From: the human T2T-CHM13v2.0 reference genome, Homo sapiens
Assembly (NCBI RefSeq): GCF_009914755.1
Contig: NC_060925.1
Length of the DNA: 64,000 bases
Reading direction: 5' to 3' (one strand)
Positions 1 to 64,000 of the stretch are shown here, one piece after another. Every line of letters starts with the position of its first letter. Within the stretch, counting starts at the first letter, position 1. The notes below the pieces were generated by a model. It searched no databases and was not told the origin of the DNA. It saw only the letters and a program-made list of their open reading frames with translations. A program made the position numbers and the translations under genes.

Positions 1-1407
1 AATGCACTTAGGTATTAAATATGCTCCCTGAAAGCCCCCCAAAATAGGCTGTGATCACATCAAAGGCCTGAGCTGACTCATTCACTCAGTTAAACTAAAA
101 CACCATAGCAAGGGTAAAAGACAGAACAAAGGTGTGATCAATGACCGAGGAACATAAAATTTATACGTTTCTCAGCTTAAAAAGAATTCGTAACCATCAA
201 TATCATGTTGACAGTTGGATCCACAAAGTCCATAGAAAAACCTGTGAACAACTCTACAATTATATCTTTGATTTTTTCTTCTCTAGTTAATTAAGATGTC
301 ACCAGAAGCCCTATAAGTAATTATAGCACATGACAAACATACAGAGAAAAAAAAATACACACAGATGTGTTAGCAGATTTTTAAAATAAATGAAACCTTG
401 GGAAATGACTGAGGCAGACAGTCTGGCTCACCCCTGGTAGTTCATTCTAGAGAAATAAATACCTGTCTGTGCCAAAGTGGAATGACGTCACTCAGAAATC
501 CACACACTTATCAAAGCAGTAACCACCCCCTTAAGAGCAAGCATCTCTCTGGCACCAGGCATGAGCGGAGAAGTTTGATCTACAGCCAGAAACTCCTCCT
601 GGCTAGCAAATTGTACTGTAGTATGCCAAATAGCAATAAGCCACTGAGAAGAAAGGGTATCCATAAAGATCTCCCCCTCCCAAACACCCGTCCCTGGGAC
701 AATGAGTCCCCTTACATGGCTCATAACAACAATGAAAAGGAGGGAAAAAAAATAAAATTCTTGATTCTGTGAAACTATAGATCTAAATGGAATGAAGTCT
801 ACACAGTCATCAGATTGGCTGCATGTGTCATTATCAGTTCTCATGTGTTATTTGGATATTTATCTTGCCTTTATTAGAAGGAAGTCTCTTTTTGTGTGGG
901 GGTGCAGGAGGAACAACCCCCAGGCCCAGTAAGGAATTCTCTTGAGGACAGGGTATATTTAGAATGTTTAATGAACACCTATCACCAAGAATAGGTGGGT
1001 CCTTAATCAGTATTGACTAACAACAGATGCCAGAGCCAAAGCAATCCTGTAAATGTTGAGGACAGAAAGACCATGATTCATTTAATGACTAGTTAATATG
1101 TTCAGCCTCCACCAATCTTGCCAAATCAGCTGCTCCAGTGTGTATCTGTGCTCACTCTCTGGGTGGCTACTGAATGACCAAATTTGTATGTCCATTGGCT
1201 TGTGTACTCTAAATTACAGCATATTATTAACCATGTTGATACTTTACTGGCAAAACTTTAAAGGGCTGAGTGGTATAAGAGAAGCCCTAGTCAATTTCCA
1301 GGTTAGTAGATCAAATTAGCGAGTTCAGGTCCTTAAGGAATCTGGATGAACAATGTGAAACTCCATCTACACTCTGTGGAAAGCGCCTTGAACTATGCTT
1401 AAGACAC

Positions 1408-1500
1408 AGAGTCTAGGCTTAGCTCTGCCACTTACTAGCCAGGTAACTTTGGGCAAGTCACAAATGCATTCTGGGTCTCAAAATCTCTTCACCTGTTTTA
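1408..1500 (+). mobile_element. MIR, 5' portion (continues at ~7561-7685)
   Basis: MIR core-like 'gctctgccacttactagccaggtaactttgggcaagtcac...cacctgt'. Confidence 0.65.
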
Positions 1501-1514
1501 AAAAGTAAATGGAA

Positions 1515-1675
1515 GCCAGGTATGGTGACACGTGCCTGTACTCCTGGCTACTCGGGAAGCTGAGGTGGGAAGATCGCTTGAGCCCAGGAGCTTGAGGCCA
1601 TAGTGCACAATGATTGTGCCTGTAAATGACCAGCCTGGGTAACATAGGACCTGTCTCTTAAAAAATAAATAAATA
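1515..1675 (+). mobile_element. Alu monomer (FAM/FRAM-like)
   Basis: Single ~150-bp diverged Alu arm 'gccaggtatggtgacacgtgcctgta...cctgtctct' followed by an A-rich tail. Confidence 0.8.
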
Positions 1676-1893
1676 GAGACGGAGGTAGAGGGAGGACACA
1701 GAGCCGCGCCGCCTGCACCAGAGACCTTCGCCTCGCCCCGCCGGTTCCTCACCCTCGGGGAGCAACATGGATAATCTCAGTGATACCTTGAAGAAGCTGA
1801 AGATAACAGCTGTTGACAAGACTGAGGATAGTTTAGAAGGATGCTTGGATTGTCTGCTTCAAGCCCTGGCTCAAAATAAATGATTCAGTGTAG
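1676..1893 (+). pseudogene. RAP1GDS1: Processed retrocopy of a short RAP1GDS1 (SmgGDS) mRNA, 5' part: GC-rich 5'UTR plus intact 38-codon ORF (1767-1883)
   Basis: ATG at 1767 (gcaacATGG) gives MDNLSDTLKKLKITAVDKTEDSLEGCLDCLLQALAQNK*, the first 37 residues matching the recalled RAP1GDS1 N-terminus. It is intronless and preceded by a CpG-rich UTR-like segment. The symbol names the parent gene. Confidence 0.92.
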
Positions 1894-2274
1894 GGGGGAG
1901 GAGCCAAGATGGCCGAATAGGAACAGCTCCGGTCTACAGCTCCAGCGTGAGCGACACAGAAGACGGGTGATTTCTGCATTTCCATCTGAGCTTTGAAGAG
2001 AGCAGTGGTTCTCCCAGCACGCAGCTGGAGATCTGAGAACGGGCAGACTGCCTCCTCAAGTGGGTCCCTGACCCCTGACCCCCGAGCAGCCTAACTGGGA
2101 GGCACCCCCCAGCAGGGGCACACTGACACCTCACACGGCAGGGTATTCCAACAGACCTGCAGCTGAGGGTCCTGTCTGTTAGAAGGAAAACTAACAAACA
2201 GAAAGGACATCCACACCGAAAACCCATCTGTACATCACCATCATCAAAGACCAAAAGTAGAGAAAACCTCAAAG

Positions 2275-3292
2275 ATGGGGAAAAAACAGAACAGAAAAAC
2301 TGGAAACTCTAAAACGCAGAGCGCCTCTCCTCCTCCAAAGGAACGCAGTTCCTCACCAGCAACGGAACAAAGCTGGATGGAGAATGATTTTGACGAGCTG
2401 AGAGAAGAAGGCTTCAGACGATCAAATTACTCTGAGCTACGGGAGCACATTCAAACCAAAGGCAAAGAAGTTGAAAACTTTGAAAAAAATTTAGAAGAAT
2501 GTATAACTAGAATAACGAATACAGAGAAGTGCTTAAAGGAGCTGATGGAGCTGAAAACCAAGGCTCGAGAACTACGTGAAGAATGCAGAAGCCTCAGGAG
2601 CCGATGCGATCAACTGGAAGAAAGGGTATCAGCAATGGAAGATGAAATGAATGAAATGAAGCGAGAAGGGAAGTTTAGAGAAAAAAAGAATAAAAAGAAA
2701 TGAGCAAAGCCTCCAATAAATATGGGACTATGTGAAAAGACCAAATCTACGTCTGATTGGTGTACCTGAAAGTGAGGCGGAGAATGGAACCAAGTTGGAA
2801 AACACTCTGCAGGATATTATCCAGGAGAACTTCCCCAATCTAGCAAGGCAGGCCAACGTTCAGATTCAGGAAATACAGAGAACGCCACAAAGACACTCCT
2901 CGAGAAGAGCAACTCCAAGACACATAATTGTCAGATTCACCAAAGTTGAAATGAAGGAAAAAATGTTAAGGGCAGCCAGAGAGAAAGGTCGGGTTACCCT
3001 CAAAGGGAAGCCCATCAGACTAACAGCAAATCTCTCGGCAGAAACCCTACAAGCCAGAAGAGAGTGGGGGCCAATATTCAACATTCTTAAAGAAAAGAAT
3101 TTTCAACCCAGAATTTCATATCCAGCCAAACTAAGCTTCATAAGTGAAGGAGAAATAAAATACTTTACAGACAAGCAAATGCTGACCGATTTTGTCACCA
3201 CCAGGCCTGCCCTAAAAGAGCTCCTGAAGGAAGTGCTAAACGTGGAAAGGAACAACCAGTACCAGCCACTGCAAAAACATGCCCAATTGTAA
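2275..3292 (+). pseudogene. L1 ORF1p, disrupted
   Basis: MGKKQNRKTGNSK... and ...KRPNLRLIGVPESE... lie in different frames. There is a +1 A in the A-run at ~2681-2687 and CAA TAA (for CAA GAA) at ~2714-2719. Confidence 0.95.
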
Positions 3293-3355
3293 ACACCATC
3301 GATGCTAGGAAGAAACTGCATCAACTAATGAACAAAATAGCCAGCTAACATCATA

Positions 3356-7184
<3,829 letters not shown>

Positions 7185-7404
7185 ACAATGAGATCACATG
7201 GACACAGGAAGGGGAATATCACACTCTGGGGACTGTGGTGGGGTGGGGGGAGGGGGGAGGGATAGCATTGGGAGATATACCTAATGCTAGATGACGAGTT
7301 AGTGGGTGCAGCGCACCAGCATGGCACATGTATACATATGTAACTAACCTGCACAATGTGCACATGTACCCTAAAACTTAAAGTATTAAAAAAAAAAAAA
7401 AAGC

Positions 7405-7538
7405 ATGATTCAGTGTAGTTGTAGTGCTAGATATATTATATGGAATTATCAGCAGTTTACCAGTTGGTTCTTTATTAGTACTCCTGATGTCTTAAACAAA
7501 AATGAATAACTGTTTATCTTTTAAAAAAATAAATAAAT
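7405..7538 (+). pseudogene. RAP1GDS1: 3' part of the RAP1GDS1 retrocopy (alternative 3' end plus A-rich tail), separated from the 5' part by the L1
   Basis: The sequence resumes at the duplicated ATGATTCAGTGTAG (7405-7418), has a variant polyA signal AATGAA at 7501 and an A-rich tail from 7523. A 16-bp repeat AAAAAATAAATAAATA at 1660-1675 and 7539-7554 bounds the whole retrocopy as a candidate TSD (low complexity). Confidence 0.75.
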
Positions 7539-7560
7539 AAAAAATAAATAAATAAATAAA

Positions 7561-7685
7561 TGGGATAAGCAGGGACAGCAGACCTGCCCTGCCTAACACA
7601 CATGACTTTTGTGAAGATCCAATCAAACAAGGTGATGCCCTTAAACAAACTTTATAAACATGAAAGTGTTCTACAACTATATATC
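7561..7685 (+). mobile_element. MIR, 3' portion
   Basis: 'tgggataag...acctgccctgcctaacacacatgacttttgtgaagatccaa...tgaaagtgttctaca' resembles the MIR segment following the core. Confidence 0.6.
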
Positions 7686-7864
7686 AGTATCAACATCTTT
7701 TCTTATAATTATGACAACTATCATTACTCAACAGCCCACACAATGAATTCATACCCACGAAACAAAGTGACTAGAATCATGTCTGAAAAGACAAATACAT
7801 CTCAAAATTCCTTTTATAATAAACTTGTTTCATAAATTCCCTACTTCATTAGTATACTAAATAG

Positions 7865-8173
<309 letters not shown>

Positions 8174-8178
8174 CATAC

Positions 8179-8337
8179 TTTTTTTTTGCAGAGATGGGGT
8201 CTTGCTCTGTTGCCCAGGTTGGAGTACACGGGCATGACCATGGTTCACTGTAGCCTCAAACTCCTGGGCTCAAGCAATCCTCCCGCCTCAGCCTCCCAAA
8301 GTGCCAGGCTCACAATTATGAGCCACCTCACCTGGCC
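8179..8337 (-). mobile_element. Alu monomer (FAM/FRAM-like)
   Basis: Single diverged antisense Alu arm directly after the previous Alu. Confidence 0.75.
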
Positions 8338-9259
8338 AGGAATACATTTTATTGCTATTAATTTATCATCTGATTCTCTGGAAATTCCCAAACTCAGTGA
8401 ATCTTCTGTGCCTAATGTAGCTGAGACTTTAAACGAAAGAATCATGTGCAAAGAGAAAAGGCCAGAGTGTACAAAAAGAGAATCATGGAATTTCAGAGCT
8501 AGAAGGGACTTTCAAGATGGTCTAGAGTCTAGACCAAGCCTGTCATTGTCTGAGTGAGGAAACTGAGGCTCAGGGAGCCTGAGATCACACAGACAGTGGT
8601 GGAGCAGGGCAAGAATCCAGGTCTCCTGACTAGTAACCGTTTTCTTATTTCATTGTGGTGGTTATTACATTTCATTCAAAAGCCCTTAGCATCTCAAAGG
8701 GCTGGTGCTGAAAGAGTTAATGGACAATGCTCAGAGCCCCAGAGCGCAGAGCTATTCTAAGACAACACATAACAGGAATACCAAGGGTCCATGAACCCAG
8801 AGGGAGCAAAACTGCTGCTGCCTAACGGCGCCTGAAAGCATGTTGACACACTGCATGTGGTTACACATGAAAGGCAAGTGAATAGGAAAAGCAGTTTTGA
8901 ATCCCACCCCATTCTAATTTTGGACTGGCTCTGGGCACCTACTGGAGGACTGGGCCACACCCCAGTCACTCTGTAAAATGACCCTTCAGTTCCTTCACTC
9001 TCTCTATTCTGTGGCCTCAGTTAACCCCTTCTCTGCCTTCTTAAGGGCCATAAGAGACATCAGTAAAAGAGGACTATCAAGGAATTATCAAGATCCAGAA
9101 GTAAACCTAAGTGATTGGGGTCATCCTGTAACGAGAAGATTCCCAGTCTGGAGTCAGATGATCCCCACTAGTATCTACCATCCCCAAGCATGTGATCTGA
9201 AGCCTTCAACAGCCAGGTTCATAAATGCAAAAGAGAGCAGTTTCTGTAAGTGTGAGGCT

Positions 9260-9435
9260 TCAAGACCCCAAATCACCTTGCATCAGAATCACCTGGAATG
9301 CTTGTTTAAAATGTGGATTCTTATGCTCGTCTGCCAGAGATTACAACTCGTGGACTGATGCCCAGGAATCTGCCTTTCAAATCAGCATGTCAGGTAATTT
9401 TATGCACACCAAAAAATTTAAAAAACAATGCTCTT
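9260..9435. mobile_element. MER5-like hAT-Charlie MITE fragment
   Basis: 'catcagaatcacctggaatgcttgtttaaaatg...cccaggaatctgcctttcaa...caggtaattttatgcacacc'. Confidence 0.55.
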
Positions 9436-9566
9436 AAAGCAATGTTTTACAAACTGTGGGATTCAACCCATTAGTGAGGTTTAAAAAAAATCAACGTATA
9501 GGTCACCAACTAGCATTTCTCAAAAAATTAAGTAGGCAACAGTAGAAGAGAATAACAGAAAAAAGT

Positions 9567-9948
<382 letters not shown>

Positions 9949-11604
9949 TTATGTGTATATAAGTATATTCCAGCTTGTAGTATAAAATATGGAGATTCAT
10001 GATCAAAATGTTTTAAAGTCACTGCTCCAGAGTAATGGTCTTAAATTATGGGAGATAATTACGTATTCCAGATCCCTTTGAGAATCGTTTTTTTCTTTTT
10101 TTCTTTCAGTTACCATCCATAGGACTCTGCTTGATACTTTTTGAGAATCTGAGGATTCTCTTCTAAAGAAGAGAAGGAGGGAGGGAGGGAGGGAGGGAAG
10201 CGGGGAAACATTATAATTTGCATAGATAAATCCAGCATGTACCTGAACTTCTAGAAGCCTATCCCTCAAGGGCTTCTCTTGAAGACAGTTCCTACAATGT
10301 CTGTTCACAGTGGGCACCCAATAACCACTGTACCATGCCAACAGCTTTCTCCCCATGCTCTGTAAATGACCCCAGTGTCTTCCTTATATACCTGTAAGAT
10401 AAGTGGTCCAACTACGATGATTGTTTTCCTCTTATTTTTAGGGTGACTAGGAATGCCAAAGCTAAACAATGTCCTACAGAACACTGGGAGAAAGCAGTTG
10501 GCAAATTCCCAGAATGAGGATTCTGAAAGCAATGGTGTGGGTCCAATGTCACTGCTTTCCAAGGAACACACTCCCTGTCTACAGGGAGTGTCTACTCACT
10601 CCCGACAAGGGCAGACAATGGCACTGGCACAATTGTGCACCCCCCAGTGATAAAGTCAATAGAAGAATATCTACTTTATTTGCAAGCTGGTGAATTATTT
10701 GACCTACAAATGTACCCACAGACACAGAGGCCCCAGCCTTACCTTCTCTATATGAAAAGGACATAGGACATAAGGTCCCTAGTCCTAGATGGAAGATTTT
10801 AAAAGGGTATAAACGTCTAGAAAAACAACCAACAGCCATAGCTTGATTATCAACACAGTCCCATCCTGATGGTTAAACCTATCAGTACATAGAAAGAGTA
10901 AAAATGAGAATAAAGGTTTTAAAAACCAGCCTTTGCTAAGTGAGGAATATGAAGAAGAGATGGAAAGTGGCAAGGTATAATGGGGGGACAGGGACGGTGA
11001 AGAGAAATGGAAGAGTTGGGGAGGAAGGACCATTGAGAAGATAGAGAATCAAACCCCAAAACTATTCTAAAATTTCCTGATGCTTTTCAGTAATTTGTTT
11101 TCATGCAGTGGAAATTGGCACAGCATCTAGGATACTTTGGGCCCATCTGTTTTTGAACTTAAGCTGTACACAAGATTCAGAACAGCTGGAATCAGCAGCA
11201 CTGACCAGGTTATATGTGTCTGGAGGAAAGAGAAATAAAATGAGTGTGTGGGAGATGGAGGAAGAGGGTTAAATGGGGCAGAGAAAGGGGATTCTGGAAG
11301 CCATTCCCAGACAGACAGGAGAAAATGGCCAGGTCATCAGAATTGATGCAAAAGAGCTATTAGAGAGGCCAAAGCATGTAACTGAAGAAAGTCCAGGAGG
11401 AGAAATTTCAAGGATTTCAGAACAGGGCACTAGCAAACAGTCTCGCAAAAGGACGTAAAAGTTTGCAAGTTTGGGTGTCAATGTGCAGTGCCCCGGGGCT
11501 TCATGTCTGAAAGGCCAGATCAACATTATCCTAAGGTCTTACATCAAGCATATTACATGAGCTGCTGGTAAACAGTACAGACAATCATGGCCTACAGCTG
11601 AGCA

Positions 11605-11640
11605 GATGCTGATGCTGATGCTGATGCTGATGCTGATGCT
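11605..11640 (+). repeat. (GATGCT)6 hexanucleotide microsatellite
   Basis: Six perfect tandem GATGCT units. Confidence 0.95.
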
Positions 11641-12047
11641 GGATTCTTGGTTCACTAAATGCAAAAGAGGTGATCAGGGAGAATGGCAAGGAGAACCTAG
11701 GAGCAGGCTTAGGAGAAACTGGCAAGGGTCTCAATCCATAAGATGGCTTGCTTAGAGACAGGGCTGGTCCAGAAGTAGGGGAAAATGGTTGGTTTGTTCT
11801 CAGTGCATGTCTGGCCTATGTCCCCATCACTGACTTCTGCTAAAGCCCTGACTTAATCTATGGATACATGGGTCTCTCACTTCTCCTGAATCTGCGCCAT
11901 CTTTTTTAGTCAAGAGAAAAGGTTTGGCAGTGAGAAATGTCAAGACCCCATTCCGGAGAGGAAAACATTAAATACAAACAAATAAATAAACCAAATTATA
12001 TTTCAAACAAATAATATAACTACATTGAAGGTCTGGAGATTGAGGGA

Positions 12048-12478
12048 TGCTATGGTTTGAATCTGGTTTGTTCCCTCCAAAACTCATGTTGAAATTTGAT
12101 TGCAATTGCAAGTGGTATTGAGAGGCTGGACCACTGGGGGTTGTCTGGGTCATGGGAAGAATCCTTCATGAATAAGATTAATATTCTCATGGAAATGAGT
12201 TCTCACTCTTGTGGGACTGGATTAGTTCCTGAGAGAGTGAGTTGTTGTAAAGCAAGCTTCTTCCTAGTGTTTGCTTTCTTTTCACTCATTCCCTAGCCTT
12301 TCAGCTTCTCCGCCATGTTGTCAGGCAGCACATGGCCCCCACCAAGAGCTGAGCAGATGCTGATGCCACATTCTTATACTCTCAAGCCACCACAGTCGTG
12401 AGCCAAATAAGCTTCTTTTCTTTATAAATTACCTGGACTCAGGTATTCTGTTATGGCGACATAAAACAGACTAAGATA
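12048..12478 (+). mobile_element. MaLR solo LTR (MST family)
   Basis: Starts tgctatggtttgaat...aaaactcatgttgaaatttga and ends ...tttataaattacc...ctcaggtattctgtta...aaacagactaagata. Confidence 0.8.
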
Positions 12479-12565
12479 GGAAAGAAAGAACTAGTCAGCT
12501 AACTTTTGAACATTGTGTCTTGGCCCTCAAGGCTAATAACAAAAAGAACTCTAAACCAGTATTAA

Positions 12566-12921
<356 letters not shown>

Positions 12922-12936
12922 TGGGTTAGTAATTCT

Positions 12937-14540
12937 GAAACAACTTTCTGTACACTCTAGGACTGAGCAATTAAGTGAAAATGTGTGTTATGGATAATAG
13001 GAACCAGGTTTCTCACTGTTCAGAGAACAGGAAAGGGGAGAAAATTAAATAAAACATGTGGTATTGGATTGGAATGAAAGATACTGATATGATCTCATAG
13101 GCTTTAATATATATAAATATACAGACAGATAAAGAAATAGCTATTTATAGAAGTACATGGGTGTGTGTGTGTATGTGTCTATGTGTACATACATATATCT
13201 ACTACCTCTGTCTGCTGAAAGGGACTATAAATAATGGTACTTCAGTTACAAAGAGCATATTTAGCATCCATGGCTTCTAAATACCATTTCCCACTAAAAG
13301 CAACCGAGGCTCTCTGAAAAAATGGTCAACTCCACAGTAAAGGCAAGGAAAGTACAAGTTAAGCCTGGAACATCTTGTTGTGCCACCAAGTAAGGAAGTG
13401 CTCAAAGAACGATGGGGACATATCAATAAGACACAGAAGCCAGCTTGAAGGGACTCCATTGGCCAAATATAGAACAATATGAACATTAAAATAAAGATGG
13501 TAAAGGATTATAACCTGTTGAATAAAATAATAATCCACAAGTCCACACTGATATAAACCAACAACCAGACCAAAAAGTGGGGGTGATGGAAAAGCTCTTC
13601 CTTACAGTAGAATTGCAACTGATAAATGTAGAAGGAATGATGAAAACTGGAAAAATGACTATTTGGTAACCATCATAATAGAAAGTGATTCAAGCAAGAA
13701 ATTATAATGGATGCTAAAACTAGTGAGTATAAGAGTTGAAGGGTAAGCTGATATTTACATGGTCTCAAAGTATCTCTCCACAATATATACATTAATTACA
13801 AAGCTTATAGAACAACTTCATGGTGGAGAAACCTAGCAGACACAACTGTAACCAAATGATCAAATTTAACATCATCAGTTATGGCACAAATCATCAGCAA
13901 GTGCTTCCTGATATGATGCACTGAGAAGAACGTGACATTACATTTTATGGTATTCCTGCCAAAAGTGTGTGACTTGAATCTAATAATAAGGAAATTATCA
14001 GAAATTGCCAGAAATATCAAATTAAGGGATATTCTACAAAATAACGGGGCCAACGTCAATGTCTTGAAATATAAAGACTTGGAAATCATCCCACATTAAA
14101 GGAAAGTAAAGAGATAAGACAATTGAATGAATTGCATAATCTTGGACTTTCGTTTGCCAAAAAAGGCCATTTTTAGAACAACTGGTAAAATCTGAATGTC
14201 TATTGATTAGATAATAGTATTGTATCAATCTGTATGTCCTGATTTCGATGACTGCACTACGATTATGCAAAAGAACATCCTTATTTTTAGTAAATACACC
14301 CTAAAGTATGTATGGATAAAAGGTCATCATGTCTGCAATTTACTCTCAAGTGTTTCAGAAAAACAAAATATGTGTGTGAGAATTGAGTATGAAAAGGGTG
14401 AAGTATAAAGCAAATGTAGTAATATGTTAACATTTTGGGGCAATCTGGATAAAATGGTAGTATACAAAAATTCTTTGTGCTATTCCTGCAATTTTTCTGT
14501 AAGTCTAACATTATGGCAAAATTTTAAAACTGTTTACAGA
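12937..14540 (+). mobile_element. Ancient L1M (L1MC-like) 3' region fragments
   Basis: AT-rich sequence with L1MC-type 3'UTR motifs ('ggtcatcatgtctgcaatttactctcaa', 'ctttgtgctattcctgcaatttttctgtaagtct'). Confidence 0.6.
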
Positions 14541-15001
14541 TTGCATTCTGAAGAAAAATGAAATCATTTCTCCCATCTCTCCTTTGGCAGTAAGTGTATA
14601 TTATTTTGTGTTATCTTTTTCCCATAAACTCTCTGTCTTCCACATGACACCATGAGCTTCCTGAGGGAAAGAACAGGATCCTACACCTCTTTGTGACCCC
14701 AAACCTGCAGAGAACCTATTGGTCATTAGCGATGAGAATGAAGTCAAGTGTTTATTACTGATTCACATATAATAAAGGTGACTAACAGGGTGACTCATAA
14801 CCCAACAATTCTGTCTCCTCAACCTGGAAGTCTACGCCTTATCAGAGCACATACAAATGTATATAAACAAACTTAAAATATTTCACATTAAGTAATAACT
14901 CCCATGGGCTAGAATGGTAGCTTATTCTTCTATGTATATTTAATTCCTTGTACAACTCTTGGCACAGAATAAATGTTCAATAAATGTTTGCTGAAAGATT
15001 A

Positions 15002-15433
<432 letters not shown>

Positions 15434-15780
15434 TTAGCTTCCAAAAGAATAAGCGATTTTATCAAAGATTTTCAAGCCAGTTGTTTTTTGCTAGAGTGGC
15501 TCAAAAACATTCCCAGATCTGGTAAATCGCTTTTTTTCATCTGATGTACGATAAGAACCTTTCTAAAGTCTTCGTCAATTTGGTGCCAAGGAAGCCTACC
15601 AAAGATGTATTATATTTTTTCTATTATGGCTTCCCTGAACTATGCTGTAAAGTAGAAGGTTTCCTAAGCACTTATCATCTGGCTGGAAACTTGGTATGTG
15701 TGCTTGGGGACTAGGGGATGGGGATCAAGAAGAGGCAGCACTGAAGTCTTCATAAGCCATATTCTCATCACTCACCTCTG

Positions 15781-16082
15781 TTTTTTGTTGTTGTTTTTTT
15801 TTGAGACGGAGTCTCGCTCTGTCACCCAGGCTGGAGTGCAGTGGCGCGATCTCGACTCACTGAAAGCTCCGCCTCCTGGGTTCACACCATTCTCCTGCCT
15901 CAGCCTCCTGAGTAGGTGGGACTACAGGCACCCGCCACCACACCCGGATAATTTTTTGTATTTTTAGTAGAGATGGGGTTTCGCCGTATTAGCCAGGATG
16001 GTCTCGATCTCCTGACCTCGTGATCCGCCCGCCTCGGCCTCCCAAAGTGCTGGGATTACAGGCGTGAGCCACCGCACCCGGC
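15781..16082 (-). mobile_element. AluY-like
   Basis: Full antisense dimer with flanking repeat ACCTCTGTTT. Confidence 0.92.
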
Positions 16083-16270
16083 ACCTCTGTTTAATGAAGT
16101 AATGAACATCTAGCAAAACCAACACTGAGAAAGTATCAGGTTAAAATCCAAGACAAAGCCCATAACAATAACCCGTTAATCAGTATATCATAAAAACCTG
16201 AGTTGCGTCCTTCAGAAGGCACTAAGGGAAGTGCACCTGTGTGCTCTTCCTGTGTGTTTTTCCTCCTATG

Positions 16271-16686
16271 TGATATGGTTTGGATGTCTGTCCCCCCCCA
16301 AATCTCATGTTGAAATGTGATTCCAAATGTTGGAGGTGGGGCCTGGTGGGAGGTGACTGCGTCATGGGGGTAGATCCTTCATGAATGGTTTAGCACCATC
16401 TCTGTGGTGATAAGTGAGTTCATGCTCACTTAGTTCACGAGAGATCTGGTTGTTCAAAAGTCTGGGACCTCCCCCGACTCTCACTCCCACTCTCACCATG
16501 TGACATGCTGGCTCCCCGGTGCCTTCTGCCATGATTGTAAGCTTCCTGAGGCCTCACCAGAAGCAGACACCAGCACCATGCCTCCTGTACAGCCTGCAGA
16601 ACCATGAGCCAATCAAACCTTTTTTCTTTAGAAATTACCCAGCCTCAGGTATTTATTTACAGCATCACAAAAAATGGCCTAATACA
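16271..16686 (+). mobile_element. MaLR solo LTR (MSTA/MSTB-like)
   Basis: TG...CA termini (tgatatggtttgg ... ggcctaataca). 5-bp TSD CTATG/CTGTG. Confidence 0.88.
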
Positions 16687-18939
16687 CTGTGTATTTGTAT
16701 GCACATGTATCTAGGACTCTGTGGTAAGAAAGGACACACATTTCCACCCATTACCGGAGAAAACAGGAGCAAGAACAAGACTGACAAATCCAGTCAATGT
16801 ATAAAAAGGAGTGAGAGAGGAGAAGGAGGGGAGGAAGTCAATACACGTAAGAAGCCAACCCTTTCTTAACTGTGCCTGCCTTCCTGGGTTCACCTTGCTC
16901 TGTTTTAGAGTCCACACAATAGCCTGTGCTTTGTCTTCAAGGAAATCCATGAGGCATCATTTCTACCTGTACACTGCAGAAATCAATTCTGTATAACTTC
17001 CTCCTTTTGCTAAATCCCTGAGATGCTGCCTATAAATTCAAAGAATTTCAAGCATCAACAATAACCCCTACCCCCACCCTAGAACTTAGTTATGAACATC
17101 TGTTGTTTACAAGGGTTCGGGCTGAGAGCTGCCAGACTTGTTCTGCAACCTCTACTTTACCACAGAGGCTGCCAGGGAGGGATGTCTGAATTTCATGCAA
17201 GGATGCCCTGTCCCGACTGCTTAAGCAGGAATCAGCAAACACAGCTCAGCATCCTACTGTTGAAGATAATCCTAGTTTGTTCGATTCATTTTCTAATCCT
17301 GGCTCTTTAACCAGCTGCACCCTAAATATATTAAGACGCAGAACTGTGCTCATTGATTCTCCCTGAATTTAAAACCCAAGGAGCAACGACAGTGGAGATG
17401 TATAAAAGGAGGAGCTAGCAGAAAAGATGAACCTATTTCAACTCTGAAAAACCCAAATCCTACTTTTTTTTTCATTCTCTCTAAATCTTTCGTTAACAGT
17501 GAGTCCTTCCCATGTCACACTGTTTCTTTTCAATGTGTGATACTTCTGTGCAGTGTAGGAATTAGATATTAAAGTCTTTACTTCAATTAACCAGGGAACA
17601 AATCTAATTGAGAACATAACTATACTATCTTTTACCTTTCCCTGACTGAACCAAGTACAAGTCCCTCCTGAGTACTCCACCTTTCTTCTTTTCCTGGTGA
17701 CTACTGGAACCTGCTTTAAATGGGGTGCTATTTTTAAATTCCTGTGCACATGTGTTCTTATTATTCTCTCTCAGCCTGCCCGATTTCCCCCATTTCAATT
17801 ATAAAAACACGTATGGCAGAGACTGTCTTTTCTTCTTATCTTGTAAACCCTTCCCACTTAACACAGTCAGCTCCCAATAAGATGACACAGCTTTTGCCTT
17901 GAAAAGAGAACTGGATCAAAGTAAATTCATTTAATTGGCTGCGAATTCCTGAGAATTAAAAATCCCAAGAACACATTGCCTAGTAGTAGTTAGACACATT
18001 GCTTCCTGTGTCTGCTACAGAATTATTATGGGGCTTACAGGAGCAGAGAAAAGGAAAACTAAAAGCTCCCCGCACACTAGCACTGTTGTCAAGGAACGTG
18101 ATCACTACTGTCTTTGCTCCATGGAGCTGAACGCCTGAGGTATGGCCTGCTGACATTCCAGTGGCAAATCCTAGGAGACACAGGAAACTCTCAGGAGTCT
18201 CCAACATCCTCCCAATTGCTCATAAAAGCATATTTTGCTTCTAACCTGCCCTCTTATCATTCCCTACCCTAAAAGGAAGATATAAAGCCATTTATGCAGA
18301 AGCTTGGGAGCTTCTGTTTGGCCTCATGAGACAAACAACCCAGTAAACCACATACTGTTATGTTCATGACTAAGGTTTGTACTGCACTGGCCTGCTGGCC
18401 TCGATGGTAGATACTGCAGGAGGCTGAATAGGACTGGCCTTCTTTTATTTGCCCAAGTCAAAATTGGGACCTGTGGGTCTCAACAGTATATCTTTATAGA
18501 AACTCAGCAATTTGGCAATAGGGCTAACTATTAACTCCAAGAGGACGAGAAAATCAGAGAGTGGTTGTATGACAAATGTCTTCCTCTTCATGATTATGAG
18601 CCTGGATCTAAAAGTAACCCACCAAGGTTGAACTATATGACACCTTACAGAACAAAACATACAATTGCTGAGTTTTTATAGGGACTGACCATGCAATTAC
18701 ACAGAGTCACATAATTGCCTATGTCCTGCCCAATGTAGCTATACCATAAAAATCAGGGTAGGGGATGAATTTGTCATTCATGAGGGCCCACAGGGGTCTG
18801 AAGAAAATGGAAACTGACATATTACCCAGCCAGGCTTAGGAATACTTAACTCTGCACAAGGAATGACTAGTGTATCTAATATACCAGTGTTTTACCCAGT
18901 ACAGCTGTGCTCAGGCCCAAATCCTGAGGATAGGGATAA

Positions 18940-19465
18940 TAGTTGCTACTATTTACATTTACTATGTGCCAAGCTGTCCTAAGTGTTTCACATATTATTA
19001 ATTCACTTAACCAGCATAACAACTCCATAAGGTAGTTATGAATATTATCTTCATTTTGCAAACGAGGATACTGAGGTGATTAAAACCTTTCATCTAAAAT
19101 CACACAGCAAGTAAGTGGGAGAAATCCAGGATTGTGAACCCAGGAAATCTGGTTCCCAGAACTTGTGATCTTAACTATCAGGGCTGACTCTTCTGTGGCT
19201 GATCTTAACTATCAGGATTGACTTTTCCTGATAATTATATCAGCTACCATTTATTGAGCATCCATTAAGTCACAAACATTAGCTAGTGCTGTATATACAT
19301 TATATATATCCTTAGAAGGATCCTTCAAGGTAAGTATTACTGTCAACATTTCACAGGTAAGAAATTGAGGCTAACAGGGGTTAAGTGACTTGCTTAAGGT
19401 CACAAGCTAGGAGTAGAAGAGACAAGATTCAGACCCAAGTTTTTCTGGCTCAAAGCTCTGGTTTT
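18940..19465 (-). mobile_element. Two adjacent MIR fragments
   Basis: 'cattttgcaaacgaggatactgagg' and 'catttcacaggtaagaaattgaggct...ggttaagtgacttgcttaaggtcaca' match the antisense MIR core. Confidence 0.7.
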
Positions 19466-20764
19466 TCCCACACAAAGTCACAAAGCTTCCCAAAGAACTT
19501 TTAACTGAATTCTTTCTCTCTTCCAAAGACTGGATCACCCTGTCTTGCTGATTCCCAAATGGCCTTCTTGCGTCTCTTCCATTCTGCTTTACCCATGTGT
19601 GAGAAGTCCTCCCAACTCTTCCTCCAAAAAGGACTCAACAATGACCTAAGGTTCTACATGAACTGGGCCCATGCAAAACACACCAAAGAACCTTCTGTTA
19701 ATTTCTGAACAAAGGCATCTTGAGCCATGGAGAAGGGAAGCCAACCCTTGCAACACCAGATGCTACATCTGGGCAAAATCTTTCCTGAGGGAACAAACAG
19801 CTCCCAAATATGTCCAAAATGAGTGAGTGATGCACTGGTCCCAGGAAGTCAGGGGTTTTCCCTCCCGGGAGCTTCATGTTTCCTGGTACTTTCCTTCTCA
19901 AGGTCACTCCATAAGTCAATGAGGAACCTTCTGGTCTTCCACCCTTTTCCGATTTGCAACCACAACTATAACATTTTCCATGGCCAACTGACTCTATGCT
20001 TTTCAACCCAATGCTATCCTGTGAGACTGGTGAATGACTTTGAACTCAACTCCAGGGGAGGAACCCATCCGCAGTAGTGATGTAACTACAGAGATGGCGC
20101 ACATTCAAATACTGGGCCTGAAGCCGAGAACACAGACTCTACAATAATTTTTCTTTAATTAATTGTGTAACTAACCTCCCACTGAAAGGAGTATTGCAGG
20201 TTGAATGTCTACCAAATTCTTAAGATACCTAGGCCCTGCTCCCTCACATCACTTCCAATAGTGACACAACTGATAACCAGCCAAACAAGAAAGTTTACTT
20301 TCTATGTCTACCTCCTTGATATTCTGCTAATTTAATATTAGTGAAAATAGGAGATTGTCTTATTCTTCTCTATCTCCAGTACTAAACCCAATTCCTGATA
20401 CATAATTAGGTTCCCAAAATGTATACTCAATGATACACAAATAAATATATCATTTAAATTCCTTTATACACTCTGTAATCTGAGTATCACAGATGATACA
20501 AAGGAAGTTTCCCCTTTGTTCTTCTAAACTCTTACTATTGGAAATCACAAATATTTCCACAGTTTCAACCATCCCCTCTGTGCACGTGTGCAAATCTCTA
20601 CCAACAGCCAAAAAATCTCTTTAGCCCTGCATACAGCCATTCATTTTGTCAACTACTAGAAATTTTAGCTTCAATACTCTTCCAACACCTTAAACTTAAA
20701 ATCCAAAACCAAATTTCTCATATTTTACTCCTTCAAAAACAATTCTTTCTCCTAACTTCTGTTA

Positions 20765-21156
<392 letters not shown>

Positions 21157-23929
21157 TTATCAATCACCCAAGTCAAAAAGACACTTTACAGACCTCTTTC
21201 TTTTATGGCTTCCAAGCTCACTTGAAACCTGAATCCCATCAGTCAGCAATTCCTGTAGATTCTTCCTGCACCAGGTGCTTTCCGTCTGTCTCTAGACTGT
21301 AAGCTCTAGGAGTACAGGGGTGGGTATCTGGCATGTGTCTGGCACATGGTAAGAAGATATATATTTGCTAAATGGACAGAAGGATAAATTCCCCTTCTTT
21401 TCATTCCTACCATCCCAACCTAATTTAGATCCTTATGATCTACTGCAGCAACTGGTTTCCTTGGTCTCATGTTTCTTGTCATTTAGCAAACTACCACTAG
21501 GTTAATCTTCCTTAATCAGAATTCATACTTATTTAAACCATCAGTGGTTTCCAGTGTCTATTGCATAGAGCCAAATCCCTAATCAAGGGTCAAGGCCCTC
21601 CACAATACAAACCCATCTACCTTTGTCCACTTCTTCCACATCCACTTATTCTCCCAGCTAAACCAGTCTACTCACTGTACCTCAAAAGTGCTTTGTTCTT
21701 TCTTCTAGCTGTGCCCCTTTTTCCTAGAGTATCTTCCCCTCCCTCTCAAGAGCCATTTTCTTTAAAGCTTTGTTCAAATCTCATTTCCTTACTGAAGTTT
21801 CCTGTCTACATCAACTGAGCCTCATCTCTTCTGCAGCATATACTTAGTACTTACTACATATAGCCTTATGTTGAAGATTTGTATTCTTGTATTTGAATTT
21901 AATTTCTCCCTGACTAGATTATAATTTCATATGGGAAAGAACTACTCCTTTTATTTCTTTGGATCTCTGTCCTCTAAGAGTTTAGAACAAAACCTCTAAA
22001 ATAGTCAACAAATATGTGTTGAGGAGAGAAAGAAGCTGGGAGAAACGCTGAAAAGATACTGACAGTGGGTTATAAAATAGCAGAAGGTCTCTGCAAGGAA
22101 CACAGCAGGACAGAAATGTAGAAGTATTGCTCTAAAAACTCAACAGAAAAAAAAAAGCTACCTAAAAAATGAGCTATTAAAAGCAGGAGATCAAAACCAA
22201 GTGAGCTATGACTGAAAGGTAATTTACAGCAAGTCTATTTAAAAAAAAAAACAAACAAACAGCCAATGCATTATCAATTAGAGTCCTGCTGGGCCATATT
22301 AACACAGATTCCACTTAAAAGAGACAATCAAAGGCTCAGCAACGCATAGGAATACATTTATGCTCTTCAAGGAGCCAAAGAAAATGCAAGAACATCTTCC
22401 CTAGAAAGGCTTCCTACCCTCGCATAATACTTTACCACTGCTCTTAATCAAACCAGGCTGACAGAATTTCAGACATTAGCAGGGTCTTCCCACAATTCAC
22501 AGGGATGGGGAAAGCCATGTTACCTGTCTTAAACAAAGCAGAATAACATAGGGTCAAATAATCGCTACAGTTCTATCTGCAGCATCTCTCATTCTCTGGG
22601 GGAAGGAGAAAGAAGGAGAGGGATGGAACCAGAGGGTCAGGCTGCCATGGAGTCAGAACTGTACAGGCTTTAATGAGGATATCTGCACTGAGCGCAATGT
22701 GGGAGAGGACAAAAGGTGAGCAGGAGCAGAGCAGAGTAGGAAGCAAAGCCAAAGGCTGACAGCGTAATGGCTTCCAGGGGAGGAGGTGTCCAAAAGATGA
22801 AGAAAGCAGTTCAGCAGCGTCCATCCCTAAATGCAATCACTTAGAACTGTAAGAAAATACCCAACCTAACGCAGTATGAGTGGCTGAAACCCAGCCAGGG
22901 TAAGAAAGTGGCCTGGAAAAGGGTGAGATGAATCCATGTGGACTGAATTCAGCCCTGGCCAACCTGCTGCATCCCAAGTTGAATAGTTTCCACGTCCCTG
23001 AGATGGGTCTGTTCAGAGTTGCTGCTGGCAGCTGCTCTCCTGGCAGTACAGGAAGACAAATTCATGGCATTGCTAGCCCAACAGCTGCTACAGCTCCGGG
23101 GGAGGTGATGAGTGCCCACTGAGATGTTCTGGGCAGAGAATGAACTATTCTGGGACCAGTCCTAGAGTCAGCAAAATCAAGGCTACAGTTCACCGACTGA
23201 ATGAAAATACAGTACTATTGTCACTCCAGAGACCCAGGAAACCAAGAGCACTTTCTCTGTCCCAGCTTCTTTGAATTCCATTGATTCTTGTCCTCACACT
23301 TGGCCCCATCTTGTCTATTTCCAAGGGTATGACCTCAGTTTCAGCCCACATTAACCTCACCACTGGACTCCTTTCTTAACAGGTCCTCCTCCTTCCAGTC
23401 TCTCTGCTCCAATTGATCATATGCATCGTTGCCATAGTTACCCTTCGAAAGCACAGCCATAATTATGTTCCTTGCTCAAAAACTATCAATGGTCCCCCAT
23501 GCTTACAGAATAAAGCCCGAACCCTGTCGCCTGGCATTCATAGACCTCTTTAATCTTCTGGCCCCTATCTTTTCCAGGTTTATTTCACTATCACATTTAT
23601 AATTACTGTTCTTCAGCAAAACAGATAAGTTATCCATCAGCCTTTGTTCTCACTTCTGTTAGCCTTTTCTAATACTGCTCTATCTAAAATGCTTCCTTTC
23701 CCATCTTTTCACCTTCTTTCTACAACTTCTCCATTGTCTCAACTGTATTAAGCTTAAAGGATCAATGCCTAGCATTGGCACTTTAATTTTTTTATCTCCC
23801 ATCCATTGAACTTGACCTCCCTAAAGCCCTCTCCAGTCCTCCAATCAGAAGAAATCTCTCTTCTTTGTGCACCTGTGGCACTCTGTATGGATGGGTGGCC
23901 ATGGTCTTTCCTACACTTGTCCTTTCATA

Positions 23930-24370
23930 CACCATGGCAGATGCTGCTGATTGTCCCCCAATATTTCCCCTTCTTCTATATTAAGAGAAACTCTACTTTA
24001 TAGTCACCCAGAACAATAACTACACTTCCCAGCCTCCCTTGCAGTTCAGCATAACCATGTGACTAAGTTCTGGCCAGTCAGATATGAGTTGAAGAGCTGT
24101 GTGTGCCACTTCCAGAGTGCACCTTTAAAAAATAAGGCCATACCTGCCCCTCGTCCTGTTGCCTTTTCCTGCTGGCTGGAATGAGAACATGGTGGCAGTG
24201 AGCCATCTTGGGTCATACAGAAAAGGATAACACTCTCGGGATGGAATAAGAAGCCTGACAGCCCTGGATGGCTAACACCTAGACTATGACATCAGAGAGA
24301 AATCAACCTCTATCTTGTGTATGCCATTATTACTTGGGGTCTATTACATCAGCCAAACTTATATCTTTAC
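23930..24370 (+). mobile_element. Old MaLR LTR (MLT1-like)
   Basis: 'acttcccagcctcccttgcagtt...accatgtgactaagttctggcca...gagccatcttggg...gagagaaatcaacctctatcttgt'. Confidence 0.6.
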
Positions 24371-26040
24371 CAAATCAGACATGCCTAAGATGCCTTTCCT
24401 ATGCCAATGTCAAATTTTCAGTTGCCAGCAAATGTTTCAAGCTTGTCTTAGTGCTGCTGACTGCCAGGTACCAATTCTGTTTCAGCAGGATGGTTGTCTC
24501 TGCACAGCAATGCTTGTGCTGTGCACACATTTTAACACTTGGTTATCTTTTGCAACACAAAAATGAGTGGAAATGGAAAAACAAAAGTGCTGTTACTAAT
24601 GTTGCATTGAGGCATTGAGAAGTAGAGGTCTCATCACTGTACTACTAAGATAAGGGCAGAACTCATCAGCTACGTGGACTCTTTAGGTATTCACTGAACT
24701 TGAGCAGGCAGGCCATGAGTTTAATGGTGGAAAAACAAACAGAACTAAAGACAAGGTATACAATGCTAAAAATATATCAGGTGAGGGATAATTTGGAATT
24801 TCACATATACACTTATTTATAATAATAGAACCTACCTACCCCACATAAAACTGTAGTTAGACATTCAACCATTTGACTTCTGTATACACTTTTAGGAATA
24901 AATTATGCATGAAAGTAGGATGTTGCCTGAGCCTCTCTTATTGAGTTTCTCACCACCTTGCCTGTATTAAATGCATTTGTACATATGTTCTATCTCCTCT
25001 TCTACCAGGCTGTACCATATGAAATTGCCATTTTGCCTTACAAAAAAAACCAGCAATTTCATATGTTTCACCCTAAGAGATTGAAAACATTTGGGTTTGG
25101 GGCTTGTTTTAGTCATCTTTGCATCTCTCACAATACCTTATACATGAGAGAGTATCAATAAGAAATTGCTCTTACAGATCTTCTACTTAAAACACTTCTA
25201 GTTCCATCAGACGCCACTTTCCCACCTTACCTTCTACCCTGTGCCTTAAAAAACAAAACTATTCTCTCTCTCTTCAGGTAGCTTTTGCTTCTCCTCATAG
25301 TAACTTTTACTACCAATGCAAAACTTTTATTGTCTAAGCCTGGGGTCCTGGATTTAGCTCTTTGTTCTCCTCTTTCTCTTCCCTGAATTCATATACTTTC
25401 ATCTCTCCCACAATCACTTTTACTCCGAAGATTCTGCTAGCTATCCCCAGTCATAACCTCTTACCTCAGCAGTATGCCATCTCCACCTGGATACCTGATG
25501 GCCTCGTACTGCTCTACACCCAAAATGTTCAAAGTAGGATCACCATTCAAAACAGATCTTCCCTCAACACCCCCACTTCTATCGTGAATGCCACAATTCT
25601 TCTAGGTCACCAGGGTAGAGACACTGGGTCACCTCTGACCATTATGGTTCTATGCTTTATCCAGTCAGTTATCCAGTCCTATTTAGTTTCTTGAATACCT
25701 TCTGAATATATTCCTACTTCCTTTCCACTCCCCCCACTTTTTTTTTTTTTTTTTTTTTTTTGCTCTTACTTTGTGTGTAGATTACTCCAAAACCTTCATC
25801 CTGGCCTTCTGTTTTCCTCGTGTCTCTCTCCCCACCTAAGAACCCAGAGGACCCACTAAAATGCTGCCACACCCAATCTGAACTTCTCTGCTTGCTATCA
25901 AAGGGCTATCATTTGGGGTCTACTCTACTTATTTAACCTTATTTTCCACTGCTCTTGAAAATAGCTGTGTTCTCATATCTCTACTAAAGCTCTTTTCACA
26001 TTATACTATTTACATAGCTCTTTTCCCTGTTAACCAGGGA

Positions 26041-26331
26041 TTTTTTTTTTTTTTTAGACACAGGGTCTCACTCTGTCACCCAGGCTGGTGTGCAGCGGTG
26101 CAGTCATAGCTCACTGTAGGCTCCAACTCCTGGAGTGAAGCGATCTTCCCACCTCCTGAGAAGTTAGGACTACAGGCGTGCATCACCATGCTGAGCTAAT
26201 TTTTTATTTTTTGTAGAGATGGGTTCTTGCTATGTTGCCTAGGCTGGTCTCAAACTCCTGGCCTCAGGAGATCCTCCTATCTTACCCTCTCAAAGTGCTG
26301 GGGTTACAGGCATAAGTCACCATGCTCCGCT
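26041..26331 (-). mobile_element. AluJ-like
   Basis: Diverged antisense dimer. Confidence 0.88.
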
Positions 26332-27861
26332 TAAACAGGAATTCCTAAGTTTATGTTAGTTCCTATAGGAATCAACACAGAGCACAGTACTCAGTAGGTA
26401 TTTAAAAGTAATTTGTTGAATAAGTAGACTGATTGTTACCCAGAATATGATCAGGCAGGAAGCTATTGGAGTAAACCAGCTATAAAGTGGAAAAGTTGCC
26501 CTCTTCCAGGTTCTTGTGCCACCTTGTATTAAATACTTTCCTTCCACAACACTTACCCCAACTTTAAATTACATATCTAATTGTGTGATTTGTTAAATGC
26601 CCATTTCTTCATCTAAGTGCTAAGTGCTAAGTGTAGCAGTTTGTTCCCTGCTACACTCCAAGGCACAAAGGAGTTCAAGGAATGTGCAATGGAAATCAGT
26701 TAGATGAATGTGTTAGGAACCTTCCCTTTAATAAAGCTGGATCCCACACTAGCCCCTACACCCTCTCATCACCAAATATTCCTGCTTCCTCTCACCTGCA
26801 CTTGCTGTTCTCTCCTCTGCCACACAAATCTACCTCTCAAGCCTAGGTCCCACCTGCTTCATGACAACTTTCCAGACTATTCCAGAACCTTTAACCATCT
26901 CTGACCTCTCATCAGATCTATGTTGTACATAACACCAATTAATGAGATCATTACTGCTTTATGCTCTAATTGCTTCCTGTATTCAAAATCTTCTCTCCAA
27001 CCACATAATGACTCCCTAAACTTCTCTTGTATTTTCCAATGCCTTGTACAAGCACAGAACTGGTCAATCAATAAATACTCACTGGTTATTTGAGGAAAAA
27101 ATGTTGCCAAGCACCATCTTTATCAGAAAATAAATCAATTCTTCTAAACTTGGAGAAATCACCCTATTCCTAGTATGTGATCTTAATTAGAACAATTCAG
27201 ATTGAGAGGTGACAGCATGCTGGCAGTCCTCAGAGCCCTCGCTTGCTCTCGGCACCTCCCCTGCCTGGGCTCCCACTTTGGTGGCATTTGAGGAGCCCTT
27301 CAGCCTCCCCCCTGCACTGTGGGAGCCCCTTTCTGGGCTGGCCAAGGCTGGAGCCCACTCCCTCAGCTTGCAGGGAGGTGTGGAGGGAGAGGCACGAGCG
27401 GGAACCGGGGCTGCGTGCGGCGCTTGCGGGCCAGCTGGAGTTCCGGGTGGGCTTGGGCTTGGTGGGCCCCGCACTCGGAGCAGCCGGCCAGCCCTGCTGG
27501 CCCCGGGCAATGGGGGACTTAGCACCCGGGCCAGTGGCTGCGGAGGGTGTACTGAGTCCCCCAGCAGTGCCGGCCCATCGGCGCTGTGCTCGATTTCTCG
27601 CTGGGCCTTAGCTGCCTTCCTGCGGGGCAGGGCTCGGGACCTGCAGCCCGCCATGTCTGAGCCTCCCACCCACTCCATGGGCTCCTGTGCGGCCGGAGCC
27701 TCCCCGACGAGCACCACCCCCTGCTCCATGGCGCCCAGTCCCATCGACCACCCAAGGGCTGAGGAATGCGAGCGCACAGCGCAGGACTGGCAGGCAGCTC
27801 CACCTGCAGCCCCGGTGCGGGATCCACTAGATGAAGCCAACTGGGCTCCTGAGTCTGGTGG

Positions 27862-28460
27862 GGACGTGGAAAGTCTTTATATGTAGCTCAGGGATTGTAA
27901 ATACACCAATCAGCACCCTGTGTTTAGCTCAAGGTTTGTGAGTGCACCAATCGACACTCTGTATCTAGCTGCTCTAGTGAGGACGTGGAGAACCTTTATG
28001 TCTAGCTCAAGGATTGTAAATACACCAATCGGCACTCCATATCTAGCTCAAGGTTTGTAAACACACCAATCAGCACCCTGTGTTTAGCTCAAGGTTTGTA
28101 AGTGCACCAATCGACACTCTGTATCTAGCTGCTCTGGTGAGGACATGGAGAACCTTTATGTCTAGCTCAAGGACTGTAAATACACCAATCGGCACTCTGA
28201 ATCTAGCTCAAGGTTTGTAAATACACCAATCAGCACCCTGTGTTTAGCTCAAGATTTGTGAGTGCACCAATCGACACTCTGTATCTAGCTGCTCTGGTGA
28301 GGATGTGGAGAACCTTTATGTCTAGCTCAGAGATTGTAAATACACCAATCAGCACTCTGTATCTAGCTCAAGGTTTGTAAACACACCAATCAGCACCCTG
28401 TGTTTAGCTCAAGGTTGGTGAATGCACCAATCGACACTCTGTATCTAGCTGCTCTGGTGG
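27862..28460 (+). repeat. LTR12C U3 enhancer array: one partial plus three 160-bp higher-order units built from ~41-bp CCAAT-bearing subunits
   Basis: Units 27981-28140, 28141-28300 and 28301-28460 each begin gga(c/t)(g/a)tggagaacctttatgtctagctca and contain three CACCAATC motifs. Confidence 0.92.
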
Positions 28461-28539
28461 GGCCTTAGAGAACCTGTGTGTCAAAACTCTGTATCTAACT
28501 AATCTGATGGGGAGGTGGAGAACCTTTGTATCTATCTCA

Positions 28540-28660
28540 GGGATTGTAAATGCACCAATCAGCACCCTGACAAAACAGGCCACTCGGCTCTACCAATCAG
28601 CAGGATGTGGGTGGGGCCAGATAAGAGACTAAAAGCAGGCTGCCCGAGCCAACATTGGCA
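28540..28660 (+). promoter_or_regulatory. LTR12C core promoter region (proximal CCAAT boxes, GC/GT box, GATA site, TATA-like element)
   Basis: CCAATC at ~28555 and ~28593, GGGTGGGGCC, then AGATAAGAGACTAAAAGC. The layout is known for ERV9 LTR promoters; activity is not shown by sequence. Confidence 0.65.
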
Positions 28661-30155
28661 ACCCGCTCGGGTCCCCTTCCACACGGTGGAAGGTTTGTTC
28701 TTTTGCTTTTTGCAATAAATCTTGCTAGTGCTCACTTTTTGGGTCCATGCTGCTTTTATGAGCTGTAACACTCACTGCAAAGATCTGCAGCTTCACTCCT
28801 GAGCCCAGCGAGACCACAAGCCCACCGGGAGGAACGAACAACTCCAGACGCGCTGCCTTAAGAGCTGTAACACTCACCGTGAAGGTCTGCAGCTTCACTC
28901 CTGAGCCAGTGAGACCACGAACCCACCAGAAGGAAGAAACTCCGAACACATCTGAACATCAGAAGGGACAGACTCCAGACACACCACCTTAAGAGCTGTA
29001 ACACTCACCGCGAGGGTCCGCGGCCTCATTCTTGAAGTCAGTGAGACCAAGAACCCACCAATTCCGGACACAAGATGACTTGGAGATTAACACATCTGAA
29101 CCTTAATTTGTAACAAATACGTCCATAAGCTGAGAATATGATACAGTACTAAAAATCAAATGCTATTTTAAATTTAGGATGAGATTACCAACAGAATAAA
29201 TCCAACTTTGAATCATTTTCTAAAGCAAATGATTCCTCCCCTAAGTCTTCATTTATCACATACTAAAATAACATTTTTTTATCAGATGATTCTCTTATCA
29301 TAAAGAGAATAAGACTTGGGAAAGATAAGAAACTCTGAGGAAAAAAACATCTGGAGGAAATTTTCATTCTGGCTTATTTTGAGATGTCATGTTCTCCTCA
29401 ACCTTAACCCCATCTTCATTGCACAGAGCTGGCTTTTAAAGGATAATTTGTGTCCTGTATTATTAAGGCAATAAACAAAAATAGAAAATGGGGAAAATAA
29501 GATACACTTGGCACTAATTTCAAATTCATTCATTCATTTATTTATTCCACAATATTTAGTGAGCATCTACTATACACCACATATTATACTAGGCACTGTG
29601 GGACACCAGAAGATCAAACAAACTTATACAGTCCACTCAGAGAAGATAACAGAAGGTAGATAGTGCTGAATGCCCTAAGAGAAGAACAAATAAAATGCTG
29701 TAAGAATTCAGAAGATGGAGAACTTTCTTCCTTCTGGGAGAATCAGGAAAGTTTCCTGGAACAGGGAGCACCTGAGATGGGTCTTAAGACATGGGCATGA
29801 CTTAGACATGCAAAGATGGAAAGACTGACCACATAACCTCAAGTAACAGGATGCCAGTGACTCACTGGAGTGAATGTTCTGTTTGGCTCGGGTATAGTGG
29901 AACAGAAACAAGAAATAAGGTTGGAAACCTGTTTGAGGCTTTCCAGATGTAGAGGGGCTTAAAGACCAAGCCAAAAAGTGTGCACCTTTGTGAATGGAAC
30001 AGCATTTCCCAAATGTCAATGTGCACACAAATCACATGCTATGTTGTGGGATCTTGTTATAGTAGGACTGGAGTAGGACCTGAGATACTGCATTTCTAAC
30101 AGTACAGATGAAGCTGACACTGAGAAACTACAATTTGATATCAAAAACATAGATG

Positions 30156-30475
30156 GGCTGGGTGTGGTGGCTCACACCTGTAATTCCAGCACTTTGGAAG
30201 GATGAGGTGGGAGGATCACTTAAGGCCAGGAGTTTGAGACCAAACTGGGCAACATAGCGAAACCCTGTCTCTACAACAATTAAAATAAAATAAAAATAGC
30301 TGGGTATGATGGTGCACACCTGCAGTCCCAGCTACTCAGGAGGTAGGCTGAGGCAGGAGGATCACTAGAGCCCAAGAGTTTGAGGCTGCAGGGAGCCAAG
30401 ATCACGCTATTGTACTTCAGCCTGGGTGACAGAGCAAGACCTTATCTCTAAAAATAATAATAATCATAATAAAAA
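30156..30475 (+). mobile_element. AluJ-like
   Basis: Diverged full dimer with (TAA)n-type tail. Confidence 0.88.
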
Positions 30476-30602
30476 GAACATAGACAATGGAGAGACATTG
30501 AAAGTTTTGCAGAAAGAAATTCTCTGATCGCCAGTGTGTTCCAGGAAGATTAACTCCGATCACAATGGAGCAGGCAGATTGGAATGGAGAGAAACTGTAG
30601 AC

Positions 30603-30821
30603 CAAGCTTGTCCAACCTACGGCCTGTGGGCTGCATGGGGGCCAGGATGGCTTTGAATGCAACCCAACGGAAATTTGTAAACTTTCTTAAAATATTATGA
30701 GGTTTTTTTGCAATTTTTTTTAAGCTCATCAGCTATTGTATTAGCATATTTTATGGGTGGCCCAAGACAATTCTTCTTCTTCCAATGTGGCCCAGGGAGA
30801 CCAAAAGATTGGACACCCCTG
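30603..30821 (-). mobile_element. MER30 hAT-Charlie MITE with 8-bp TSD
   Basis: TIRs CAAGCTTGTCCAA ... TTGGACACCCCTG. TSD CTGTAGAC (30595-30602) / CTGTGGAC (30822-30829). Confidence 0.88.
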
Positions 30822-30829
30822 CTGTGGAC

Positions 30830-31010
30830 TGTGATCCTCAATGCTGGCTGTTCATTAGAATCACCTGGGAAGCTTTTACACCACCCTGTTACCCAGGCCT
30901 CACTCCCAGAGATTCTCATTTAATTGGTCTGGAGTGGGGCCCAGATTTCTGTATTTTTTTTAAAGTTCTCCAGGGAATTCTAATATGCAGCCAGGGTTGA
31001 AAATCTCTGC
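30830..31010. mobile_element. MER5A-like MITE
   Basis: 'cattagaatcacctgggaagctttta...cccagagattctcatttaattggtctggagtggggcc...attctaatatgcagccagggttga'. Confidence 0.75.
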
Positions 31011-31274
31011 TATAGAAGATATAGTAAATACTGCAATCATTCAGGCAAAAAAGATGATGATCTAAACTAGGGCAATGGCACTGGGAACCAAGTGAATGGG
31101 CCAGCTGTATAAAATAAACTAAATGTAGAAGAAATAGACCTTAGCAGCTACCTAGACAGGGATTTAGATATAATGGCCTCAACATCATTTATTTCTTCTA
31201 ATTAAAGACAGTTTGGTGAAATGGTTAAAAATATAGACCCTGCAGCCCAATTCCAGCTCTACTATTTACTAGGG

Positions 31275-31288
31275 GTGTGTGAGTGTGA

Positions 31289-31346
<58 letters not shown>
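31275..31346 (+). repeat. Compound (TG)n(AG)n microsatellite embedded in a MIR (~31230-31530)
   Basis: Interrupted GT run followed by ~20 GA units. The flanks match MIR ('tgcctcagtttcctcatctataaattggggataata'). Confidence 0.92.
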
Positions 31347-31352
<6 letters not shown>

Positions 31353-31742
31353 TTAAGATAGACCCTGAGTTAAGCCCCTTAACCTTTTTATGCCTCAGTT
31401 TCCTCATCTATAAATTGGGGATAATAACAATAACCATCATATGGAGTTGTTGGGATTAAGCAAACTAACATATATGTAAAGCCCTTAGTAGCATGCCTGG
31501 CAACAGAGCTATAAACAAGTTTGCTGTTATTATTAGCATGGTTCATCATCTACTCTCATCTCTACGAAATGTTGAATTGCACTTAAGACTGATCTGGAAA
31601 ATGAGAAGTCCTTGAGGGCTTTCAACCAATCTGAAGCCAGGGGCTCCTGAATTCAGCTGGATCTAAGTGGCATACCCTGCCCCCCTCCACCCTGGACCCC
31701 ATATTCCAAGGTCTCAGAGAGTAATAGCCACAGAGCCCCTAC

Positions 31743-31935
31743 TTGAATTGCTGGTCCTTGGTGCTGCATGTCTTGGCCAGGAAGCGTTCTGCCAGCTTCT
31801 CCAGGTTGCGGGAGTAGTCCATCTCAATCTCTGCCTTCTTTCGGAAGAAGTCCTGGAGGTCCTGCAACAGTTGCACCCGAAGCTCACACTGCTGGTCCAG
31901 GCATTTCATCTGCTCTGTGAGCTGAGCACGGATCT
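31743..31935 (-). CDS. SRGAP2B: Internal coding exon (193 bp, codons ~23-87, F-BAR domain N-terminus) of an SRGAP2-family gene; most likely the human-specific paralog SRGAP2B
   Basis: The reverse complement reads polypyrimidine tract ...tcttctcttgtttttgttgtAG | AG ATC CGT GCT CAG ... CAA TTC AA | GTaggg. It translates to (E)IRAQLTEQMKCLDQQCELRVQLLQDLQDFFRKKAEIEMDYSRNLEKLAERFLAKTCSTKDQQF(K), the recalled SRGAP2 residues 23-87 except Cys at 79. Family assignment is very secure. The paralog call (R73 + C79) is less so, about 0.75. Confidence 0.95.
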
Positions 31936-33881
31936 CTACAACAAAAACAAGAGAAGACAGTCAGAAAGACAGCCCTAAATAAACCACCATGCATGCCAAT
32001 ATTCACCCACCTTCCACTTACTTATTCCCCGTGCCCTGGGAAATTGAAAGCCCTGAACAAAAAAGCCTAAAGTCTAAACTGGCCATAGGATGTGAGGCAC
32101 CTCCAAAAATGCCAACCCTTTTTACACCATTAAAGAACATTGTGAACCAGGAATCTGCTGAATCACTTATGAGAAGCTGCTTATTAAAAATAATAACATT
32201 CCTATCTACCATTTATATTACTATGTTTCTAGTGGCACAGAGCCAGAATCTGGGTTGTCTTCTGGCAGAGGGCCCAAATGAATTATCACCCCAACCATCC
32301 TATGAGGCAGGTACTACCTCATCCCCATTTTAAAAATGAGAAAACAGAGTCTTGAAGAAGTCAAACTTTTAAGTGGTGAAGCTGGGATTCAAACCCCAAG
32401 AGACTGACTTTAGAGACCATGCTCCTACTTTTTGCATTTTTCCCCATCATTTCAAAATGTTGTTTACCATCTTCATGAAGTAGGATGAAGGTCAGGATAT
32501 TTTAACGGAGATAGGAAGAAAATCTCCCAAGGTCAAATGGTAGCAATCAAAACAAAAGAAGCACAAGAACTTCTGGGCAGGCAAACCATTCACTGTCAAT
32601 CAGATTTCACAGTTTCCAACATCACAGAATGAAAATCATTTTTTAAGAAGACTTGGAAAGAGATTTTTTTCACTAACAAATATCACTCATATCTGTGTTG
32701 CTTAATCTTCATAGATGCTGTAGTGCCTCTATAGTGTCATAGCTAGAAATACTTCTGGTTAAGCTCTAGCATGCAGATTTCTGGCTGGTCAGGGTCCTTG
32801 TATGGAGCTAGCAAACACTCTCTCTGGAACTGCTGCAAAGGCAGCTATAGATGCAAACAGATCTGCCTCAAATGCAGCACTGCATTTGTTACTGACAAGA
32901 GACCTGGCACTCATAGGAAGCAGTATGACAAAGCCAGACTGATTTTCAGCTCAGAGAAGGCTTGCAGTGTGTATCCTGCTGAAGTTATGTCCCAATCCCC
33001 ATCTGAGTCAGAATGGAGCCATTTCTTTCATCTTTTCCCTCTGCAAGCCTGCTCAGCTCCAAATGCATTAGGATGTGACAGTGACTCCAATCCCACAGAA
33101 AAGGAGCACCTATATTATGCCTTTCCTTATGTGTGCCCCAAATTCATTCCCAAATAGTACAGTTGCAACAATGCTTTCTGTCTATGCTATGTAATGCTAT
33201 GTAATGCATCATTATGGGGAGAGGGGGTCTAGAGTTTTCACGTGAGCTGCAGATAAATCAGAGGCAAATCAGGATCAGAACTATGATGCTGAAATGTTCT
33301 TGAAGCAATGAGGATGGGTAAATGGTGCGTTTAGCTTTGCCTTAAAGTAGTCGAGGCTCCACAATCTGTCCCCATCTACATTTTTGTTTCTGTTTTTACA
33401 AATATCAGTATGTCCTTTGCAGATGATCTCAGGTGATCTGTAAGCGCAATTCTCACCCTCTTCATCCTCATCTCTCTCCCTGTCAACCACCAATGCCAAC
33501 CAGCCCTGCAGTAACCTCACCTGAACTGAAACTGAGCTCCGGAGGATTGTTTCAAGCAGACAGAAGGCTGTGCAGAAAAGCTGCCTACCTCATCACTCAT
33601 CAAAGCTCTCTTGTTCTGTGTTTTACGGAGTCTGATTACAAGGGTATTGGGGGTAAAGATCTGCAGAGGTTATGTCAGGCATCTGGTTCTTGCCAGGGAT
33701 TTCTGGGTCTCTTAAAGGGAACAGCCCTTGTTGAGACTATTCCTGTAGGCATCTGTCCCCCTTCAATATATTAGTGAAAAGCTGATAGTAATAGACATTG
33801 GGTGGGCAGACTGTACATTGAGAGGGCATTCAGAATGCTTACTAATATTACTTAAATTCCATCCGTTCAGTAAGAACCAAG

Positions 33882-34314
<433 letters not shown>

Positions 34315-35284
34315 TCAGTAATCTCACTCACCAGGGGAATACAAAGGAATAGTTAGTTGGATGACACCCACCCTCTGCCAAAAAAAGAGAGGACAAGGCA
34401 AAGTCCCATGAAGTTCCAGAAGTAGGCCACTCCAGAGTTAGCCTGTCCAAGGAACAAGTACTTAATAGGAGGCCTCTGAGATATGTGATTTAATATAAGA
34501 AACCCCCAAGCACATCCAGCCAGCAAGGAATTCCAGCCTGATTTTGCAGGTGCCTCAATGAGGGCAGCAGAGTATATGCTGCATCACAGGTACTCCCTCT
34601 GGAACCCTGAAGGGATGGGAGCATGTGTTTATTGAATACATTTTATAGGCCTTTCTATGTATCATCTCATTTAATTCTCACAGGTAGTCTGTAAGGTATC
34701 CACAATTATCCTGATTACACTAAGGAGAAAACTGAAGTAAGACTCTTTAAGTAATTTACCAAAGGGTCAACAATTATGCAACAGGAGCTGGAGCTAAATT
34801 AAGGTTTGTCTGACTTGTCAAAGAGGTTAATAGTAGGTCAGAGAAACAAAAACAAGAGAAATAGAACACCAGTTTGGAGTCTCTGAAAGTATCTCTGTGT
34901 AAATCACAGTGACCATGACTCTTAACTCCTGGAACATCGCCTTTTCCACTTTCCAGCTGAGGGTTGATTCAGGCCCCTAAGACAAGTTTGGACTTGCCCA
35001 CCGACTCACCAGCTAGCTCTGTTTCAATCTGTCCACAACCACACTGGATCCCTTCCCCACTTCCTAGATCTACTCTACAGGACAGCTTAGGGGGAAGTGC
35101 TTTTCTTGTCCTGTGAGTACACCCTGAGGTCTACCAGGAAGCCCAGAGGACAGAGACAGTAAGAAAGCAATATCCCCACCCCTGATCCAGGAAAAAAAAG
35201 AGGCTCTGTTAATAGATACCACCTGCTAGTGTGGTTTATTTGTGATATGACACCATGAGCATCTCCCCTCCCTCACAACTGGCC

Positions 35285-35421
35285 AAAAAGAAGAAGAGGA
35301 AGAGGAAGAAGGAAAAGGAAGGAAGAACAGGAGGTGGAGAAGGAGAAGGAAAAGGAGGAGAAAAAGAAAGAAGAAAGAGAATGAAGAAGGAAAAAGAAGA
35401 AAGGAAGCAGAAAGAAGAAGA
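35285..35421 (+). repeat. Purine-rich (GAA/GGA) low-complexity tract
   Basis: About 135 bp almost entirely A/G. Confidence 0.9.
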
Positions 35422-38400
35422 TGCCTCCCTTGTTACCATCTTCAAAGAATCCATACAGGCATTAAGGGAAATTCTAACTACTCTCACTCTTAGGCGTACA
35501 GCTCCAAGACAGAACAGTTGTTCTATCCAGGGAAAAATGTGCTGCCTTAGGCGCTGCTGCTGCTGCTCCTACAAAGACAAACAATGGTCCCCAAGAAGGC
35601 AGCTATGCTGGCCCCAGTCCCCGTTCATGCACACAAGGGGCAGGAAACAATGGGCCACTGAATACCAGCACTCCTGGGCCATGTGCCCAGGCTGAAGGCC
35701 CCTCTGAATCCTGGCCTATCAACAAACAAAAGGGCAGAAAGAAGAAAGAGGCAATTTAAAAACATAGAGGAACTCCTCACAGTTCCCTCATGTGCTTAGG
35801 CGATCATGCATGTGCACATCATGTGTACACACTCAAAGACTCACACCACTCATACCACTTACACCATGCTTCACGATACCAACTCAAGAAGACTTTACAC
35901 ATCTGGTTTACAGTTGGATGAGAATACTTGGGAGCTATGGAGATGGTGGGGTCCTTGCCAGTTCCTTCCCTAGAAATACATGGAAAGAAGTCAAGCTCTC
36001 ACTTTCTAGAAGCAGCTATATCTTAGGGGTACAAAAGAATTCCCTGGCTATTCACAAAGCCAAAGTACTAAGGTCGCCATGAGTCACCTGGAGTGATATA
36101 TACATCCAAACAGCCTCCCCTGAGCGCCCAGTAGAGCCCATTTATTCAGCAAATCTTACTGAGCCTTTCCTGTATGGAGGCACTGTGCTAGGTGATGGTG
36201 ACAAAGGAGGAAAAGACAGGTCTAAGCTCTGTCTAAAGAGGCATGGCTTGACAAAGAAGAGAAAGGACAAGAGAACACAAAAAGTCTTATTGTTTCTGCT
36301 TTAAATATTCTTTATTATAACAAAGCTGTGGTAATAAGCCCCAACCTGAAGATCTAAGATTTAAAAATCATCAATAGCGGAAAGAAATCACATAACAGGG
36401 CTAAGAAAAATCCAATGTCCTCTATCATTTTTTCTTATTATGTTTTTTTAAAAATGACACTTGAATAAAAATTGCAGCTTCCCTTGCAAGAGGAACCCAA
36501 TTTTTTTAAAAGGTTCCTGAGAATCAGAGTTGACCTCTGGTTGATATTTCATGCAGAGATTCAAGACAAATTTAAACCTCCCTGTTTTGAAATTAAGATA
36601 GTGATGATTGTTGCTCAACCTTGTGAATATGTTTAAAAAATTGAATTGTACACTTTAAAAGAGTGAATTTTACAGTATGTGAATTATATCTCACTGAAAA
36701 AAACAGATTAAAAAATTTAACCCCACCACATAGCATATTCTGTTGAGCACCATCTGCCAGTGAAGGGGAAAATAACCCAACAAACAGGAGCCAAAAGGAG
36801 GAACGGATTCTTGGTTTCCATTTCCCCGTGTGTATGAATTAAACACATTCTGCATTGACTATTCCTAAAGCAAATCTTGGAAGCTGCCCCTCTGGGCCGT
36901 AGGCTTGGCCATGACATTGAACTCCACTGGCAGATCACCATTTCCAAACGATGTCAGATAAAGACCTGCCAGGGAGTGTTTTTATATGTGAATTCAAATC
37001 CAGCATCACCAGACACACCCATGAAGCTTCCCCTGGGAAATGCTGCCTCCTTGCCCATGCTTGGCCACAGCTGAGACACTAACTATACTCGTCCTAGTAT
37101 TTAGAAAGAGGCTTATTTCCTTTTTAGAAAGATGCTGAAGGGTCTCAATAAGCATGCAACTGGAAGAAAAACTAGCCCTAATAGGATACTGATCATTTAA
37201 CAAAAACAGGCAGGGCCCTGCCACGCTGACAATCATGTAGACTCCAAATTACAACACCTGCCAATGCAGATGACACAGTCCTCTGAAAACTGCCCTCACT
37301 TCAGAGAACATCCAGGGAATTCACCAGTCAGCAGAGTACAGGGGGTGAGGGAGTGGGGGTGTTCAGCCTATTGCTTTCAATCCAGAGATCCCTTTCTTTC
37401 CTCCTTTCAAAATTCATCTTCTTCTTCAGGAATTTTCTCTGATTAAGTCATGAATACCACATTTCTAAGGAGAAAATGGGGGAGGAAGGGCAGGCCAGGA
37501 GACAGATGTAATCTTTCAGGAGAGTCACACAGGCATGTCCTTCCTTTCTCCTTGATGTGCCAGCACCCAGGGGGCAGGAGCTGCATCTCCCACAGGCTCT
37601 GTTGCCAGCACGTGGAGCAGATCAGCCCGCGCTCCCCATTGGGAACCTGGTCTGACTGCCAGTCTTTTTCCACCCAATCTGCCTCACCTGCTTTTAGCCC
37701 CTTCACAAACACATGAAGTCACCTCAGCCATCTCAGGAATATTAATTCCTAGTACCTTTCCAGAGAATGTTACATAAGAATACAATTGAGGCTTTCAGGC
37801 GCTACCCTCCATATCTCTTACCAAGACTTCTTATCACAACAGTAATCAGCCCCTCTCAAAACTGTTCCTCAGGAAACAAAATACCAGAATGCCCTGCCAA
37901 GTCTTGCTCTCTACTCTGCTAGTTTGCCTTTCTATGAACTTAGTAAAGGGAGGACTCAAAAATCCTTGCTGGACAGATGTGAGAACCAAAGCTCAGAGCA
38001 GCAAAGGGGATTGACCAAGATCACACAGCTATTTAGTTGCAGATCCAAGACTGAAATCCAAGTCGCTGAGTTCCCAATGTCCTTTCCTACTTTTACTTAC
38101 TCTCATTGCAAACATCTATTTGAGTGCCTTCCGGGTGCTCTGGGAATACAGACAAAAAGTTCTTCCTCAAAGTTAGCAGGGTAGTGGAGAAGAAAGAAGA
38201 AAAAAACAGTAACAAACAAGGTTAAATAATAATATAAACAAATGAGTATGCGCACAGAGCAGAGAGAGAGACACAGCACCACCCTCAATGTGTTATATGT
38301 GCTATAACACATCCTCAGTGACTGACATTACTTACCTATGAGTAGTCAGTTTCCAAGAAAAGGCCATCAAGATACTTTCAGTAAACTAGGAAACAGCAAA

Positions 38401-38473
38401 TATTCTTCCTCAAAGAGTGTGACTGATAGTCTTTTTCTGCATTACTTTACTCTATTAAGTAAGGCACAAAACA

Positions 38474-38763
38474 GGCCAGGCACAGTGGCTCACCCCTGTA
38501 ATCCCGGGACTTTGGGAAGCCAAGGTGGGCCGATTACTAGAGCTCAGGAGTTCCAGATGAGCCTGGGCAACATGGCAAAATCCCAGCTCTACAAAATTTT
38601 TTTTTAAGTTAGCTGGGGGGGTGGTGCATGCCTTTAGTCCCAGCTACTTGGGAGGCTGAGGTGGGAGGCTTGCTTGAGCCCAGGAGGTCAAGGCCACAGT
38701 GAGCCGTGATTGTGCCACTATACTCCAGCCTGGGTGACAGAGCAACACCCTGTCTCAAAAAAC
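38474..38763 (+). mobile_element. AluJ-like
   Basis: Diverged full dimer. Confidence 0.88.
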
Positions 38764-39168
38764 TAAATACATAAGGCACAACCAACCAACAAATAGCTAT
38801 TATGTTTCTGAAATAATTGTTTTTCATTCCTTATATCCATGTTTTCCCCACTCTCGGTCCACATGCTTTCAGTAAAACTGATCCCACCCCTGCCCTCTCC
38901 AAAGATAGTGTGCTTTCTCAAATCCAGGCCTTGGCTGGGAGATGGAAGACCTGGGGACAAAGAGAGTGTGACACTGCCACTGCCATCTTGCTACCGTGAG
39001 TGGAAAGCCCATTTGAGAATGGAGTTGGCCCAGAGAAGCAGAGCTGAGAGATGGGGAGAAGGAAACATGAGTATCTGAATGAAGTCACGATGAGAAGCCA
39101 GCCCTATCCCTGGACCTTTCAGTGACACAAGTCAATTCATTCAATTTTCGCTTAAAACACTTTGCCTA

Positions 39169-39339
39169 GGCCAGGCATGGTGGCTCACACCTGTAATCCT
39201 AGCACTTTGGGAGGCCCAGATGGGAGGACTGCTTGAAGCCGGAAGTCTGAGACCAGCCTGGTCAACATAGCAAGACCTCATCTCAAAAAGATAAAATAAA
39301 TAAAATAAAAGATATATAAAAAAGAAACAAACAAAAAAA
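39169..39339 (+). mobile_element. FLAM-like Alu monomer within an old MLT1-like LTR
   Basis: Left arm only with an A-rich tail and flanking repeat CACTTTGCCT. Confidence 0.8.
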
Positions 39340-39681
39340 CCACTTTGCCTTGGATTTTTGGTCCCTTGCAAAGGGGCTGTAATGGATAAACTGAGGATTT
39401 CTGAAGTATGAAGTTCCCTGTTCTCAAGAAATTACAATCTAATTGTGAAGACATGATCCAAATATACATTTCAAAATTTCACATAACAATTCATATTACA
39501 TAATTGCACAAGATATATAATTATATAGTACAGAAATTATGTTATTGTATACTATAAGGACATGAAATTAAGAATAAATACTACAATGAAAGTGTTGAAA
39601 GCTCAGGAAGATCAGTGGGGAATCCCATTACTATAGTCAGGCTTCTGGAGGTAGTCTAAACTTCTTGAAAAGAAGAAATTT

Positions 39682-40000
<319 letters not shown>

Positions 40001-43000
40001 TCAGTTGACTAATGTACTTGTGGGACCCAGAACAACACCTAGCATTATAGTAGGCCTCCAAGTTTGTGGAGGGAAGGCAGGAGAGGAGAAAGAGAGAGAG
40101 AAAGGGAAGGAAACAGAAATCTGAAGTAGTATTCTGAGGAAGAGTAGGATTTCAGTAAATGAAGGGTGAGGAGAGGATATCCCAGAGTAAGAGAAAACGT
40201 ACACCAAGAGATAGGAATGTTTGAGCGTGGCCTCTCTGTGGGGTAGGGAGGAAGATGTCCTTACTGGAACAAAAGGTGGCACTGAGGCTTGGTCAAAGAT
40301 AAAGGTGCAAGAGGAGGAATAGCTCCAAAGGCCAATAGAGTAGTTTGGATCTCAAGCAGCCAGAAATGGAGCTGGTAAAAGTTTGTGTCATGATGAATGT
40401 AATAAATGGAGTTGAAGCAAGATCACAGTGAAGGAAGTCTGCTGGATGGAGTCCTATGCTGTCTAAATGAAGAAATGGAGTGAACATTAATGAGCAATAC
40501 AAGCTGAATGGTAGAGAGGTCAAAATGAGTAGGAGAATTCCATGAGTGGAAAATCCCTGCACATACCAACACCAATCATTAGCAATAACACGTACTTTAG
40601 AGCCCATGACTCTATAGTATGATTCCAAACCATCCTTCCCTTCACAGTAGTCAGCAAACTGGAGCCATAAGAGACATCCTTGGGTTCAAAGGTAAGACAG
40701 TAATCTTGGTGGGAGGAAGGGGGTAGTGGGGGCAGTTGTGACTGGAACTCTGGCCTCCCTGGCTTTCCTTTTGACTGTAGTTTTCTCTGATGGACTTTAA
40801 ACATGGCCATCTTCAAAACTGTCTGCCCTGTGCGGTAGATTATTCCAAAGCTATGAAAGAAAGAAACACTCCTCCCCTTACATTAACTCCACACTACCTA
40901 AAAACAATGCATGCACCTTTGGTAACAAAGAGAAACCAGCTAGTGGGAAAGAGAAGAAGAAAAATGGCCCTACAAGTTTCCAAAAGACGTTCAGTCATCC
41001 ATTAACTTTCCAGCCCCAAGTGAATGCACAGAAGGCAATCTCATAAAGCCAATGAGAGGGATATTTCAATATCATCGTGACTACTCTGGCAGGCTGCCTT
41101 AGTTCTTTCAAGTGACTCAAAAGCAAGTTAAAGACAAAAGGATCCCAAATGAAAAAGCTGCCACATCAAATGCCAAAGTAGTAATTTTAGCTCCTAGGTC
41201 TTGCCTGAGATGTTTAAGAAACAGAATTCTCAAGGTCCAAAATTTAGAATTAACTTGTACCACAAACTAAAGATGCAGGATGTGAAGACCAGCAGCTCCT
41301 CTGGGAAATGTCAGCTAGTCTGATGCTCCTGATTCATTGCTAGTGACAAGCTGCAAGTCAGTTCCCAAGGACCACGATAATCAACCAACAAACCCAGCAA
41401 ATATTTATCTAACACCAACTCTGTGGGAAGATCTGGGTGATGAATCATTGGAACACACATGAAAATGTAAGATATTTACACAAGAAAATGTAAGACAGTC
41501 TCTTACTCTCAAGGAGCTTACAATTGAATTGGAGAAAAGGAGGACTAAATGCAAAAATATTTAAGAGTATAAGACTGGCATCCTAAGTGCCAAAATAATG
41601 GTCCCAGACTACATTAAGAGAGGAAGAAATCAGTAAAATCTAGCATGGACCTCTTGAGACCTTGGGTAGGGGGGGATTTAAACAGAAGCGAGGGGGATGA
41701 CAGATGAAGGGTTGTAGTTAGCAAAGCAAAGTCAAAGAGGCTAAAATGGGCAGATGAAGCTCAGGAGGCTGTGAGAAGCCTTGTGACTTGAAGGTTCACA
41801 CAGAAGAGTATGAAGAGAAGGGGTAAATAAGCAGGCCAGGGCCAGCAGAGAGGGTCCTGCATGCCTGATGAGCAGAACAGATACAAACACAGTTCTAAAG
41901 GGCTCTGTAAACTCTGGACAAAGCAAAATGAGAGTCTTGAAAAGCAGGACAGCCCAAGAAGAGTCAAAGCTCAAGGAGAGTAAAAATCCAAGAAATTTCC
42001 TACCAAACAATTCCTGAAAAGACCAAATGTCAGTTCAAACATGTCCACTCTCTTAGAGGACAAAGGCACACTGTATGTGCTCAAGGCTCCAACACAATCG
42101 AGTTGAAAACAAACCAGATCAATATTAAAATCCAGACCCTACGTTCCTGTAGAGCTGGCTCTGGAGAGTTCACTTCATTTTGTGCAGGACCCAGCTTAGC
42201 ATAAGTACTGGCACATTGTTTCAAGTTTAGTTCAACAAGCAGGGACCAAGCACCTATTCGTTACCAGTGAGAAGGACAAACAAAAATGATTAAAGAAGAC
42301 CAAGAAGTTCAGTTGGCCCGTGAAATGCCTACGAAGCATCCTACTGGAAAAGGCAGTTGTATTCTCCTTCTGTTCTCAGGAGAGGTCAAGTCTAGAAATA
42401 GACACTTGGGAGCCATCAGCAAATATTATAGATGGCAGTTAGGAAGTTAACCAGCAAAGTGAATGCAGCTGTCCATAGACAGCATGTAGAATTAAAAAGA
42501 TGTAGGCTTAGGATATCCCCATTTAGGTGGAAAGCAAAGCAAGGAGAGATAGGAAAGTAGATTAAGAATGAAGAGAGATGTACAAAAGTGTCAATAACTA
42601 TGGAGTATTTAAATAAGACAGCAAGGCAAAGAGCTCATTAACCTTGGCAATGAGAAGTCTATCATTATTGAGGGCCTGCTCTGCCAGATTCAGTTTATGC
42701 ACCACCCCAGATGAACACAACTACCTTGCTGCTGGCTGAAACAGTCTGCCCAGTTCCTATTGCAATGGCTGTTCCTGGGCCTTCATATGTTGTTGATGCA
42801 CCAGCCTGACAGTGCATTGCCTTCTACCCCTGCGGCGTGACTCTCAATCCCACCCAGGCTTTCTCTCCTGCTACTGAAGCATGAGACTTGGAGTGACCTA
42901 TTCAATCAGCAGTCATGTCAACAACAAGTACAGAGAAGTGGAGGCTTCAAGAATCAAACTTTGACCTACAGGAGATAGAAACTGACGAATGAAATATTTT

Positions 43001-43609
43001 CCCTCCTTGCCCCAGTGGACTGTTCAGAGATGCAGTAGCTTCACATAGTTACATGAAGATGTCCCACAAGACCAAGCAATCATCCTCTCATGAAGCTATA
43101 GTCAACTTATAAGCAATCTCTTGTTATGTTCTCCCTCCTTCCCTTTCTCCCCATTCCTGCTTCCCTGGGATGACTCTTGCAAATGAAGTGTACGCTTTTG
43201 CCTCTCCCTCTAATTTATATTTTCAAGGACTCTAGACTAAGACACCTACCTTGTGACAGGTACTGTTCTGGATGTTGGGTAGACAGTCCCGTCCTTGACA
43301 AAACTTATTCCAATGAAAGAATCTGCCCAGCAGATCCTTCAGAATAGATAACCATTTATTTTTCAACAACTCAATATACATGTGAAGTGACTGGTTTGTT
43401 ATAAGAACTGATTTAGTTGACCACAGTTTTTTTTTATGGAAAGGTAAACTGTCCCCACAAAAGTTATAGGCAGACACATCTTATATATTTACTAGTAATC
43501 ACATATCCCATTCATTAAGTGCTTATTATGTGCCAAGTAGGCTCCTATTGAGTCACTATTCAAGTATAAAGGTATCTCACTTAATCCTCAAAACACCCCA
43601 GGGAGATTA

Positions 43610-44858
<1,249 letters not shown>

Positions 44859-45624
44859 TAAAATCTATCCCATAGGTTCTTTGATCCTTTAACTTTTCGA
44901 TAAAGAAGGTACAGAAAGTGATAGGAATTGAACAAAACTAGTGGCTTCAAACTTTGGCAATCCAACACACATGCACACACACATACACACACAACTGAAA
45001 AGTGTCATGAAACAACATTTATCCTTAGTCATGAACTCTGATATTTTCTATAACTTTTTAAATGCTGGTTGTGGCTCACTAATTTGCTTTCATGATTTAG
45101 TAAAAGGTCTCAACCTGCAGTTTGAAAAGCTGTGGAATAAACCACATGGCCACCAAAGGCAGAACTAGAACAGTCTTCAAACCACTCAGCTCCTTCTTCA
45201 TGGGTTATTATTAAATCAGAAAGGGCCTAAGTTTCACTTCTTGCTGTAAAAGAAACTGTACATTCCGTATCCTCCTCCTTTGCCCTCCACAGTTCACGTG
45301 AGCACTAGAAATTCAGAGAACACCCAGGAACCAGTGGGCACTTCCTATGTATGCAACTCATGTTACTGTTGCCCAATCTAAGGTGCTGCCATTCAACATC
45401 AGGGAGAGTCCTGTGGCCTGTTCTCTTAGTTTCGTCTTCCTTATTTTGAGGCCCAGCAACCGTCATCATTCACTGTACCTTTGGAGCAAAGAAGTTGCTG
45501 ATCTAAACACCACAAGGCAATGTTGTTATATATTTAGTAAAAAGATTATAAACAGACTAGATGAAACTTATTAGTGGTTAAGTTTAAAAAAACAAAACAA
45601 AACACCAAAAAAAAAAAACAGTCC

Positions 45625-45956
<332 letters not shown>

Positions 45957-46041
45957 TCAAAGATAAATTATATCTGCTATTGTTTCAAAGTAATGGAGGA
46001 GAGTGGGAATGGGTGAGGGATACAGATAAAACAAAACTGGC

Positions 46042-46900
<859 letters not shown>

Positions 46901-47559
46901 TCTTGAGAAACAGAAATCTTGCACCCAGTAGATCAATCAAAACAAAAACCACAGGAACAGGAAAGCCACGATCAAAGAACAAGTGGCTACATATGGCACC
47001 AAGACCAAAAAATGGGAGCATGCAAGTTGGAATGTAAATGTTAGAAAATTGCCAAGGCAAAAAAAGAAACAACAAAAAAAAAGATAAGCTATAAAAATTG
47101 AGAGATAGGAAGAGTAGTGCAAGGAAGTTTAAAAACACGAATTACCTAATTCTTCCAGACAATCATCTAAAGTGAAGATATAACTAAAAATGTCTTTAAA
47201 AATATTAATAGTGACTTTAGCCTCCTAACAGTTTTCATAATCTTTTTTTAACCTTAGAGAAAACTTTTAGGAACTATTATCTTTGGTAGAGAAAAAAGTA
47301 CAGCAGCTCTTTCACTTTCATTTCAGTTTTCTTTTCTTCTGTTAAATTCAAGTAAAAAGAAATGCAGTTATTTTTATTTTTATAGTACATACGGTATAAT
47401 GCCATTCTTATAAAATTATTTCACCCTCACCAGCCACCCTTCTGTTTATGTGTACCAAATGTTAACACTGGAAGAGAAAGTCCATACGCACCATTACCAA
47501 ATCCAGAGCCTTCCCCTCCTACCTGCCTGCCCTGTCTCAGCCTCTAACCTAGGTTTATC

Positions 47560-49036
47560 TTTCTACCTGCAAACCAGAACCCACCCCTTCTTGCTTACTC
47601 AAGCCCTTTCCTCCTAAAATTATACACTCTTATTTTCCGTATCATCATTTTCCATCTCTACTGGCCCATTACCAGCAGCAGTCAAACACACTGTATTTTC
47701 TCCCATCTTATTAAACAAACAAACGCATATTTTCCTTGATCTCTTCCCTTCTCCCAACCCACCTACCTTTTCATCGTGGCTTCTCTTTACATTAAGACTC
47801 AAAATGGTGTCCGTACTCCCTGCCTCCACCTTCTTTCTTCCCTTTTTCTCTTAAGGCCACTGTAACCAGGCTCTTGCTTCTACCACTCTTGTGGTGGGTG
47901 GTAATGACCTGCACATGGCTAAATATTGCCAACTCTTGAGACTCCACCACCACCATCACTGGCCTGAGAACACCACACTCTCTTGATATGCTACAGACAC
48001 ACATTCTGTCTCCTTTGTTGGGCCCTCTCCTTTTCCAACATCTAAATGCTGAAATGCCCCATGCATGATTCAGTCATAGGATCTGTTTTCTATCTCTCCT
48101 TGCTTCCTATCAGATCCCATTCCATTCTATGTCTGGTGATTCCCAAATCTGTATCTACAGTCTAGATCTCTCAGTCAACTCCAGCCTCCAACTGACTTAC
48201 CATTCCCTCATAGCCATCTAACAGGTACCTAGAACTTAACATGCCTGAACCTGAACTCTTGACACCCCATCCTGACCACACCCCAGCACGTTCCCTACCC
48301 CAGTAACGGTACCACCATTCACCTGCCAGGCCACAAATCTTCAGAGTTATTATTGACTCTTCTCTTACAAATTCCCAATCCAATTCATGAGCAAATCCTA
48401 TCAGCTCTACCTTCAAAATGAGTCTAGAATTCAACCCTTCCTATCCCTTCCACCTTTTGAACAGTGCAACTCAGCCTCATTTTGTTCTGAATTGCTGTGG
48501 TAGCTCCTAACTGGTCTTGCTGCCTCCTCCCTTGCTTCCCTGCAGTCTACTCTCCACACTGCAGCCCTGCTCATCATCTTTCAATGGCTTCCCAGTGGAG
48601 AAAAGCTAACGGCTTTCCAAAACCTTACATGGCCCAGTTCACCCTTACTCACTGGCCCCCAGCTACACTGGCCTCTCTGGTCATAGAACATGGCAAGCAA
48701 ACACCCACCTCAGGGCCTTTGCATATGCTTCCCTTCGCTGGAAGCACACTTCCCCACAGTCACGTGGTTAGCTCTCTCACTTCATTGAGCTCTCTGCTCA
48801 CAGCAGCCTTTGTGACCACTCCATCTGAAAGTGCCCCGACACTCTCTATGCTCTTACCTCATTTTAATTTTTCTTCATGCCACTTGTAAATCTATTTAGG
48901 TGTTTATCATTTTCTCCTCCCACTAGAGTGTAAGTTCCATGATGGTAGGGACTTCACTTTGTTCCCTGCTGATCCCCGATGCCACAGTGCCTCACATAGA
49001 GTAAGCACTCAATAAAGGCACATTGAATGAATGAAT
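47560..49036 (+). mobile_element. L2 fragments ending in the L2 3' terminus
   Basis: Pyrimidine-rich L2-type motifs ending 'agtaagcactcaataaa...ttgaatgaatgaat'. Confidence 0.65.
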
Positions 49037-49537
49037 CAAGAGCTGTTTTTTGGGTGATGGGATTTGGAACAATTTATTGCTGGCTTCTTTTTACTTTTCA
49101 GTTTTGCTTGAATTTTTTATAACGAGTATTTACTTTTTTAAAAAAATAAGCAAGAGTTATTCCTTTAAAAATTAAAAAAGGAAACCCATCAAAAATCAAA
49201 GGAGAGATGCATTATCTAGTCACCTCTGCTATATTTTGACAAGTGTTTTTCCTTCATTATTTATGATAGCTACAAAAGGATTCACAATGTAATGCCCACG
49301 GGGAATTTTTCATAATTAATGAAACCTCTTTAGAATGAAACCTTTACTGGAACAAAAGTTTTAATTGCCCAGGGCTGACCATGGAGTATGAAGACAAAGC
49401 TCCTGAGTAAGAATAAAAATTTGCAAGGTTTTCCTAAATTTTACTCCCCACTATAATATTTTTTTCAATATTGCTACCATAATCCAGATGCCAGAATCCA
49501 GGATCTGTTGGCATCCTGAAACCCAAAAAGTGTGATG

Positions 49538-49826
49538 GGCCAGGTGTGGTGGCTCACACCTGTAATCCCAGTACTTTGGGAGGCTGAGGCAGGCAGATCA
49601 CTTGAGGCCAGGAGTTCAAGACCAGCCTGGCCAACATGGCAGAACCCCATCTCTACTAGAAATACAAAAAGTAGCCAGGCATGGTGGTGCACCTGTAAGC
49701 CCAGCTACTCAGGAAGCCAAGCCATGAGAACTGCTTGAGCCCACAAGGCAAAGATTGCACTGAGCCGAGATCACACCGCTGCACTCCAGCCTGGGTGACA
49801 GAGCAACACTCTGTCTCCAAAAAAAA
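49538..49826 (+). mobile_element. Alu (J/S)
   Basis: Dimer with TSD AAAAAGTGTGATG. Confidence 0.9.
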
Positions 49827-50741
49827 GTGTGATGATCTTTCATAATGTTTAAATACAAAATAAGAATATCCCTTTCAAATAAGCTGACACTTTTTGAACA
49901 TGTAATAACCAGGTTCACAGAATCACAGAGGCCAGTGAGAAGAAGATTTAAAAGTACCCGTGTGAGCCCCAGTGACACATGCACCACCAGGAAAGTTTCC
50001 TGTCCCTGTCCCTCCAACTAATCCACAGCAACACAATGTCAGCAAGTGGCACAATCTGCCTCCCCTGCCTCCAGGCAGCCATGGGGAAGGTGGAGAGCAA
50101 AAGGACCATTCCCTGTGTCACTGATAAGTGAGGCTCAATGTGAAATACAAGGCATGAGAGGCGCCCAAAGGTAGGCAACAAGCTCAGTATCTCCCCTGTA
50201 TCTTTCTGTCTCAGGTATAATCTGCATCTTCTGCTCTTTTCGTGATAAGAAAAGGAACAGCAACAGCATGTCTACTATGCAAATGTGGACTACTAATCTG
50301 GCATCATGGAACTTAATGTAGAAGTTTATGCAACCCTGAGCAAGTTTCAAAACCTGGTCTCCTAACACATATGTCTAAGTTTTCTAAGGCTCCTGACCAA
50401 GCAATAGACTGTGAACACCCCAGAAGTTCAAGCAGGTCTTCCAGGGTCTTCACACTGCTAACCGCAATCATGGCAACTCCTTCGTTTCCTTTTTTAAAAA
50501 ATCAACAACCTTATTGTCTTCCCAATTATCCCTTTATAATTGGGCAGTTTAGAGCCTCAGATATATCAAGTGAGTATGCACAACGATTAGGGGTGATGAG
50601 CTAATAAACATCATTATCTAGGCCATGGTGGTTTTGCAACCACCACTTAGGCCAAGATGGTATGAGCATTCTACAGTTTTTCACTGCTCTTATTCTTTGT
50701 CATATATCATAAAATGTACAGTCATAGTGGACTGTGGATTA

Positions 50742-51080
<339 letters not shown>

Positions 51081-51816
51081 AAGAAGTCTAAGACATTGAT
51101 AAAACCCAATTGTCAACTAGAAGCATAAAAAACAGTACCAAGGCATCCAATTCACATCTAGATGATTTTCACCAGATCACTAGGTTACATTTACCTGATT
51201 AAATCTTTAGTATTTCAAAATCCAATATTAAAGACATAAGATATAGAGATAACCATATCCAAATTGGCTTTGTAACTGTTAGAGGAAAGGCATTCCATAG
51301 CTACAAGGTGTTACTCCCTTGTAGATATGCAGTTGAAACTCTCTGTGGTAACCGCTACCATGTAGAAACAAAACTTAAAAATTACATGTAAGAAGCAGTC
51401 ATTCTAGAGTGTGAAATGCAAAAATTCCAAACATTAGGTCAAGAATGCAGGTTTCTCTTATTTTTAAAAAATGTGTTAGCAAGTAATTAAATTTCCAACT
51501 ATATTTTTAATGTATATTTGGTCTCAAACTAAGCACTATATTTTATTATAAATTTTAAACAAATCACACGCTTACATAATTCATTTAAATAAATTAGTGT
51601 ATATCACCTATTAAATGAGAAAACATCTTTATATAAAATGGACGCTATTAAATTTTAAAGTGTATATTAAAATAAGCTGTATAATAATTTAATAATGTTG
51701 ATGTAAAAGAAAATATTTTACATAAATTTGCTTTATAATAGTCTATAAAAGTAATGACATTATTTTTTAAATTCCTGAGGGGGTTCACAAAATTATATTA
51801 CTCTGAAAGAAGTTCA

Positions 51817-52114
51817 TTTTTTTTTTTTTGAGACAGAGTCTCACTTGGTTGCCCAGGCTGGAGTACAGTGGCATGATCTCGGCTCACTGCGGCCTCTGCC
51901 TCCTGGGTTCAAGCAATTCTAGTGAGCCTCAGCCTCCCGAGTAGCTGGAATTACAATGGTGTGCCACCATGCCCGGCTAATTTTTGTATTTTTAGTAGAG
52001 ATGGGGTTACACCATGTTGGCCAGGTTGGTCTTGAACTCCTGGTCTCAAGTGATCTACCCGCCTCAGCCTCCCAAAGTGCTGGGATTATGGGCGTGAGCC
52101 ACCATGCCCTGCCC
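51817..52114 (-). mobile_element. AluS
   Basis: Antisense dimer flanked by AAGTTCAT. Confidence 0.9.
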
Positions 52115-53577
52115 AAGTTCATAAATTTTTAAATGTTGGGAAATACCAGTCTAATATAAAAGTCTTTTTAGTCAGACTCCAGTAATTTAAACCAGCTTCT
52201 TGGGCCTGCCTTCCAAAGGAATCTAGTCTACCAGAGAAGACAGACTACCATAAGAAGTAATTGCAATGTAAAAAGCCCATTATCGGGGAAAAAGACGATG
52301 CTGTAGGAGTATACAGAAATTGGTCTAGGGCTCAGCAAGAGGCTCGCAGAGGAGCTAGACGTAAAGGATTGGAATTACCTATGGGAAGAAGGCAGGAAAA
52401 GTACTCCAGCCAACAGCATGTTCAAAGGCCCAGAGGCAACAGAAAAGAAGCTGCATGCAAGGAACCGAAATAATCGAAGAAATTCAGGGTAACTGAAGCA
52501 TAGAATTTAAATGAGAAGAGGAAAAAAAGATGAGACTGTTGAAAGAAGCAGGGGTCAAGCTCTGGTGAGTATTGCAAATAGTCTGAAGAAGTATGGAATT
52601 GTTCCTAAGAGCAATGGGAAGCTATTAATGTGAACACAGAGTGGGAATTAGATAAGCAAAGTACAATGTTTTTAATGACATAAGTGTTCCCCTCCAACAG
52701 AGAGCCAAAGTAGAAGGGAAATGTGAGACTTTTCATTTTCAGAGGGCTCAAGTGTTCTAAGAATCTTCTAATAATGACTCCCTCAAGCTGAATCTTCCAA
52801 ATAAAGCAAGATGCAAATACTCCCCCTCAAAATGCTGACAGCCTGGTGATCCAAAGGCTAGCAAGAAAATGACCACATGCCCTGACCTTGCAAGTAGATC
52901 AGTCTCATCGTTTAGATATTACAGACAGCCCCAGAATCACTGTGTGAGTCAGAAGATTTGGGCCTCTGAGTTTCACTTTCCTCATCCTAGAAACTGTGGT
53001 AAGAATTTATCCCCTGCCTACCCACCTCACACCATTTAAAGGCCACTTTTCAACCACATGCCTCAATAACATAAGTGGAAAAGATTCTACCAACTGCATT
53101 GACTCAATCCACCAGAAAAAGACAACAAGAAGCAAGAAAATGCTTCATAACGTACAGTATGTCTAAAGTTATCAAGCTGCCTGATCATTTCACACCTCTG
53201 AAAAAACATCCTACTGTTCAAATCCATAGATGGGCATATTCAGAATTTGCTTGAGGCAGGAACAAAATTCAGAGCCAAGTCAGCTAGCAGTAAGAAACAC
53301 TGAACTAAATAAAAGAACCAAATGAAAGACATTAAAACTTAGCATTTGATTCAATCTGGTTCCAGGCTTAGGTTGGATGCAGCTGACAAAAGTGAATCAG
53401 CCTGGAGCTGGTGAACTCAGGTTCTGGACCCTGAACACACTACATGACTTGCTTTGATAGAACTTCTGTAGAATTTGTCATGATTTTACATGTCTCAAAA
53501 AGTTATTAGTAATTTTAAAAATCAATGAGAATGTAAAAGCAAAGTGTTACAGGTTCCAACAAAGAAAAGCACTCAAG

Positions 53578-53963
53578 TTTTTTTTTTTTTGTTTTTTTTT
53601 TGAGACGGAGTCTCACTCTGTCGCCCAGGCTGGAGTGCAGTGGTGCGATCTCTGCTCACCGCAAGCACCGCCTCCCGGGTTCAAGTTTTTTTTGTTTGTT
53701 TGTTTGTTTTTTGAGACAGAGTCTTGCTTTGTCACCCAGGCTAGAGTGCAGTGGTGTGATCTCAGCTGGCTGCAACCTCCACCTCCTGGGCTCAAGCGAT
53801 TCCCATGCCTCAGCCTCTGGAGTAGCTAGGATTATAAGTATTTTAGTAGAGACAGGATTTCGCTATGTTGGCCAGGCTGGTCTCAAACTCCTGACCTCAA
53901 GCGATCTGCCCAACTCAGCCTCCCAAAGTGCTGAGATTACAGGCATGAGCCACCGCACCCAGT
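53578..53963 (-). mobile_element. Composite Alu: ~105-bp 5'-truncated Alu abutting the tail of an internally deleted Alu
   Basis: Two successive polyT + gagac..agtct starts (53578 and 53686). The second lacks the ~30-bp mid-region. Confidence 0.85.
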
Positions 53964-55268
53964 CTCAAATTCTTATTACTATGTTTGCCAGTATTTTTTA
54001 AAGATATGATAAAAAAAATGGTTTTAAATTATTTTACAGGTCTCCAGGTTCCCTGGGCAGGTGTGTATTATGTCAACTTGATTTAAAAAATTTTTTGACA
54101 TTAGAATACTTTTAGAGGAAAAGACACAAAATAACACAATAGCTTGACTGGATGAACCTGATTCCCTTGGAAATTTCATTTTCCTTTTCAACAAAGTAGT
54201 CTTCCCCAAATTTTAGAAAAAAAAAACCCGTATCCCAGTTCTTTATTATTAAATGGCACATTTCTCAGAATAAAAGGCTGAAAGCATAGTTCCTCTAATT
54301 CATAAACTGGAGCATTTTACACTGTATTATGACACTCAGTACAATGTACAATAATTAGCAATTTACATCTGTCTTCCCTGCCAGGTTAGGAGCACCGTTA
54401 AGTCCAAGACCATGTCTTATTCATTGTTATATCCCAGCACCTAGCGCAGAGCTGGCATAAATGTTGAACTAAAATAAATGGAAATGAGTTGTGCTTTCCC
54501 TGTCTTTAACAATGAATCTTTGGCGGATTCCAACAAAGCCTCAGAGTTAACTATGTGCAGATCCTGGGTCAGCTAAGGCTCACAGTAAAGATTTCTTCCT
54601 AATTGCCTCTATCTCCACTCTTCCTTCCCCTTCCCTCTCCACCTCCAGAGGGGAGTTCCCGCTGGAAATTGCACAATTCTTTGTGCAGAGAGAAACAACA
54701 AGCTTAGTTCCTGTTGACCTGAAGAGCATAATGTTCTGGCACAGAATCTTCCACCTTCATAGAAGAGTAACAAACTCAATTGGGATTATTTTTCTAACTA
54801 AAACTGTCATTTGATGTCTTCTTTTATCTCACCAAGATACAACCTTCTGAGCCACTCATCTTCTATCCTCATCAGTTCCATAATAAGCAAATACAACTTT
54901 GGGACAGTCTGAGACAGCGTTTTCTGAATTTTTTCTGACCACAACCCATAATGAGCAATACATGTTATAATGTGATCCAGTATGTGAACACATGCACACT
55001 CACCCAAAAAAGTCTGACACAACAATATTTACCCTTTTTGCATCCAATTCACTTTACAATTTTTCATTATTTTTCTATCCTATTCCATTTACATTTTGAA
55101 GAAAGCTGGTGAGTAGTCAGCTAAAATGGCTCCACAACCTACTCTGCAAAGGAGTTGCAATCTGCACTTGGAAAAACACTGGTCTATGGACAGGGCTCTG
55201 GTCAGTGTTCTCAATAACAGTTTGGAGACTTTAAGCAGTAACACGACAGCTTTCAAAAACAAAACAAG

Positions 55269-55400
55269 GGCTGGGCGCAATGGTACGTTCCTGTAATCCC
55301 AGCTATTCAGGAGGCTGACGGGAGAATTGCTTGAGCCTTGGAGCTGGAGACCAGCTGGGGCAACATAGTGAAACCTTGTCTTAAGAGGAAAAAAAAAATA
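55269..55400 (+). mobile_element. FLAM-like Alu monomer
   Basis: Single arm plus A tail. Confidence 0.78.
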
Positions 55401-55794
55401 CAAAATCAGGTACACAAAATGAAATTCTCATCCAAAATAAACCATTCTATATCCTTCCTTGAAAAACCACACCAACGCTGGACTTTGTAGCACAAAGACT
55501 TGTAAGGAGGTCGGGGCTAGACTAGATCCAGATATGCCTAATATTCAACTAGGCCAAAAGAACTGCCCCCTCGCCCGCCAATGAAATGAAATGCCTCCAA
55601 AGTGATCCTCTGGCTATGTACATCCGCTAGCATGCAGGTGGGTAATGAAGAGAGTGGAGACAACCAGCCGATTTCTTCCTGGACTTTCTGAGTTTCAAAG
55701 TGCTTTCACTTCTATTATTTCATTTAATGAGATGCTGTCAGAAAGTTCATTTCCAGAACTGGAAAGTATTAGGTGGTAGAGAAAAGCATTTCAG

Positions 55795-56134
<340 letters not shown>

Positions 56135-56865
56135 TTAACAGTGGGAAAACATGTTCAGAAATTAACTAAAATAATGTCAAATATGCCAAAAATCGTAAGT
56201 ATTTGAGATTCTTGAAGCAGACGAAGGGAAAGGTTGGGTTGAGAGTAAGCTATATAAGTATTCCTGTTCTGTATGCCAGAGAATGGGGGGTGGGGGCGCA
56301 TGGAATCTCATCAATTTACCAAGTCCCAAAAAGAGTAGGTTCCAGGTCTCTAGTAAGGCTTCGATGCCAGGTTTTGTATATTCTCCCTTATAATCAACTT
56401 TCCCCTCAATTCTTAGAAAGATCTTATGGAGTTCAGAAGACGATAAAGATGGAAAGTTGTAAGTCCTGAGAGATATAATTGATGTAGATATAGATATTTA
56501 CAGAATAAAAGCCAACAGCCTAACATGGTATGATGTAATCAGGCATCTCCTCCCTTCCTCCTAAAAACCTCTCACCCTCTCCTCTCTGACCTCATCTCCT
56601 AGTCCTTTTCCGCCTCATTCCCACCAGAGCACTCTGCTTCAGCCACAGTGGCCTTCTTGCCATTCCTCAAATACACCAAGCACACTTGAGCCTTAGGGCT
56701 CCACCTTAAGGCCTTTAAACTGGCTGTTTCCTCTGCCTGAAATGCCCTTCCCCCAATATCCACGTGGCTTACACTCTTACCTCCTTTAAATTTTTGCACA
56801 AATGTGACCTATTCCATGAGGCCTCATCTAAAAGCTCCCTACCCCTTATTTTAAAATGCAACCTG

Positions 56866-57186
56866 GGCCAGGCACAGGTAGCTCACACCTGTAATCCCAG
56901 TACTTTAGGAAGCTGAGGTGGGAGGATTGCTTGAAGCCAGGAGTTTGAGACCAGCCTGGGCAACAAAATGAGACCCTGTCTCTAAAAAATAAAAATTAAA
57001 AATTAAAAAATTAGCCAGGCATAGTGGTATGTGACTGTGGTCCCAAGTACTTCAGGAGGCTGAGGCAGAAGGATCCCTTGAGCCCAGGAGTTGGAGGCTG
57101 CAATGAGCTATCATGGTGCCACTGCACTCCAACCTGGGCAAGAGAGAGAGAGACCTTGTCTCTTTAAAAAAAAAAAAAAAAAAAAA
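56866..57186 (+). mobile_element. AluJ-like inserted in an L2 (~56500-57460)
   Basis: Diverged dimer. The flanks carry L2 motifs and end in (TGAA)n at ~57435-57460. Confidence 0.85.
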
Positions 57187-57506
57187 GGTAGAAGAAGAAA
57201 GAAGAAAAAATTTTAAAAAGCAACTCCCCTCACAACTACCCAGCATTCTTGATGCTCCTTACTGTACTTATTACCTTCTAAATACTAGCAATTTATATAT
57301 TCATCATGTTTATTGTTTGTCTCCCTCTTCCCCAACTGAAATGTTAACTCACAGAGATCTTTATTGTATTGACTGAAATAAAGCATCTAGAGTAGTGTCT
57401 GATACATGATCATCAAAAATACCTGTTGCACAGATGAATGAATGAATAAATGAATGAATAATTGTAAAACATATAAGTATATCTTCACCTACTTGGTAGT
57501 GGCTAA

Positions 57507-57843
<337 letters not shown>

Positions 57844-58352
57844 GAGGGCCTTCTACTCATAGATAAACAACTGAAATGCAAATGTTCACGGACAGCATTA
57901 CAATGGTCAAACTACCAGGATAAATTAATAATATCAGATCCTCCTCTGTTTTCATGAGGGAGAAGTTATCTGCAAGGTAGGATTGGCAGCCACCACAAAG
58001 GAAGGGAAAAGAGCAAAGACAGGAGGGATTTAAGACAAAAACAGCAACTTTAAAAAGTTCACTACTTATCCATGAGTTATTTCTATTAACCTTTAGCAAA
58101 GCAGGAACAAACAAGTTTTAGGAAGATAATTTTGTCAAGCTTCTGAATACCATCATCTAGACTGATTTATTAAGAAATATGTCTTTACCTATTTAATATA
58201 GACTTCCTTATAGAGCAGCATGGCTCTGAAGCATGAAGAAAAACAATTTTGCCTCATTTTGGCAAGATCCGAAACCAAATTTATCCAATAGCCAGACTGT
58301 GAAAGTCACCAAAATTTTGGGTGTGACTATTGGCCGTAAAGAGTGATAGATG

Positions 58353-58563
<211 letters not shown>

Positions 58564-59618
58564 AAAGAGTGATAGATGACCATTTGGGGATGTATCCTAA
58601 AAGCCAACAGCTTGGATATCCAATCCTGGAACTTCAACAGGACTAGGCAGCAAATACTCAGCTGCTGTGCAATTAACAAATTCAGAATCCGCAGCTTGCT
58701 TCCCTGTGGGAAGGGCACCACCCTAAAAACAAAATAAAAGAAGATTCCTCATCCATCTACTCCTCAGTTTCACTGTGGAACTCATGCCCTGGAGAGAGGT
58801 AGGTTTATTTCTCATCTGCAAGCAGAGTTCCCAGCCTAAGGAAAACCCCAGAAAGGATTTCAGGCCACAAGGAGGCAATTTCAGAAGGATGAGGCCATAA
58901 AACAATTATAGAGGAACGGGTTAATCTGTATCTGGTCATAATCCATATGCCCAAAGCAACATCACTACAAGGTAATCTCACATCAGTCACTGGCTTTTCA
59001 ACCCAGGCAATTTTCTTCACTCCACCTTCCCACCCTTCCTCAACTCCACCCCCTACCCCACCCCCCAACCCCACACACAAAAACAACAACCAAGTTTTAT
59101 ATAAGGGAGGGGAAGTGGAAAGAAGGCAGAGGGTTAAATTTCTCACATCTAAGGCTCTCGGCAACCTGAATTTACTGAAGCCACTCTCCCAGGAGGGGGC
59201 ATATTGTGACCAAGCTTTCCTGCTTACCTCCTGCCATCTGCAAAATTAAATTAAATGGTCCTTCGCTTCTGAAATCCTGCCATCAGTGACCAAAGGGAAC
59301 ATCTGAGTATACCAGTCAGAGATCATGGCTTTTCTTTTTTACCAACACACACAAATCATTATGAGATTAAGTTTCTGAATGGCTAATGTGCATCTTCATA
59401 AAGAAGCTAAACAATCAGTCTAACACCCACATGGACGGGGTTGAAAGGGACTAGAATTGCACTTGCTGCTGCCTTGGAAGATGATTAAAAGCAGGACAGG
59501 CAGAAAGATGATGGCATTTTCACCTCACTTTCACGGAGTAGGGATATTGGGGATGGACATAGGAAGTCAAGCGCCAAGAGCTAAAGGGTAAGAGAAAAGG
59601 GCTATTAGAAGGCAATGG

Positions 59619-59936
59619 GGCCTGGCATGGTGGCTCACACTTGTAATCCCAGCACTTTGGGAGGCCCAGGCTGGTGGATCACGAGGTCAAGAGATCGAGA
59701 CCATCCTGGCAAATGTGGTGAAGCCCCGTCTCTACTAAAAATACAAAAATTAGCTGGGCATGGCGATGCGTGCCTATAGTCTCAGCTACTTGGGAGGCTG
59801 AGGCAGGAGAATCACTTGAACCCGGGAGAGGCGGAGGTTGCAGTGAGCAGAGATCGCGCCACTGCACTCCAGCCTGGTGACAGAGTGAGACTCTGTCTCA
59901 AAAAAAAAAAAAAAATTTAAATTTAAAAAATTAAAA
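59619..59936 (+). mobile_element. AluSc-like
   Basis: 'gatcacgaggtcaagagatcgagaccatcctgg'. TSD AGAAGGCAATG. Confidence 0.9.
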
Positions 59937-60880
59937 AGAAGGCAATGAGAAGACCCCTGGAAGGGAAGAATATCCCCTCCAGTCTCCTCACCCCAAAGGA
60001 ATTGCTCTCTAGGGGGTTAAACCCATAGACATTAGAAAGCCTGTGGTCACCACACTACAGATGACTGCTCTAAGGCAAATAGAGATTTAAAGCAAAGCAG
60101 GGTATTCCTGATACTTTTTGACCTTTTTGCTCTGCCAGTTTCCATTTTCTGACCCTAAAACCCAGACAAAAGATTCTGATGTCTTTAGCCATCTACCCCC
60201 CACCTTCCCCTGACTGAACAATTTGATTTGACAATTATTTCCACACCTACCTAGTCTGATTTCCAACACGACTAAATTTGGAACAATGGAAGCAAGTGGG
60301 TGAAAAGGAACAAAGAAAATAAAATTCAGGAAATGACAATCTTCAGAGTAACAATATATAATTTGAAAAGTAACTCAGACCAGGAACAGACTTTATTTGA
60401 ATATAAAATTACATACAAATCATATTTAATTCAAACCACTTCAATCCAACAAATCTTTACTGAGCACCTACTACTATGCCCTGCGGGGAAAGACAAAAAA
60501 TACTTGGTCAGAGCCCCATCCAGTCTAAAACACAGCAGGCTCCCATTCCTGCACAAAGAGACTTTGGGGAGAACCTGTAAAGGCTCTTGATTAGGGATAT
60601 ATCATAAAGAACCTGTGCCCACCTAAAGATCACTCTTAACAGCATTTTTGGACCCATTTATCACCTCCACAACTCCAGAATGGACAAAGAGGAAAGTTAC
60701 AGGGACTGAGGTGGAGAGAAAAAATAATACGATTGCCAGCAAAGCTCAGGAATATACGCTTTTTGATGAGACACCCGGAAGGGAGAGTAAAAGAAAGAAT
60801 CTTTACATCATATTTTTCTTTGAGAAATTACAATCCACAAGAGAGGTTGTTCACCAAGATTTTTTTTTAACCACCCTAGT

Positions 60881-61435
<555 letters not shown>

Positions 61436-62820
61436 TATCATAGTTTTTAATAAGCTCATTTCTCTTTTCCCCTATCTTGTTCTGAAAGACATAGAATTTT
61501 CAGAGGGAGAATTAGGAATAAAAGTATCTCTTGATCTGGGATCTAGGAAAAAATACTAGGACATCAGAATCAACTGAATGAAGGGATAGAAAAAAAAAAT
61601 CCAAGAAATTGGGAACAAGGGAAGTCTGCAAAGCTCCTGGTCCCACAACGTCTACACTCCCAAGCCCAATATCCCGTTGTAGAAGCACTTAGTCTGAAAT
61701 CATAAAAACAACTTCAACCCATAAATTCTCATCTCTCAACACAGTGACCACCCACAGACGGATTTTTACGAAAATGAAGAGTTCCCCTAGAAGCCTTAAC
61801 TCTGAGGGTCATCAAAATTAGAACAATCTTTTTTGAGCTTACACACTGCTGTCCTCAAGGGTTGCTCTGGGGTCAGTCTGAAACTGAAGTGATATCAGAC
61901 CTCTCTGACACTTATTTCTAGTGTCAGTATCTGCCAGCAACTCGCCAAGAGCAAAAGTCCAGGGAGCCCCTTCAGGGAGAAAGTTTCTCACTCTGGATCC
62001 CAATTCTACTCTGAAAAATTCAACTGTACAACTAATATTTTACAACAAAGAGGTTCCATTTTAAAAACCCAAGGACACAGAGGGACAGCCAAGGTGACAA
62101 GGCTCAAATTCTGATAGAAAATATAAATCCCCAGATATCCTCTTCCCCTGTCCAAGGGCAAAAGCTGACCAGGCCTAGGGAGGAAAGACTCCTGTACAGT
62201 CTGGTACACACCACTCCTTCTGCTCATTCCTCCCAGCAACCACTCTTGTTGGGAGATGAATGCAGTCAAATGTTCTCCAGTGATGCAGAGCATTCTCCCA
62301 TTCTTCAGGGCTTCAAAACAAAGCCAAAGAGCTGCCTGCTGTATTTCTGTACTCTTATAACACAGTGAGATCCAAGGACTTCCAACCATCTGTGTGCCAA
62401 CCCCCAGCTACTCTAAGACGTAAAAAGTGGAACAAAGGACTTTGTGGCTGCAAAGATGGAGAGAAAATGATGGCTTAAAAGAAAGGCATATCGTTTTCCT
62501 TGATAATTATTTTCTTCACTTTGCTTTTCTGTATTTTCCAAACTGTCTATGATAAGCATGTTGCTTTTCTAATTAGAAAAAGCAGGAAATGTTATTTTAA
62601 ATGTTTTTTTAAAATCAGCAGAGCACTATCCTGAACGCTTTAACGCAATGGTCTGGGGGTACCTACAACACGCCTTGGGGAGGGCAGGGGATGGGAGGCG
62701 GAAAGGGAAAGAATGAATGAAAATCCAGTTTTTAAAAAGAGGAAAAGAAAAACTAGGGGGTTGGGGAAAGATGGGGATTTCCTATGCATTAATGTGCACA
62801 CTTAGACTAAAGAAAAAAAT

Positions 62821-63129
<309 letters not shown>

Positions 63130-63736
63130 TTAATTTATAGCAGTAGGCACCTGGTTAGTATACTGCACAAGAAAGTACTCAAAATAGAGAATCATTATTT
63201 CTGGGTATGTTCTGAGAAGGAAGATTTCTACTTGGATATATTTTACCCCTGGGCATGTCCAGGTTATAAGGCCCAGGTAGATAATACAGTTCTAAAGACT
63301 CAGGGTTTCTCTACTGTCTCAGTAACTCGCCTCCTGTTTCAGGAGGGCCAGAAGCAGCTGCTGGTCACTGCCAAGCAGACAGGACAGCAGCTCTGTTCCC
63401 CTTTGCAGTCCTCAGTGCTCTGAAGCTCACCCTCCATTCTACTCTCCTTCTGGCCTCCTGGAAGACTAGGGTCTTATAGGTTCTTCCCCATGAGTCTTAC
63501 GAGAGAGCCTTCTAATGATAATTCACTGTTACCTGGGCCTGGGCTCATAGGAAGCACACGCCACAGCGAGGGGAGAAACAGATGCCCATTTCCAACAGAA
63601 ACATCTGTTCCTTCCAGCTCAGGAAAATCTGTTGGCAGAGAATCATGTGGTAAGATTTTTTTGTTAGGAAAAAAGCTAAAATGCACACCACAGAAAAATG
63701 GACCAGTGCTATTAGGATACAACCAGTCCTCTATGC

Positions 63737-64000
63737 TTTTTTTAATTTTTTTTTTTTTTTTTTTTTTTTGAGATGGAGTCTCGGTCTGTTGCCCAGGCTG
63801 GAGTGCAGTGGTGTGATCTCGGCTTGCTGCAACCCCTGCCTCCTGGGCTCAAGTGATTCTCGTGCCGCACCCTCCCAAGTAGCTGGGACTACAGGCATGT
63901 TCCACCATGCTAGGCTTTGTATTTTTAGTAGAGATGGAGTTTTGCCATGTTGGCCAGGCTGGTCTTGAACTCCTGGCCTCAGGTGATCTGCCCACCTCGG
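63737..64000 (-). mobile_element. Alu running off the window end
   Basis: PolyT followed by an antisense Alu body. Confidence 0.9.

What the first reader, a model, noticed from the sequence alone, without database searches (positions are those of the whole stretch)
1894..2274. The L1 is a spliced integrant (SpIRE 97/622): most of the 5'UTR was removed as an intron
Seen: 97 nt after the L1 start, ...TTTCCATCTGAG (1990) is joined directly to CTTTGAAGAGAGCAGTGG (1991), and the 5'UTR totals only ~380 bp instead of ~900. Known: in L1HS/L1PA2 the first sequence is followed by the donor GTACCGGG and the second is preceded by the acceptor ...CTGACAG. This is the described 97/622 intra-5'UTR splice that yields promoter-crippled spliced integrated retrotransposed elements. 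Inference: this copy was reverse-transcribed from a spliced RNA. It lacks most of the CpG island, the antisense promoter and ORF0, but keeps the YY1 site (CAAGATGGCC).
Basis: partly seen in the sequence, partly recalled or inferred. Interest (0 to 1): 0.7.

Follow-up and report, generated by a model that had tools for sequence, protein, structure and literature searches.

The report
Host-promoter-rescued spliced LINE-1 daughter copy
This is an already catalogued human LINE-1 whose promoter was spliced out in an ancestral copy on chromosome 4, and which likely jumped here on an RNA started from the host gene RAP1GDS1, whose first two exons and some intron it still carries.

Summary
The junction is real: 22 of 24 other L1s tested carry a 504-536-nt GT...AG segment at 1990/1991 that this copy lacks. 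This element is SpIRE(97/622)-6 of Larson 2018. Positions 1676-1878 are spliced RAP1GDS1 exons 1-2, 1879-1893 is a 15-nt cryptic exon, and 7419-7522 is a 3' transduction of RAP1GDS1 intron 2. The true target-site duplication is 1660-1675/7539-7554. The 97/622 splice was therefore inherited from a source SpIRE in RAP1GDS1 intron 2 (chr4), which likely retrotransposed on a host-promoter transcript; the insertion was then copied by SRGAP2 duplication. Law and Burns (2025/2026) describe this family (four insertions). Three details were not in the text I read. The 3' tag marks all three independent daughters, and the source lacks AATAAA. A 5'-truncated daughter lies on chr2 (T2T 233,045,853). This copy has a conversion patch of at least 184 nt matching an L1 583 kb away. 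Verdict: already known, small additions; interest 0.3.

The parts
1515..1675 (+). Alu-derived repeat whose A-rich tail is the insertion site
   Evidence: blastn hits to Alus in other loci over 1515-1669; sequence
1660..1675 (+). True 5' target-site duplication (14-16 nt, edge ambiguous), preceded by a TT/AAAA endonuclease site
   Evidence: Law and Burns Table S5 gives 14 nt for the chr1:121 Mb paralog
1676..1770 (+). RAP1GDS1 exon 1 (5'UTR part and start codon at 1767)
   Evidence: 97% to chr4:101,576,430-528, followed there by a GT donor; gene name from Table S5
1771..1878 (+). RAP1GDS1 exon 2, joined to exon 1 at the splice sites
   Evidence: 100% to chr4:101,608,361-469, flanked there by AG and GT
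1879..1893 (+). 15-nt cryptic exon start from RAP1GDS1 intron 2; equals the 5' copy of the source L1's own target-site duplication
   Evidence: preceded on chr4 by a pyrimidine tract and AG
1767..1883 (+). 38-codon upstream ORF (RAP1GDS1 N-terminus) ending in the cryptic exon; strong start context
1894..2274 (+). Spliced L1PA2 5'UTR, 381 nt; 97/622 junction at 1990/1991; YY1-type motif 1905-1914
   Evidence: subfamily label from Larson S1 Table
2275..3292 (+). ORF1, broken: 1-nt insertion near 2681 and a stop at codon 148, both private to this copy
3258..3441 (+). Likely ectopic gene-conversion patch (could extend to 3512) matching an L1 at chr1:144,673,801-144,674,301 (-)
   Evidence: 17 of 17 informative sites inside, 0 of 89 outside
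3356..7184 (+). ORF2, broken by frameshifts near 3441, 6541 and 6684, private to this copy within the family
7185..7402 (+). L1 3'UTR, ATTAAA in place of AATAAA (7385-7390), first poly(A) 7388-7402
7405..7418 (+). 3' copy of the source L1's target-site duplication (inherited, not this insertion's)
7419..7522 (+). 3' transduction, 104 nt of RAP1GDS1 intron 2 downstream of the source L1
   Evidence: 99% to chr4:101,640,896-641,011
7523..7554 (+). Second A-rich tail (7523-7538) and 3' target-site duplication (7539-7554)

Best explanation
This is a daughter copy of a 97/622-spliced L1PA2 that sits in RAP1GDS1 intron 2 on chromosome 4, likely retrotransposed from a RAP1GDS1-promoter transcript and then likely copied here by the SRGAP2 segmental duplication. 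Step 1 (inferred from structure): a full-length L1 RNA lost 524 nt of 5'UTR by splicing and integrated in sense in RAP1GDS1 intron 2, with the first two bases (AG) of its target duplication forming a usable acceptor. Step 2 (junctions shown; promoter use inferred, three supporting reads reported by Law and Burns): RAP1GDS1 transcripts spliced exon 1 to exon 2 to that acceptor, making the L1 a terminal exon. Step 3 (shown at DNA level; cause inferred): transcription ran past the weak poly(A) signal and ended about 100-190 nt into the intron. Step 4 (inferred): the RNA's own ORF1p and ORF2p, translated past a 38-codon upstream ORF, inserted it at three or more sites (chr1, chr10, chr2). Step 5 (copies shown; route inferred): the chr1 insertion was duplicated with SRGAP2, and this copy later decayed and took a conversion patch from another L1. 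It is now a promoter-poor, coding-dead fossil, antisense in an SRGAP2B intron.
For: Segments map in order to chr4 exon 1, exon 2, the 15 nt before the source L1, the L1 (98.0% over 1879-7522) and its 3' flank, with GT/AG at each source junction. Three distinct outer TSDs on chr1, chr10 and chr2. Two chr1 paralogs and the chr2 copy keep, after the poly(A), the longer form of the inner repeat matching the chr4 5' side (16-17 nt), while chr4 itself now keeps 12 nt. All 13 indels and all 6 in-frame stops among 5 copies are private to one copy, so the source was likely intact when it spawned. AATAAA follows the L1 end in 13 of 17 control L1s (3 of 20 stretches held no L1 end) and in 0 of 6 family members. 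A search with the RAP1GDS1 last exon and 3'UTR found no young retrocopy: only the gene, one 82% 192-nt hit and two hits under 40 nt. That favours cis preference. Larson Fig 4A: SpIRE97/622 retrotransposes at about 70% with an added CMV promoter and about 7% without. Law and Burns describe the same model.
Against: No expression or retrotransposition was tested here. The strong 38-codon upstream ORF and three further upstream ATGs should lower ORF1 translation, so help in trans is possible. The chr2 daughter is 5'-truncated (about 140 nt of L1), so its promoter cannot be read. Which chr1 copy is SRGAP2A or C is inferred from position. The genome search scores only best candidates, so a blank is weak.
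Confidence: 0.93

Rival explanations
1. Independent first-generation SpIRE that landed in a pre-existing RAP1GDS1-derived fragment, with the 14-nt inner repeat as its own TSD (the Larson 2018 annotation, and the reader's implicit model).
For: A perfect 14-nt direct repeat flanks the L1; listed with TSD 14 and transduction 'No'.
Against: The same inner repeat flanks the L1 on chr4, chr10 and chr1, and follows the chr2 copy. It would need several independent spliced insertions at the same base. The reconstructed empty site gave no hit without the L1 in the genome.
Confidence: 0.01
2. Same chimeric RNA, but mobilised in trans as a processed pseudogene by another active L1, because the RAP1GDS1 upstream ORF blocks ORF1 translation.
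For: 38-codon upstream ORF in strong context ending 10 nt before the L1 start.
Against: No ORF break is shared between source and daughters. Three insertions come from a minor isoform and no young one from the main mRNA.
Confidence: 0.12
3. The 524-nt gap is a DNA-level deletion after insertion.
For: A 2-nt AG is shared at both ends.
Against: Ends coincide with GT...AG in 22 of 22 gap-bearing controls; the same junction is at 35 or more unrelated loci and in source and all paralogs.
Confidence: 0.01

Closest known systems
SpIRE97/622 (Larson et al. 2018, PMC5860796), entry SpIRE(97/622)-6, SRGAP2B
   Same: Same element: the filled-site sequence shares this copy's private 1-nt deletion near 1941; same junction and subfamily.
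   Different: The table scores the chr1 (-6), chr4 (-35) and chr10 (-79) entries as separate SpIREs with no transduction; they are one splice event and two daughters.
RAP1GDS1/L1PA2 chimera (Law and Burns, bioRxiv 10.1101/2025.02.02.635956; Cell Genomics 2026, PMC13174262)
   Same: Same source, 5' exons, cryptic acceptor 15 nt upstream, chr10 copy and three chr1 duplicates.
   Different: The text I read does not mention the 3' transduction, the chr2 daughter, the poly(A) signal, the upstream ORF or the conversion patch. Their downstream TSDs lie 137 and 124 nt past the L1 end, so they span the tag. Figures are not held.
L1 3' transduction families (general mechanism, established knowledge)
   Same: Read-through of a weak poly(A) signal tags daughters with source flank.
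   Different: Here it is combined with a spliced 5' transduction from a host promoter.

Membership tests
SpIRE97/622 | 524-nt 5'UTR loss with ends at the G98U99 donor and A620G621 acceptor | tested here: met
   (22 of 22 gap-bearing controls GT...AG, 15 at 524 nt); definition read
SpIRE97/622 | TPRT hallmarks: TSD, poly(A), endonuclease site | tested here: met
   outer TSD 1660-1675/7539-7554, TT/AAAA site, second A tail; the TSD in the published list is the inherited inner one
SpIRE97/622 | L1PA1-PA6 subfamily | tested here: inconclusive
   PA2 label taken from S1 Table; no subfamily library here; 98.3% to an unspliced full-length L1 over 859 nt
SpIRE97/622 | Made directly from an RNA that underwent the 97/622 splice (first-generation) | tested here: not met
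   junction already in the chr4 source DNA; this copy is second-generation
SpIRE97/622 | Reduced 5'UTR promoter activity | not testable with these tools
   about 7-fold versus 267-fold over empty vector for the engineered L1.3 version; not measured for this copy
RAP1GDS1/L1PA2 chimera | Spliced RAP1GDS1 exons 1-2 plus 15-nt intronic segment before the L1 | tested here: met
RAP1GDS1/L1PA2 chimera | One TSD around the whole chimera, shared by the chr1 duplicates | tested here: met
RAP1GDS1/L1PA2 chimera | Chimeric RNA intermediate exists | not testable with these tools
   three long reads reported by Law and Burns; no RNA data here

The most novel reading that the evidence does not exclude
The 'dead-end' SpIRE in RAP1GDS1 was a productive hominin source element. 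It was switched on by a host promoter, tagged every daughter with a 3' transduction because it lacks AATAAA, and mobilised itself in cis through a strong 38-codon host upstream ORF. It left at least three independent germline insertions, one (chr2) uncatalogued, and one that landed in SRGAP2 shortly before the human-specific duplication and so may be human-specific. The SRGAP2B copy also records strand exchange with an inverted L1 583 kb away in 1q21.
Probability: 0.4. Interest if true: 0.45.

Novelty: already known. Interest (0 to 1): 0.3.

Why it matters
It is a natural case of the exception Larson et al. allowed in principle: a promoterless L1 kept jumping on a host promoter. It corrects SpIRE counts (three table entries are one splice event) and shows how an inherited inner TSD can be mistaken for an insertion's own. 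The 3' tag raises the source's known output from two to three independent events and gives a handle for finding more in apes and pangenomes. The main story is published, so the gain is incremental.

Tried and rejected
Post-insertion deletion: rejected. The 14-nt inner repeat as this copy's TSD: rejected. chr10 or chr2 as offspring of the chr1 copy: rejected; chr2's tag is longer (190 nt past the old TSD versus 104), and 7 L1 sites plus one tag site unite the chr1 trio against chr4 and chr10. More daughters: a family-diagnostic site at 2776 (4 of 5 family copies, 0 of 31 controls) gave 6 genome hits: 4 family, one unspliced full-length L1 with AATAAA on chr1:191.85 Mb, and one 78%-identical old L1 on chr9. 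Neither is a daughter; shorter untagged daughters would be missed. A search with the L1 3' end returned nothing because common words are skipped. Dating: the three chr1 copies differ 1.1-1.5% inside the L1 but 0.41-0.53% over the next 10 kb, partly from conversion. In the clean part (3700-7386) the stem is 3 non-CpG changes against tips of 9-11 and 20 for chr4, so I can say only 'before, and probably not long before, the duplication'. The flank upstream of the window was not compared. The human-specific element list was uninformative (one small file held). A recalled early report of a 215-bp 5' transduction could not be traced. The bacterial promoter scan does not apply. Dennis 2012 was not held; SRGAP2 dates are second-hand.

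Full report
Observation. The L1 begins at 1894, the junction is at 1990/1991 and ORF1 starts at 2275, giving a 381-nt 5'UTR. I fetched 25 of the 40 best genome hits to the first 97 nt. Of the 24 that are not this locus, 22 carry an extra 504-536-nt segment exactly at the junction (15 at 524 nt), and all 22 begin GT and end AG; one is another 97/622 element and one uses a different downstream site. In one control the missing segment holds 28 CpG against 10 kept, and a whole 71-codon antisense ORF (ORF0 by recall). A junction-spanning query hits at least 35 unrelated loci in one piece. It is also catalogued: Larson 2018 lists SpIRE(97/622)-6, PA2, SRGAP2B, opposite strand, and its filled-site sequence shares this copy's private 1-nt deletion near 1941.

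The insertion is larger than the L1. Upstream, 1676-1770 and 1771-1878 match two chr4 segments 32 kb apart (97% and 100%), each ending at a GT donor there and joined here at the splice sites. Law and Burns Table S5 assigns them to RAP1GDS1 exons 1-2. The next 15 nt (1879-1893) match the bases just before a chr4 L1 at 101,635,380, preceded there by a pyrimidine tract and AG. That chr4 L1 has the same 97/622 junction and is 98.0% identical over 1879-7522. After the first poly(A), the 14-nt repeat (7405-7418) and 104 further bases match the chr4 flank, followed by a second A tail. The TSD of this insertion is 1660-1675/7539-7554, in an Alu tail at a TT/AAAA site. The inner repeat is the source's own TSD: two chr1 paralogs and the chr2 copy keep 16-17 nt of it after the poly(A), matching the chr4 5' side from the acceptor AG or G onward, whereas chr4 now keeps 12.

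Family. The 5' exon query gives 6 hits of 6 candidates: three chr1 copies, one chr10 copy and the two exons. The 3' tag query gives 6 of 6: the same four copies, the source, and chr2:233,046,010. The chr2 element (from 233,045,853) is about 140 nt of L1 3' end, poly(A), the old TSD, 190 nt of intron, an A tail and its own 15-16-nt TSD. Its tag outruns the chr1 (104 nt) and chr10 (about 98 nt) tags, so it came from chr4 directly. The three chr1 copies share flanks and TSD and 7 L1 sites against chr4 and chr10: one insertion, duplicated. By position they are SRGAP2A, B and C (inferred). SRGAP2D has lost exons 2-3, which may explain its absence; the first duplication is dated about 3.4 million years ago (second-hand passage).

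Mechanism. The 97/622 splice happened once, in the RNA that made the chr4 element. Larson showed that such an element retrotransposes at about 7% of wild type alone and about 70% with an added promoter, and allowed that a cellular promoter could rescue one. Here RAP1GDS1 likely supplied it; Law and Burns report three reads of the chimeric splice. Read-through is explained by the poly(A) signal: 0 of 6 family members have AATAAA at the L1 end against 13 of 17 controls (3 of 20 stretches held no L1 end). The six are one lineage, so this is one event, not six. For mobilisation in cis: all 13 indels and 6 in-frame stops among five copies are private, and the RAP1GDS1 3' end has no young retrocopy. 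Against it: the chimeric leader opens with a 38-codon ORF in strong context and has three more ATGs before ORF1, so ORF1 would need leaky scanning or reinitiation (inference). This copy is now broken in both ORFs.

Later history. Paralog divergence is higher in the L1 than in the next 10 kb (71 of 5428 versus 39 of 9875 non-CpG variable sites). Part of this is a patch: at 3258-3441 this copy matches an L1 at chr1:144,673,801-144,674,301, inverted and 583 kb away, at 17 of 17 informative sites, including the 1-nt deletion that frameshifts ORF2, and at 0 of 89 outside. Only 40 of 3853 candidates were scored, so the donor is the best found, not proven unique. An excess remains outside the patch and is unexplained, so I give no absolute date. 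Stem 3 against tips 9-11 suggests insertion not long before the duplication. Ape status is untested.

Literature seen. Larson 2018 (PMC5860796): abstract, Results part 1 of 4, section 14, Discussion part 1 of 2, passages, all of S1 Table, S1 Data passages. Law and Burns preprint: abstract, passages, section 25; its supplements were not seen. Cell Genomics version (PMC13174262): passages and two Table S5 rows; figures are not held, and Fig 6A may draw the 3' segment. PMC4761178: passages. PMC6191304: supplement search only, blank. Searches for RAP1GDS1 with L1PA2 or LINE-1, and SRGAP2 with L1PA2 and transduction, returned only Law and Burns as relevant, judged from listings. In their text 'chromosome 2', 'uORF' and 'gene conversion' occur 0 times, and the 'transduction' passages shown are 5' ones or a reference title. 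Older genome-wide transduction catalogues were not read, so the chr2 copy may be listed elsewhere.

Verdict. Both the SpIRE and the RAP1GDS1 chimera are published. The additions are the 3' tag, a probable third independent daughter, sequence evidence for an intact source, and a conversion patch. Already known; interest 0.3.

Noticed in passing
L054:7354-7712 (G000:C2:233,045,853-233,046,211): 5'-truncated daughter of the chr4 SpIRE with a 190-nt 3' transduction and its own 15-16-nt TSD; not among the four insertions in the Law and Burns text.
   Followed up: yes
window 3258-3441; donor candidate L093 (G000:C1:144,673,801-144,674,301, -): Likely ectopic gene conversion from an L1 about 6% diverged, inverted, 583 kb away; it carries the ORF2 frameshift near 3441.
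   Followed up: yes
window 3480-3612 and 3186-3242: Further private substitutions next to the patch (5 and 3) that do not match that donor; possibly a second tract or error-prone repair.
   Followed up: no
L052 (chr1:121.3 Mb paralog), equivalent to window 1908-3145: 19 of its 32 private substitutions fall in this first 1.25 kb, including the YY1-type motif and loss of the family-specific base at 2776; possibly another conversion.
   Followed up: partly
L053 (chr10:45.36 Mb): The chr10 daughter sits inside an older L1 of opposite orientation (85-90% identical) and has an uninterrupted 1275-codon ORF2 but a stop in ORF1.
   Followed up: partly
L095-L096 (G000:C1:191,847,500-191,853,900): Unspliced full-length L1 sharing the family-specific base at 2776, 98.7% to the chr4 source over 858 nt; a close relative of the source's parent lineage.
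   Followed up: partly
L044 (C4:67.39 Mb) and L048 (C3:62.90 Mb): Two other spliced L1s among the controls: one 97/622, one joining the same donor to a site further downstream (position fits the 97/976 entry in CADPS).
   Followed up: no
L085 (G000:C5:91,574,951-91,575,142): 82% match over 192 nt to the RAP1GDS1 3'UTR; possibly an old retrocopy fragment.
   Followed up: no
window 600-1660 and 7560-8760: The 1-kb flanks of the insertion are about twice as divergent between paralogs (about 1.0%) as the next 10 kb (about 0.5%); unexplained.
   Followed up: partly
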